From positions 1 through 43,923 of the forward strand of contig CAZMSI010000001.1 in NCBI GenBank assembly GCA_964568895.1: DNA of 43,923 nucleotides, read 5' to 3'. This stretch comes from an uncultured Sideroxydans sp. (GTDB lineage: Bacteria > Pseudomonadota > Gammaproteobacteria > Burkholderiales > Gallionellaceae). Numbering within the stretch: the first letter of the stretch is position 1; each line of letters starts with the position of its first letter. The position numbers were made by a program, and so were the translations under genes. The notes beneath the pieces are model-generated. The model searched no databases. It saw nothing but the letters and a program-made list of their open reading frames with translations, and was not told where the DNA came from. This document shows, one piece after another, positions 1 through 43,923 of this stretch.

Positions 1-325
1 CTGCCCAGGGCAGGGCGGTCAGGAATTCGTTGTGCTGTACCAGGATGCGCCATATTACCCAGATCGATGCCAGGCCGCCGCCGAACGCCAGTGTGCTGCG
101 CATGAAGCGCCATGAGGATTTTGATAGGACAACGCCCAGCAGCGCGGCGAAGACACCCAGCAGGATAACTTTGCGCGTTGCGGTGAGTGGTTCGATGCCG
201 AGAACGCCAATCATGAAGGCGGTTACCAGGAATCCGGCAATCAGGGCCAGCCCGCTCAGGTTCCAGCGCCGGAGCAAAGCCGCTGCGAGCAGCGCCGTAA
301 AGAATGGTGCGATACCGCCTTGCAT
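1..325 (-). CDS. hypothetical polytopic membrane protein, N-terminal part only (gene runs off the left edge)
   Basis: The reverse-strand frame is open from the window edge to ATG at 325, with an in-frame TTG at 352 preceded by GGGAGA. Translation MQGGIAPFFTALLAAALLRRWNLSGLALIAGFLVTAFMIGVLGIEPL... is hydrophobic and helical with GC-rich third positions. No family recognised. Confidence 0.55.
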   Translation of the reverse strand, partial: MQGGIAPFFTALLAAALLRRWNLSGLALIAGFLVTAFMIGVLGIEPLTATRKVILLGVFAALLGVVLSKSSWRFMRSTLAFGGGLASIWVIWRILVQHNEFLTALPWA

Positions 326-774
326 GGCGGGATGGTTCAATAGATCTTGCAACTCGTTCTCCCTAGTTATTCGGGTTGGTTGCGTCGGGCAACCCGGGTT
401 TCGTCATTGCCGATTGAATGGCGCCAAATTTATTCTAATTTAAACCGGTAGTTGCGCTGAAAAAACGCTGCCAAGCGTGCGTAAAATTTATTTTTAAATA
501 CAGCATCCAATTCGCAGCTTGAATCTTTCAAAAAAGTACGACCTTGAGTTGTGCCGATGGTTCCCGGCGCGCTGGTGGCGGGCGGCAAAATGGTAGATTG
601 AGACGGCATTCAACCTGATGGAGTTTGCGGCACGCAATGTATGTTCCTTTTGTACTCACCCGCTTGGCGGCTCTGTCCGGCATCATGGTGGATCGCGTGC
701 TGTTCAAGAACGACCTGCGCAACGCGGTCCGGGTGCCGCGGCATTGCATTCCGCTTAATAGCAGTGTTTCAATC

Positions 775-814
775 AAAACAATAAAGGCTTGCCGGAGCAA
801 GCCTTTATTGTTTT
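775..814. terminator. bidirectional rho-independent terminator downstream of mlaA
   Basis: Perfect palindrome aaaacaat-AAAGGCTTGC-cgga-GCAAGCCTTT-attgtttt. A 10-bp GC-rich stem is flanked by an A-run and a T-run, and the mlaA stop is at 829. Confidence 0.8.
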
Positions 815-828
815 GTGCGGTGCGTGTG

Positions 829-1737
829 TCAGTGCCGTGCTAGCCAGATTCGATATACAACATGTTTCGGCTCCGCGATTGTAGTGGCGGATGTTGCTGC
901 CGGCGGAGCAGTTTTCTGCGCCATGGTTGGCGGCGGAGCGGTATTGGTGCTGGAAGACTTGTCGGGTTCGGCCTTGTTGCCGGAACCGGCACCGCCGCCA
1001 TCCATGGGGGCGCTGTCATCGTCTTCATAATCCTCGTCATCATATTTTATGCGCGGCGGATTGCCGTCATAGACCAGGTTGCGCCGGCGTGACAGGTATG
1101 CATCGCGGATAAAGGAATAGCGATCGATCACGGCCTGATTCAGAACTTTTTCCTGGCTTATGAATTCTGCGCGTTTATTGACAGCCTGCAGCAGATATAC
1201 CTGGTTGCGGGTGCGCATATCGTTGATGCGGCGCAATCTGCTGGGACGGCTGTCGACATACAGTCCAATGCTGTCGCGCAGGGTGCTGGGGCCGAGGATT
1301 GGTAGCATCAGATAAGGGCCGTTTTCAACACCCCAATAGCCGAGGGTCTGGCCGAAATCCTCGTTATGTTTCGGATAGCCAACGACGCTCGCGGCATCCA
1401 CCAGGCCGAAGGCGCCAACCGTAGTATTGATCAGCAGGCGGCCGGTATCCGAAAAGGCCTGTCTCGGCTTGAATTGCAACAAGTCGTTCAGGGTGACGAC
1501 AATATCGTCCAGGTTGGAAAAGAAATTATGCACCATGATTTTGCCTGTCTGGGGCATGACGGCGTTATAGCCCTTGGCTGCAGGCTTGAGCACCAGCTTG
1601 TCCACGGTATCGTTGAACTTGTAGATGCTGCGGTTCAGCGGTTCCAGGGGATCCTGCGGATTACGGTACGCCGAAGTCGAAGCGCAGCCGCTCAGGACAA
1701 GAATGGCGAGCAGGGACAGTAATCGGGAAATGACCAT
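829..1737 (-). CDS. mlaA: MlaA/VacJ family outer-membrane lipoprotein (phospholipid asymmetry maintenance)
   Basis: Lipobox LVLSGCAS, then the VacJ core (DPLEPLNRSIYKFND, NFFSNL, INTTVGAFGLVD, FGQTLGYWG, GPYLMLPILGPSTLRD). Carries a ~70-aa acidic, Pro-rich C-terminal tail. Confidence 0.9.
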   Translation of the reverse strand: MVISRLLSLLAILVLSGCASTSAYRNPQDPLEPLNRSIYKFNDTVDKLVLKPAAKGYNAVMPQTGKIMVHNFFSNLDDIVVTLNDLLQFKPRQAFSDTGRLLINTTVGAFGLVDAASVVGYPKHNEDFGQTLGYWGVENGPYLMLPILGPSTLRDSIGLYVDSRPSRLRRINDMRTRNQVYLLQAVNKRAEFISQEKVLNQAVIDRYSFIRDAYLSRRRNLVYDGNPPRIKYDDEDYEDDDSAPMDGGGAGSGNKAEPDKSSSTNTAPPPTMAQKTAPPAATSATTIAEPKHVVYRIWLARH

Positions 1738-1840
1738 GTAGCAATTATTCTTAAGTTATTGGCGCAATTATAGGAGGAAAGGCGGCATTGGCAAAGTGGC
1801 CGGCAGGATTCGCCGGATTGCGGATTGGGTATCGTGCCGG

Positions 1841-2404
1841 TTATTTTTCCGGCGCAGCAAGGCTGGCGATGCGGAATTGGAAATGGCCGGCTTGGCGGTC
1901 GGCGAAATAGTCCTGCAGGGTAAAACGTACCGGCCGGAAGGCGAGCTGGTCCCACGGGATATCCTGTTCCGCAAATAAACGCACATCCAGGCTTTCCACG
2001 CCGGGACTGAAAACCGGATCCAGCAGTCTGGCGCGGAACAGCAGTTGCACCTGGTTGATATGGGGCAGGTTGTACAGCGCATACAGATCGCCCACCTCGA
2101 TGCGGGCGTTGGCTTCTTCCAGCGTTTCACGCGCCGCACCCTCCATGGTTGTTTCGCCGTTTTCCATGAATCCTGCCGGTAACGTCCATAAGCCGTGACG
2201 CGGCTCAATAGCGCGGCGGCACAGCAGGATGCGTCCATCCTCCCATTCCGGGATGGCGCCGATCACCAGCTTGGGGTTGTGATAGTGGATGGCGGCACAG
2301 GCGGTGCAGATGTGGCGTTCGCGATTATCATCCGGCGGTTGGCGCAGTTCCACGGGTGCGCCGCATTCGGGACAGTATTTCACGCTGCTTCCAGGGGGCG
2401 GCAA
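1841..2404 (-). CDS. NUDIX hydrolase with N-terminal zinc-ribbon
   Basis: CPECG...CTAC zinc ribbon, then the NUDIX box GFMENGETTMEGAARETLEEANA. Confidence 0.85.
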   Translation of the reverse strand: MPPPGSSVKYCPECGAPVELRQPPDDNRERHICTACAAIHYHNPKLVIGAIPEWEDGRILLCRRAIEPRHGLWTLPAGFMENGETTMEGAARETLEEANARIEVGDLYALYNLPHINQVQLLFRARLLDPVFSPGVESLDVRLFAEQDIPWDQLAFRPVRFTLQDYFADRQAGHFQFRIASLAAPEK

Positions 2405-2413
2405 GTCATGACG

Positions 2414-3202
2414 CTATCCCCAGAATTGCCACCACGGCTTTTTGCCCTTTTGCAGGATGAATTTTTTCCCGTGGGTATTCAGATCGAGCACGCGCTGTGC
2501 ATCGTCGCGCAGCTTTGGCATGTCCATGGCGTCATAGGACTTGACCATGATTTTCAGCGCATCGTGCGTTTCCGGAGAGCTTGGATAGTTGGTGAGCACG
2601 TCTATCGCGCGGTCTACTGCGGCCACATAGGCGCCATGCTGCATATAGTAGTCGGCAACATGGATTTCATGCCGCGCCAGCGTATTGATCAGGTACTGCA
2701 TGCGCACCTTGGCGTCGGGCACGTATTTGCTGTCGGGGAAGCGCGTCACCAGTTCCCTGAATGCGTCAAAGGAATCCTGCGCACCCTTGGGGTCGCGGTC
2801 GGCAAGGTCCTGCTGAATGAGGGCGCCGAAATAACCAAGGTCTTCGTTGAAGTTGATCAACCCCTTGAGGTAGTAGGCATAGTCTACATGCGGGCTGTTG
2901 GGGTATTGCTTGATGAAGAGCTCCGTTGCGGAAAGCGCCGATTCCTGCTCCTCCGCCTTGTAATAGGCATAGGCAATCTCCAGTTGCGCCTGCTGCGCAT
3001 AACGGCCGTAGGGATAGCGTGATTGCAGCTTCTGCAGCAGTCCGACGCTGTCGTCATAATTGCCGTCATCCATCTGGGACATTGCATCTGCATAGATATC
3101 TGCCGCCGGCCTGACTTTGCCGGAGTCCTCGCTCGGCAAGGGAGTGAAAAGACTGCACGCAGTTAGGGAGAGCAGCAAAATTAAGGCTAAACTATGGCGC
3201 AT
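2414..3202 (-). CDS. bamD: outer membrane protein assembly factor BamD (YfiO/ComL)
   Basis: Lipoprotein signal MRHSLALILLLSLTAC and TPR-like repeats (YPYGRYAQQAQLEIAYAYYK, YPNSPHVDYAYYLKG). Divergent from rluD as in E. coli. The ORF track's longer start at 3232 was rejected in favour of the signal-peptide Met. Confidence 0.9.
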   Translation of the reverse strand: MRHSLALILLLSLTACSLFTPLPSEDSGKVRPAADIYADAMSQMDDGNYDDSVGLLQKLQSRYPYGRYAQQAQLEIAYAYYKAEEQESALSATELFIKQYPNSPHVDYAYYLKGLINFNEDLGYFGALIQQDLADRDPKGAQDSFDAFRELVTRFPDSKYVPDAKVRMQYLINTLARHEIHVADYYMQHGAYVAAVDRAIDVLTNYPSSPETHDALKIMVKSYDAMDMPKLRDDAQRVLDLNTHGKKFILQKGKKPWWQFWG

Positions 3203-3235
3203 GGTTGAATCCGAGAAAAAATTATCCGGCAATTA

Positions 3236-3314
3236 TACCAAAGGCAGGCAATCCACTACGCAACAAGTTGCGTGTAGAGTTGACACTACCAAAGGCAGGC
3301 AATCCACTACGCAA
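3236..3314. repeat. direct repeat, two identical 28-nt copies 51 nt apart, in the bamD/rluD divergent region
   Basis: TACCAAAGGCAGGCAATCCACTACGCAA occurs at 3236-3263 and 3287-3314. Each copy is followed by a short related hairpin-forming segment (ctacgcaac-aa-gttgcgt / gcaat-ca-attgc). Confidence 0.9.
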
Positions 3315-3338
3315 TCAATTGCTCAGGATGATACTGAT

Positions 3339-4331
3339 TTGGACGACGAGACAGGTCTCGACGAAGCGGTTCCGCTGGAATTGACCGTGCCTGGCGAATG
3401 CGGCGGCATGCGCTTCGACCAGGCGCTGGCGAAGATGCTGCCGGAATATTCACGCAGCCGGCTGCAGGACTGGATAGCGCAGGGGCTGGTGACGCTGGAT
3501 GGTGCCGCCGCGACCATCAAGCAGAAAGTGTCGGGTGGCGAGGCCGTCATGGTGCAACCGCAGCTTCATCCTTCCGAGCAGCCCTATCGTGCCGAGGACA
3601 TTCCGCTCGACATCGTGTATGAGGACGACAGCATCCTGGTCATCAATAAGCCGGTGGGACTGGTGGTGCACCCGGGCAGTGGCAACTGGCAAGGCACATT
3701 ACTCAACGCCTTGTTGCACCATGCGCCGCAACTGGCGCAAGTGCCGCGTGCCGGCATTGTGCACCGTCTGGACAAGGATACCAGTGGCCTGCTGGTAGTA
3801 GCCAAAACACTCACTGCGCAGACCGCACTGGTGCGGCAACTGCAGGCGCGCAGCGTGCACCGCGAATATCTCGCGTTGGCTTGGGGGGAAGTGGCGCACG
3901 GTGGCACAGCGAATGCACCCATTGGCCGCCATCCCGCGCAGCGTACCAAAATGGCGGTGATCGATAATGGCAAGCCCGCAGTTACGCATTACAGCATAGA
4001 GGAACATTTTCCCGATATTTCGACAAGCTCAAGAAGTTGTACGCTGTTGCGCTGCAAGCTGGAGACCGGGCGCACCCACCAGATCCGCGTTCATCTTGCA
4101 TCCATTGGCCATCCGCTGGTGGGCGACAGCACCTACATCAAGGGGCCGCAGAAGTGTTCGCCGCAACTGCGCCCCATTCTTTCCGCTTTTCCGCGCCAGG
4201 CGCTGCACGCGGAGCGGCTGGGGCTGGAACACCCGGTTACCGGGGAATGGATGGAATGGCAGGCACCACTGCCGGACGACATGCGGCAACTGCTGCAACG
4301 GATCAGGGAGTGTGCTCATGGGCCAGCTTGA
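3339..4331 (+). CDS. rluD: 23S rRNA pseudouridine(1911/1915/1917) synthase RluD
   Basis: S4 domain (RFDQALAKMLPEYSRSRLQDWI) and the catalytic motif HRLDKDTSGLLVVAK, collinear with E. coli RluD. The start is uncertain. TTG 3339 with AGGA upstream is preferred because 3201-3338 has low GC3 and rare codons. ATG 3201 is the alternative. Confidence 0.88.
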   Translation: MDDETGLDEAVPLELTVPGECGGMRFDQALAKMLPEYSRSRLQDWIAQGLVTLDGAAATIKQKVSGGEAVMVQPQLHPSEQPYRAEDIPLDIVYEDDSILVINKPVGLVVHPGSGNWQGTLLNALLHHAPQLAQVPRAGIVHRLDKDTSGLLVVAKTLTAQTALVRQLQARSVHREYLALAWGEVAHGGTANAPIGRHPAQRTKMAVIDNGKPAVTHYSIEEHFPDISTSSRSCTLLRCKLETGRTHQIRVHLASIGHPLVGDSTYIKGPQKCSPQLRPILSAFPRQALHAERLGLEHPVTGEWMEWQAPLPDDMRQLLQRIRECAHGPA

Positions 4332-5055
4332 ACATTGCATCATTCCGGACTGGCCCGCGCCGCCCAACGTAAAGGCGCTGCAGACCACGCGCAACGGTGG
4401 GGTCAGCTCCGCGCCCTATGACAGCCTTAATCTCGGCGACCATGTCGGCGACGCGCCGCTGGTGGTGGCGCGTAACCGCATGTTGCTGGCTTCGCTGCTG
4501 CCGAGCGAGCCGGTGTGGCTGAAGCAGGTACATGGCACGACAGTGATAGATACCGAAGTTGCCGGTTGTGGAGCCCCCGAGGCCGATGCCTGCATTTCGC
4601 GCCATCGTGGTGCGGTGTGTGTGGTGATGACCGCCGATTGCCTGCCAGTGCTGCTGTGTGACGAACAGGGCAGCGTGGTGGCTGCGGCACACGCCGGCTG
4701 GCGCGGTTTGTGCGACGGCGTGATCGAGCAGGCGGTGCGGGCAATGAACGTGCCGCCGCAGATGCTGATGGCGTGGCTGGGGCCGGCTATCGGGCCGCAT
4801 GCGTTTGAGGTGGGCAGCGAGGTGCGCGAGGCGTTCATCGCCAGACAGTCGCAGGCTGCAACGGCCTTCCTGCCCGGGGTGCCCTGCAAGTGGCTGACCG
4901 ACCTCTATCGGCTTGCGCATCTGCGCCTGAATGCGCTCGGCGTCACCCGCGTTCACGGTGGCGGCCTGTGCACCTATACCGAACGCGAGCGCTTCTTTTC
5001 CTACCGGCGCGATGGCGTTACCGGGCGCATGGGAACTTTCATCTGGCTGGAATGA
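4318..5055 (+). CDS. pgeF: YfiH/PgeF family (DUF152, laccase-domain) peptidoglycan editing factor / purine nucleoside phosphorylase
   Basis: Motifs SAPYDSLNLGDHVGD, ADACIS, VMTADCLPVLL, AHAGWRG and C-terminal FFSYRRDG. Overlaps the rluD stop, and the order rluD-yfiH matches E. coli. Confidence 0.88.
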   Translation: MGQLEHCIIPDWPAPPNVKALQTTRNGGVSSAPYDSLNLGDHVGDAPLVVARNRMLLASLLPSEPVWLKQVHGTTVIDTEVAGCGAPEADACISRHRGAVCVVMTADCLPVLLCDEQGSVVAAAHAGWRGLCDGVIEQAVRAMNVPPQMLMAWLGPAIGPHAFEVGSEVREAFIARQSQAATAFLPGVPCKWLTDLYRLAHLRLNALGVTRVHGGGLCTYTERERFFSYRRDGVTGRMGTFIWLE

Positions 5056-5100
5056 TATGCCGTAGTGCTAGAATGCAGCCAGTCGCTCGGGAGAAACAGG

Positions 5101-5988
5101 ATGTACCACACCATTGAACAATTCATCGGCAACACACCGCTTGTCAAACTGAAGAACATTCCGGGCTATACCAGTAACACCCTGCTCGCCAAACTGGAAG
5201 GCAACAATCCCGCCGGCTCGGTGAAGGATCGTCCGGCGCTGTCGATGATCGTGCATGCCGAGCAACGCGGCGACATTCAGCCCGGCGATTCGCTGATCGA
5301 AGCGACCAGCGGCAATACCGGCATTGCGCTGGCGATGGCGGCGGCGGTGCGGGGTTACAAAATGATCCTGGTGATGCCGGAAAACCAGAGTGTGGAACGC
5401 ATCAAGACCATGCGTGCATTCGGCGCCGAGTTGATACTGACGCCGAAGGAGGGCGGCATGGAACAGGCACGCGACACGGCCGAGAAGCTGCGCGTGCAGG
5501 GCCACGGCATGATACTCGACCAGTTCGCCAACCCGGACAATCCGCTCGCGCACTATGAAGGCACCGCACCGGAAATCTGGCGCGACACCGAGGGCGGCAT
5601 CACCCATTTCGTCAGCAGCATGGGCACCACCGGTACCATCATGGGCTGCTCGCGTTTCTTCAAGGAAACCAATCCGGAGATCCAGGTGATCGGTGTGCAG
5701 CCGGCGGAGGGCGCGCAGATCGCCGGCATCCGCAAATGGCCGGAAGCCTACCTGCCGAAAATCTACGATCCGAAAAACATCGACACGGTGGAATATGTCA
5801 CCCAGCAGGAAGCCGAGGAAATGACACGCCGTCTGGCCAGCGAGGAAGGAATTTTCTGCGGTGTTTCCTCCGGCGGTGCGCTGGCCGTTGCCATGCGCAT
5901 ATCGGAATCGGTGAAGAACGCCACCATCGTGTTCATCGTGTGTGACAGGGGCGATCGCTATCTGTCCACCGGGGTGTTCCCCGCATAG
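5101..5988 (+). CDS. cysM: cysteine synthase B (O-acetylserine sulfhydrylase, PLP-dependent)
   Basis: IGNTPLVKL, KLEGNNPAGSVKDRPA (PLP lysine) and ATSGNTGIALA. About 295 aa with the CysM-type short loop. Confidence 0.88.
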   Translation: MYHTIEQFIGNTPLVKLKNIPGYTSNTLLAKLEGNNPAGSVKDRPALSMIVHAEQRGDIQPGDSLIEATSGNTGIALAMAAAVRGYKMILVMPENQSVERIKTMRAFGAELILTPKEGGMEQARDTAEKLRVQGHGMILDQFANPDNPLAHYEGTAPEIWRDTEGGITHFVSSMGTTGTIMGCSRFFKETNPEIQVIGVQPAEGAQIAGIRKWPEAYLPKIYDPKNIDTVEYVTQQEAEEMTRRLASEEGIFCGVSSGGALAVAMRISESVKNATIVFIVCDRGDRYLSTGVFPA

Positions 5989-6495
5989 TCAGTAGTCTTG
6001 GTCCTTGAACGCGGCCGTCGAACCGTCCATCGCCTGCTCGAGTTGCTGCCGCGTCAGCGGTCCCTGATGCTGGCCAACCAGTTTGCCGGAGGGTGAATAG
6101 AGGAAGCTGGTTGGCAATCCGCTTACACCGCCGAAGTCGCTGGCAATGTCCTCATTGCCGAATACGATGGGATAGGAGATGGCCTTGTTCTTCACCACGT
6201 TGGTTACGTCCTGTCTGGCACGGTACATAACCGCCACACCGATGACCTGCAAATCCTTGTGTCGCTCCTGCATTTTGACCAGGTCCGGCATTTCCGCCAG
6301 GCAGGGCGGGCACCACGGTGCCCAGAAATTGACCAGCACCCATTTGCCGTGCAGTCCGTTCAGAGAGATACGGATGCCGTTGCTGGACAGCAGAGACCAG
6401 TTGTCGGCGCGGGCATTCAGGCTGAATGCCGATGCGAACAGCAGCGCTGCAATCAGCGCCACCGTCCGCAGGGCAGTGTGTCGTACTTCTCTCAC
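5989..6495 (-). CDS. periplasmic TlpA/ResA-like thiol:disulfide oxidoreductase (thioredoxin fold)
   Basis: Signal peptide, then NFWAPWCPPCLAEMPDL (WCxxC active site). Lies 32 nt downstream of the OMP gene on the same strand. Confidence 0.85.
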   Translation of the reverse strand: MREVRHTALRTVALIAALLFASAFSLNARADNWSLLSSNGIRISLNGLHGKWVLVNFWAPWCPPCLAEMPDLVKMQERHKDLQVIGVAVMYRARQDVTNVVKNKAISYPIVFGNEDIASDFGGVSGLPTSFLYSPSGKLVGQHQGPLTRQQLEQAMDGSTAAFKDQDY

Positions 6496-6527
6496 GGCCG
6501 TTCAGACAGCAGCTGGTCGAATAAAGT

Positions 6528-7553
6528 TCATTCGAAAGATTGTCTCACACCCAGCGTCAGCGTGTAGCGCGGGACGAGCTGCAATGAATTGACATCCTGG
6601 TATACGGGAAGCTGCACGAAGCCGTAGAGGCTGGTGCCGCCGCCAATCCGCAGCGTGGCGCCGGGCGCGAGGTAGGCCAGCGTGCCGCCGGTAGCGGCAC
6701 CGCCAGTCAGCGCGTCGGGCGGCGTGGCGGCCGCGCCGGTATCCGGACGGCGATGGACCAGGTTGAGTTGCAGCATGGGCGTGAATTTCGCTCCGAATTT
6801 TGCCTGATGGATGCCGGTATTCAGCGAATAAGTGTCGCCGGGATGGTAATCCAGGCCGCCAAAGGATTTGGTTGCAACGGCATGTTGCACGGTTCCCTGT
6901 ACGAACCAGCCGTACTTGCTGAAAGTGCCGGAAGTGTAGCCGCCGAGAATAAGATCGGTCGAGCCGGTGCCGATCTGCAGGCTGGGGTCCACGGCCGAGC
7001 CGTCGTTGAATGTTGTGTTGGTGCTCCCGGTCGGCAGTTTTGCGCCGACGATCAGGCCGGAGGTGCGGTCGGCGGAAAAACCGGTGTAGCGTCCGACGAC
7101 GCGAATGTCGCCGATGCTGCTGTCAGACGAACTGAGGTAGGTAGAGCCCAGCGGGACGGTGCTGCCGTAGGTGCCGTGGGTGCGGTCAAGGTAAGGGACA
7201 TGAACGCTGATGCCCCAGACGTCGCCGGTATAGTTCAGCGAGGCAGTGATGGTTTGTGTTCTGGTGAAAGACTCGATTTCCTGGCCCGCCGCCAGCAGGC
7301 TGCCGATCTGCGCGGCGGATGCGCTGCCCGTGCCATAGCGTTGCTGATTCTGGTTGAGGTAGCTGTATGCGAGATCGAACGAGAAGCCGGGCGTAGTGTT
7401 GATGCCCTGGGTTTGCCAATTGGTGGACAGTGTGCAGCCGCAGGCGGCGCAGGCGGATGCCTGTCCGGCATTGACCAGACCGGTGCCGGCGATGATCAGG
7501 CTGAGCGCGATTCGCAAAGCCGGACGCAGCCGGCTGGCGTGAAGCTGTTGCAT
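6528..7553 (-). CDS. outer-membrane beta-barrel protein (MetA-pathway/phenol-degradation-like transporter family) with N-terminal CxxCxC motif
   Basis: Signal peptide ...LVNAGQASA followed by CAACGC. The rest alternates Gly/Ser/Thr/Tyr beta-strand pattern with IGDIRV and AKLPTGS motifs and an aromatic-rich C-terminus. The family call is from memory. Confidence 0.7.
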   Translation of the reverse strand: MQQLHASRLRPALRIALSLIIAGTGLVNAGQASACAACGCTLSTNWQTQGINTTPGFSFDLAYSYLNQNQQRYGTGSASAAQIGSLLAAGQEIESFTRTQTITASLNYTGDVWGISVHVPYLDRTHGTYGSTVPLGSTYLSSSDSSIGDIRVVGRYTGFSADRTSGLIVGAKLPTGSTNTTFNDGSAVDPSLQIGTGSTDLILGGYTSGTFSKYGWFVQGTVQHAVATKSFGGLDYHPGDTYSLNTGIHQAKFGAKFTPMLQLNLVHRRPDTGAAATPPDALTGGAATGGTLAYLAPGATLRIGGGTSLYGFVQLPVYQDVNSLQLVPRYTLTLGVRQSFE

Positions 7554-7655
7554 GAAAACTCCCCCTGTTTAGTGATTATTTAAAGCATCACAATTCTAGC
7601 GGGAAGCGTGGTGCGAACACTGCGACATATTGCCGCAGGGAGGCAGGTTCTGGTT

Positions 7656-8978
7656 CTAGTCGGCCCGGGCAATCTGCGGCTGTCTGGCCAGCGGCGGGTT
7701 CTGTGCGAAGTAGCGCTTGATGCCATCGAAAATCGCATGCGCGATTTTTTCCTGGAATTTCGGATTGCGCAGGTGTCTTTCCCCGCTGGGGTTGCTGATG
7801 AACGCGGTTTCCACCAGGATCGACGGGATGTCCGGCGCCTTCAGCACGGCGAAGCCGGCCTGTTCGACATAGCCGCGGTGCAGGTTGTTGACGTCTCCCA
7901 GGTCGCCCAGCACGAACTTGCCCAGCTTCAGGCTGTCGCTGATGGTGGCGGTCTGCGACAGGTCGAGCAGGGTGCGCGCGAGATAGGGGTCCTTGGGATC
8001 GATGTTCACGCCGCCGATCAGGTCGGCCTCGTTTTCATTTTTCGCCAGCCAGCGCGCGGCGGCGCTGGTGGCGCCATGTTCGGACAGCGCGAACACCGAT
8101 GTGCCGCTGGCCCTGGAATTGACGTAGGAATCGGCATGGATCGAGACGAACAGGTCGGCATGCGCGCGGCGCGCCTTGACCACGCGCGTGTGCAGCGGAA
8201 TGAAGTAGTCGCCGTCGCGGGTCATTACCGCGCGCATGTCGTCGCTGGCGTCAATCAGGTCACGCAGCCTGCGCCCGATCGCCAGCGTGACGTTTTTTTC
8301 CAGCGTGCCGTGGCGGCCGTGCGCGCCGGGGTCTTCGCCGCCGTGTCCGGGGTCGATGACGATGGTCAGCTTGCGTGCCCTGAGCTCAGGCTGGGATTTG
8401 CTGGCGGTCCTGGTCGGGGAAGGTGTGCCGGCTTTTGCGATATCCATTTGCGCCGGCGCCCCGGCCGGTGAGGACGATGAACTTTGCTGCGTTTCCGGTG
8501 GCGTTACCGCCGGACTGCTTGCCGCGGCAGTGGTCTTGCTGTCCACCAGCGCCATCAGCGGATCGACCGGCGTTTCGGGATAGATGTCCAGCACCAGGCG
8601 GTAGCCATAATTCGCCACCGGCTTCAGGCTGAACAACTGCGGCTTGACTGCGGCCTTGAGGTCGAGCACCAGGCGTACCACGTCCGGCTTGAATTGGCCT
8701 ATGCGTATGCTCTTGATGTATGGGTCGTCATTACCGACTTTTTTCACCAGTGTATCGAGCGGGCCGTGCAGGGCGACATTATCCAGATCGACCACCAGGC
8801 GCGAGGGGTTGTCCACGGTGAACATCTTGTAGCTGAGCGGCTTGGAGGATTCCAGAGCCAGCCGGGTATAGTCCTGGGCCGGCCAGATTCGGGCGGAACT
8901 GATGGCGATGGCGGCCTGCGCTTGCGGCAGCCAGAGCAGTACAAGCAGAGTGATCAGTTTGGCAATTTGCCTAAGCAT
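7656..8978 (-). CDS. amiC: N-acetylmuramoyl-L-alanine amidase with N-terminal AMIN domain
   Basis: AMIN domain (RIWPAQDYTRLALES...RLVVDL), a Ser/Pro-rich linker, then the Amidase_3 domain (IVIDPGHGGEDPGA, SIHADS, LVETAFISN). Follows tsaE as amiB does in E. coli. Confidence 0.9.
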   Translation of the reverse strand: MLRQIAKLITLLVLLWLPQAQAAIAISSARIWPAQDYTRLALESSKPLSYKMFTVDNPSRLVVDLDNVALHGPLDTLVKKVGNDDPYIKSIRIGQFKPDVVRLVLDLKAAVKPQLFSLKPVANYGYRLVLDIYPETPVDPLMALVDSKTTAAASSPAVTPPETQQSSSSSPAGAPAQMDIAKAGTPSPTRTASKSQPELRARKLTIVIDPGHGGEDPGAHGRHGTLEKNVTLAIGRRLRDLIDASDDMRAVMTRDGDYFIPLHTRVVKARRAHADLFVSIHADSYVNSRASGTSVFALSEHGATSAAARWLAKNENEADLIGGVNIDPKDPYLARTLLDLSQTATISDSLKLGKFVLGDLGDVNNLHRGYVEQAGFAVLKAPDIPSILVETAFISNPSGERHLRNPKFQEKIAHAIFDGIKRYFAQNPPLARQPQIARAD

Positions 8979-9430
8979 TCCCTTCCTGTCGTAGTGTTCG
9001 CATTCAATGTAACCTTGCGCCCGTCAGGCAGTATTTCGAATCCGATCGTCATGTCCGCCTGCGGCAGCAATTCCTGTGCTTTCTCCGGCCATTCTATCAG
9101 GCATATGTTACAGCCGTTGAATTCATCCCGGAAACCCGCCGCTTCCCATTCGCTGGCGTCGCGGAAGCGATACAGATCGAAGTGGCGCAAGTGTAACCCA
9201 GCTGCTTCGTATAGCTCAACCAGCGCATAGCTCGGACTCTTTACCCGGCCGCGGTGGCCGAGCGCATGCAGCAGCGCGCGCACCAGCGTGGTCTTGCCCG
9301 CGCCGAGATCGCCCTGCAGCCAGATCGTAAGGCCGGGCCGTAGTACCTGCGCCAGTTTTGCGGCAAAGGCTGCGGTGGCGGCCTCATCGGCCAGCTGCAG
9401 GGTTATTGGGCTATCATCTGCGTCATGCAA
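8954..9430 (-). CDS. tsaE: tRNA threonylcarbamoyladenosine (t6A) biosynthesis ATPase TsaE
   Basis: LQGDLGAGKTTLVRALL P-loop and SPSYALVELY...HFDLYR. Only the 3' ~480 nt of the 353-aa ORF is TsaE-like. The start is assigned to in-frame TTG 9430, since there is no ATG or GTG upstream of the P-loop region. Confidence 0.8.
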   Translation of the reverse strand: MHDADDSPITLQLADEAATAAFAAKLAQVLRPGLTIWLQGDLGAGKTTLVRALLHALGHRGRVKSPSYALVELYEAAGLHLRHFDLYRFRDASEWEAAGFRDEFNGCNICLIEWPEKAQELLPQADMTIGFEILPDGRKVTLNANTTTGRECLGKLPN

Positions 9431-10507
9431 AACACGGTACCTCAAGTCATCGATTACACCACGCTTGCCGCGAACATCAAGGAATGGGGCAGGGCGCTGG
9501 GCTTCCAGGCGGTGGGCATCAGCGATACCGAACTCGGCAGCGCCGAAGCGCGCCTGATGCAATGGCTGGCGCACGGCTATCACGGTGCGATGGATTATAT
9601 GGCAAAACACGGTGCCAGACGTGCGCGCCCGGCCGAGTTGTTGCCCGGCACGCTGCGCGTGGTCTCGCTGCGCATGGACTATTACCCGCCGGCAGCGAAA
9701 GATGCCTGGCAAGTGCTGGATGATGGCAAGCGTGCCTTTATCTCGCGCTACGCGCTGGGGCGCGACTACCACAAGGTGCTGCGCAACCGCCTGGAGAAAC
9801 TGGCGCGGCAGATACGTGCAGCAGTTTCGGATGCAGAATGCCGCGTGTTTGCCGACAGTGCGCCGGTGCTGGAAGTGGAACTGGCGCAGCGCGCACATCT
9901 CGGCTGGCGCGGCAAGCACACGCTGCTGCTGTCGCGTGAGCGCGGCTCGTGGTTTTTCCTCGGCGAGATCTACATCAACCTGCCGCTGCCGCTGGATGAA
10001 CCGGCGCAAGACCATTGCGGAAACTGCACGCGCTGCATCGAAATCTGTCCCACGCAGGCCATCGTCGCACCGTACCAGCTCGATGCGCGGCGCTGCATCT
10101 CCTATCTCACCATTGAATTGAAAGACAGCATTCCCGTCGAACTGCGGCCGCTGATCGGCAACCGCATCTATGGCTGCGACGATTGCCAGCTGGTGTGTCC
10201 GTGGAACCGCTTTGCACAGGTCTCCGTCGAGCCGGATTTCACGGTGCGCAACGGGTTGGATGACATCAAGTTAACGGAGCTGTTCAGGTGGGAAGAAACG
10301 ACCTTTGCGGAGCGCTTCGCCGGCAGCGCCATCCATCGCATCGGGCACGAACAGTGGCTGCGCAACATCGCGGTGGCGCTGGGCAACGCGCCACACAGTA
10401 ACGAGGTGGTTGCGGTTTTGCAACATCGCGCGCAACACCCGTCCGTTCTGGTGCGCGAGCACGTCGCGTGGGCGCTGCAGCGGCAGGCACAGGACAAGGA
10501 TTCTTGA
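9425..10507 (+). CDS. queG: epoxyqueuosine reductase QueG
   Basis: Collinear with E. coli QueG. Contains YHGAMDYMAKHG, two 4Fe-4S motifs (CGNCTRCIEICP, CDDCQLVCPWN) and a HEAT-like C-terminus. Confidence 0.92.
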   Translation: MQNTVPQVIDYTTLAANIKEWGRALGFQAVGISDTELGSAEARLMQWLAHGYHGAMDYMAKHGARRARPAELLPGTLRVVSLRMDYYPPAAKDAWQVLDDGKRAFISRYALGRDYHKVLRNRLEKLARQIRAAVSDAECRVFADSAPVLEVELAQRAHLGWRGKHTLLLSRERGSWFFLGEIYINLPLPLDEPAQDHCGNCTRCIEICPTQAIVAPYQLDARRCISYLTIELKDSIPVELRPLIGNRIYGCDDCQLVCPWNRFAQVSVEPDFTVRNGLDDIKLTELFRWEETTFAERFAGSAIHRIGHEQWLRNIAVALGNAPHSNEVVAVLQHRAQHPSVLVREHVAWALQRQAQDKDS

Positions 10508-10546
10508 CAATTTCCCCTGCTCACTTAGAATTCGCGGTTCCCTTTC

Positions 10547-10622
10547 GGGCCGTTAGCTCAGTTGGTAGAGCAGTGGACTCTTAATCCATTGGTCGAGTGT
10601 TCGAGTCACTCACGGCCCACCA
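10547..10622 (+). tRNA. tRNA-Lys (anticodon CUU), CCA encoded
   Basis: Cloverleaf read by hand: acceptor GGGCCGT/ACGGCCC, D-loop AGCTCAGTTGGTAGAGC, anticodon stem GTGGA/TCCAT with loop CT-CTT-AA, and T-arm GAGTG-TTCGAGT-CACTC. Confidence 0.93.
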
Positions 10623-10628
10623 GATAAC

Positions 10629-10656
10629 AAGGGGTTACGCTTTGCGTAACCCTTTT
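10629..10656 (+). terminator. rho-independent terminator after tRNA-Lys
   Basis: Hairpin aaGGGGTTACGC-ttt-GCGTAACCCtttt, with one bulged G and a short T-run. Confidence 0.6.
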
Positions 10657-10727
10657 CCCCGGTAGTAACAGTTACATTCGTGAATGCGTGTTCTACGCGC
10701 GCTGAGGTAATAGATCGACAAGAGAAG

Positions 10728-11129
10728 ATGAGAACCGGAAGAATATTGGTCTCTGTATTCCTTTTTTTCACTTTATCCGGATGTATCTATGTCCCGGTAG
10801 TCAAAGAAAGCGATTCCGGATCGGCTACATGCAAAACTTTCACAAAAAGCATGACGCTTGATGCGGTCCAGCTACAAGGGAATATATCAGGGCACTGCGG
10901 CAATCAGGGTTGCGCTGCATTGCTGGCTAGTGCTGCGGTTGTATCCGCAGGAAGCGCCATAATCTCGGGAAGTATTGTCGTGACGGGAAACACGCTGCAT
11001 TGGCTGGAGTATCAAGGCACATGCAGTGATGGCTATCTCAATAAAACGAAGCAATTATTTTTCCATGCTCTGGGATTGGACAAACCAGCTAATGAAGTGC
11101 CTATTGAAAAGTCCGGGGAGGACTCGTAA
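10728..11129 (+). CDS. hypothetical Cys-rich lipoprotein (orphan, AT-rich gene)
   Basis: MRTGRILVSVFLFFTLSGC lipobox with a purine-rich stretch (agagaag) upstream of ATG 10728. Has a Gly/Ala/Ser-rich hydrophobic segment AALLASAAVVSAGSAIISGSIVVTG. No family recognised. Confidence 0.55.
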   Translation: MRTGRILVSVFLFFTLSGCIYVPVVKESDSGSATCKTFTKSMTLDAVQLQGNISGHCGNQGCAALLASAAVVSAGSAIISGSIVVTGNTLHWLEYQGTCSDGYLNKTKQLFFHALGLDKPANEVPIEKSGEDS

Positions 11130-11149
11130 ATATCAACGACTCTGGTTTG

Positions 11150-11335
11150 TCATTTGTCGCTATTTTCATATGTCGAAAGATATAAAAGAACCATTATCAC
11201 GACACCCATTCCCATTAATGCGTTATGCAGCCATGCGCTGACTATGCCTGCAAGCACAAGACCGATTACGAATATTGCTGCATTTTTCCAGGTGAATTTG
11301 ATATGCATCATGTCTCCCCAATATTTAAGGAACAA
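11150..11335 (-). CDS. hypothetical small two-helix membrane protein
   Basis: 61-aa ORF with two hydrophobic helices (AAIFVIGLVLAGIVSAWL, GMGVVIMVLLYL). AT-rich. The start could be Met 9 or 10. Weak evidence only. Confidence 0.35.
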   Translation of the reverse strand: MFLKYWGDMMHIKFTWKNAAIFVIGLVLAGIVSAWLHNALMGMGVVIMVLLYLSTYENSDK

Positions 11336-11360
11336 TGCCAGGGCAATTTAAAGTGCCCGC

Positions 11361-11804
11361 TTAGCCGTGTACTACAGAAATTGACTTGAAGGCAGGTGGA
11401 GTCTTGGCCCCGGTCACGTCGGCCAGCGTATATTTGTCCAACTCTGCGAGAAAATTGTTTTTTGCCCCGAACAGCACCCCTTTCAGATTGCAGGCCTTGG
11501 TGATTGCGCAGTTGTCCGTCTCTTTATTGAAGCATTCAAGCAGGTCCAGATCGGGTTCGGTTTTCCTGACCACCTCGCCGATGCCGATTTCGGCGGCAGG
11601 CCGTGCCAGCCTGATTCCCCCGTGCTTGCCTCTGCTGGTCAGGATATATCCGTTAAGTCCAAGCTCGTGCACCACTTTTACCAGGTGATTCCTGGATATT
11701 TTGTAGAAATCGGCCAGTTCGGAAATCGTCACGGTCTTGTCCTTGCTGTATGCAAGATACAGCAGGACGCGAAGCGAATAATCTGTATACAGGGTAAGGC
11801 GCAT
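11361..11804 (-). CDS. nsrR: Rrf2-family transcriptional regulator, NsrR-like (NO-sensing Fe-S repressor)
   Basis: MRLTLYTDYSLRVLLYLA wHTH N-terminus and three clustered Cys (C93, C100, C106) in LECFNKETDNCAITKACNL, giving Cx6Cx5C spacing. Divergent from a globin gene with NsrR-type palindromes between them. The start is Met 45 of the listed ORF. Confidence 0.82.
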   Translation of the reverse strand: MRLTLYTDYSLRVLLYLAYSKDKTVTISELADFYKISRNHLVKVVHELGLNGYILTSRGKHGGIRLARPAAEIGIGEVVRKTEPDLDLLECFNKETDNCAITKACNLKGVLFGAKNNFLAELDKYTLADVTGAKTPPAFKSISVVHG

Positions 11805-11851
11805 CTGAATAAATAAGCTGTTCGTTGTTGACAATATCAGCTGCCCGCAAT

Positions 11852-11874
11852 AAGATGTATTTGAAATGTATCTT
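11852..11874. promoter_or_regulatory. NsrR-type 11-1-11 inverted repeat (box 1, proximal to nsrR)
   Basis: AAGATGTATTT-G-AAATGTATCTT, compared with the E. coli NsrR consensus AAGATGCATTT-N-AAATGCATCTT. Lies 48 nt upstream of the nsrR start. Confidence 0.7.
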
Positions 11875-11907
11875 ACATTGGGCATGCGAAATATTTCAGT
11901 GCTTTCT

Positions 11908-11930
11908 AATATACATTTGAAATGCCATAT
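11908..11930. promoter_or_regulatory. NsrR-type inverted repeat (box 2, proximal to the truncated haemoglobin gene)
   Basis: AATATACATTT-G-AAATGCCATAT has a good left half and a weaker right half. Lies 35 nt upstream of the globin ATG, which has an AAGGAGG RBS. Confidence 0.55.
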
Positions 11931-11964
11931 ATACAATTATCCATGATTATTAAAGGAGGCAACA

Positions 11965-12327
11965 ATGAGTCTTTTCGAGGAGATCGGTGGCGAAGCGGCA
12001 GTAAATGCCGCAGTGGACATTTTTTATCGCAAGGTGCTGCAGGACGACCGTATCAAGCAGTTTTTCGACGGCGTCGACATGGATAAACAGGCTGCCAAGC
12101 AGAAGGCTTTCCTGACCATGGCCTTCGGCGGCCCGAACAACTATACCGGCGAGGACATGAGGAAGGGGCACGCCCATCTTGTGGCCAGGGGCCTGAACGA
12201 TTCGCACTTCGATGCCGTGGTGGAAGATCTCGCTGCGACGCTCAAGGAACTGAATGTCGCGGACAATCTGATCGCTCAGGTTGCAACCATCGCTGAAACC
12301 ACCCGTAACGACGTTCTGGGCAGGTAA
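11965..12327 (+). CDS. glbN: group I (N-type) truncated haemoglobin
   Basis: 120 aa. LFEEIGGEAAVNAAVDIFYRKVLQDDRIKQFF contains the Gly-Gly motif and B10 Tyr, and KGHAHL supplies the proximal His. Collinear with cyanobacterial GlbN and M. tuberculosis HbN. Confidence 0.88.
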   Translation: MSLFEEIGGEAAVNAAVDIFYRKVLQDDRIKQFFDGVDMDKQAAKQKAFLTMAFGGPNNYTGEDMRKGHAHLVARGLNDSHFDAVVEDLAATLKELNVADNLIAQVATIAETTRNDVLGR

Positions 12328-12342
12328 TTTCAGTAATTCTTT

Positions 12343-12381
12343 ATGGCGGGCCGCCTGGTGGCGGCCCGCCATATCTTTTTT
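12343..12381. terminator. rho-independent (bidirectional) terminator between glbN and the convergent HPP gene
   Basis: ATGGCGGGCCGCC-tggt-GGCGGCCCGCCAT, a 13-bp perfect stem, followed by atCTTTTTT. Confidence 0.85.
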
Positions 12382-12408
12382 CCCTGCGCTAACGCAGCGA
12401 GCAACGGC

Positions 12409-12957
12409 TCAAAACCATATTTCCGGGTAGCGGCGCGATTTCGGTATGTTGTTAACCAGCAGCGCGACGACCAGCAGGATGATCGGCCCGACCGTGGCCG
12501 GAAACAGCACATACCAGAATCCCAGGTTATGAATTTTGCCGGAGCCGATTACCGCGATGAGTGCGGTAGCGCCTCCGGGTGGATGCAGCGTGCGCGTGCC
12601 ATGCATGACGGCAATTGCAGTGGCGACGGCCATTGATTCGGCGAGCCACAAGTGCTGGCTCATGAGTTTCCAGCAGAGCACGCCGATTGCCGCCGACAGG
12701 ATATGCCCGCCAAGCAGGTTGCGGGGTTGCGCCAGCGGACTGCGGGGTGCGCCATACAACAGTACGGCGGTAGCGCCAAAGGAACCGATCATCAGCGCAA
12801 TGTCGTGCCCTTCGAAAAACAGGCTGCTGCCCCATGCGACGCCCGCAATTCCCAGGAATGCACCGATCCACGACCACAGGATTTCTGCGTTGCTCACCCG
12901 CGGCGGGCCGCCGCGGGTGGAGCCTTTCATTTTGGAAAAGTACTGGCGCAACCGCAT
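12409..12957 (-). CDS. HPP-family integral membrane protein (family contains nitrite transporters)
   Basis: LIGSFGATAVLLYGAPRSPLAQPRN, GGHILSA and the family signature HPPGGATALI. Start at Met 18 of the listed ORF, with GAGAGG upstream. Lies 7 nt after the CBS gene stop. Confidence 0.82.
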   Translation of the reverse strand: MRLRQYFSKMKGSTRGGPPRVSNAEILWSWIGAFLGIAGVAWGSSLFFEGHDIALMIGSFGATAVLLYGAPRSPLAQPRNLLGGHILSAAIGVLCWKLMSQHLWLAESMAVATAIAVMHGTRTLHPPGGATALIAVIGSGKIHNLGFWYVLFPATVGPIILLVVALLVNNIPKSRRYPEIWF

Positions 12958-12964
12958 AGGCCTC

Positions 12965-13576
12965 TCAAATAAAGGGACGCAAGAAGTCTTTGCGCAGCAG
13001 CAGGCCAAGCAGTCTGCCGTCGGCGCCTGTCACAGGCATGCTGCGGCCTTTGTGGCCGCCGAAAGCTTTCATGACCTCCATGAATTCCGCATCGGGGCCG
13101 ACCGTAACTGCCGGCTGCGTCATGGCTGTGCTTACCGGCATGCCATGGCAATGGTGGGTAAACTCAAACGAATCCTCGGACAACTTCAATGACAATTCCA
13201 GAAAGCTGCCGACCTTGAGACACCTGAGGAAATCGGTTTCCGTCAGCATGCCGATAACGATGCCGCCTGCGTCCACGACCGGAAGCCCCTTGTAGCCAGA
13301 ATTGGCAAGCGTTCTTGCGGCCAGATCGAGCGGCATGTCCGGAGTGAGCGGTTGTTCGATTTTTCGCATGAGGCGGCTGGCCGTCATTCCGCTGAACAGG
13401 CTTTCGACCGCATGACGGCGGGCAAGCTGATAAATGGCCCGAAAGTCCTCGGTCGTGATATCCAGATAACCTGGAATGTGCCGCATCGCATCCAGAATAT
13501 CTTCGTCGCTCAGGTTCAGCTCGGCCAGATCGTTATCTGGCTGGCCTTCCTTGTCGTTGCGAGATTGCTGAGTCAT
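12965..13576 (-). CDS. CBS-pair domain protein
   Basis: Two CBS repeats (MTASRLMRKIEQPLTPDMPLDLAARTLANSGYKGLPVVDAGGIVIGMLTETDFL and VSTAMTQPAVTVGPDAEFMEVMKAFGGHKGRSMPVTGADGRLLGLLLRKDFL). First gene of the CBS-HPP pair. Confidence 0.8.
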   Translation of the reverse strand: MTQQSRNDKEGQPDNDLAELNLSDEDILDAMRHIPGYLDITTEDFRAIYQLARRHAVESLFSGMTASRLMRKIEQPLTPDMPLDLAARTLANSGYKGLPVVDAGGIVIGMLTETDFLRCLKVGSFLELSLKLSEDSFEFTHHCHGMPVSTAMTQPAVTVGPDAEFMEVMKAFGGHKGRSMPVTGADGRLLGLLLRKDFLRPFI

Positions 13577-13585
13577 GATAGTATT

Positions 13586-13608
13586 AAGGTATATTTTAAG
13601 TATATCTT
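13586..13608. promoter_or_regulatory. NsrR-type inverted repeat (box 3) in the CBS-HPP / reductase divergent region
   Basis: AAGGTATATTT-T-AAGTATATCTT; the two half-sites agree at 9 of 11 positions, with the same spacing as boxes 1 and 2. Confidence 0.6.
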
Positions 13609-13694
13609 CTAAGGATATTGTACATTATCATTGGAATCAATACCCGACAAAAATAATAAGGACGGGTTGTTTTTTTGGAGAGAGGTAAGCGCCG

Positions 13695-14663
13695 GTGACC
13701 AAGATCATCTATCAAGGCCAGTCTTTTGACTGCGGGGAAAACGAGTCCGTGCTTGAAGCATTGACGGCGGGCGGGGTGGCGGTGCCTTCCTCCTGCAAGG
13801 CAGGTATCTGCCAGACCTGCCTGATGCGGGTAATCAAGGGGGAGGTCCCGGAAGAATCCCGCAAAGGCCTGAAGCCGACGCTTGCGGCACAGGGATATTT
13901 CCTGGCCTGCTCCTGTCACCCCGGCGCAGACATCGAGGTAGCGTTGCCGGAGCACGGGGCCGGCAGGTTGTCGGCCAGGGTGCTTGGCGTCGAACCGCTG
14001 AATGCCGACATTGCCAGCGTCAAACTCGCGCCGGCACGTCCTCTGGAATACCAGGCTGGCCAGTTCATCAATTTCTTCAAGGATGAAATGACCGCACGCA
14101 GTTTTTCCCTGGCCAGCGTGCCGGGGCTCGACGATGACCTCGAACTCCATGTGCGCAGGATTCCCGGCGGGGAAGTCAGCCCATGGATACACGGCCTGTC
14201 TGCAGGCGACGTTGTCGACATCTCGGAGGCAGCCGGCGATTGTTTCTATTTGCCCGGCAACCCGGATCAGGGTTTACTGCTGATCGGGACCGGATCGGGG
14301 CTGGCGCCGCTTTACGGCATCGTCAAGGATGCCCTGCTTCAGGGGCATACGGGCCCGATCAGGTTGTACCACGGCAGTCTGAATGTGGCTGGTCTTTATC
14401 TGGTCGACGAGTTGAGGGAAATTGCAGCAGCCCACCCGAATTTTTCCTATGCGCCATGCGTATCCGAGGAGGAGGCACCCGATGGGGTCAGGGACGGGAT
14501 CGTGCTTGATGTTGCGCTGGACGATGTTCCCGATCTATCGGGCTGGCGCGTCTACCTGTGCGGGAATCCGGCAATGGTGAATGCCGCGAAAACAAAAACC
14601 TTCCTCGCGGGTGCTTCGATGCAGAATATTTACGCCGATCCTTTCCTGCCCGCAAATACCTGA
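13695..14663 (+). CDS. 2Fe-2S ferredoxin / FAD / NAD(P)H oxidoreductase (FNR-like reductase with N-terminal plant-type ferredoxin domain)
   Basis: Cluster ligands SSCKAGICQTC...LACSC, FAD motif RSFSLAS, NAD(P)H motif LLIGTGSGLAP. GTG start with GGAGAGAGG upstream. Confidence 0.85.
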   Translation: MTKIIYQGQSFDCGENESVLEALTAGGVAVPSSCKAGICQTCLMRVIKGEVPEESRKGLKPTLAAQGYFLACSCHPGADIEVALPEHGAGRLSARVLGVEPLNADIASVKLAPARPLEYQAGQFINFFKDEMTARSFSLASVPGLDDDLELHVRRIPGGEVSPWIHGLSAGDVVDISEAAGDCFYLPGNPDQGLLLIGTGSGLAPLYGIVKDALLQGHTGPIRLYHGSLNVAGLYLVDELREIAAAHPNFSYAPCVSEEEAPDGVRDGIVLDVALDDVPDLSGWRVYLCGNPAMVNAAKTKTFLAGASMQNIYADPFLPANT

Positions 14664-14686
14664 TTAGGCCGTGCCGTTTTCCCGAC

Positions 14687-15754
14687 CTATGGCTGGTTGA
14701 GTCTGCGCAGCAGCCAGTCGGCAGCCTGTGCCGTGCCTTCCGGCTGCATCCGTTCCGGTTGCGACGTGTTCCAGAGGCCGGTCAGTTCGTCGGCGATGTT
14801 TCCGCGTTCCAGCGCATTGCGCGAAACTTCGCGGCACACGCCGTGCTGCTGCAGCCACTCGACCAGCGCGGGCGATTCCGGCCAGTCGGCGCGGCTGGCA
14901 AACAGCACCGGCGTGCCACAGCAGGCAGCTTCGACGAAGCTGCCATAGCCCGGTTTGCACAGCAGCGCATCGCAGCTTGCCAGCAGGTCGCTGAAATCCA
15001 GCGGCAGCGATTCGAGCGTGATGGCATCGGGGCGTTGCACCTGCCAGCTTGCCTGCACCAGCCAGCGCACCCCGGCGATGCGCGGCCAGCGTTCGATGGG
15101 CAGGCGGCTGGCGATACCGCCCAGACTTACCAGTACCAGTTTTTCTTCCTGCGACAGGCGCAACAAGCGGTTCAGTTCGTCGCGCCGGTTGTCGCCGATG
15201 TCGGCAAGCGGCGCAATCGGCACCAGGTTGGGCAGGTCGCGCATCGCCATACCTGGCGTGGCGCGCAGAAAAACATCAGCCCTGGCGTAGCAGTCATGTA
15301 TCTGTGCCGCGATGTCGTCTGCGCCAAGGTAATGGCGGTAGATGTCCGCCCAGTTCAGCGAACACAGCGCGGCATTGGCAATGTCCGCGCGCTGTGCGGC
15401 GGCTAGCGGCAGGTAACCGACATTCGAGAGCACCATGTCCGCGCCGAGTTCGCGCAGCAGAGCGGCTTCCTGTTCTACGCGCGTCTCCCAGTTGGTGTGG
15501 AATGCGCGATAGGCTGTGCGGCTTTTTTCGACCTGAACGTCGATTGCCGAAGACATCGCCATGCCGATGTCGCCCTCGTTTGGCAGGTGATCGAACGGCA
15601 CCCGGATGCGTGAATGCAGGTGGGCGGCCGGCACGCTGCTACGCACGATAAGGCGCAATTCCGGCATGCGCTGGTGCAGCAGGTTCAGGATGGGCGCGGT
15701 CTGCGCCACATGGCCAAAACCGTGGCCGGTGATGGAAACGACGAGGCGGGGCAT
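14687..15754 (-). CDS. GT-B fold glycosyltransferase-like protein (uncharacterised family)
   Basis: The N-terminal ITGHGFGHVAQ motif resembles the glycosyltransferase-like domain found N-terminal to plant arabinose kinases. The C-terminal half has a LCKPGYGSFVEA nucleotide-sugar-type motif. No donor or acceptor can be inferred. Confidence 0.6.
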   Translation of the reverse strand: MPRLVVSITGHGFGHVAQTAPILNLLHQRMPELRLIVRSSVPAAHLHSRIRVPFDHLPNEGDIGMAMSSAIDVQVEKSRTAYRAFHTNWETRVEQEAALLRELGADMVLSNVGYLPLAAAQRADIANAALCSLNWADIYRHYLGADDIAAQIHDCYARADVFLRATPGMAMRDLPNLVPIAPLADIGDNRRDELNRLLRLSQEEKLVLVSLGGIASRLPIERWPRIAGVRWLVQASWQVQRPDAITLESLPLDFSDLLASCDALLCKPGYGSFVEAACCGTPVLFASRADWPESPALVEWLQQHGVCREVSRNALERGNIADELTGLWNTSQPERMQPEGTAQAADWLLRRLNQP

Positions 15755-15896
15755 GGGCTGTGCTAAAAGTTGCTGGTTAATTATCTGGATATTATAAATA
15801 ATTTATTCTGTTTTCCCGTGGATTACATAGGCTCTTGTGGTTTGTTCCGGCCGGGTTTACTCTTTAGCAACATGAAACCTACGAGAGCATGTAATC

Positions 15897-16451
15897 ATGA
15901 ATGATGCGGACAGGACGATAAAGCTGCGCGCACTTTCCGAGCAGGCCCAGGACGAAGCCAGGAAAAGCAACCTGACGGAAGAGCAACAGAGGCTGCTTGA
16001 GCTTGGCGCCCAGCTGGAAGAGGAAAAAAGCAGGTCGCTCGAAAACCTGAAGGTAATCACGCAACTGCGTGAGAGCCTCAAACAGGAGCAGGCTAAAACG
16101 GCCGGTTTGTCCGAAAAGCTGGCCGGACTGGAAGCCAGGGTAAAGGATACGGCTGCGACGGAAGCAAACGAAGAGGCGGTGAAGAAGGTCCAGCTTCAGC
16201 TCGAAGATGAAAAGAAAACGGTGCTCGAACAAACGAAAAAAATCGAGCAACTGCAGGAAAGCCTGAAGCGGGAGCAGACCAGGACCGACGAGATGGCATC
16301 CAGGGTGGCCGAGCAGGAGGGCAAGCTGAAAGAAGTTACCGCACTGGAAATCAGGGTCAAGGAGCTGGAGGGCATGGAAGCCAAGGTCAATGAAATGACC
16401 GAGGCACTCGGCAAGATTTCAGGGCTCGCCTCTTTGATGAAGACGGGATAG
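15897..16451 (+). CDS. hypothetical coiled-coil protein with an internal ~47-aa duplication
   Basis: 184 aa, E/K/Q/L-rich with a heptad character. Residues 38-84 and 99-145 align (QLEEEK..L...K.I.QL.ESLK.EQ). No signal peptide or TM segment. Confidence 0.6.
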   Translation: MNDADRTIKLRALSEQAQDEARKSNLTEEQQRLLELGAQLEEEKSRSLENLKVITQLRESLKQEQAKTAGLSEKLAGLEARVKDTAATEANEEAVKKVQLQLEDEKKTVLEQTKKIEQLQESLKREQTRTDEMASRVAEQEGKLKEVTALEIRVKELEGMEAKVNEMTEALGKISGLASLMKTG

Positions 16452-16461
16452 TAAGCCCGTA

Positions 16462-17375
16462 TCAGAACGCGCAGCTTTCCAGTTCGCGCAATTCCTTCAG
16501 GTAGTTGTCCACCCGCTCGTGCAGCGTTTCGGGCGCGGCCAGGATGTCGCGCGCCAGCGCAAACAGCGGATAGCCACGCCAGTCGAACAAGTGATATTTC
16601 TCCACCATCTGCAGCGTGTGCACACCCTCGCCGCCGATGTCCGACCAGTCGCCTTCCACCAGCTTGCGCCCCAGCGTGTGGTGGTGCGAATCCTCGCTGG
16701 TGCCGGTGGTCATCAGGTCGCCCAGCCCGGCATAGCTGTAGGGCGTGTGCGCCTGCCCGCCGAAAGATTGCACGATGCCGGAAAGCTCCGCCATCGCCGC
16801 CACCATCAGATGCCCTCGCATATTCTTGCCGAGCTGCAGCGCATCCACCACGCCAAACAGGATCGCATACACATTCTTCAGGATCACCGACCAACTCCGG
16901 CCGTGCATGTCGCTCGCCTGCAGGCACACCAGCCTGGTGCCGCGGAACAGGCTTTCGATCACCGCCATGTCTTCCGGGTTGGATAGCACCACGTCGGCAA
17001 AGCCGTGCTGGTCCGCGCTCAGTTCCTCCGCGATCATCGGCCCATACATCACGCCGTAGCGATGCCTGTCTGAAAATACATCGTCGCAAACCTGCGCCGC
17101 TGTGCGCCCCGATTCGTCCAGCCCCTTGGCGATGGTCAGGCACAGGCTGTCCTGTGCGAGATGCAGTTCGATGCGGCTGGCAATTTCGTGGTGCGGGTTC
17201 ACCGGCTGGCAGACCAGCACCACCTGCGCTTCGGCCACTTCCTCCTCCCGCGTGGCATGACTGCCTTTGACCACTCCTCGATGTCCCAGATGCGCACATC
17301 GTGACGTGTGACCAGCAGATGTTCCATCGCATGGCCCATACGGCCGTGACCAAGGATTAATACGCGCTGTTTCAT
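16462..17375 (-). pseudogene. GpsA-like NAD(P)H-dependent glycerol-3-phosphate dehydrogenase family gene, frame-disrupted near the 5' end
   Basis: The Rossmann N-terminus MKQRVLILGHGRMGHAMEHLLVTRHDVRIWD starts at ATG 17375 in one frame and stops after ~57 codons. The remaining 270 aa (VVLVCQPV..., ILKNVYAILFGVVDAL, GLGDLMTTGTS) is in another frame from 17274. Confidence 0.7.
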
Positions 17376-17388
17376 GATGGTTCCTCGC

Positions 17389-18075
17389 TTAAAATCGCAA
17401 CTCCAGTGCCCCGCACAAAAAGCCCATCACAGGCCCAGCCTGCTTGAACCGTTCCACCACCTGCGCGCGAAAATCCTTAGCTTTCACATTCGCCTCGCTC
17501 AGCGCTGCAAGGCCGATGAAATCCCTGCGCTTCAAGTCATCCATCAGCGGATGATCCCTGGCGAAACCGCGCGGCGCGTTGGCGAGCGTATCGCCAACCA
17601 GATCGAAATGCTTGTTGAACGACTTGTCATCGCGCGCCTTCACCCAGGCATCGCTATTCTTCACAATGCCCTCGCGTATCTTGAATAACGCATCCGCATC
17701 GGGACGCCACAGCCCGACCGCGACAAAACATTCGCCCGGCTCGATGTGCACATAATATCCCGGTGCGTGGACATCCTTGCCCACCTCATGGCGGAACTGG
17801 ATGCCGATGTTGGTTTTATAAGGCGTCTTGTCGCGGGAAAAGCGCGTGTCGCGCTGCACGCGCATCAACGACCCACCCACTTTTTTCGGCAGCGCACGGA
17901 AATGCGGTGAGATCGCGGGTAATTCATTCGATATGTCGGATATGAAATCCAGCGCCGGCGTGCGTACGAAATTTTCATATTCCTGCTTATGTTCTGCGAA
18001 CCACTCGCGGGTGTTGTTCTCGGCGAGGGAGGAGAGGAAAGCGAAGGTTTGTCTGGTGAAGTAACGAGAGGCCAT
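17389..18075 (-). CDS. DUF2461 (TIGR02453) family protein
   Basis: FLSSLAENNTREWFAEHKQEYE and LMRVQRDTRFSRDKTPYKTNIG are the family signatures as I recall them. Confidence 0.75.
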   Translation of the reverse strand: MASRYFTRQTFAFLSSLAENNTREWFAEHKQEYENFVRTPALDFISDISNELPAISPHFRALPKKVGGSLMRVQRDTRFSRDKTPYKTNIGIQFRHEVGKDVHAPGYYVHIEPGECFVAVGLWRPDADALFKIREGIVKNSDAWVKARDDKSFNKHFDLVGDTLANAPRGFARDHPLMDDLKRRDFIGLAALSEANVKAKDFRAQVVERFKQAGPVMGFLCGALELRF

Positions 18076-18104
18076 TTCGTTCGCTCCTTTGCTATGGATA
18101 ATAA

Positions 18105-20684
18105 CTACATCAGCTTCTTCAACTGATACAGCTTCTCCAGCGCTTCCTTTGGACTCAAATCGTCCGGCTGTAGCTCGCGCAATACGGTGACCAGAGGATG
18201 CTCTTCCGGCTCTTCCGTTATTTCCGGCTTGTGGTCGAACAGATCACCCTGCGGATTCTGTGCGGCGCTCTGTTGTTCCAGTGCGCGTAATTGTTTTTTC
18301 GCATTTTTGATGACGCCGTTTGGTACCCCGGCGAGCGCGGCGACCTGCAGGCCGTAGCTCTGGCTGGCAGCGCCTTCCTCGACCGCATGCAGGAACACGA
18401 TGCTGTGCTGGTGCTCGATGGCGGCGAGGTGCACGTTGGCGAGTTGCGGGAATTCTTCGGCCAGCCGGGTGAGTTCGAAGTAGTGCGTGGCGAACAGCGT
18501 GTAGCTGCGGTTGGTTTCGAGCAGGTGGCGCGCGATGGCGTAGGCCAGCGCCAGACCGTCGAAGGTGGAGGTGCCGCGGCCGATCTCGTCCACCAGCACC
18601 AGACTTTTTTCGGTTGCGTTGTGCAGGATGTTGGCGGCCTCGGTCATTTCGACCATGAAGGTGGAGCGGCCGCTGGCGAGGTCGTCCGACGCGCCGATGC
18701 GGGTGAATATCTGGTCGATCTCGCCAAGTGCGGCGTCCGCAGCCGGCACGAAGCAGCCGACATGGGCGAGCAATGCGATCAGTGCGACCTGGCGCATGTA
18801 GGTGGATTTGCCGCCCATGTTGGGGCCGGTGATCAGCAGCATCTTGCGTGCGGCATGCAGCTCGCTGCCGTTGGCGATAAAGTTGTCGACCTGGGCTTCC
18901 ACCACCGGGTGGCGGCCATCCGCGATGTGCAGCACGGGCTCATCCACGAACTGCGGCGCGCAGTAGTTCAGCGTGGCGGCGTGCTCGGCAAAGGTTGCGA
19001 GCACGTCGAGTTCGGCGATGGCGGCGGCGATGCGTTGCAGTTGCGGAATCGACGGCGCCAGCTGGTCGAGCAACTGGTCGTACAGGAATTTCTCGCGTGC
19101 CAGCGCACGCTCGTTGGCGGACAGTGCCTTGTCCTCGAACGTCTTCAGTTCCGGCGTGATGTAGCGCTCGGCGTTCTTCAGCGTCTGGCGACGACGGTAG
19201 TCGTCCGGCACCTTGTCCGCATTGGCAACGCTGACCTCGATGTAGAAGCCGTGCACGCGGTTGTATTCGACCTTCAGCTTGTCGATGCCGGTGCGCTCGC
19301 GCTCGCGCGTTTCCAGTTGCAGCAGGAAGTCGCCGCAGTTGGTCTGGATGCCGCGCAGCTCGTCCAGTTCGGCGTCGTAGCCGTCGGCGATCACGCCGCC
19401 TTCGCGCAATACACTGGACGGTTCTGCCTTGATGGTGTTCCGTAGCAGTTCGACCAGTGTGCTCTCGGCCTGCAGTGCATCGGCCAGTTCGCCAATCAGT
19501 GGTGTGTCGCAGGAAGCGAGCAGTGCATGCAGTTGCGGCAAGTCGCCGAGCGTGTCGCGCAGGCCGGAGAGGTCGCGCGGCCGTGCACTCTTCAGTGCGA
19601 TGCGTGCGGTGATGCGCTCGACGTCGACGCTGGGCTTGAGTTGTTCGTGCACCTTGCGGAATAGTTCGCCAAGTTTATCGACTGCATCGAGCCGCGCGCG
19701 TAATGTATCGCGGTCGCGTAGCGGGTGGTGCAGCCAGTGGGCGAGCAAACGGCTGCCCATGTTGGTCGCGCAGGAGTCGAGCAGCGACAGCAGGGTGGGT
19801 GCGGCTTCGCCGCGCAGGGTCTGGGTGATCTCGAGGTTGCGCCGCGTTGCGGCATCCATGCGCACGTAGCGGTCGGCGCTGTATACCTGCATGCCGCGCA
19901 CGTGGGCGATGCTCTGTCCCTGCGTCAGCCTGGCGTAGCCGAGCAGTGCGCCCGCCGCTTCCAGTCCGAGCGTGAAATCGTCGCAACCGAAGCCGGCGAG
20001 GTCTAGCGTATTGAATTGCTGGCACAGCGCGCGGCGCGCGGTTTCCAGATCGAAGTGCCAGACAGGCAGCGATTTTTTCGGGGTGTCGCTTTGCGGTGCG
20101 GCGACATTTTCAGCGCAAAGAATTTCCGATGGCTGCAGCCGTTCCAGTTCGGCCGGCAAATTCGCAGCGTCAGTCTCGGTGACCTGGAAGCTGCCGGAGG
20201 CGAGGTTGAGCCAGGCCAGCCCGACGCGGCCGTCGCGCTGGTGCAGCGCGAGCAACAGGCTGTCGCGTTTTTCTTCGAGCAATGCGGAATCGGTCAGCGT
20301 GCCGGGGGTGACAATACGCATCACTTTGCGCTCAACCGGGCCTTTGCTGGTGGCGGGGTCGCCGATCTGTTCGCAGATGGCGACCGATTCGCCCATCTTA
20401 ACCAGCCGCGCCAGGTATTGCTCGGCGGCGTGATAGGGCACGCCCGCCATTTTGATCGGCGTTCCATTGGAACTGCCACGTTTGGTCAGGGTGATGTCGA
20501 GCAGTTTGGCGGCATGCTCGGCGTCTTCGAAGAACAGTTCGTAAAAGTCGCCCATGCGGTAGAACAACAGCATGTCCGGATGCTGCGCCTTGATGCTGAG
20601 GTACTGCTGCATCATCGGCGTGTGGCCGGATTTTGTCGGTGTCTTGTTTTTCCCGCTGGGGATGGTATCTGCCACTTTGTTCAT
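18105..20684 (-). CDS. mutS: DNA mismatch repair protein MutS
   Basis: [34 protein letters not shown] mismatch-binding N-terminus and Walker [16 protein letters not shown]. Start at Met 63 (MNKVAD) of the listed ORF, giving 860 aa. Confidence 0.95.
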
Positions 20685-21051
20685 CGAGTGCTGCCGGTAC
20701 GGTGGAAAGAATCGGGCTATTTTACCCACGATGTCGCGCAGTGTGTTGGTGCGCGCTATGCGGCCGGAGATGCTGATGGCGGTTCGCCAAGTGTAATTTT
20801 TTAATGAGATGGCATGCAAATCCATGCCCGCTGCCGTTATAATGGCCGAAGAGCGCGGGAAACCGCGCATTCAGGTCGGGTGACCACCCGGCCCTTGGAA
20901 ATGCTTCGGGAATTGGAAAACCCATGAAATTTGCACGACGGAGGCTGCCCTGATCCAAGGTTGGAGGCGCCGATTCGTATTCTTCTCCGGAGCAATCGGA
21001 GTTGGCCTGACGGCTATCCTGTTTGCGATTGCGTGTGAAGAAGCCAACGGC

Positions 21052-22290
21052 ATGTTCCACAAGATGGTGGCCATCTCGCCATTCCTGCCGCTGTTGATTA
21101 CGCCTGCGGGACTTGCGCTGACCGTGTTTATGACACGCAGGGTTTTCCCCGGCTCCCAGGGTAGCGGTATCCCGCAAACCATCGCCGCGCTTGAACCAGG
21201 CCAGCGGACGAATCGCAGCAAACTGCTTTCGCTGCGTATTGCGGTCGGCAAAATGTTCCTGACCATGCTGGCATTGCTGTCCGGTGCGGCCGTCGGGCGT
21301 GAAGGCCCCACCGTGCAGATCGGCGCCTCGATCATGCACAGCATGAATCGCTTTGCCAAATTCTCCAAGCACGACATGGAACGCGGACTGATCCTGGCCG
21401 GCGGTGCGGCCGGCATAGCGGCCGCGTTCAACACGCCGCTGGCGGGTATCGTGTTCGCCATCGAGGAGATGGGGCGCTCGTTTGACCAGCACAACAGCAG
21501 TACCATCCTGATGACGGTGATCATCTCCGGTATCACTTCGTTGGCCCTGCTCGGCAATTATTCCTATTTCGGTCACACATCCGAAACGCTGGCTTTCGGC
21601 CGGGAGTGGGAAGTGGTCATTATTTGCGGCATTGCGGGCGGGTTGCTCGGCGGCATATTCAGCCGTTCGCTGATCGAGGCCGCCAAGGGGTTGCCGGGGC
21701 GGGTTGGCGTAGTAATGAAAGAACACCCGGTGGCATTTGCCGCCGGCTGCGGTCTGGCGCTGGCATTGCTTGGCCTGTTGTCCGGCAACACGACCTACGG
21801 CAGCGGCTACTCTGAGGCGAAACAGATCGTCAACGGTACCGATACCCTGCCGGAGAGCTATGGCCTACTCAAGATGCTGGTGACCATGGTGTCCTACGTC
21901 AGCGGGATTCCCGGCGGTATCATGGCGCCGTCACTTTCCGCCGGCGCGGGATTCGGTGCCAACATTGCGCACTATATGCCGTCGGTGCCGACGGGCGCGG
22001 CGATCACGCTGGGCATGGTGGCGTATTTTTCCGGGGCGACGCAGGTGCCGATCACCGCATTCGTGATCGTGATGGAAATGACCGACAACCACGAGATGAT
22101 CCTGCCGCTGATGGCGGCATCGTTTATCGCCAGCGCCTGTTCACGGTTGATCAGTCCCTCGGCCCTGTTCCATACCCTGTCCGGAAATTTTATCGAAAAA
22201 CCGGAGAGGCGTACCAGACCGCAACCTTCCGAGTCGGAGTCATCCGAGCCGAAGCCTGTTGACGCTGAACAGCGGCCGGTTCAGCCGTGA
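21052..22290 (+). CDS. ClC-family voltage-gated chloride channel / H+-Cl- exchanger (5' end appears frame-disrupted, see findings)
   Basis: GSGIPQ, GREGPTVQIGAS and GIPGGIMAPSL selectivity-filter motifs. The same frame continues upstream without a start codon (LIQGWRRRFVFFSGAIGVGL). A plausible ATG at 20924 (MKFARRRLP) lies in another frame. Confidence 0.85.
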   Translation: MFHKMVAISPFLPLLITPAGLALTVFMTRRVFPGSQGSGIPQTIAALEPGQRTNRSKLLSLRIAVGKMFLTMLALLSGAAVGREGPTVQIGASIMHSMNRFAKFSKHDMERGLILAGGAAGIAAAFNTPLAGIVFAIEEMGRSFDQHNSSTILMTVIISGITSLALLGNYSYFGHTSETLAFGREWEVVIICGIAGGLLGGIFSRSLIEAAKGLPGRVGVVMKEHPVAFAAGCGLALALLGLLSGNTTYGSGYSEAKQIVNGTDTLPESYGLLKMLVTMVSYVSGIPGGIMAPSLSAGAGFGANIAHYMPSVPTGAAITLGMVAYFSGATQVPITAFVIVMEMTDNHEMILPLMAASFIASACSRLISPSALFHTLSGNFIEKPERRTRPQPSESESSEPKPVDAEQRPVQP

Positions 22291-22721
22291 ACCACGTAGC
22301 GGCCTGAGAATTCGACCGCGGGACGACCGTTCTGCATGATGACCACGTTCAGTGCCAGACGGCTCCTGCCGTGTTTTTTCAGCGTGCTCAGAAAGCGGGC
22401 GAAGGCAGTCTCGTCCGGACGGCATTCGGCCATCATTTCCCCGTCCACTGGCAGCAGGTAACGGATGCTGCTTTCCTGGATCACGATGTGTTTACGCAAT
22501 CCGGCCTCGCGCAGCTTGAGGTGCAGCAGGCCCCAGCCGCACAGTACGGCGAGCGAGTAGAGGCTGCCGCCGAACGCGGTGCTTTTGTGGTTGGTGTTGG
22601 GTGCCAGCGGTGCGGCAAGCCGCAGCTTGCTGCCGTCGTAGCCGGCGACGTGGATGCCCATGGCGCGCGACAGCGGAATCTCTTCGTGCAGGACGCGTTC
22701 CAGTTCCGCCGCGGCAGTCAT
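22281..22721 (-). CDS. hotdog-fold thioesterase (YiiD C-terminal-domain-like)
   Basis: 146 aa. IPLSRAMGIHV...NTNHKSTAFGGSLYSLAVLCGWG is typical of this thioesterase family. Lies directly downstream of suhB. Confidence 0.7.
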   Translation of the reverse strand: MTAAAELERVLHEEIPLSRAMGIHVAGYDGSKLRLAAPLAPNTNHKSTAFGGSLYSLAVLCGWGLLHLKLREAGLRKHIVIQESSIRYLLPVDGEMMAECRPDETAFARFLSTLKKHGRSRLALNVVIMQNGRPAVEFSGRYVVHG

Positions 22722-22722
22722 G

Positions 22723-23526
22723 TCAGGATTTTGTTTTCAGGCCTGCGCTCAGGTGGGGTGCGATGACCTGCAGCAGCTGCTCGTAAATTTTCGGGGTGCC
22801 TGCGCAGACGTGGCCGCTGCTCAGAAAGCTGTCGTTGCCCTGCAGATCGCCCACCATGCCGCCCGCTTCGGTGATCAACAGGCAGCCGGCAGCCATGTCC
22901 CACGGCTTGAGGCCGGTCTCGAAAAATCCGTCGTAGCGTCCTGCCGCGGTATAGGCGAGGTCGAGCGAGGCTGCGCCGGGACGGCGCAATCCGGCGGTCT
23001 GCTGCATCAGGTCGCGGAAAATCGCCATGTAGGCTTCCACATGTTCGAAACTGCTGTAGGGGAAACCGGTGCCGATCAGGGCGTCAGCGAGTTCCTTGCG
23101 TTTGCTGACGCGCAGGCGGCGATCGTTGAGGTAGGCGCCGCGTCCGCGCGTTGCGGTGAACAGGTCGTTCTTGGCCGGGTCGTACACTACGGCCTGGGTC
23201 AGCACGCCCTTGTGCTGCAGTGCGATCGACACCGCGTATTGCGGATAGCCGTGCAGAAAATTGGTGGTGCCGTCGAGCGGATCGATGATCCACACGAACT
23301 CGGAGTCGCCTTGGGTGCCGCTCTCTTCTGCTAGAATCGCATGATCCGGGTAGGCGCCCAGCAAGGTCTCGATGATGGTCTGCTCGGCCACGCGGTCGAC
23401 TTCGCTGACGTAGTCGGCGTGCGACTTCTTGGTGACGGTGAGGTGGTCGAGATTGTCTGCGGCACGGTGGATCAGGTTGCCGGCACGACGCGCGGCCTTC
23501 ACCGCGATGTTGAGCATGGGATGCAT
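22723..23526 (-). CDS. suhB: inositol-1-monophosphatase SuhB
   Basis: [29 protein letters not shown] and GAASLDLAY motifs. Divergent from trmJ as in E. coli. Confidence 0.93.
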
Positions 23527-23543
23527 GGTTGCCTTAAAGTTTA

Positions 23544-24365
23544 ATGAGCGGTCGGGAAACCCCGGCCGCGTATTTTAGTGTGAAATGGGCTTTGGATAAA
23601 CCACAGATTCTAAATAACGTGCGCGTGGTGCTGAGCCACACCACCCATCCCGGCAATATCGGCGCGGCGGCACGCGCCATGAAAACCATGGGTCTGTCGC
23701 ATCTGTACCTGATCAACCCGCGCTATTTCCCGGATCCGCAGGCGACGGCGATGGCGGCCGGAGCCGACGACATCCTGGAGAATGCGACGGTGTGCACCTC
23801 GATCGATGAGGCGCTGCACGGCGTGGTGTTCACCGCGGCGATGACTGCGCGCATGCGCGACATCTCACTCGAAGTGAAAGCACCGCGACAAGCCATGTCG
23901 GAATTGTTACAACATGCAGGGAACCAGCCGGTGGGTTTGCTGTTCGGCACCGAGATGTCCGGCCTCACCAACGAAGAGATGGGACGCGCCCAGTTGCTGG
24001 TGCACATCCCGGTCAACCCGGAGTTTTCCTCGCTCAATCTTGCAGCCGCAGTGCAGGTGCTGGCATACGAATTGCATGTGGCAATACAGGGTGAACTTCC
24101 CGCCGCGCAGGAAATTCCGCCCGCTTCGCATGAACAACTGGAAGGGCTGTACGAACACATGGAGCAGACGCTGCAGGAAATCGGTTTTTTTACCTCGCAC
24201 AATCCGGCGCGGCTGATGCAGCGCCTGCGCCGTCTGTATGCCCGGGCACGGCTGGAGCGGGAGGAAGTCAATCTGCTGCGCGGCATCCTGAGCGTTACAA
24301 CGGGGTACAATGCACGCTTAAAAAAGCGTTATCAGGAAGAACATCCGGATGTTCAAGAACATTAG
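23544..24365 (+). CDS. trmJ: tRNA (cytidine/uridine-2'-O)-methyltransferase TrmJ (SpoU family)
   Basis: [40 protein letters not shown] and [15 protein letters not shown], collinear with E. coli TrmJ. The start could instead be GTG 23580 or TTG 23592. Confidence 0.88.
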
Positions 24366-25080
24366 GGAAGACATCACTGGCGTATTCGACCGCGATCCAG
24401 CGGCGCGCACCACGTTTGAGGTGCTGACCTGCTATCCGGGAGTGCATGCGCGCCTGTTCCACCGTGTATCGAACAAGCTGTGGCACGCCGGGCTGAAATG
24501 GCTGGCGCGTTTTGTATCGCACTTCGCACGCTGGTTTACCGGCATCGAGATTCATCCGGGCGCGACCATCGGCCGCCGTTTTTTTATTGACCATGGCATG
24601 GGTGTGGTGATCGGCGAAACTGCGGAGATCGGCGACGATGTCACGCTGTATCACGGCGTGACCCTGGGCGGCACTTCGTGGAAGGAGGGCAAGCGCCACC
24701 CCACGCTGGGTAACGGTGTGGTGGTGGGAGCGGGCGCGAAAATACTGGGCCCGATCCATATCGGCAACAATGCGAAAATCGGTTCCAATGCGGTGGTGGT
24801 AAAGGACGTGCCGGCGGGGGCGACGGCGGCGGGTATCCCGGCGCGCATTCTGGACGAGGCGAAGAAGGCGGCGGGCGGCTTCAATGCCTACGGTATCGGC
24901 AACGACCAGAACGACCCGGTTACCAAAACGTTGCACGGCCTGATTGGCCACAGCGTGACGGTGGATAAGCGTATCGAGTTGATTCTGCAGCAACTTGAAA
25001 AGATGGGCGTGCGCGTGGAAGAAGAGCGCGCAACCGCCGACAAATTCGATCCGAATCACTTGAACAAAATAGTTGACTAA
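24349..25080 (+). CDS. cysE: serine O-acetyltransferase
   Basis: [21 protein letters not shown] and hexapeptide repeats ([44 protein letters not shown]). Confidence 0.92.
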
Positions 25081-25117
25081 AAGACCCTAATCACTTGAAC
25101 AAGATGGTTGACTAAAA
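25054..25117. repeat. direct duplication, two 29-bp copies offset by 35 bp, spanning the cysE stop codon
   Basis: AATCACTTGAACAAAATAGTTGACTAAAA (25054-25082) and AATCACTTGAACAAGATGGTTGACTAAAA (25089-25117) match at 27 of 29 positions. Each contains a (A/G)GTTGACTAAAA IscR type-1-like half site. Confidence 0.85.
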
Positions 25118-25136
25118 AATTAAGGTATCTTAATAT
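25104..25136 (+). promoter_or_regulatory. iscR promoter (-35 TTGACT, 17-bp spacer, -10 TAATAT) overlapped by an IscR type-1-like site
   Basis: TTGACT at 25108-25113 and TAATAT at 25131-25136. The 25-mer ATGGTTGACTAAAAAATTAAGGTAT (25104-25128) matches both outer arms of the E. coli type-1 consensus ATASYYGACTRWWWYAGTCRRSTAT. GAGAGGA RBS precedes ATG 25180. Confidence 0.6.
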
Positions 25137-25179
25137 CAAGGTTGCAGGAAAAACCACACCAATCGAGAGGATATAAATT

Positions 25180-25653
25180 ATGAGATTGACAACTAAAGGA
25201 CGTTTTGCGGTAACGGCGATGGTCGATTTGGCGATGCGTGGCGGGCACGGCCCGGTAACGCTGGCAGGTATCAGCGAGCGCCAGAAAATTTCGCTGTCCT
25301 ATCTGGAGCAACTATTCGGCAAGCTGCGCCGTAACAATATCGTGGCCAGCGTGCGCGGCCCAGGCGGCGGTTATTGCCTGTCGCGTCCGGCAGCGCAGAT
25401 TGCCATTTCCGAGATTATCCTGGCGGTGGACGAGCCGCTGGATGCGACCAAGTGCGGCGGCGCAGGCAACTGTTTCGACGACCAGCCGTGCATCACCCAC
25501 GAGCTGTGGATGGGTCTGACCAAGACTATCTACGACTACCTGGCCGATATCAGCCTGCAACAGATGGTGGATGCGCAGCAGAAGGACAAGCCGGAAACAA
25601 CCAAGATCAGCATGACCAGCAAGCCGGCTGGCGCCGAAGCGATCGCGAACTGA
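25180..25653 (+). CDS. iscR: Fe-S cluster assembly transcriptional regulator IscR (Rrf2 family)
   Basis: [33 protein letters not shown] and cluster-ligand cysteines in [22 protein letters not shown]. First gene of the isc operon. Confidence 0.93.
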
Positions 25654-25678
25654 ACCCATCGGAAATGGACTAAGAATT

Positions 25679-26893
25679 ATGACTCTGCGTTTACCGATAT
25701 ACATGGACTATTCGGCCACCACGCCGGTCGATCCGCGCGTGGCCGAGGCGATGATTCCCTACCTGTGCGAGAAATTCGGCAATCCTGCTTCGCGTTCCCA
25801 TGCCTTTGGCTGGGAGGCGGAAAAGGCGGTGGAGCAGGCCCGCGAGCAGGTGGCGAAACTGGTCAACGCCGACCCCAAGGAGATCGTCTGGACTTCCGGT
25901 GCGACTGAATCCAATAATCTGGCACTGAAAGGCGCGGCGCATTTTTACAAGGGCAAGGGCAAGCACATCGTCACGGTGATGACCGAGCACAAGGCCGTGC
26001 TGGATACCGTGCGGGAACTGGAGCGCCAGGGTTTTTCCGCCACTTACCTTGATCCCGAGCCGAACGGCCTGATCGATCTGGAGAAGTTCAAGGCGGCGTT
26101 GCGCCCGGATACCATCCTGGCCTCGGTGATGCACGTCAACAACGAGATTGGTGTGATTCAGGACATTGCTGCAATCGGCGAGATCTGCCGCGAGCGCGGG
26201 ATCGTGTTTCATGTGGATTCAGCGCAGTCGGCAGGCAAGGTGGAGATCGACTTGCAGAAACTCAAGGTCGATCTGATGTCGTTCTCCGCGCACAAGATCT
26301 ACGGCCCCAAAGGCATCGGCGCATTGTACGTGCGGCGCAAGCCGCGGGTGCGGCTGGAAGCGCAGATGCACGGCGGCGGGCACGAGCGCGGCATGCGTTC
26401 CGGCACGCTGCCGACCCACCAGATCGTCGGTATGGGTGCGGCATTCGACATCGCGCGCCAGGAAATGGCGGCCGAGAACGAGCGCATTCGCATGCTGCGC
26501 GACCGTTTGTGGCAGGGGCTGTCCGGCATGGAAGAGGTTTATGTCAACGGCGACAAGGAACAACGTGTGCCGCACAACCTGAATATCAGTTTCAATTTTG
26601 TCGAAGGCGAATCGCTGATCATGGCGATCAGCGATGTGGCGGTATCCAGCGGATCGGCCTGCACTTCGGCCAGCCTGGAGCCGTCCTACGTGCTGCGTGC
26701 ACTTGGGCGCAGCGACGAACTGGCGCACAGCTCTATCCGTTTTACCGTCGGGCGTTTTACCACGGTGGAGGAAGTTGACTACGTGATCGAGCTGCTGAAG
26801 CACAAGATCGGCAAGCTGCGTGACCTGTCGCCGCTGTGGGAAATGTACAAGGATGGGGTGGATATCAACGCCATCGAGTGGGCGGCACATTAG
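25679..26893 (+). CDS. iscS: cysteine desulfurase IscS
   Basis: [18 protein letters not shown] lysine [12 protein letters not shown], active-site SSGSACTS. 404 aa. Confidence 0.97.
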
Positions 26894-26974
26894 CGAATCG
26901 CCTGTGCCCGTCTGGCGGTGTTGTCGGCCGGATAAATCATCGATTCGCTGGAATGAGATTTAAGGAGTAATAAA

Positions 26975-27391
26975 ATGGCATATAGCGAAAAAGTACTGGA
27001 GCATTACGAGAATCCGCGCAACGTCGGTTCCATGGACAAGGACGATGCGCATGTCGGTACCGGCATGGTCGGCGCGCCGGCCTGCGGCGACGTGATGAAG
27101 CTGCAGATCAAGGTGAACGAAGCTGGTGTGATCGAGGATGCGAAGTTCAAGACCTATGGTTGCGGTTCGGCCATCGCCTCGAGTTCGCTGGTGACCGAGT
27201 GGGTCAAGGGCAAGACGCTGGACGAGGCACTGGGGATCAAGAACACGCAGATTGCCGAGGAACTGGCGCTGCCGCCGGTGAAGATCCACTGCTCGATCCT
27301 GGCCGAAGATGCGATCAAGGCGGCGGTGGCCGATCTCAAGGGCAAGCGCGAAGCCGACGTGGCGGCGTGCAACGCAAACAAGGCTGCCTGA
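26975..27391 (+). CDS. iscU: Fe-S cluster assembly scaffold IscU
   Basis: [40 protein letters not shown] and [15 protein letters not shown]. Confidence 0.97.
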
Positions 27392-27395
27392 AGCA

Positions 27396-27719
27396 ATGGC
27401 GATTACCCTGAGTGAAAATGCGGCAAAGCATGTGCAGAATTTCCTGACCAGGCGCGGCAAGGGCGTGGGCCTGCGTCTCGGTGTGCGCACCAGCGGTTGT
27501 TCCGGCATGGCCTACAAGCTGGAATTTGCCGACGAGGTGAGCGAAGACGACCTGCAGTTCGAGAGTCACGGCGTCACGGTGCTGGTCGATCGGCAGAGCC
27601 TGCCCTACATTGATGGCATGGAGCTGGACTTCACGCGCGAGGGATTGAACGAGGGATTCAAGTTCAACAACCCCAACGTCAAGAACGAGTGCGGTTGCGG
27701 TGAAAGTTTCTCGGTCTGA
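27396..27719 (+). CDS. iscA: iron-binding A-type carrier IscA
   Basis: [13 protein letters not shown]..., [10 protein letters not shown] and C-terminal CGCGESF. Start at Met 30 of the listed ORF. Confidence 0.95.
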
Positions 27720-28261
27720 TGCAGCCGGCTGTGTTCGACTTCCAGCAGAATTTTTTTCAGCTGTTCGGTCTGAGCACGCGTTACCGGATCGACAGCGCAC
27801 AGCTTGAGCAGCATTACCGCACCTTGCAGTCCCAGGTTCATCCGGACAAGTTCAGCCATCTCTCGGAAGTCGAGCGCCGGGTTTCGATGCAGTGGGCCAC
27901 CCGTGTCAACGAAGCCTACCAGACATTGAATAATCCGGTGCGGCGCGCACGCTACCTGCTGTTGCTGCACGACGTGGACACCCAGGAAGAGACCAACACC
28001 GCGATGCCGGCGGATTTTCTGGTACAGCAGATGGAGTGGCGCGAGGCGATCGAGGAAGCGCTGCAGGCGCGCGACGAGGATGCGCTGACCGAACTGGAAA
28101 CGCGGTTGCAGCGCGAGATGCATGAACTCGAGCACCAGCTTGCAGTTGAAATCGACGACGAGCAGCAATATGCTGCAGCGGCCGAAGCTGTACGCAAACT
28201 GAAATTCCTGGAAAAGCTTGCGGAAGAAATTCATTCCGCTTTTGATACCATTGATTATTGA
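27719..28261 (+). CDS. hscB: Fe-S co-chaperone HscB (J-protein)
   Basis: NFFQLFGL...LQSQVHPDKF J-domain. ATG overlaps the iscA TGA. Confidence 0.93.
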   Translation: MQPAVFDFQQNFFQLFGLSTRYRIDSAQLEQHYRTLQSQVHPDKFSHLSEVERRVSMQWATRVNEAYQTLNNPVRRARYLLLLHDVDTQEETNTAMPADFLVQQMEWREAIEEALQARDEDALTELETRLQREMHELEHQLAVEIDDEQQYAAAAEAVRKLKFLEKLAEEIHSAFDTIDY

Positions 28262-28275
28262 TTGAGTTCTGAACC

Positions 28276-30144
28276 GTGGCTTTACTGCAAATCTCCGAAC
28301 CTGGCCTGAGTACCGCCCCGCATGAACACCGGCTGGCAGTTGGCATCGACCTCGGTACTACCAACTCGCTGGTGGCAACCGTGCGTAACGGCATCAGTGT
28401 GGTGCTGAATGACGAACATGGCCGCACGCTGCTGCCGTCTGTGGTGCGTTATCTGCCGGACGGCGAGGTACACGTCGGTGTGAGTGCACAGCAGGAACAG
28501 AGCAAGGATCCTTCCAATACCATCGTTTCGGTCAAGCGCTTCATGGGGCGCGGCCTGGCCGACATCGACGACGCCACCAGTTTCCCTTACCGCTTTGTGG
28601 ATGCGCCGGGTATGGTGCAGTTGCGCACCGTGGCCGGGGTAAAGAGTCCGGTGGAGGTATCAGCGGAAGTGCTCAAGGCCTTGCGCAGCCGGGCCGAAGA
28701 TGCACTGGGTGGCGAACTGGTCGGCGCGGTGATCACGGTGCCCGCCTATTTCGACGATGCGCAGCGCCAGGCCACCAAGGATGCGGCAAAGCTGGCCGGA
28801 CTCAACGTGCTGCGCCTGCTCAACGAACCGACCGCCGCCGCCATTGCCTATGGCCTGGATAATGCCGCCGAAGGCGTGTATGCGGTGTACGACCTGGGGG
28901 GCGGTACGTTCGACATTTCCATCCTGCGGCTGTCGCGCGGCGTGTTCGAGGTGCTTGCCACCAATGGTGATTCTGCGCTGGGCGGCGACGACTTCGATCA
29001 GCGTCTGTATTGCTGGCTGCTGGAGAAGAATAACCTTTCCGCGCTGGATGCGCGGGATACCCGCTTGCTGCTGACCCGCTCACGAGCGGCCAAGGAAGAG
29101 CTCACCGAATATACACAGACGCGCATTACCGTTGTGCTTGGTAACGGCGAGGTAATCGACAATACGCTGGAACAGCAGGAATACCACGACATGACGCAGA
29201 ACCTGGTTGCGCGCACGCTGCAGCCGATGCGCCGCGCCCTGCGCGATGCCGGGCTGAAGTCGGAAGACGTCAAGGGCGTAGTGATGGTGGGCGGTGCCAC
29301 GCGCATGCCGCAGGTGCAGCACGCAGTGGCGGAATTCTTCAAGCAGGCGCCGCTGACCAACCTCGATCCGGACAAGGTGGTGGCATTGGGTGCGGCGATG
29401 CAGGCCAACGTACTGGCTGGCAACCGCGGCGAAGACGACTGGCTGCTGCTCGACGTGATTCCGCTCAGCCTCGGCATCGAAACCATGGGTGGCCTTTCCG
29501 AGAAGATCGTGCCGCGCAACAGCACCATACCGACTGCGCGGGCGCAGGAATTTACCACTTTCAAGGACGGTCAGACCGCAATGAGCATCCATGTGGTACA
29601 GGGCGAGCGTGAGCTGATTTCAGATTGCCGCTCGCTGGCCAAGTTCGAGCTGCGCGGCATTCCGCCGATGGTGGCAGGAGCGGCGCGCATCCGCGTCACC
29701 TTCCAGGTTGATGCGGACGGCCTGCTGAACGTCTCGGCACGCGAGATGAGCAGCGGCGTCGAAGCACACGTCACGGTCAAGCCTTCTTACGGCCTGAGCG
29801 ATGAGGAAGTCACGCGCATGCTGCAGGATTCCTATAGCCATGCGCAGGACGACATGTCGGCGCGCAGCCTGGCCGAAGCCAGGGTGGAAGGACAGCGTCT
29901 GCTGGAAGGTACGCACGCTGCTTTGCAGGAAGACGGCACCGTGCTGCTGCAGCCGCAGGAAGTACAGGCCATTGAGCAGCTCATGGAAAAACTGCAGCAG
30001 ATGCTGGCGGGAGACGATCTGCCAGCCATTCGCCGCGCTACCGATGCGCTGAACCAGGGTACGACAGAATTTGCTTCGCGCCGCATGGACTGCAGCGTGC
30101 GCAAGGCGCTCACCGGTCACCGCCTGGACGAACTGGAGACATGA
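28276..30144 (+). CDS. hscA: Fe-S chaperone HscA (Hsp70 family)
   Basis: [10 protein letters not shown]...[26 protein letters not shown] and [11 protein letters not shown] start. Confidence 0.97.
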
Positions 30145-30932
30145 TGCCGGGCCATGATGCCGCGGTAATGGATGCCGGGTTCATCGACGGGCTGCGTGCG
30201 CGCCTCGACCACCATCCGCTCTACGAATCGCTGCACACTGTCGAGGACCTGCGCGTGTTCATGATGCACCATGTGCATTCGGTGTGGGACTTCATGTCAC
30301 TGATCAAGTATCTGCAGCACGCGGTGGCGCCGGCGCGCTGGCCGTGGCAGCCTGGCGCCGATCCCACAGTGCAGCGCTTCATCAACGAACTGGTGCTGGA
30401 AGAGGAAACCGACGAGGCGGGTCCTGCGCATCCCGGCGAATTTGTCAGCCATTTCCAGTTGTACCTGGGCGCGATGCGTGAAATCGGTGCTGATGCCGAT
30501 ACGCCGCAGCGCTTCGTTGAGCTTGCTGTGCGTGAGGGCATAACCGCCGCACTGGCTTCCGGCCTGGTGCCGGAACCGGCTTTGCGCTTTACCCGGACCA
30601 CGTTCGATTTCATCGGCAGCGACCGGCCGCATGTGGTGGCAGCGGTGCTGGCGCTGGGACGCGAGCACGTGATCCCGGCCATGTTCCGCGCCTTGCTGGC
30701 GCGTATGGGTGTCGGCGAACAGCAGGCACCGACTTTCCATTATTATCTGAAGCGTCACATCCATCTGGACGAGGATTTTCATGCGCCGCTGTCGCTGCGC
30801 CTGCTGCATGGATTGTGCGCTGGCGATCCAGCGCGCATTGCCGAAGCGCATGCTGCCGCCGAGCAGGCAGTCGCCGCGCGCGTTGCTTTCTGGGATGGCA
30901 TACTTGCCGTCCTGCCCAGTCAACAGAACTAA
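30141..30932 (+). CDS. DUF3050-like protein (haem-oxygenase-like helical fold) embedded in the isc operon
   Basis: [35 protein letters not shown]...WPWQP...[14 protein letters not shown]...[16 protein letters not shown] matches my recollection of the DUF3050 signature. ATG overlaps the hscA TGA, and fdx follows 12 nt later. Confidence 0.7.
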
Positions 30933-30944
30933 AGTGAAAAAATC

Positions 30945-31277
30945 ATGCCCCAACTGATCGTGCTGCCTCATGAAGAACTCTGCCCACAGGGTGCGGTGCT
31001 GCAGGTAGAATCCGGCACCAGCATTTGTGATGCACTACTGAACAATGGCATCGAGATCGAGCATGCCTGCGAAAAATCCTGCGCCTGCACCACCTGTCAC
31101 GTAATCCTGCGCGAAGGCTTCGACAGCCTGGCCGAGGCAGAAGAGATTGAGGAAGACCTGCTGGACAAGGCCTGGGGGCTGGAACCGACCTCGCGCCTGA
31201 GTTGCCAGGCACTGGTCGATGGCAGCGACCTGGTGATAGAAATTCCCAAGTACACCATCAACATGGTGAAGGAGTGA
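30945..31277 (+). CDS. fdx: ISC-type [2Fe-2S] ferredoxin
   Basis: IEHACEKSCACTTCHVI...RLSCQ with adrenodoxin-type cysteine spacing. 110 aa. Confidence 0.95.
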   Translation: MPQLIVLPHEELCPQGAVLQVESGTSICDALLNNGIEIEHACEKSCACTTCHVILREGFDSLAEAEEIEEDLLDKAWGLEPTSRLSCQALVDGSDLVIEIPKYTINMVKE

Positions 31278-31281
31278 CGAG

Positions 31282-31476
31282 ATGAAATGGACTGATGTGC
31301 ACCAGATTGCCATCGCGCTGACCGACGCCTATCCTGATACCGACCCGCGCTATATCCGCTTTACCGACCTGCACGAGTGGGTGATGGGGCTGGACGGCTT
31401 CACCGACGATCCCAACCGCAGCAGCGAGAAAATTCTCGAAGGTATCCAGATGGCCTGGATCGACGAGGCCGAATGA
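31282..31476 (+). CDS. iscX: Fe-S assembly protein IscX (YfhJ)
   Basis: MKWTDVHQIAIALTDAYPDTDPRYIRFTDLHEWV, 64 aa and acidic. Confidence 0.92.
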   Translation: MKWTDVHQIAIALTDAYPDTDPRYIRFTDLHEWVMGLDGFTDDPNRSSEKILEGIQMAWIDEAE

Positions 31477-31985
31477 TGCTCAAGTGCTGTGCCAATGTTT
31501 CCAGTCGCTGGCTGTACCTGGCCGGTGCGCTAATCGTGGCCGCGCTGTTCGGCGCCGCGCTGTACCTGGAATATGTGTTGCGTCAGGACCCGTGCCCGTT
31601 GTGCATGGTGCAGAGAGTGATTTTCATCGTGATCGGCGTACTGTTCTTCATTGCCATGCTGCACAACCCGAAGCGCACCGGCAGCAAGGTATATGCCGTG
31701 CTGATCGGTCTGTTCGCGCTGTTCGGCGTGGGCGTGGCCAGTCGCCATATCTGGATACAGCACCTGCCCGCGGACAAGGTTCCGGCCTGCGGCCCGGGGC
31801 TGGATTACATGCTGCAGAACTTCCCCATGGCCGACGTGCTGAAGGAACTGATGCACGGCTCCGGCGAATGCGCGGCCAAGGGCTGGACCTTCCTCACTCT
31901 CGGCATTCCCGAATGGTCGCTGATCTGGTACCTCCTGCTCGGCATCTGGGCGGTGCTGATCGCACTTAAAGCACGCAACAATTAA
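31473..31985 (+). CDS. dsbB: disulfide bond formation protein DsbB
   Basis: Four TM helices. First periplasmic pair is DPCPLC; the second loop holds cysteines in VPACGPG and GECAAKGW. ATG overlaps the iscX TGA (gaATGATG). Confidence 0.88.
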   Translation: MMLKCCANVSSRWLYLAGALIVAALFGAALYLEYVLRQDPCPLCMVQRVIFIVIGVLFFIAMLHNPKRTGSKVYAVLIGLFALFGVGVASRHIWIQHLPADKVPACGPGLDYMLQNFPMADVLKELMHGSGECAAKGWTFLTLGIPEWSLIWYLLLGIWAVLIALKARNN

Positions 31986-32037
31986 AGAAATTTTCTGGTC
32001 GTGCAACGGAATCCCGTTGTGGTAATCTTTGCCCGCT

Positions 32038-32060
32038 ATGATTTATTTTTAATACATCAT
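32038..32060. promoter_or_regulatory. NsrR-type inverted repeat (box 4) upstream of the second HPP-family gene
   Basis: ATGATTTATTT-T-TAATACATCAT. Each half matches AAGATGTATTT at 9 of 11 positions. Lies 17 nt upstream of ATG 32077. Confidence 0.5.
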
Positions 32061-32076
32061 TAATGGGGCGTAGCGC

Positions 32077-32763
32077 ATGAATTTCCAGGACTTTCTTGCA
32101 TCGTTCAAACCGGGTTTTGATCCCGTTCCCATCAACGAAAAAATACGCAGCGGCGTTGCGGCATTTATGGGCATGCTGCTGCTTGGGTTTGCACTACATC
32201 TATTGCCGGGAACCGCGGGCTATCATCTGGCCGTTCTCGCTTCGATGGCTGCAGCGGCTGTATTGTTGTATGCGGTGCCGCACAGCCCGATGACCCAGCC
32301 ATGGCCGTTGGTATGCGGCAATCTGGTCTCCGGCCTGATCGGCTGGATCTGCAGCCTATGGATCCCCGACCCGGTTCTGGCCGCGGCCTGCGCCGTCGGA
32401 GCTGCGGTGCTGGCCATGCACCTGCTGAACTGCCTGCATCCGCCGGGCGGTGCGACGGCAATGATCATGGTGCTGGGTGCAGAGCAATTCCATCAGCACG
32501 GCTGGGAATGGCTAGCCGCCACAGTAATCGCCAATACGTTGCTGTCGCTGCTGCTGGCACTGGTTATTAACAACCTGTTGCCGGGCAGGCGCTATCCTTC
32601 GCATCGCACAACTGTGCAGCCGATGTCGCAAGGCGGAAAGTTGGATGCAATGGACATCAAGTGGGCGCTATCGCAAATGGATGGAGTGATCGACGTCAGC
32701 GAGGAAGATTTGCTGGAAATTTACCGATTGGCCTCCGGGCGCGTCAGGATGCGCACCCCATGA
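32077..32763 (+). CDS. HPP-family integral membrane protein (paralog) with a short cytoplasmic C-terminal tail
   Basis: LASMAAAAVLLYAVPHSPMTQPWP and CLHPPGGATAMIMV signatures. The C-terminal 40 aa resemble the N-terminus of the CBS protein at 12965-13576. Confidence 0.82.
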   Translation: MNFQDFLASFKPGFDPVPINEKIRSGVAAFMGMLLLGFALHLLPGTAGYHLAVLASMAAAAVLLYAVPHSPMTQPWPLVCGNLVSGLIGWICSLWIPDPVLAAACAVGAAVLAMHLLNCLHPPGGATAMIMVLGAEQFHQHGWEWLAATVIANTLLSLLLALVINNLLPGRRYPSHRTTVQPMSQGGKLDAMDIKWALSQMDGVIDVSEEDLLEIYRLASGRVRMRTP

Positions 32764-32857
32764 CACTTTACCGCAAAGATTAAATTATTTTTGCGGTGTT
32801 CCCCCGATGCCGGGCGAGGAGTAACATGGATCATTCCCCAATCGAGAGGAGGCTGCC

Positions 32858-33904
32858 ATGACCGACATCGAACAATTGCTGGCGGACGAAGCGGAGCGCC
32901 TGCTGGCGCATCGCTGTACCACCATTCCCAAGGACATGCTGCATCTGCCGGGACCGGATTACGTGGATCGCGTGGTATCGATGAAGGACCGCAAGCCCGG
33001 TGTGCTGCGCAGCCTGCAGGCCTTTTACGGACATGGGCGGCTGGCGAACACCGGCTATCTGTCACTGCTTCCGGTGGATCAGGGCGTGGAGCATTCCGGC
33101 GGCGCATCGTTCGCGCCCAACCCGATCTATTTCGATCCCGAAAGCATCGTGCAGCTAGCCATCGAGGGTGGCTGCAATGGTGTGGCTTCCACACTGGGCG
33201 TGCTGGGCTCGGTCGCGCGCAAGTATGCGCACAAGATTCCATTCCTCGTGAAGATCAACCATAACGAATTGCTGACCTATCCCAATATGTTCGACCAGAC
33301 GCTGTTCGCGAGTGTGGACCAGGCGTTCGACATGGGCGCGGTGGCGGTGGGCGCCACGGTGTTCTTCGGCTCCGAACATTCGCGCCGCCAGATCCAGGAA
33401 GTGTCGGAAGCATTCGAACACGCGCACGATCTGGGCATGGCTACCTTCCTGTGGGCGTATTTGCGCAACCCCGCGTTCAAGACTGACAAGGACTATCACG
33501 TTTCCGCCGACCTGACCGGCCAGGCCAACCATCTCGCGGCGACCATCAACGCCGATATCGTGAAACAGAAAATGGCCGAGAACAACGGCGGCTATACCGC
33601 GCTCAAGTTCGGTAAGACCAGCCCGTTGGTGTACAGCGAACTGACCTCGGACCATCCGGTCGACCTGGTGCGCTACCAGGTGGCGAACTGCTACATGGGG
33701 CGGGTCGGCATGATCAACTCGGGCGGCGCTTCGGGTAAGGACGACCTGCACCAGGCGGTACGCACTGCGGTGATCAACAAGCGTGCCGGTGGCATGGGGC
33801 TGATCTCCGGGCGCAAGGCGTTCCAGAAGCCGATGCAGGAGGGCGTGGAATTGCTCAACGCAATTCAGGATGTGTATGCCTCGGACAAGGTGACGGTGGC
33901 CTAG
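32858..33904 (+). CDS. fbaB: class I fructose-bisphosphate aldolase (FbaB type)
   Basis: Collinear along its full length with E. coli FbaB, including MTDIEQLL..., [39 protein letters not shown] and [19 protein letters not shown]. Confidence 0.95.
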
Positions 33905-33916
33905 GGAAGGGTTGCG

Positions 33917-34447
33917 GTGCCGACAAGACTGGTTTTCTGCCTGTTGCTGCTGGTGCCTTCTCTGGCTGTGGCCACGGTATACAAGTGCGACGACAACGGC
34001 AAGGTTACCTATAGCGCAACGCCGTGCGGAGACAATGCCCGGCGCCTGCCCGAAGCGGGCGGCGACCAGCCGCAACAGGATCCGCAGGGAATGACCATGA
34101 CCCTCTACCTGAGGGCGGATCACAGTTTCCGTGTGCCCGGAACGATCAATAGCCACTCGGTCGAATTCGTGGTCGATACCGGTGCGTCGTCCACCGTAAT
34201 TTCGCAGCGCACGGCCAAAGCCGTCGGGATCAAGGCTTGTACCGGCCTGGGTTATTCGTCAACCGCGAACGGTGTGGTACGCAACTGCGTGGCAACGGTA
34301 CCGAAACTTTCATTCGGCACATTCCATCTAAACAACCTGATGGTGACGATACTGCCCAACCTGGCGGTCGATGGCCTGCTCGGCATGGATGTGCTGCGCC
34401 GCATGAAGGTAGAGCAGCGCGGCGATGTCATGTACATTTCCAATTGA
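33917..34447 (+). CDS. retropepsin-like aspartic protease with N-terminal DUF4124-like segment
   Basis: Signal peptide, VYKCDDNGKVTYSATPC (DUF4124-like), and FVVDTGASSTVIS with the aspartic protease D-T-G-A motif. GTG start. Confidence 0.8.
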   Translation: MPTRLVFCLLLLVPSLAVATVYKCDDNGKVTYSATPCGDNARRLPEAGGDQPQQDPQGMTMTLYLRADHSFRVPGTINSHSVEFVVDTGASSTVISQRTAKAVGIKACTGLGYSSTANGVVRNCVATVPKLSFGTFHLNNLMVTILPNLAVDGLLGMDVLRRMKVEQRGDVMYISN

Positions 34448-34490
34448 GTACCGAGGTATGGTGGCACCGTTGAACACGAGAGGATGATTT

Positions 34491-35342
34491 ATGAAAAAGA
34501 ATACGGTAATTGCAGTTGTCGTCCTGCTGGCAGTTGCTGCAGGCGGCTACTTCTATTGGCAAGGCAACCAGCCTGAACCGGCGGCACCTGCTCCGACACC
34601 TGCTCCGGCTCCGATCAAACCGGCACCCCCGCCGCCACCGCCACCGCCGGTACAACAGGTTGTCGAAGCCCCACCGGCACCGCCCAAGCTGCCCAAGCTT
34701 TCGGAGAGCGACAGTTTCGTGCTCGATGCCATCGCTGACCTGGTCAACAACAAAACGTTGATGAAGCTGTTCAATACCGAACGCATCATCCACAACATCG
34801 TCGCCACCGTCGACAACCTGCCGCGCAAGCGTGCGCCATACAGAGTGATGCCGGTGAAGCGGGTGCATGGCCTGTTCCTCACCGAAGGCACGGAGGAAAA
34901 CCGGACCATCAGCCCGAAGAATGCCGCCCGTTACCGGGCCTACGCGAAGATTGCCGAAGTGATCGATGCCAAAAAGCTGGTCGGGCTTTACGTGCGCCTG
35001 TATCCGCTGTTCCAGGAGGCATACGAAGAGCTCGGCTATCCACATAAATATTTCAACGACCGCCTGATGTTCGTGATCGACCACCTGCTGGCCGCGCCTG
35101 AACCCAAGGGGCCGATCGAATTGGTGCAACCCCACGTGCTTTACCAGTTTGCCGATGCCGACCTGGAATCGCGCTCGGCCGGGCAGAAAATACTGATGCG
35201 CATCGGTAGCAGGAACGAGGCAACGGTCAAGGCCAAGTTGCGCGCGATCAAGCAGGAACTATTGCTGCACATGCACGACAAGAAGGTGGAGGGCGCCGGC
35301 ATGCCGGCCTCGTCACCGACGGAACAGCCAGAACAAAAGTGA
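34491..35342 (+). CDS. DUF3014 family protein (N-terminal anchor, Pro-rich linker)
   Basis: TM anchor, a PAPxP / PPPPPPPP linker, then SESDSFVLDAIADLV...ATVDNLPRKR..., typical of DUF3014 as I recall it. Confidence 0.7.
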   Translation: MKKNTVIAVVVLLAVAAGGYFYWQGNQPEPAAPAPTPAPAPIKPAPPPPPPPPVQQVVEAPPAPPKLPKLSESDSFVLDAIADLVNNKTLMKLFNTERIIHNIVATVDNLPRKRAPYRVMPVKRVHGLFLTEGTEENRTISPKNAARYRAYAKIAEVIDAKKLVGLYVRLYPLFQEAYEELGYPHKYFNDRLMFVIDHLLAAPEPKGPIELVQPHVLYQFADADLESRSAGQKILMRIGSRNEATVKAKLRAIKQELLLHMHDKKVEGAGMPASSPTEQPEQK

Positions 35343-35513
35343 CAGCAGCAGCGAGACGACGATGCTGGTGGTCAGCGGGAAATAAAAGTCGAAGCCTTCC
35401 CGCTTGATATGGATGTCGCCGGGCAGGTGGCCGAGGCCAAGCCTGACGACCCACGGCCACAGCAGTCCGATCAGGATGAGTATAGCGCCTGCGATGATCA
35501 GCCACTTTGCCAT
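35313..35513 (-). CDS. DUF2905 family small membrane protein
   Basis: MAKWLIIAGAILILIGLLWPW...LPGDIHIKREGFDFYFPLTTSIVVSLLLSLL, 66 aa. Lies 5 nt downstream of serB. Its 3' end overlaps the convergent DUF3014 gene by 30 nt. Confidence 0.75.
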   Translation of the reverse strand: MAKWLIIAGAILILIGLLWPWVVRLGLGHLPGDIHIKREGFDFYFPLTTSIVVSLLLSLLFWLFRR

Positions 35514-35518
35514 CTCGC

Positions 35519-36355
35519 TTACTCGTTGAACAGGTGCACCAGGCCGTCCAGGCCGACGAAGTTGAAGGCGTAGCCGGCCTGTGCGCGCACCACCGGCTTG
35601 GCGTGGTAGGCGATGCTTACACCTGCCTGCATCATCATCTTCAGGTCGTTCGCGCCGTCGCCTACGGCGATCACCTGCTCGGGCTTCAGCTCCAGTTCGT
35701 TGCGCACGTTCACCAGCCATTCCGCCTTGCCCTGGCCGTCCAGGATGTGGCCAACTACCTTGCCGGTGAGTTTGCCATCGACGATTTCCAGCGTGTTGGC
35801 GTGGGCGAAATCCAGGCCGAGGCGGGCCTTGAGCCGTTCGGTGAAGAACACGAAGCCGCCGGATACCAGCAGTGTCTTTACGCCGTGATGCTGTAGTGCC
35901 TCGATCATCATCTCCGCGCCGGGGTTGAGCTGCAGGCGCTCGTCGTACACGCGCTGCAGCGCACCTTCATCCAGTCCTTCCAGCAACGCCACGCGGCGGC
36001 GCAGGCTTTCGGCAAAATCGATCTCGCCGCGCATCGCCGATTCGGTGATCTCCGCGACCTGCGGTTTCAGCTGGTACATATCGGCGATCTCATCGATGCA
36101 TTCGATGGAGATCAGCGTCGAATCCATGTCCATCACCAGCAGGCCGAAATTGGAAAGTTTCTGTTGTGGCGCAACATAGCCGTAATCCAGGTGGTGTTCG
36201 TAGCAATAGCCGGCCACGCCATCGTGCGGCTTCGCATCGCGCAGGCGGTAGGCATGCGCCGCGACTTGTTCGATGCGCGCAGCAAGGGTCAGGCTGGCCA
36301 GGTGGTCGAGTTGGGCAGCGGGGATGTCGTGTACAGCCTGGATGATCAGATTCAT
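35519..36355 (-). CDS. serB: phosphoserine phosphatase SerB (HAD family)
   Basis: LLVMDMDSTLISIECIDE (DxDST motif), SGGF and AVGDGANDLKMM. ATG overlaps the mfd stop. Confidence 0.9.
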   Translation of the reverse strand: MNLIIQAVHDIPAAQLDHLASLTLAARIEQVAAHAYRLRDAKPHDGVAGYCYEHHLDYGYVAPQQKLSNFGLLVMDMDSTLISIECIDEIADMYQLKPQVAEITESAMRGEIDFAESLRRRVALLEGLDEGALQRVYDERLQLNPGAEMMIEALQHHGVKTLLVSGGFVFFTERLKARLGLDFAHANTLEIVDGKLTGKVVGHILDGQGKAEWLVNVRNELELKPEQVIAVGDGANDLKMMMQAGVSIAYHAKPVVRAQAGYAFNFVGLDGLVHLFNE

Positions 36356-39300
36356 GAGCTCAATTCGTTAAAGAAGTTCTTGATGGCCAGCACGCGCTGG
36401 CCGAGATCGCCGTATTTTAATTCAATTCGCAGTTTATCCTGTCCCGCCATTTTGATATGGCGCTTGCTCTGGATCAGGGTAATGATTTTCATCGGGTCGA
36501 TCGGCGGGTTCGGTACGAACTGGATCTGGATCGCTTCGCTCGATGCATCCACTTTCACGATGCCCAGCGGTTTGGCCAGGATGCGCAGGCGGTGGCTGTC
36601 GAGCAGGGTTTGCGCGGGCTGCGGCAGCAGGCCGAAGCGGTCGATCAACTCCTGGTGCATGTCGTCGAGCTCTTCCTGCGTATTGCAGTTGGCGAGGCGC
36701 TTGTACAGCACCAGCCGCTGGTGGATGTCGCCGCAGTAGTTGTCCGGCAGTAGCGCCGGCGTGTGCAGGTTGATCTCGGTAGTCACGCCCAGCGGGTGGG
36801 CTATATCCGGTTCCTTGCCCTGCTTGAGCGATTTGATCGCGGCACTCAGCATGTCGTTGTACAGCGAAAAGCCGATCTCCTGCATTTCGCCACTCTGCGA
36901 TTCGCCCAGCACTTCGCCCGCACCGCGGATTTCCAGGTCGTGCATTGCCAGGTAGAAACCGCTGCCCAGTTGTTCCATCGCCTGGATCGCTTCCAGCCGC
37001 TTCTTCGCTTGTGCGGTAAGGCCTTTCATACTATCCACCAGCAGGTAGGCATAGGCCTGGTGGTGCGAGCGCCCGACGCGGCCGCGCAACTGATGCAGTT
37101 GCGCCAGGCCGAAGCGGTCGGCGCGGTTCATGATGATGGTGTTGGCGGTGGGCACGTCGATGCCGGTCTCGATGATGGTGGAGCACAGCAGCACATTGAA
37201 GCGCTGACGGGTGAAGTCGCGCATCACCGTTTCCAGTTCGCGCTCGGCCATCTGGCCGTGCGCCACGCGGATGCGTGCCTCCGGCAGCAGTGTTTCCAGT
37301 TTCTCGCGCATGTTGGCGATGGTGTCCACCTGGTTGTGCAGGAAATAGACTTGGCCGCCACGTTTGAGTTCGCGCAGCACTGCTTCGCGGATCACGCCCT
37401 GACTGTAACTGCTGACAAAGGTCTTGATCGACAGTCTGCGTTGCGGAGCGGTAGCGATCACCGAGAAATCACGCAGACCTTCCAGCGACATTGCCAGCGT
37501 GCGCGGGATCGGTGTGGCGGTCAGCGTGAGTACGTCAACCTCGGCGCGCAGCGCCTTGAGCTTTTCTTTCTGTTGTACGCCGAAGCGGTGCTCTTCGTCG
37601 ACGATGACCAGGCCGAGGTTATGGAACTTGATGTCCTTCTGCAGCAGCTTATGGGTGCCGATCACGATGTCGAGTCTGCCGTCCGCCATGTCTTTCAGCG
37701 CCTGCGTGGTTTCCTTGGTTGAACGGAAACGCGACAGTTCGGCAAGTTTCACCGGAAAGTCGGCGAAGCGCGTGGAGAAGTTCTGGAAATGCTGCTCGAC
37801 CAGCAGCGTGGTCGGTGCCAGTACCGCGACCTGCTTGCCTTCCATTGCCGCAATGAAGGCGGCACGCAATGCAACTTCGGTCTTGCCGAAACCGACATCG
37901 CCGCAAATCAGCCGATCCATCGGCTTGCCGGCCTGCAGGTCAAGGATCACCGCCTCGATGGCGGCGGCCTGGTCCGGCGTTTCATCGAAGCCGAAACCCG
38001 CGGCAAATGCTTCGTAGTCGTGATGGTTGAGCTTGAACGCATGACCCTTGCGCACTGCGCGCTGGGCATACAGATTCAGCAACTCGGCCGCGGTATCGCG
38101 CACCTGCTGCATGGCGCGACGCTTGGCCTTGTCCCAGGCCCCGCTGCCCAGCTTGTGCAAGGGCGCGGCTTCCGGCGCACCGCCGCTGTAGCGGCTGATC
38201 ACGTGCAGTTGCGATACCGGCACGTAAAGCTTGTCCTTGTCGGCGTATTCCAGCAGCAGGAATTCGTTCTCGCCTTCGCCCAGGTCGAGGTTGACCAGGC
38301 CGTGGTAGCGCGCAATGCCGTGCTGCTCGTGTACCACAGGGTCGCCCGGTTTGAGTTCGGACAGGTCGCGCAACATGCCTTCCACGTTGCTCTTCTTCGC
38401 GGCACGCGAGATACGGCCTCTGGCCTGCTGGGCGTACAATTCGCTTTCGGTGACGACGGCGAGCTTGTCGTCGGTCAGTGCGAAGCCGTTCTGTACCAGT
38501 GCCACGCACAGCATGAACGGCTTTCTGCTTTGCAGGAAATCCGCGTAGCTTTCGCATGGCGCGGGCTTCAGGCCGTATTCGTTGAGATAGTCGGAGATGA
38601 TTTCGCGCCGGCCCAGACTGTCGGCAAGCAGCAGCACACGGCCGGGATAGCCTTGCAGGAAATTTGCAAATGCCTGGGTGGGAATCTCGGCGCGGCGATT
38701 GACTGCAATGTCCGGCAGTTGTTCGGTGGCGCAGGCAGTCAGTGCGCTGCCCTCGGTCTCATTTGTGACGATGTCGATGCGCGCAAAATTCCTGGCCTTT
38801 ACGAAGAATTGCTCGGCGTCGAGAAATAATTCCCCGGGCTCCAGCAGCGGCCGCTGTGGATCGCCGCGCAGCAGCTTGTAGCGCGAAGCTGCATCTTTGG
38901 CGAAACCGGCGATGGCCTCGTCGATTTCATGGTGCAGGCAAAGCGTGGTGTTCGCCGGCAGATAGTCGAACAGCGTGGCGGTCTGCTCGAAGAATAACGG
39001 CAGGTAATACTCGATTCCGGACGGAGCGTTGCCCTTGCTCACATCCTTGTAAATGCCGGCTTTGGACGGATCGCCCTCGAAGCGTTCGCGGAAACGCTGG
39101 CGGAACGTGCTCTGGCCCTGGTCGTCGAGCGGGAATTCGCGCGCCGGCAGCATGCGGATTTCCGGCACCGGGTACAGCGTACGCTGGGTGTCCACGTCGA
39201 AGGTGGCGATGGTCTCGATTTCGTCGTCGAACAGGTCGATGCGGTAGGGCACCGGACTGCCCATCGGGAACAGGTCGATCAGCCCGCCGCGCACGCAGTA

Positions 39301-39780
39301 TTCGCCCGGGGTGAGCACCTGTTGCACGTGGCGGTAGCCGGCCAGCGTCATCTGTGCGCGAAACGCGTCGAGATCAAGCTGTTCACCCTTTTTCAGGAAG
39401 AAGGTGTAGGCCGCCATATAGCCCACCGGCGGCAGCGGGTAAAGTGCGGTGGTGACCGGTACCACCACGATGTCAAACGCCTGCGTGCGGATGTGGTGCA
39501 GTGTGGCGAGGCGTTCGGAGACCAGATCCTGGTGCGGCGAGAAGTGGTCATAGGGCAGCGTTTCCCAGTCCGGCAGCAGATGTACGCCCAGTTCGGGCGC
39601 AAAGAACGGGATTTCCTCGACCAGCCGCTGAGCCTCCAGCGCGCTGGAGGCGATCACCACCAGCGGAGCGTTCTTTTTGGCGTATTGCGCCAGCGCCAGC
39701 GCATCTGAGGAGCCGGACAAACGGGTATAGCGCGGGTGGGAATGGCGAGACTTGAAAAGCATGAAGGTTAATCGGTGCAA
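36352..39780 (-). CDS. mfd: transcription-repair coupling factor Mfd
   Basis: 1142 aa. UvrB-homology N-terminus, RNAP-interaction domain (PGDPVVHEQHGIARY), helicase motifs (CGDVGFGKTEVA, DEEHRFGV) and the TRG region. Confidence 0.97.
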   Translation of the reverse strand: MHRLTFMLFKSRHSHPRYTRLSGSSDALALAQYAKKNAPLVVIASSALEAQRLVEEIPFFAPELGVHLLPDWETLPYDHFSPHQDLVSERLATLHHIRTQAFDIVVVPVTTALYPLPPVGYMAAYTFFLKKGEQLDLDAFRAQMTLAGYRHVQQVLTPGEYCVRGGLIDLFPMGSPVPYRIDLFDDEIETIATFDVDTQRTLYPVPEIRMLPAREFPLDDQGQSTFRQRFRERFEGDPSKAGIYKDVSKGNAPSGIEYYLPLFFEQTATLFDYLPANTTLCLHHEIDEAIAGFAKDAASRYKLLRGDPQRPLLEPGELFLDAEQFFVKARNFARIDIVTNETEGSALTACATEQLPDIAVNRRAEIPTQAFANFLQGYPGRVLLLADSLGRREIISDYLNEYGLKPAPCESYADFLQSRKPFMLCVALVQNGFALTDDKLAVVTESELYAQQARGRISRAAKKSNVEGMLRDLSELKPGDPVVHEQHGIARYHGLVNLDLGEGENEFLLLEYADKDKLYVPVSQLHVISRYSGGAPEAAPLHKLGSGAWDKAKRRAMQQVRDTAAELLNLYAQRAVRKGHAFKLNHHDYEAFAAGFGFDETPDQAAAIEAVILDLQAGKPMDRLICGDVGFGKTEVALRAAFIAAMEGKQVAVLAPTTLLVEQHFQNFSTRFADFPVKLAELSRFRSTKETTQALKDMADGRLDIVIGTHKLLQKDIKFHNLGLVIVDEEHRFGVQQKEKLKALRAEVDVLTLTATPIPRTLAMSLEGLRDFSVIATAPQRRLSIKTFVSSYSQGVIREAVLRELKRGGQVYFLHNQVDTIANMREKLETLLPEARIRVAHGQMAERELETVMRDFTRQRFNVLLCSTIIETGIDVPTANTIIMNRADRFGLAQLHQLRGRVGRSHHQAYAYLLVDSMKGLTAQAKKRLEAIQAMEQLGSGFYLAMHDLEIRGAGEVLGESQSGEMQEIGFSLYNDMLSAAIKSLKQGKEPDIAHPLGVTTEINLHTPALLPDNYCGDIHQRLVLYKRLANCNTQEELDDMHQELIDRFGLLPQPAQTLLDSHRLRILAKPLGIVKVDASSEAIQIQFVPNPPIDPMKIITLIQSKRHIKMAGQDKLRIELKYGDLGQRVLAIKNFFNELSS

Positions 39781-39828
39781 AGGCGCGCATTATAAGGCAA
39801 GCATGGTGTTTTCATTTACAATTCGGCC

Positions 39829-40518
39829 ATGTCCGAATTTTACGCACTGGTTCCCGCCGCCGGTTCCGGCTCACGTATGGGCGGTGGGCTGCCCAAACAG
39901 TATCTGCCGCTGGCCGGGTCGCCGATGATCTATCACGCGCTGGCCCGCTTGTGCGGTTGCGCCGAGATCGGCACCGTATTTGTGGTGCTGGCGCCGGACG
40001 ATGCCTTTTTTGCGCTGTACGACTGGTCGGAATTCGGCGACAAGCTGCAGCCCCTGTATTGCGGCGGCGCGACGCGCGCGGAAAGCGTGCTCAATGGCCT
40101 GATGGCGGCGGAACTGGAGCCGGACGATTGGGTGCTGGTGCACGATGCGGCACGGCCCTGCCTGAGCGAGGTACAACTGGCAAAGATGATCACTGAACTG
40201 CGCGACGACGAGGTAGGCGGTATTCTCGCAGTGCCTCTGGCGGATACCTTGAAGCGCGCCGATGGTGCGGGGCGGATCACCGTGACCGAGCCACGCGACC
40301 GTCTGTGGCAGGCGCAGACACCGCAAATGTTCCGTACCGGGCTGTTGCTGCAGGCGCTGCAGGCCGCACCCGAAGTGACCGACGAGGCTTCGGCGGTCGA
40401 AGCGCTGGGGTTGCATCCCAAGCTGGTGGAAGGCGGATCGAGCAACTTCAAGGTGACTTATTCGCAGGATATGCAGCTTGCCGAGTTGCTGCTGCACGCA
40501 AGGCAGGAGAATTCATGA
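39829..40518 (+). CDS. ispD: 2-C-methyl-D-erythritol 4-phosphate cytidylyltransferase
   Basis: [13 protein letters not shown]...PKQYL and VLVHDAARP. Confidence 0.93.
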
Positions 40519-40988
40519 GAGTCGGGCAGGGGTTCGATGTTCACCAGCTGGTTGCAGGTCGCAAGCTGGTCATCGGCGGCGTGGAGATACCGTATGAGAA
40601 GGGGCTGCTCGGCCATTCCGATGCCGATGTGCTGCTGCATGCGATCTGCGATGCATTGCTGGGTGCAGCGGCGCTGGGCGACATCGGCCGCCACTTCTCC
40701 GACAGCGATGAAAAGTACAGAAATATCGACAGCCGCGAACTGTTGCGCGAAGTCGCGCGCCTGGTGGCGAATGAAGGCTTTCGCATCGGCAATGTGGATG
40801 CCACCATCATCGCGCAGGCACCGAAGATGGCGCCGCACATCGACCGGATGGTACAGAACATCGCTTCCGACCTCGGCATTGCGATGAGCGCGGTGAACGT
40901 GAAGGCGACCACCACCGAAAAATTGGGTTATATCGGGCGCGGCGAGGGTATCGCAGCGCAGGCAGTGACACTGTTACTGGTTTCCTGA
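40515..40988 (+). CDS. ispF: 2-C-methyl-D-erythritol 2,4-cyclodiphosphate synthase
   Basis: [31 protein letters not shown] and [12 protein letters not shown] overlaps the ispD TGA. Confidence 0.95.
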
Positions 40989-41665
40989 TGCGGGTATTGG
41001 CATTAGAGACATCTACCGAATACTGTTCCGTCGCGCTGTGGCAGGACGGTGAACTGCGCGAGCGCTGCGAACTGGTGGGGCAGAAGCATTCCGAAGTGCT
41101 GATGCCGATGCTGGATGAGTTGTTGCGTGAAGCGGACGCAGGGCTGGCCGATCTGGACGGCATTGCATTCGGCGCCGGGCCAGGATCGTTCACCGGTGTG
41201 CGCATCGCCTGCGGGGTGGCGCAGGGGCTGGCGCTGGGTGCGGAGTTGCCGGTGGCCGGTATCTGCACATTGCAGGCATTGGCGCAGGCTGCCGGGCATG
41301 ACAAGGTGATTGCTGCGCTGGATGCGCGCATGGCCGAGGTGTATTACGCGGCTTACGAAAAACGGAACGGTGAATGGTGGACAGTATACGAGCCAGGTCT
41401 GTATCTGCCGCAGGATACGCCGCAAGTGACGGGTAGTGACTGGTTCGGTGCCGGCAGCGGTTTTCTCGCACATGGCGATTTGCTGCGTGCACGCTATGTG
41501 GCCAGCCTTGCCGGGGCGGACGAGCATGCAGTGCCGCAGGCCGGCGCCGTCGCACAGCTCGCAGCCTCCATGTTTGCCGCCGGCAGGGGCGTGGATGCGG
41601 CCGATGCGTTGCCGTTATACCTGCGCGACAAGGTGGCATTGAAGACCAGCGAGCGCGCACAGTGA
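40988..41665 (+). CDS. tsaB: tRNA t6A biosynthesis protein TsaB (YeaZ)
   Basis: [17 protein letters not shown] and GAGPGSFTGVRIACGVAQGLA. Confidence 0.92.
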   Translation: MRVLALETSTEYCSVALWQDGELRERCELVGQKHSEVLMPMLDELLREADAGLADLDGIAFGAGPGSFTGVRIACGVAQGLALGAELPVAGICTLQALAQAAGHDKVIAALDARMAEVYYAAYEKRNGEWWTVYEPGLYLPQDTPQVTGSDWFGAGSGFLAHGDLLRARYVASLAGADEHAVPQAGAVAQLAASMFAAGRGVDAADALPLYLRDKVALKTSERAQ

Positions 41666-42108
41666 GCGAACTGGAGTTGCGTTCGATGGTGGCGGAGGAT
41701 ATCGAAACTGTGGCCGCGATCGAGCGCGTAATTCACCGCTTCCCATGGACGCCGGGCAATTTCAGCGATGCACTGAACAGCGGCTATGTGTGCAAGGTGG
41801 CGGAACTGGACGGCAATATGGTCGGCTACGCGGTAATGATGCCGGTGCTGGATGAGGTGGAGTTGCTGGACATCAGTATTGCCGCAGAATACCAAGTCAG
41901 GGGGCTGGGCAGCGATTTGCTGCAGCAGATGATGGGACTGGCGCGCGGCATCAATATGCAGCGCATGTTCCTGGAGGTGCGACCTTCCAATGTTGCGGCA
42001 CTGGCGTTGTACAGCAAGCATGGCTTTCGCGAGATTGGCCTGCGGCGTGATTATTATTCCGCGGGGGATAAACGCGAAGATGCCATCGTGATGGAACGGA
42101 TATTATGA
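41662..42108 (+). CDS. rimI: ribosomal-protein-alanine N-acetyltransferase RimI (GNAT)
   Basis: GNAT motif A (YQVRGLGSDLL) in the conserved tsaB-rimI order. GTG start overlaps the tsaB stop. Confidence 0.85.
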   Translation: MSELELRSMVAEDIETVAAIERVIHRFPWTPGNFSDALNSGYVCKVAELDGNMVGYAVMMPVLDEVELLDISIAAEYQVRGLGSDLLQQMMGLARGINMQRMFLEVRPSNVAALALYSKHGFREIGLRRDYYSAGDKREDAIVMERIL

Positions 42109-42824
42109 ACAGAGATGAGGCCATACTGCGTGAGCTGAACCTGTATCCGCTGTGGAAAACGCGCGAACAGGTTGCTGCCGCTCCCCCCATTCCGGAAGCG
42201 GCTCCGGCAGGGCCGACTGTAGCGGAAGCAGAAGTGCCGGTGGTGGAAAAGAGCCGCGAGCAGATCCTCGGCGATCTCGGCTGGCCGGAACTGAAATCCA
42301 TGGTGCGCGACTGCACCGCCTGCAAGTTGCGTGCGGGATGTACGCAGACCGTATTCGGTGTCGGCGACGAGCAGGCGGACTGGTTGTTCGTGGGCGAAGG
42401 CCCGGGAGCGGACGAGGATGCACGTGGTGAACCGTTCGTGGGACAGGCGGGCAAGCTGCTCGACAACATGCTGCTGGCGATAAAACTGAAACGCGGCAAC
42501 AGAGTGTACATTGCCAATATTGTAAAATGCCGTCCGCCCGGCAACCGTACACCGGAGGCGGACGAGATTGCGGCCTGTATGCCCTATCTGCAGCGGCAGG
42601 TTGCGCTGATCCGCCCCAAAATTATCGTCGCGCTGGGCAAGACCGCTGCCACTGCACTGTTGGGACGCGAAGCGACGCTTGCCAGCCTGCGCGGCAAGCT
42701 GCACGATTTTGCAGGTATCCCGCTGATTATCACTTACCACCCGGCCTATCTGCTGCGTACGCCGCTGGACAAGGCCAAGGCATGGCAGGATTTGTGTCTG
42801 GCAGTGCAGACGATAAATGGTTAA
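42105..42824 (+). CDS. family 4 uracil-DNA glycosylase (Fe-S type)
   Basis: C..C..R, FVGEGPGADEDARGEPFVGQAGKLLDNML and HPAYLLR motifs. Start overlaps the rimI stop. Confidence 0.88.
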   Translation: MNRDEAILRELNLYPLWKTREQVAAAPPIPEAAPAGPTVAEAEVPVVEKSREQILGDLGWPELKSMVRDCTACKLRAGCTQTVFGVGDEQADWLFVGEGPGADEDARGEPFVGQAGKLLDNMLLAIKLKRGNRVYIANIVKCRPPGNRTPEADEIAACMPYLQRQVALIRPKIIVALGKTAATALLGREATLASLRGKLHDFAGIPLIITYHPAYLLRTPLDKAKAWQDLCLAVQTING

Positions 42825-42863
42825 GCTGGCGGCTGGAGGAGAAATTTCACGAAGGACGATAAG

Positions 42864-43838
42864 ATGGCAGACAACGATAGTGGATTGAAAATGCTGTTGG
42901 TGGAAGACAGCAAGATGACCCTGAAGATGCTAAGCGATTACCTGGCGAACATGGGTCTCCGCAATCTATTGACTGCGGAAACCGGCAAGGATGCGCTGGA
43001 GATATTCGGCAAGGAGCGTCCGGACATTGTTTTGCTGGATGTATTGTTGCCGGATATCGATGGTTTCGAGGTGGCCAAACAGATTCGCGCGCTGGAACGC
43101 GGAGAGAACTGGTCGGCAATCATTTTCCTGAGTAGCATGTCCGAGGATGAGGATGTGGCGCGCGGTATCGAGGCCGGTGGTGACGACTACCTGATGAAGC
43201 CGGTCAGCGAGGTGGTGCTGAAGGCGAAAATACGCGCCATGCGCCGGCTGGTCGAAATGCAGCGTGCGCTGGTAGACGTCAGCCGTCAGTTGAATGTCGC
43301 CAACAAGGAACTGCAGCGCCTGTCTATTACCGACGGCCTGACCGGAATTGCCAATCGCCGTATGTTCGACGAAATGCTGTCGCGCGAATGGCGCCGCTGT
43401 GCGCGTATGCAGAAACCGTTGTCGCTGATCATGGTGGATATCGATTATTTCAAGCAGTACAACGACAACTACGGTCACCAGATGGGCGATGCATGCCTGA
43501 AGCAGGTGGCCGAACAGGTGTCGCGTTCGGCTTCGCGTCCCGGCGATCTGGCGACGCGTTATGGCGGGGAGGAATTTGCCCTGATACTGGGTGAGACAGA
43601 TTCAAATGGCGCGAAGTGGGTGGCCAATCATATTCGCCAGCATGTCGCCGATCTCAAACTGGAGCATCCCGCTTCGCCGTCACACTTCCTGTCGGTAAGC
43701 TGCGGCGTATCGACCGTCGTGCCGGGCGACAAGTTGTCGCTGGAGACGTTGCTGAAGACCGCCGACCATGCGCTGTACATGGCAAAAACACAGGGGCGTG
43801 ACCAGATAATGGCGGCCGATTTCGGGCAGACCGGCTGA
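42864..43838 (+). CDS. response regulator receiver + GGDEF diguanylate cyclase
   Basis: REC domain (LLVEDS, VLLDVLLPDIDG, K in YLMKP), a coiled linker, and a GGDEF domain with active site GGEEF. An RPGD (RxxD I-site) lies 5 residues upstream of GGEEF. Confidence 0.9.
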   Translation: MADNDSGLKMLLVEDSKMTLKMLSDYLANMGLRNLLTAETGKDALEIFGKERPDIVLLDVLLPDIDGFEVAKQIRALERGENWSAIIFLSSMSEDEDVARGIEAGGDDYLMKPVSEVVLKAKIRAMRRLVEMQRALVDVSRQLNVANKELQRLSITDGLTGIANRRMFDEMLSREWRRCARMQKPLSLIMVDIDYFKQYNDNYGHQMGDACLKQVAEQVSRSASRPGDLATRYGGEEFALILGETDSNGAKWVANHIRQHVADLKLEHPASPSHFLSVSCGVSTVVPGDKLSLETLLKTADHALYMAKTQGRDQIMAADFGQTG

Positions 43839-43839
43839 T

Positions 43840-43923
43840 TTATATCTGACCGAGATCCTGGTCGTGGCCGTGCCGTCGATACAGCGCACCCATGGCGCCT
43901 GCCGTCAGCAGGCCGAACACCAG
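43840..43923 (-). CDS. C-terminal fragment of an unidentified (probably membrane) protein; gene runs off the right edge
   Basis: The reverse frame is open from the window edge to TAA at 43840-43842 (...LVFGLLTAGAMGALYRRHGHDQDLGQI). Too short to classify. Confidence 0.3.
   Translation of the reverse strand: MVFGLLTAGAMGALYRRHGHDQDLGQI

What the first reader, a model, noticed from the sequence alone, without database searches (positions are those of the whole stretch)
11852..13608. Three NsrR-type 11-1-11 palindromes tie together nsrR, a truncated haemoglobin, a CBS-HPP operon and a ferredoxin-reductase gene
Three 23-bp sites read directly from the sequence share the same architecture: AAGATGTATTTGAAATGTATCTT (11852), AATATACATTTGAAATGCCATAT (11908) and AAGGTATATTTTAAGTATATCTT (13586). 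All lie in the only two divergent promoter regions of this cluster. All resemble the enterobacterial NsrR operator (AAGATGCATTT-N-AAATGCATCTT). The adjacent regulator is Rrf2-type with three clustered cysteines. This defines a compact candidate NO-responsive regulon whose members (trHbN, CBS, HPP, Fdx-FNR reductase) are not the classical hmp/ytfE/hcp set.
Basis: partly seen in the sequence, partly recalled or inferred. Interest (0 to 1): 0.62.

Follow-up and report, generated by a model that had tools for sequence, protein, structure and literature searches.

The report
NsrR operators controlling haemoglobin and HPP genes
An uncultured salt-marsh iron-oxidiser relative carries a nitric-oxide-type repressor (NsrR) whose DNA binding sites sit in front of a small haemoglobin, its reductase and two putative nitrite-channel genes. 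The haemoglobin-reductase part was already predicted in 2005; the channel genes appear to be new members of the regulon.

Summary
All four 23-bp sites exist at the stated coordinates. A weight matrix built only from 27 orthologous sites in related genomes (window excluded) ranks exactly these four sites top in the 44-kb window: S1 32.1, S4 24.7, S3 23.4 and S2 12.7 bits, next best 8.0. About 0.04 hits of S3/S4 strength are expected by chance in all AT-rich DNA of the window.

S1 overlaps the -10 of a TTGACA-17-TAAGAT glbN promoter and is conserved in every relative. S2 is weak as a palindrome, but its left half is conserved, and the closest relatives have a full site there. The regulator matches NsrR best: three Cys plus Asp8, and the best PDB hit is ScNsrR. 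A separate IscR lies elsewhere in the window.

In about 30 related loci from three phyla, glbN and the Fdx-FNR reductase form one operon next to nsrR. Here a CBS-HPP cassette with its own operator (S3) splits that operon. An NsrR-type site upstream of HPP2 recurs in three of four more distant orthologous loci.

NsrR control of a glbN-ferredoxin-reductase operon was predicted for Legionella in 2005, so the core is known. NsrR control of HPP/CBS genes appears undescribed. Verdict: a real feature and a new member of a known kind.

The parts
11361..11804 (-). nsrR: 147-aa Rrf2-family repressor, NsrR-type
   Evidence: Pfam Rrf2 120.6 bits. The best NCBIfam model is NsrR NF008240 at 142.7 bits (below its 182 cutoff), against RirA 113 and IscR 45. 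The best PDB hit is S. coelicolor NsrR 5n07, with the three Cys and Asp8 aligned. Homologues 70-81% identical are named 'Rrf2 family nitric oxide-sensitive transcriptional repressor' by JGI.
11828..11856 (+). glbN promoter, TTGACA-17-TAAGAT
   Evidence: Promoter scan gives 10/12. The -35 TTGACA and the TAAGAT/TAACAT -10 are conserved in 27 related loci.
11852..11874 (.). S1: main NsrR operator, overlapping the -10 and predicted start site of glbN and lying 48 nt upstream of the nsrR ATG
   Evidence: 32.1 bits with the window-independent PWM. 13/14 to gATGyAT-N5-ATrCATc. An orthologous site is present in all 27 aligned relatives. Differs at 3 positions over the 22 nt reported for the A. baumannii NsrR-like binding sequence upstream of a gene shown to be NsrR-regulated.
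11908..11930 (.). S2: secondary operator in the glbN leader. The left half AATATACATTT is good; the right half is degenerate.
   Evidence: 12.7 bits with genomic background and 4.4 bits with AT-rich background; about 1.9 such hits are expected by chance. A half-site AATATACATyy in the same orientation lies 26-42 nt after S1 in 17 of 28 loci. The closest relatives have full sites there, at 20.6 and 27.7 bits.
11965..12327 (+). glbN: 120-aa group 1 truncated haemoglobin
   Evidence: Pfam Bac_globin 67.8 bits. Best PDB hits are cyanoglobin at 2.5e-37 and group 1 trHbs, with the proximal His, Tyr B10 and Gln E7/E11 aligned. Transcript contigs are present in salt-marsh metatranscriptomes.
12342..12373 (.). 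Intrinsic terminator between the convergent glbN and HPP genes
   Evidence: 14-bp stem with 11 GC pairs and a T-run. It is absent in relatives, where glbN and the reductase gene are 12-30 nt apart.
12409..12957 (-). HPP-family membrane protein (182 aa), second gene of the CBS-HPP operon
   Evidence: Pfam TM_HPP 201.8 bits. The CBS-HPP pair is conserved in relatives.
12965..13576 (-). CBS-pair protein (203 aa), first gene of the CBS-HPP operon
   Evidence: Pfam CBS with two stretches. 1049 homologues at E<=1e-10; wherever context was examined an HPP gene follows.
13586..13608 (.). S3: NsrR-type operator in the CBS<->reductase divergent region, 10 nt from the CBS ATG and 87 nt from the reductase GTG
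   Evidence: 23.4 bits; expected by chance 0.044 per 5.1 kb of AT-rich DNA. Retained in loci with 93-94% identical CBS. All three substitutions inside the site fall on degenerate motif positions, while the flanks carry substitutions and indels.
13695..14663 (+). Three-domain 2Fe-2S ferredoxin / FAD / NAD(P)H reductase (322 aa), inferred electron donor of GlbN
   Evidence: Pfam Fer2 + FAD_binding_6 + NAD_binding_1. Best NCBIfam hit is 'iron-sulfur-binding ferredoxin reductase'. Best PDB hit is 5ogx, a cytochrome P450 reductase, at 1.3e-55. Its orthologue directly follows glbN in about 30 related loci.
32038..32060 (.). S4: NsrR-type operator 17 nt upstream of the HPP2 start codon
   Evidence: 24.7 bits and 13/14 to the published core. 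Orthologous dsbB-HPP2 intergenic regions carry the best site of their locus in L100 (19.7 bits), L102 (22.8 bits) and L090 (15.9 bits). The site is degraded in L105.
32077..32763 (+). HPP2: second HPP-family protein (228 aa). Its C-terminal tail resembles the N-terminus of the CBS protein.
   Evidence: 35% identical to the HPP protein, and the tail matches CBS residues 26-52. The precomputed Pfam domain of homologues is PF04982. dsbB-HPP2 synteny is conserved.

Best explanation
This is an NsrR regulon.

The repressor. The Rrf2 protein at 11361-11804 is an NsrR-type repressor. By homology it is a dimer holding a [4Fe-4S] cluster on Cys91/99/105 plus Asp8 of the partner subunit. It binds 23-bp 11-1-11 palindromes of the type AAGATryATyy-N-rrATryATCTT.

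Control of glbN. S1 covers the -10 hexamer and the predicted start site of the glbN promoter. S2 lies about 45 nt into the leader and adds a second, weaker contact. Bound repressor therefore blocks glbN transcription, and probably that of divergent nsrR.

Induction (inferred). Nitrosylation of the cluster by NO, or by nitrite-derived NO, would release the repressor. GlbN would then oxidise NO to nitrate, and the three-domain ferredoxin/FAD/NAD(P)H reductase would re-reduce its haem. The pair would act as a split equivalent of flavohaemoglobin Hmp.

The derived layout. In related genomes glbN and the reductase gene are one operon. In this lineage a cassette has been inserted between them. The cassette comprises a terminator, the CBS-HPP operon in reverse orientation, and a 118-bp promoter region. 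That region carries S3, which keeps the CBS-HPP operon, and plausibly the now separate reductase gene, under the same repressor.

The HPP genes. A second HPP gene 18 kb away has its own operator, S4. The HPP proteins belong to a family with shown nitrite transport in cyanobacteria and chloroplasts. They are inferred to move nitrite or nitrate across the membrane during nitrosative stress, with the CBS protein as a regulatory partner.

Shown here: the sites, their significance, their conservation, their promoter overlap, the gene families and the operon history. Inferred: binding by this protein, NO as the signal, NO dioxygenase activity, and the transport substrate.
For: Sites and statistics.

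S1:
- It overlaps TTGACA-17-TAAGAT.
- Promoter and operator are conserved in 27 relatives.

S2:
- The half-site is conserved in 17 of 28 loci.
- A full site sits at the same position in the closest relatives.

S3: conserved in close relatives, with changes only at degenerate positions.

S4: conserved at HPP2 orthologues in other genera.

Regulator identity. A separate IscR in the same window reaches 207 bits against a 207.55-bit cutoff on the IscR model, while the regulator here scores 45 on it.

The nsrR/glbN/reductase linkage:
- Found in Gallionellaceae, Myxococcaceae, Polyangiaceae and Acidobacteria.
- High-scoring sites lie upstream of glbN in the two Myxococcaceae loci and the Polyangiaceae locus; no site of 16 bits or more was found in the Acidobacteria locus.

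Literature:
- Published consensus and the 23-bp architecture.
- An NsrR-like binding sequence that differs from S1 at 3 of 22 positions lies upstream of a gene experimentally shown to be NsrR-repressed in A. baumannii.
- Prior prediction of the glbN-reductase NsrR operon.
- HPP as a nitrite-transporter family.

Expression: glbN is expressed in situ.
Against: - No binding, induction or transcription-start data exist for this organism.
- The regulator scores below the curated NsrR equivalog cutoff (142.7 against 182 bits), and RirA is a fairly close second at 113 bits.
- No consensus promoter was found in the CBS/reductase region or upstream of HPP2 (and reading by eye). How S3 acts on the reductase gene, 87 nt away, is therefore uncertain.
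- S3 has mismatches at two otherwise near-invariant positions (4 and 15).
- CBS-HPP operons in four more distant relatives have no such site upstream.
- S2 is not significant on its own score.
- Some related genomes encode two roughly 70% identical NsrR paralogues. Which paralogue would bind which site cannot be told.
Confidence: 0.8

Rival explanations
1. Only S1 is a functional operator. S2, S3 and S4 are chance AT-rich quasi-palindromes in promoter DNA, and the regulon is just glbN (plus nsrR).
For: - The intergenic regions are AT-rich (37-43% GC).
- S2 scores at a level expected about 1.9 times by chance.
- S3 has 4 of 14 mismatches to the published core.
- More distant CBS-HPP loci lack a site.
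Against: - Hits of S3/S4 strength are expected 0.044 times in all AT-rich DNA of the window, even with a null trained on these regions.
- No hit of 23 bits or more occurs outside nsrR-proximal regions in 872 kb of related loci.
- S4-type sites recur upstream of HPP2 orthologues in three of four more distant loci, each time as the best hit of the locus.
- S3 substitutions in relatives avoid the informative positions.
- S2 is a full high-scoring site in the closest relatives.
Confidence: 0.07
2. The sites are real operators of this Rrf2 protein, but the physiological signal is not NO. The candidates are nitrite itself (as first described for Nitrosomonas europaea NsrR), iron or Fe-S status (RirA-like), or redox state. 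On this reading the regulon serves nitrite handling rather than NO detoxification.
For: - RirA is the second-best model at 113 bits, and the NsrR cutoff is not reached.
- NsrR was first described as nitrite-sensitive in N. europaea (cited).
- Two targets are HPP proteins, a family linked to nitrite transport.
- A paralogue in relatives sits next to a multicopper-oxidase / cytochrome c / NirK-like cluster.
Against: - The operator matches the NsrR motif, not iron-box motifs.
- The cluster ligands match the NO-sensing ScNsrR structure.
- The most conserved target is a group 1 truncated haemoglobin with its reductase, the functional counterpart of Hmp.
- Studied NsrR proteins respond to NO through the cluster.
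Confidence: 0.1
3. S3 controls only the CBS-HPP operon. The reductase gene is expressed from an independent, unregulated promoter, so GlbN and its reductase are no longer co-regulated in this lineage.
For: - S3 is 10 nt from the CBS start but 87 nt from the reductase start.
- The best candidate reductase promoter read by eye (TTGGAA-17-TAATAA, 13632-13660) lies wholly downstream of S3.
- The tool found no consensus promoter there.
Against: - The 118-bp region is shared by both genes.
- Co-regulation of glbN and the reductase gene is the ancestral state in about 30 loci.
- The whole region, including S3, is conserved in lineages that have the insertion.
Confidence: 0.25

Closest known systems
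NsrR-controlled glbN-lpg2536 operon of Legionella pneumophila (cyanoglobin plus ferredoxin reductase), predicted by Rodionov et al. 2005, PLoS Comput Biol 1:e55
   Same: An NsrR-type repressor, a gATGyAT-N5-ATrCATc palindrome, and a group 1 truncated haemoglobin paired with a ferredoxin-type reductase, proposed to oxidise NO like Hmp. About 30 related loci here show the same operon next to nsrR.
   Different: In the window, a 1.37-kb CBS-HPP cassette with its own operator splits the two genes into separate transcription units. The organism is a Gallionellaceae-like betaproteobacterium from salt marsh. The regulon also includes HPP genes.
Classical NsrR regulons: E. coli/Salmonella hmp-ytfE-hcp, S. 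coelicolor hmpA1/hmpA2/nsrR, B. subtilis hmp, A. baumannii haemoglobin RS01970
   Same: The 23-bp 11-1-11 operator architecture, operators that overlap promoters, tandem or half sites, likely autoregulation, and a small regulon centred on an NO-detoxifying globin. S1 differs from the A. baumannii NsrR-like binding sequence at 3 of 22 positions.
   Different: The globin is a two-on-two truncated haemoglobin with a separate three-domain reductase, not a flavohaemoglobin. No hmp, ytfE or hcp gene lies in the window.
Nitrosomonas europaea NsrR with the ncgABC-nirK cluster (Beaumont et al. 2004, as cited)
   Same: Same order-level lineage (Nitrosomonadales). Relatives of the window organism carry a paralogue about 70% identical to the window's NsrR. 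It is divergent from a multicopper oxidase / cytochrome c / NirK-like cluster and has the same motif upstream.
   Different: The window's copy is the glbN-linked paralogue. No nirK lies in the window.
NsrR control of nitrite/nitrate transporters (narK-like nasA in Chromobacterium violaceum; tehB) and the HPP-family nitrite transporter of cyanobacteria and chloroplasts (Maeda et al. 2014)
   Same: The logic of placing a nitrite or nitrate exporter under the nitrosative-stress repressor. HPP is a four-helix membrane family with shown nitrite transport.
   Different: The transporter family here is HPP, not MFS. In one case it pairs with a separately encoded CBS protein rather than being fused to it. 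No paper in the searched library mentions both NsrR and HPP.

Membership tests
NsrR (Rrf2-family NO-sensing repressor) | Rrf2 winged-helix domain | tested here: met
   PF02082 at 120.6 bits over residues 5-131; TIGR00738 at 116 bits, above its cutoff.
NsrR (Rrf2-family NO-sensing repressor) | Three C-terminal Cys cluster ligands plus Asp8, as in the ScNsrR structure | tested here: met
   C91, C99 and C105 are the only cysteines. They and D8 align with C93/C99/C105 and D8 of 5n07. The ligand roles are taken from the literature, not tested.
NsrR (Rrf2-family NO-sensing repressor) | Scores as NsrR rather than another Rrf2 subfamily | tested here: inconclusive
   NsrR NF008240 is the best model (142.7 bits) but falls below its curated cutoff of 182. 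RirA scores 113 and IscR 45. The window's true IscR scores 207 on the IscR model, just below its 207.55-bit cutoff. JGI names close homologues NO-sensitive repressor. No phylogenetic tree was built.
NsrR (Rrf2-family NO-sensing repressor) | [4Fe-4S] cluster and NO-sensitive DNA binding | not testable with these tools
   Needs purified protein.
NsrR operator (gATGyAT-N5-ATrCATc, 11-1-11) | Match to the published consensus | tested here: met
   S1 13/14, S4 13/14, S3 10/14 and S2 9/14. The top four PWM hits of the window are these sites.
NsrR operator (gATGyAT-N5-ATrCATc, 11-1-11) | Overlap with core promoter elements of the target gene | tested here: met
   Met for S1, which overlaps the TAAGAT -10 of TTGACA-17-TAAGAT. 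Inconclusive for S3 and S4, where no consensus promoter was found.
NsrR operator (gATGyAT-N5-ATrCATc, 11-1-11) | Conservation at orthologous promoters | tested here: met
   S1 is conserved in 27 of 27 loci. The S2 half-site is conserved in 17 of 28 loci, with full sites in the closest relatives. S3 is conserved only in relatives with 93-94% identical CBS. S4-type sites occur in 3 of 4 more distant orthologous loci.
NsrR-controlled glbN-ferredoxin-reductase operon (Legionella type) | glbN and the reductase gene adjacent in one transcription unit | tested here: not met
   In the window they are 1367 bp apart. A terminator and an oppositely oriented CBS-HPP operon lie between them. The feature is met in about 30 related loci.
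Group 1 truncated haemoglobin (trHbN/GlbN) | Two-on-two globin with proximal His F8, Tyr B10 and Gln E7/E11 | tested here: met
   PF01152. Cyanoglobin and group 1 trHb structures match at E 1e-37 to 1e-34, with these residues aligned. E10 is Lys rather than the His of Synechocystis GlbN (residue names are from my own knowledge).
Group 1 truncated haemoglobin (trHbN/GlbN) | NO dioxygenase activity supported by the neighbouring reductase | not testable with these tools
   Needs an enzyme assay.
HPP family (PF04982), putative nitrite transporter | TM_HPP domain | tested here: met
   201.8 bits over the full profile for HPP. HPP2 is 35% identical to it, and HPP2 homologues carry PF04982.
HPP family (PF04982), putative nitrite transporter | Nitrite (or other anion) transport | not testable with these tools
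   Known only for cyanobacterial and plastid members.
Three-domain Fdx-FNR reductases (BenC/MmoC/GcoB class) | N-terminal plant-type 2Fe-2S domain, then FAD and NAD(P)H domains | tested here: met
   Fer2, FAD_binding_6 and NAD_binding_1 in that order. Best PDB hit is 5ogx, a P450 reductase, at 1.3e-55.

The most novel reading that the evidence does not exclude
In Gallionellaceae-type bacteria, HPP-family proteins (one partnered with a separately encoded CBS protein, one with only a short CBS-linker tail) are NO-stress-inducible nitrite or nitrate channels. Together with GlbN and its dedicated reductase they would form a complete NsrR-controlled module: sense NO, oxidise it to nitrate, export the product. 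This would be the first regulatory evidence for the function of HPP proteins outside phototrophs. It would also name a defined physiological reductase for a group 1 truncated haemoglobin.
Probability: 0.3. Interest if true: 0.6.

Novelty: new member of a known kind. Interest (0 to 1): 0.4.

Why it matters
The regulator, its operator type and the haemoglobin-reductase target are already in the literature as comparative-genomic predictions, so the core adds a further lineage rather than a new principle. Three points are useful.

1. The nsrR/glbN/reductase linkage across three phyla gives a well-defined candidate for the physiological reductase of group 1 truncated haemoglobins. That partner is still unidentified in the best-studied organisms. 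Here it could be tested with two small soluble proteins.

2. HPP genes are conserved NsrR targets. This gives a concrete, testable functional hypothesis for a widespread membrane family of largely unknown function in non-phototrophic bacteria.

3. The split operon shows a regulon being kept intact after a gene insertion, because the inserted cassette carries its own operator.

Tried and rejected
- Is the CBS/reductase intergenic region a duplicate of the nsrR/glbN region? Local alignments against 28 such regions do not exceed shuffled controls. Only the operator itself aligns. Rejected.
- Do CBS-HPP operons elsewhere carry NsrR sites? Four independent loci with 62-69% identical CBS have no credible site directly upstream. 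The link is specific to this lineage. One of them (L083) has a 25-bit site 1.7 kb upstream, between dsrC-like and marR genes; its meaning is unclear.
- Consensus promoter search in the CBS/reductase region found none at the tool's threshold. Candidates read by eye are weak and ambiguous.
- A hairpin plus T-run just upstream of the reductase ribosome-binding site folds no better than shuffles in the window (z -0.05) and only marginally better in a relative (z -1.3). Not pursued.
- Target-site duplication at the cassette borders: none seen.
- The metagenome scan for HPP2 relatives returned only five loci. More orthologues were reached through the protein database and contig look-ups.
- Metatranscriptomes held only short contigs over glbN. 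No start-site or induction information could be extracted, and nothing was found for the other genes.
- The source genome itself is not among the reference genomes. The best NsrR match there is 74%, so no whole-genome motif scan was possible.
Full report
THE OBSERVATION

- S1, 11852-11874, AAGATGTATTTGAAATGTATCTT
- S2, 11908-11930, AATATACATTTGAAATGCCATAT
- S3, 13586-13608, AAGGTATATTTTAAGTATATCTT
- S4, 32038-32060, ATGATTTATTTTTAATACATCAT

Arm complementarity is 9/11, 6/11, 9/11 and 9/11. Mismatches to the published NsrR core gATGyAT-N5-ATrCATc are 1, 5, 4 and 1 of 14.

The gene map is as described:

| Gene | Coordinates | Strand |
|---|---|---|
| nsrR-like Rrf2 gene | 11361-11804 | - |
| truncated haemoglobin (glbN) | 11965-12327 | + |
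| HPP | 12409-12957 | - |
| CBS | 12965-13576 | - |
| ferredoxin/FAD/NAD reductase | 13695-14663 | + |

S1 and S2 lie in the first divergent region and S3 in the second. S4 lies 17 nt upstream of a second HPP gene, HPP2 (32077-32763).

IS IT MORE THAN CHANCE?

With the enterobacterial consensus, the four sites and one further weak match (11289-11311) are the five best matches in the window.

To avoid circularity I built a weight matrix from the 27 orthologous S1-type sites of other genomes, leaving the window out.
- Scanned over the window, it ranks S1 (32.1 bits), S4 (24.7), S3 (23.4) and S2 (12.7) first. The next best hit scores 8.0.
- Among 58 AT-rich segments totalling 5.1 kb, only the three site-bearing regions score high.
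- A Markov-1 null trained on those same regions expects 0.044 hits of S3/S4 strength per 5.1 kb, but about 1.9 hits of S2 strength.
- In 872 kb of related loci, hits of 16 bits or more are almost all within 1 kb upstream of nsrR. About five lie elsewhere, and none of those reaches 23 bits.

S1, S3 and S4 are therefore significant individually. S2 is not significant on score alone.

THE REGULATOR

- It is an Rrf2 protein (PF02082).
- Its best NCBIfam model is NsrR at 142.7 bits. That is below the curated equivalog cutoff of 182, which no relative tested reaches either. RirA scores 113 and IscR 45.
- Its best solved relative is S. coelicolor NsrR. The three cluster cysteines and Asp8 align, at C91, C99, C105 and D8 here.
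- JGI names homologues 70-81% identical 'Rrf2 family nitric oxide-sensitive transcriptional repressor'.
- The window also holds a genuine IscR (25180-25653) at the head of an isc operon. It scores 207 bits on the IscR model, just below the 207.55-bit cutoff. The regulator studied here is therefore not the housekeeping Rrf2 protein.

COMPARATIVE GENOMICS

The source organism is uncultured. The same contig occurs in salt-marsh and marine-sediment metagenomes, and the nearest reference genomes are Gallionellaceae/Nitrosomonadales MAGs with 68-74% identical NsrR.

In 26 such loci, nsrR is divergent from glbN, and the reductase gene directly follows glbN at a 12-30 nt gap. The closest relatives found (NsrR 81% identical) have the same arrangement.

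The three genes are also linked in Myxococcaceae, Polyangiaceae and an acidobacterial MAG. High-scoring sites lie upstream of glbN in the two Myxococcaceae loci and the Polyangiaceae locus; no site of 16 bits or more was found in the acidobacterial locus. In total, about 30 of the 80 loci retrieved carry the trio.

The window therefore has a derived layout. A segment of about 1.37 kb sits between glbN and its reductase gene. It comprises a strong terminator (12342-12373), the CBS-HPP operon in reverse orientation, and a 118-bp promoter region with S3.

The same derived layout is present in metagenome contigs whose CBS protein is 93-94% identical. There, the three substitutions inside S3 fall on the degenerate positions of the motif (11, 12 and 21), while the flanks carry substitutions and an indel.

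PROMOTER ANATOMY

The tool finds TTGACA-17-TAAGAT at 11828-11856 (10/12). The -10 hexamer overlaps the first five bases of S1. Both the -35 and the -10/operator block are conserved in all 27 aligned relatives. The predicted start site falls inside S1, a standard arrangement for repression.

Because the operator ends in AAGAT/ATCTT flanked by T/A, a -10-like TAAGAT also exists on the nsrR strand. It pairs with a weak -35 (CTGAAA, 8/12 in total). Autoregulation from an overlapping divergent promoter is therefore plausible but only inferred.

S2 lies about 45 nt into the glbN leader.
- Its left half (AATATACATTT) is orthologous to a half-site AATATACATyy found in the same orientation 26-42 nt after S1 in 17 of 28 loci.
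- In the closest relatives the equivalent position holds a full palindrome of 20.6 and 27.7 bits.

For S3 and S4, no consensus promoter reaches the tool's threshold. S3 is 10 nt from the CBS start codon, so it lies at or just downstream of any CBS promoter. It is 87 nt from the reductase start, so its effect on that gene is uncertain.

THE HPP GENES

HPP and HPP2 are paralogues (35% identity). The C-terminal tail of HPP2 resembles the N-terminal segment of the CBS protein. This suggests the two loci are split versions of the fused HPP-CBS architecture that JGI labels 'CBS domain-containing membrane protein'.

HPP2 is syntenic downstream of the isc operon and dsbB in relatives. The dsbB-HPP2 spacer carries the best PWM hit of the whole locus in these cases:

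| Locus | Source | HPP2 identity | Score (bits) | Site start relative to start codon |
|---|---|---|---|---|
| L100 | Sideroxydans MAG | 74% | 19.7 | -39 |
| L102 | Gallionella MAG | 66% | 22.8 | -91 |
| L090 | metagenome contig | 53% | 15.9 | -51 |
| L105 | Gallionellaceae MAG | 58% | 3.5 | -39 (degraded; half-site only) |

HPP2 is therefore a conserved member of this regulon.

The CBS-HPP operon, by contrast, lies in unrelated contexts in four more distant relatives and has no site directly upstream there. Its recruitment is specific to this lineage.

WHAT IS ALREADY KNOWN

- Rodionov et al. (2005) defined the NsrR motif. They predicted that in Legionella pneumophila the glbN-lpg2536 operon (cyanoglobin plus ferredoxin reductase) is the sole NsrR target and acts like Hmp.
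- Gardner's 2012 review repeats this as evidence that FNR-like proteins reduce truncated haemoglobins.
- In A. baumannii, a NsrR-like binding sequence that differs from S1 at 3 of its 22 positions lies upstream of a haemoglobin gene shown by qRT-PCR to be derepressed about 10,000-fold in the nsrR mutant.
- The 23-bp 11-1-11 architecture is established by footprinting for ScNsrR.
- Rodionov et al. also noted NsrR control of narK-like nitrite transporters.
- HPP proteins have shown nitrite transport in cyanobacteria and plastids.
- No paper in the searched library mentions both NsrR and HPP.

MECHANISM PROPOSED

Cluster-loaded NsrR binds S1 (with S2), S3 and S4 and represses glbN, CBS-HPP, HPP2, and probably nsrR and the reductase gene. 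NO destroys or nitrosylates the cluster and releases the repressor.

GlbN then converts NO and O2 to nitrate. GlbN has Tyr B10, Gln E7/E11 and the proximal His, with Lys rather than His at E10. The reductase re-reduces its haem; the reductase's closest solved relative donates electrons to a haem P450.

The HPP proteins are proposed to move nitrite or nitrate. The steps after DNA-site recognition are inferred from homology.

glbN-like transcripts are present in salt-marsh and rhizosphere metatranscriptomes. One contig begins at 11887, inside the predicted leader. This shows expression in situ but says nothing about regulation.

VERDICT

- The haemoglobin-reductase pair is the known, conserved core of such regulons, not a departure from them.
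- The window's arrangement is a split operon.
- S2 is a weak auxiliary site.
- Control of the reductase by S3 is not established.

The new element is HPP (and CBS) genes as NsrR targets, conserved across genera in the case of HPP2.

Novelty: a new member of a known kind. Interest: moderate.

Noticed in passing
L001, L003, L008, L009, L013, L016, L017, L019, L024, L026 and others: glbN 5' leader, between the S2-type half-site and the ribosome-binding site (alignment): Most relatives have a conserved GC-rich stem-loop in the glbN leader, of the form GCCGGAAnnTTCCGGC. Sequence changes between loci keep the pairing. The window and its closest relatives lack it. Its function is unknown; it could be an mRNA-stability or attenuation element.
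   Followed up: no
window 11289-11311: A fifth, weak NsrR-like match, CAGGTGAATTTGATATGCATCAT (17/22 to the enterobacterial consensus; 8.0 bits with the lineage PWM). It overlaps the start of a 61-aa predicted membrane ORF (11150-11335, minus strand) just downstream of nsrR. The ORF has no tblastn match in the 80 related loci.
   Followed up: partly
window 25180-31277: A complete isc cluster headed by a second Rrf2 regulator, IscR (25180-25653; 207 bits on TIGR02010). It continues with IscS, scaffold genes, HscA (28276-30144) and a 2Fe-2S ferredoxin (30945-31277), followed by dsbB (31377-31985) and HPP2. The dsbB-HPP2 synteny is conserved in relatives.
   Followed up: partly
L011 2466-5605, L015 2364-5578, L035 2414-5625 (upstream of nsrR paralogues): Some Gallionellaceae MAGs carry a second NsrR about 70% identical to the window's. 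It is divergent from a multicopper oxidase / cytochrome c / second two-domain copper protein cluster, which recalls the ncgABC-nirK cluster of Nitrosomonas europaea. The same motif lies upstream at 25-31 bits. Two MAGs hold both paralogues.
   Followed up: partly
L083 2320-2342 (and L084 1233-1255): A 25.2-bit NsrR-type site, AAAATATATGTTAAATATATCAT, lies between a dsrC-like gene and a marR-family gene. It is 1.7 kb upstream of that genome's CBS-HPP operon, on the same strand as marR, a glyoxalase-like gene, CBS and HPP.
   Followed up: no
L097 3032-3487, L098 1776-2231, L099 108-563: In the closest relatives, a 151-aa hemerythrin-domain gene lies immediately beyond the glbN-reductase operon on the opposite strand. 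No NsrR-type site was found upstream of it.
   Followed up: partly
window 32640-32763 versus 13420-13510 (HPP2 residues 193-219 versus CBS protein residues 26-52): The C-terminal tail of HPP2 resembles the N-terminal segment of the separately encoded CBS protein (41% identity over 27 residues, pairwise E 6e-4). Both loci look like different splits of a fused HPP-linker-CBS protein. In the CBS-HPP operon the gene order is permuted relative to the fusion.
   Followed up: partly
window 13641-13676: A short hairpin followed by a T-run lies just upstream of the reductase ribosome-binding site on the coding strand. The stem is better in L095 (6 bp) than in the window (4 bp). Neither folds significantly better than shuffled sequence (z -0.05 and -1.3).
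   Followed up: yes
window 14687-15754: A 355-aa ORF convergent with the reductase gene has no Pfam hit and only a weak match to the MJ1255/VC2487 glycosyltransferase subfamily (21 bits against a cutoff of 196). It is conserved next to the reductase gene in metagenome contig L081.
   Followed up: no

Follow-up and report, generated by a model that had tools for sequence, protein, structure and literature searches.

A truncated haemoglobin gene and a reductase gene with predicted NsrR operators: a candidate two-component NO detoxification module in an uncultured Sideroxydans sp.

Genes and predicted operators at the locus

The window (the whole stretch of DNA analysed, 43,923 nt) carries a gene for a group-I truncated haemoglobin (trHbN) and a gene for a [2Fe-2S] flavoprotein reductase, together with a divergent nsrR gene and a two-gene cassette on the opposite strand. 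The relevant features are the following.

11361–11804, minus strand: nsrR, Rrf2-family NO-sensing repressor, 147 aa, divergent beside the globin gene (Pfam Rrf2, E 6.6e-35)
11828–11856, plus strand: predicted sigma-70-like promoter for the globin gene, TTGACA-17-TAAGAT (consensus scan, 10/12 matches)
11852–11874: predicted NsrR box 1, AAGATGTATTTGAAATGTATCTT, in the nsrR/globin divergent region (30.1 bits; 90 nt upstream of the globin ATG)
11908–11930: second, weaker NsrR-like box upstream of the globin gene (13.6 bits; also detected as a repeat of box 1)
11965–12327, plus strand: glbN, group-I truncated haemoglobin, 120 aa (Bac_globin PF01152, E 1.3e-18)
12342–12373, plus strand: predicted intrinsic terminator directly 3′ of the globin stop codon (14-bp GC-rich stem, arms 100% complementary, then a T-run)
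12409–12957, minus strand: HPP1, HPP-family integral membrane protein, 182 aa, second cassette gene (Pfam TM_HPP, E 8e-60)
12965–13576, minus strand: CBS-pair protein, 203 aa, first cassette gene (Pfam CBS, E 2.4e-19, two stretches)
13586–13608: predicted NsrR box 2, AAGGTATATTTTAAGTATATCTT, between the divergent CBS–HPP genes and the reductase gene (20.9 bits; 86 nt upstream of the reductase GTG)
13695–14663, plus strand: reductase, 322 aa, GTG start, with [2Fe-2S] ferredoxin, FAD and NAD(P)H domains (Pfam, motifs, structure)
32038–32060: third NsrR-like box (22.5 bits; 16 nt upstream of HPP2)
32077–32763, plus strand: HPP2, HPP-family membrane protein, 228 aa (Pfam TM_HPP, E 3e-43)

The trHbN and reductase genes had been placed 1.4 kb apart in an earlier note on this DNA, and this was confirmed: they are separated by 1,367 nt, with two opposite-strand genes and a terminator between them. 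The divergent nsrR, the CBS and HPP genes in the gap and the terminator after the globin gene were absent from that note.

The glbN product is assigned to group I (trHbN, 2-on-2 fold), not to group II (O) or III (P), from both its sequence and its structural model. Its best matches among solved chains were Synechocystis GlbN (E 3e-37), Tetrahymena trHbN and M. tuberculosis HbN (E 1e-16); HbO reached 1e-4. With the AF2 model (pLDDT 86.7), the Foldseek TM scores were 0.81–0.89 for group I and 0.65–0.74 for groups II/III. Alignment to Synechocystis GlbN was used to assign the key residues: GlyGly8-9, PheB9-TyrB10 (20-21), GlnE7 (42), LysE10 (45), GlnE11 (46) and HisF8 (69). All of them are invariant in 79 orthologues, as is a further Gly-Gly hinge, G55G56, and 49 of the 120 residues are at least 97% conserved there. 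The −10 hexamer of the predicted globin promoter overlaps box 1. Since the terminator follows the gene, the globin would be monocistronic in the window.

The reductase has the Pfam domains Fer2 (E 7.7e-15), FAD_binding_6 and NAD_binding_1. Its cluster ligands (C34-x4-C39-x2-C42...C72) are of the plant type and are invariant in 19 homologues. The FAD motif is R135-S-F-S138 (RxYS-like) and the NAD(P)H motif is G200-T-G-S-G-L-A-P; thus, the plant-type 2Fe-2S domain and the RSFSLAS and GTGSGLAP motifs reported earlier hold at the level of both Pfam and individual residues. The RxFS and GxGxxP motifs and the C-terminal Phe317 are invariant among the homologues compared, and the window reductase retains every residue that is invariant in its subfamily. 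Its AF2 model has a pLDDT of 83.5 and a pTM of 0.80.

For the nsrR product, the best NCBIfam Rrf2 model is NsrR, at 142.7 bits (RirA, 113; IscR, 45), which is under the equivalog cut-off of 182 bits of a model built on enterobacterial proteins. Asp8, Cys91, Cys99 and Cys105 are present, and we take these to be the Fe-S cluster ligands, as in the S. coelicolor NsrR structure.

The operators were scored with a 23-nt palindromic NsrR matrix, which was built on the sequence preceding the globin gene in 80 orthologous loci, in a search seeded with box 1, the window's own sites being left out. In 200 shuffles of the whole window, the maximum score averaged 6.8 ± 2.8 bits and the highest was 16.1. 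The weaker box at 11908–11930 is uncertain because its 13.6 bits lie below this highest shuffle value. The earlier note had placed an NsrR-like box before each of the two genes, and neither score was reached in 2,000 shuffles of either intergenic region. As compared with the published consensus gATGyAT-N5-ATrCATc, box 1 has one mismatch and box 2 has four; the latter resembles the ATATAT-type half-sites common in the lineage. NsrR would be expected to bind these boxes.

Conservation of the gene pair and its split in the window

The structures of orthologous loci were examined in the 80 best genomic loci that a search with the reductase retrieved (51–70% identity), which come from about 80 species of the Gallionellaceae, methanotrophs (Methylococcus capsulatus, Methylobacter), Chromatiales and others. 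In all 80, a trHbN gene lies directly upstream of the reductase gene on the same strand. The gap between the two genes is 5–33 nt in about 70 of these loci and never exceeds 216 nt. An nsrR gene is within reach of the pair in 61 loci and is divergently upstream in 58 of those. De novo clustering of the neighbours found only the globin, the reductase and nsrR to be conserved, the other flanks varying by locus; no oxygenase, P450 or sugar gene was found beside the reductase in these 80 loci. Thus, the neighbourhood check proposed in the earlier note came out in favour of the pairing, and the sugar or aromatic-oxygenase clusters that would have spoken against it were not encountered. In the Methylobacter loci, a second, inverted copy of the whole pair also occurs (reductase, 45–48% identity). 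This adjacency shows functional coupling and says nothing on which reaction is catalysed.

The operator is also widely conserved. An NsrR box of at least 17 bits was found within 260 nt upstream of the globin gene in 69 of the 80 loci. Across 1.42 Mb of locus sequence, the matrix gave 91 sites at or above this score, and 86 of them lie upstream of the globin gene. About 11 of the 80 loci have no recognisable box, however, so that NsrR control does not extend to every member.

In contrast to all 80 orthologous loci, glbN and the reductase gene are neither adjacent nor co-transcribed in the window. The nearest relatives of the window (71–72% identity) have the canonical order, with an Rrf2 gene divergent from globin–reductase, and the split arrangement was seen only in the window's own lineage. 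The separation is therefore read from these comparisons as a lineage-specific rearrangement of an otherwise bicistronic operon by an inverted CBS–HPP cassette plus a terminator. The 1.4-kb spacing given in the earlier note applies to the window but not to the family elsewhere. CBS followed by HPP is itself a widespread two-gene unit (64 of 80 metagenomic loci), and HPP1 is annotated as a 182-aa gene in 99%-identical contigs. Between the window and the other split-arrangement contig, the dN/dS of the reductase is 0.17, a value indicating purifying selection after the operon split. The window may be regarded as a natural experiment, in which post-split selection kept an NsrR operator on each half.

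Comparison with known systems

The pairing of a trHbN with such a reductase has been proposed before. Rodionov et al. (2005, PLoS Comput Biol) predicted from comparative genomics that the NsrR-controlled glbN–ferredoxin reductase (lpg2536) operon of Legionella is an Hmp-like NO oxidiser, and Gardner (2012) restated this prediction. The proposal of the earlier note that the reductase is the redox partner of trHbN gains from the linkage, the shared operator type and the independent arrival of these authors at the same view, but its novelty does not stand. The Legionella pneumophila locus resembles the window in its cyanoglobin-type trHbN, its "hypothetical ferredoxin reductase", its divergent nsrR and its NsrR palindrome. 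Box 1 is nearly identical to the Legionella site (GATGTATTTcAAATACATC at the Legionella glbN, GATGTATTTGAAATGTATC in the window); lpg2536 is likened to the window reductase by its published description. In Legionella, as in the 80 loci, the genes form one operon, whereas the window has two units, each with its own box, and the CBS–HPP genes and terminator between them.

Hmp shares with the window pair a haem globin, an FNR-type FAD/NAD(P)H module, NsrR control and, presumably, the reaction (NO + O2 + e− to nitrate). Residues 91–319 of the reductase can be aligned with the FNR module of E. coli Hmp (1GVH; 55 bits; Foldseek E 7e-17). However, Hmp is one chain that contains a 3-on-3 globin and in which electrons pass straight from flavin to haem, whereas the window pair consists of two polypeptides with a 2-on-2 globin and an extra [2Fe-2S] domain as a likely one-electron gate. 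Membership of the pair in the Hmp family was rejected on these grounds (separate genes, 2-on-2 globin, extra Fer2 domain), and the reductase scored 65.6 against the cut-off of 432 of the NCBIfam Hmp model. Nor is the reductase a detached reductase domain of the Hmp type. It is an iron-sulfur flavoprotein with the three domains of the BenC/GcoB type, and a [2Fe-2S] cluster would therefore lie between flavin and haem.

The best solved match of the reductase is GcoB (PDB 5OGX), by sequence (E 1.3e-55, 192 bits over residues 7–320) and in Foldseek, where it ranked first (E 2.6e-29) in a set of matches, 5OGX, 7C3A, 4WQM and 1KRH, spanning E 3e-29 to 1e-21. The two proteins have the same [2Fe-2S], FAD, NADH domain order, are 35% identical in the structural alignment, and share a C-terminal Phe stacked on the flavin (Phe330 in GcoB, Phe317 here). 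GcoB has three domains, depends on NADH and has been shown to pass electrons directly to a separate haem protein (PMC6021390). Its partner is a P450 O-demethylase in Actinobacteria, whereas the partner here would be a truncated globin under predicted NO-responsive control. The oxygenase reductases BenC, CarAd, T4moF and MmoC share the three-domain architecture and cofactor motifs, but at much lower similarity (74–85 bits); they feed Rieske or di-iron oxygenases encoded beside them, none of which neighbours the window reductase subfamily.

As for the globin, its group and distal-pocket residues recur in trHbN NO dioxygenases that stand alone, among them M. tuberculosis HbN. The latter carries a pre-A extension, its gene is not accompanied by a reductase gene, and Gardner (2012) regards its native electron donor as still to be settled. 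The window globin, on the other hand, starts at helix A, carries Lys E10 and has a dedicated neighbour.

Proposed function and alternative explanations

We consider it probable, at roughly 0.7, that the locus is an NsrR-controlled two-component NO detoxification module composed of trHbN and the reductase. The genes, their cofactor motifs and folds, the operator sites and the invariant adjacency across about 80 species are observed, and from them we infer electron transfer from reductase to globin and NO dioxygenation as the reaction. As long as NO is absent, NsrR, an iron-sulfur repressor, would occupy the boxes before the globin gene, its own gene and the reductase gene; damage of its cluster by NO would derepress both units. 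Hydride from NAD(P)H would then pass to the reductase FAD, and single electrons would move from FAD through the N-terminal [2Fe-2S] domain to the ferric trHb haem. The resulting ferrous haem would bind O2 and convert NO to nitrate, becoming ferric again and ready for another round. A single bicistronic operon divergent from nsrR would serve this cycle in nearly all relatives; in the window, co-regulation would have been kept through box 2. O2-dependent dioxygenation may be limited, since many carriers are microaerophiles or hypoxic methanotrophs.

The pair thus provides trHbN with a dedicated, genetically linked candidate electron donor. Our literature search found no published biochemical or genetic data on any member of the pair. 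Among the carriers are methanotrophs that are in culture and tractable (Methylococcus capsulatus, Methylobacter luteus, M. marinus, M. tundripaludum and Methylomonas lenta). Should the pairing hold, it would constitute a two-component NO dioxygenase with a mechanism unlike that of Hmp, since electron flow would be gated by an Fe-S cluster. It would also explain how iron oxidisers and methanotrophs that influence the fluxes of N2O and NO in hypoxic sediments and soils tolerate NO, and would offer a template for finding the partners of other orphan globins.

Two of the alternatives take the reductase away from the globin. That it serves another enzyme (an aromatic or alkane oxygenase, a P450 or a sugar reductase), its proximity to the globin being coincidental, is hardly credible. 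It has the domain order of oxygenase reductases, its best named models are of that kind (MmoC, BenC and AntC, besides the generic PRK05713), and its closest solved relative, GcoB, serves a P450; but in the comparison with the NCBIfam equivalogs MmoC, BenC, AntC, PaaE and Hcr plus PRK05713, its scores remained far under the cut-offs (PRK05713, 196 vs 338; MmoC, 136 vs 500; BenC, 126 vs 430). Together with the trHbN adjacency in 80 of 80 orthologues, none of which lies beside an oxygenase or P450, and the NsrR box of its own, this largely refutes the explanation. It is also very improbable that, after the split, box 2 controls CBS–HPP only and the reductase is drifting or recruited elsewhere. 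Box 2 may primarily control CBS–HPP: 9 nt separate it from the CBS ATG, it directly follows, in the downstream direction, a plausible minus-strand −35/−10 pair read from the sequence, and the consensus scan found no sigma-70 promoter upstream of the reductase. However, the reductase is intact with its subfamily-invariant residues and its low dN/dS, and the 86 nt between box 2 and its start codon match the globin-to-box distance in the family (median 99 nt, IQR 88–109). A box 86 nt upstream of the reductase occurs independently in another locus (L059), and a contig of about 92% identity (L087) has a counterpart of box 2 in the corresponding place (17.9 bits). Moreover, only 5 of 71 CBS–HPP cassettes elsewhere have an NsrR box, and thus box 2 is not cargo of the cassette.

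The remaining alternative keeps the electron transfer and changes the chemistry: the reductase would recharge the globin for O2-independent NO reduction, conversion of nitrite to NO, turnover of hydroxylamine or peroxynitrite, or micro-oxic O2 buffering or delivery. The carriers are, by their record titles, mostly microaerophilic iron oxidisers and hypoxia-adapted methanotrophs, and Emerson et al. (2013) argued that the trHbNs of Sideroxydans serve respiration, not NO detoxification. The invariance of Lys E10 in the glbN orthologues points in the same direction. In Chlamydomonas THB1, Lys E10 ligates the haem iron, and the same ligation here would suggest a hexacoordinate haem tuned for electron transfer. 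The recurrence in the regulon of HPP proteins, a family of reported nitrite transporters, would also fit. On the other hand, NsrR control indicates NO or nitrosative stress, and group-I trHbs bind O2 tightly enough to function at low O2. The TyrB10/GlnE7/GlnE11 pocket, moreover, is that of Tetrahymena and M. tuberculosis trHbN, where it supports NO dioxygenation (PDB entry names and mutants; review PMC3820574). We therefore regard a different chemistry as unlikely and NO detoxification as the preferred reading.

HPP-family membrane proteins recur as putative NsrR targets. HPP2, which is 36% identical to HPP1, is probably a further member of the NsrR regulon, judging from its upstream box. A wider reading, possible but doubtful, joins these proteins to the globin–reductase pair. 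The pair would be a distinct, widespread class of NO dioxygenase, in which the [2Fe-2S] cluster, not the flavin, gates one-electron delivery to the 2-on-2 haem, and iron-oxidising Gallionellaceae as well as many methanotrophs would have it as their main protection against NO. The NsrR-regulated CBS–HPP1 and HPP2 of this lineage would be its nitrate/nitrite exporters, giving a system of three parts that sense, oxidise and export. Compatible with this are the NsrR-like boxes at both HPP genes of the window, the conserved position of the HPP2 box in orthologous loci (L166, 21.1 bits; L167, 16.2 bits) and the HPP(–CBS) genes that about 10 of 80 other genomes have no more than 5 kb away from the pair.

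The globin and the reductase

The window carries a trHbN globin gene (glbN), a Fer2-FAD-NAD(P)H reductase gene and a divergent regulator gene, together with the following features (strand given where assigned).

11361-11804, minus strand: nsrR, Rrf2 regulator, divergent, upstream of the globin
11852-11874: box 1, predicted NsrR site, 30.1 bits, 90 nt upstream of the globin; it overlaps the -10 element of a predicted globin promoter, TTGACA-17-TAAGAT
11908-11930: weaker, half-conserved NsrR-like box, 13.6 bits, 34 nt upstream of the globin ATG
11965-12327, plus strand: globin, 120 aa, Bac_globin domain match
12342-12373: terminator-like hairpin (14-bp GC-rich stem and T-run), 3′ of the globin stop codon
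12409-12957, minus strand: HPP-family membrane protein gene (HPP1), in the globin-reductase gap
12965-13576, minus strand: CBS-pair protein gene, in the same gap
13586-13608: box 2, predicted NsrR site, 20.9 bits, 86 nt upstream of the reductase
13695-14663, plus strand: reductase, 322 aa, GTG start, domain matches to Fer2, FAD_binding_6 and NAD_binding_1
32038-32060: box 3, NsrR-like, 22.5 bits, 16 nt upstream of HPP2
32077-32763: HPP2, second HPP-family membrane protein, 228 aa, just after dsbB

The earlier note had described a trHbN gene and, about 1.4 kb away, a reductase with a plant-type 2Fe-2S domain and the motifs RSFSLAS and GTGSGLAP. This description was found to be accurate: both genes lie at the positions assigned to them, the two motifs are present along with the cluster signature C-x4-C-x2-C...C, and the measured spacing is 1,367 nt.

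The best solved-structure matches of the globin are all group-I trHbs, among them Synechocystis cyanoglobin (E 3e-37) and M. tuberculosis HbN (E 1e-16); Tetrahymena trHbN, Synechococcus GlbN and Chlamydomonas THB1 are its other top group-I structural relatives. The AlphaFold2 model (pLDDT 86.7) gave TM scores of 0.81-0.89 to group-I trHbs, as against 0.65-0.74 to groups II and III. A protein search with the globin returned at least 120 matches, and all the matches listed were at least 84% identical. Across the orthologous loci, conservation is much stronger in the globin than in the reductase (mean p-distance 0.24 versus 0.44); 49 of the 120 globin residues reach 97% conservation or more, including TyrB10, GlnE7, LysE10, GlnE11 and HisF8. 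The subfamily has neither the His117 covalent haem link nor the mycobacterial pre-A extension. Residue 45 (E10) is Lys in 79 of 79 orthologues, and its equivalent in Synechocystis GlbN is the haem-ligating His46. Since Lys E10 is a haem iron ligand in Chlamydomonas THB1, the resting state of this globin subfamily may, by analogy, be hexacoordinate.

For the reductase, the scores of the NCBIfam oxygenase-reductase equivalog models were all far under the cut-offs. The solved structure nearest to it by sequence is 5OGX (E 1.3e-55, 192 bits, full length), followed by CarAd (84 bits) and by T4moF, BenC and the FNR part of Hmp (55-78 bits); the AlphaFold2 model (pLDDT 83.5, pTM 0.80) reproduced this ranking at the level of the fold. 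5OGX is GcoB, a [2Fe-2S]-FAD-NADH reductase of three domains. It binds the P450 GcoA in a complex and is its direct reductant; its preference for NADH is more than 50-fold, and its Phe330 stacks on the flavin (PMC6021390). The equivalent of Phe330 is Phe317, which is invariant across the reductase subfamily. GcoB thus proves that one protein of this three-domain architecture can donate electrons to a haem enzyme encoded as a separate chain.

Conserved linkage and predicted NsrR sites

A profile scan with an alignment of reductase homologues was carried out on one representative genome per GTDB species, and the best 80 loci, with reductase orthologues 51-70% identical, were taken; Fer2-FNR relatives as a whole number at least 518 in the GTDB representatives. 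Among the hosts of the 80 loci are Gallionella, Sideroxydans and other Nitrosomonadales, the genera Methylobacter, Methylomonas, Methylovulum and Methylocaldum together with Methylococcus capsulatus, and members of the Chromatiales, Steroidobacteraceae and Burkholderiales, along with a zetaproteobacterial MAG and two MAGs whose binning looks odd. The reductase had been proposed as the missing redox partner that re-reduces ferric trHbN, with the neighbourhood of its orthologues named as the test. In tblastn searches with the window proteins, a trHbN gene (59-88% identical) was found immediately 5′ of the reductase and in the same orientation in all 80 of these loci. The spacing is 5-33 nt in about 70 of them and reaches 216 nt at most. 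nsrR is within reach in 61 loci, and in 58 of these it is divergent and upstream of the globin. When the ORFs within 5 kb were clustered, the reductase, the globin and nsrR alone recurred while the other neighbours varied; the three genes have therefore been held together as a unit across many rearrangements. Pairwise distances of the globin and the reductase are correlated (mirror-tree r = 0.63), a value compatible with co-inheritance but not strong enough to indicate that the proteins bind each other. As to electrostatic complementarity, the globin and the ferredoxin domain of the reductase are both mildly acidic (net charge -6 and -3, respectively), which is no guide to their interaction.

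Some loci showed further arrangements. Several Methylobacter genomes (L048, L053, L054, L063 and also L058) carry the globin-reductase pair twice, the second copy inverted and at a distance of a few kb, with a globin 73-76% and a reductase 45-48% identical to the window proteins. At L023:9622-9990, the globin upstream of the reductase looks interrupted (the tblastn match is in two parts and the frame has only 78 aa), because of a frameshift or of a fault in the assembly. A Methylococcaceae MAG (L057:4025-6883) has, besides the canonical pair, a PNPOx_N-trHbN fusion followed directly 3′ by a reductase composed of FHA, FAD_binding_6, NAD_binding_1 and a C-terminal Fer2; this second pairing of a globin with an iron-sulfur flavoprotein is architecturally independent of the canonical one.

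Among NCBIfam models, NsrR fits the window's Rrf2 regulator best; the score of 142.7 bits falls short of the 182 cut-off of this enterobacterial equivalog. The protein has Asp8 and three C-terminal cysteines. A 23-mer palindromic matrix, seeded with box 1 and refined iteratively on the sequences upstream of the globin in the best 80 loci, converged on AAGATGyATTTnnAATrCATCTT, within which the published NsrR consensus gATGyAT-N5-ATrCATc can be read. In 69 of the 80 loci, a site scoring 17 bits or more lies no further than 260 nt from the start of the globin (median distance 99 nt); the 1.42 Mb of loci contain 91 sites of this strength, and 86 of them are upstream of a globin. In shuffled versions of the whole window, the maximum score averaged 6.8 ± 2.8 bits and never exceeded 16.1. 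The NsrR-like box claimed before each of the two genes was borne out. Because the seed was taken from the window, box 1 and the matrix are not entirely independent; boxes 2 and 3 are independent of the matrix. The weaker box at 11908-11930 overlaps a second promoter-like match (11910-11937), and the globin operators may be arranged in tandem. Locus L059 has, independently, a box of 20.1 bits (9892-9914) in a globin-reductase spacer of 202 nt; like box 2 of the window, it lies 86 nt 5′ of the reductase. No strong box precedes the globin there.

Separation of the two genes and the electron-donor reading

The order globin, HPP, CBS, reductase was also found in contigs 99% identical to the window (L086 among them) and in a contig of about 92% identity (L087), in which box 2 is kept (17.9 bits) and, as in the window, lies 9 nt from the CBS gene. 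The next nearest relatives (71-72% identity) have the canonical order, with the Rrf2 gene divergent from globin-reductase. The split is a local rearrangement. CBS-HPP is a two-gene unit widespread in metagenomes, where HPP follows CBS in 64 of 80 loci and the homologues are 57-72% and 66-85% identical; it lies between globin and reductase only in the window's lineage (L084-L087), and elsewhere it never accompanies either gene. No flanking direct or inverted repeats (transposon-like scars) were found around the 1.4-kb insert. Two origins of box 2 were rejected: as cargo of the cassette, since a box is upstream in only 5 of 71 cassettes elsewhere, two of the five being from the window's lineage; and by segmental duplication, since the intergenic regions share the box alone and their alignment score is within the shuffle range. 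Between the two split-arrangement lineages, the reductase dN/dS is 0.17, and the gene is therefore still under purifying selection.

The orthologue neighbourhoods support the reductase as the probable redox partner of trHbN. The analysis establishes the genes, their folds and cofactor motifs, the operator sequences and the conservation of the linkage. We infer that NsrR binds the boxes, and that NO would inactivate it and the globin and reductase would be derepressed. Electrons would then pass from NAD(P)H through FAD and the [2Fe-2S] cluster to the ferric haem of trHbN, and NO would react with the oxy-ferrous haem to give nitrate and ferric haem.

The possibility that the reductase serves an oxygenase and adjoins the globin by coincidence is all but excluded, because trHbN is its neighbour in every one of the 80 loci. 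The split raises the alternative that the globin and the reductase have become functionally uncoupled in the window's lineage; the purifying selection on the reductase and the operator retained before it make this unlikely. The same pair might instead carry out a different chemistry, either reducing NO or nitrite anaerobically or handling O2 in microaerophiles; this is improbable on balance, though it deserves some weight beside NO oxidation with the reductase as donor.

The pairing itself has been predicted before. The glbN-lpg2536 operon of Legionella pneumophila was reported as the sole NsrR target, with a site GATGTATTTcAAATACATC and a divergent nsrR (Table S4), and both products were suggested to mediate NO oxidation like Hmp (Rodionov et al. 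2005). A later review cites this operon as evidence for FNR-like electron donors of trHbs (Gardner 2012). The concept is therefore already published, and the window's module is a rearranged member of a predicted kind; lpg2536 is likened here to the window reductase through the published operon description. A literature search for experimental studies of the pair gave the 2005 prediction and the 2012 review alone. Genome papers on Legionella (2014) and Gallionellaceae (2013) mention trHbN and not the reductase, and a 2025 paper on an Acinetobacter haemoglobin was set aside as concerning an unrelated 3-on-3 globin. What is new is how widely and invariably the two genes are linked, the relationship to GcoB and the rearranged member; the value of the module is that it is directly testable, rather than surprising.

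HPP2 and other features of the window

HPP2 and dsbB mostly remain syntenic across six orthologous loci of Gallionellaceae. At the HPP2 position, a box scored 21.1 bits in L166 and 16.2 bits in L167 and was weaker in L168 and L171; L169 has one at 68 nt (18.6 bits), and the remaining locus of the six scanned, L170, has no HPP2 box. HPP or HPP-CBS fusion genes were found within 5 kb of the globin-reductase pair in about 10 of the 80 genomes. The NsrR regulon may regularly include HPP proteins.

An Rfam scan of the window gave no match besides a tRNA gene (10547-10619, RF00005, 73.4 bits), with queG (9425-10507) on one side and a small lipoprotein-like ORF on the other. Within the isc-hsc-fdx cluster, a DUF3050, haem-oxygenase-like gene (30141-30932; PF11251, E 5e-84) is flanked by hscA (28276-30144) and fdx (30945-31277), and the same placement was seen in L166 and L167.
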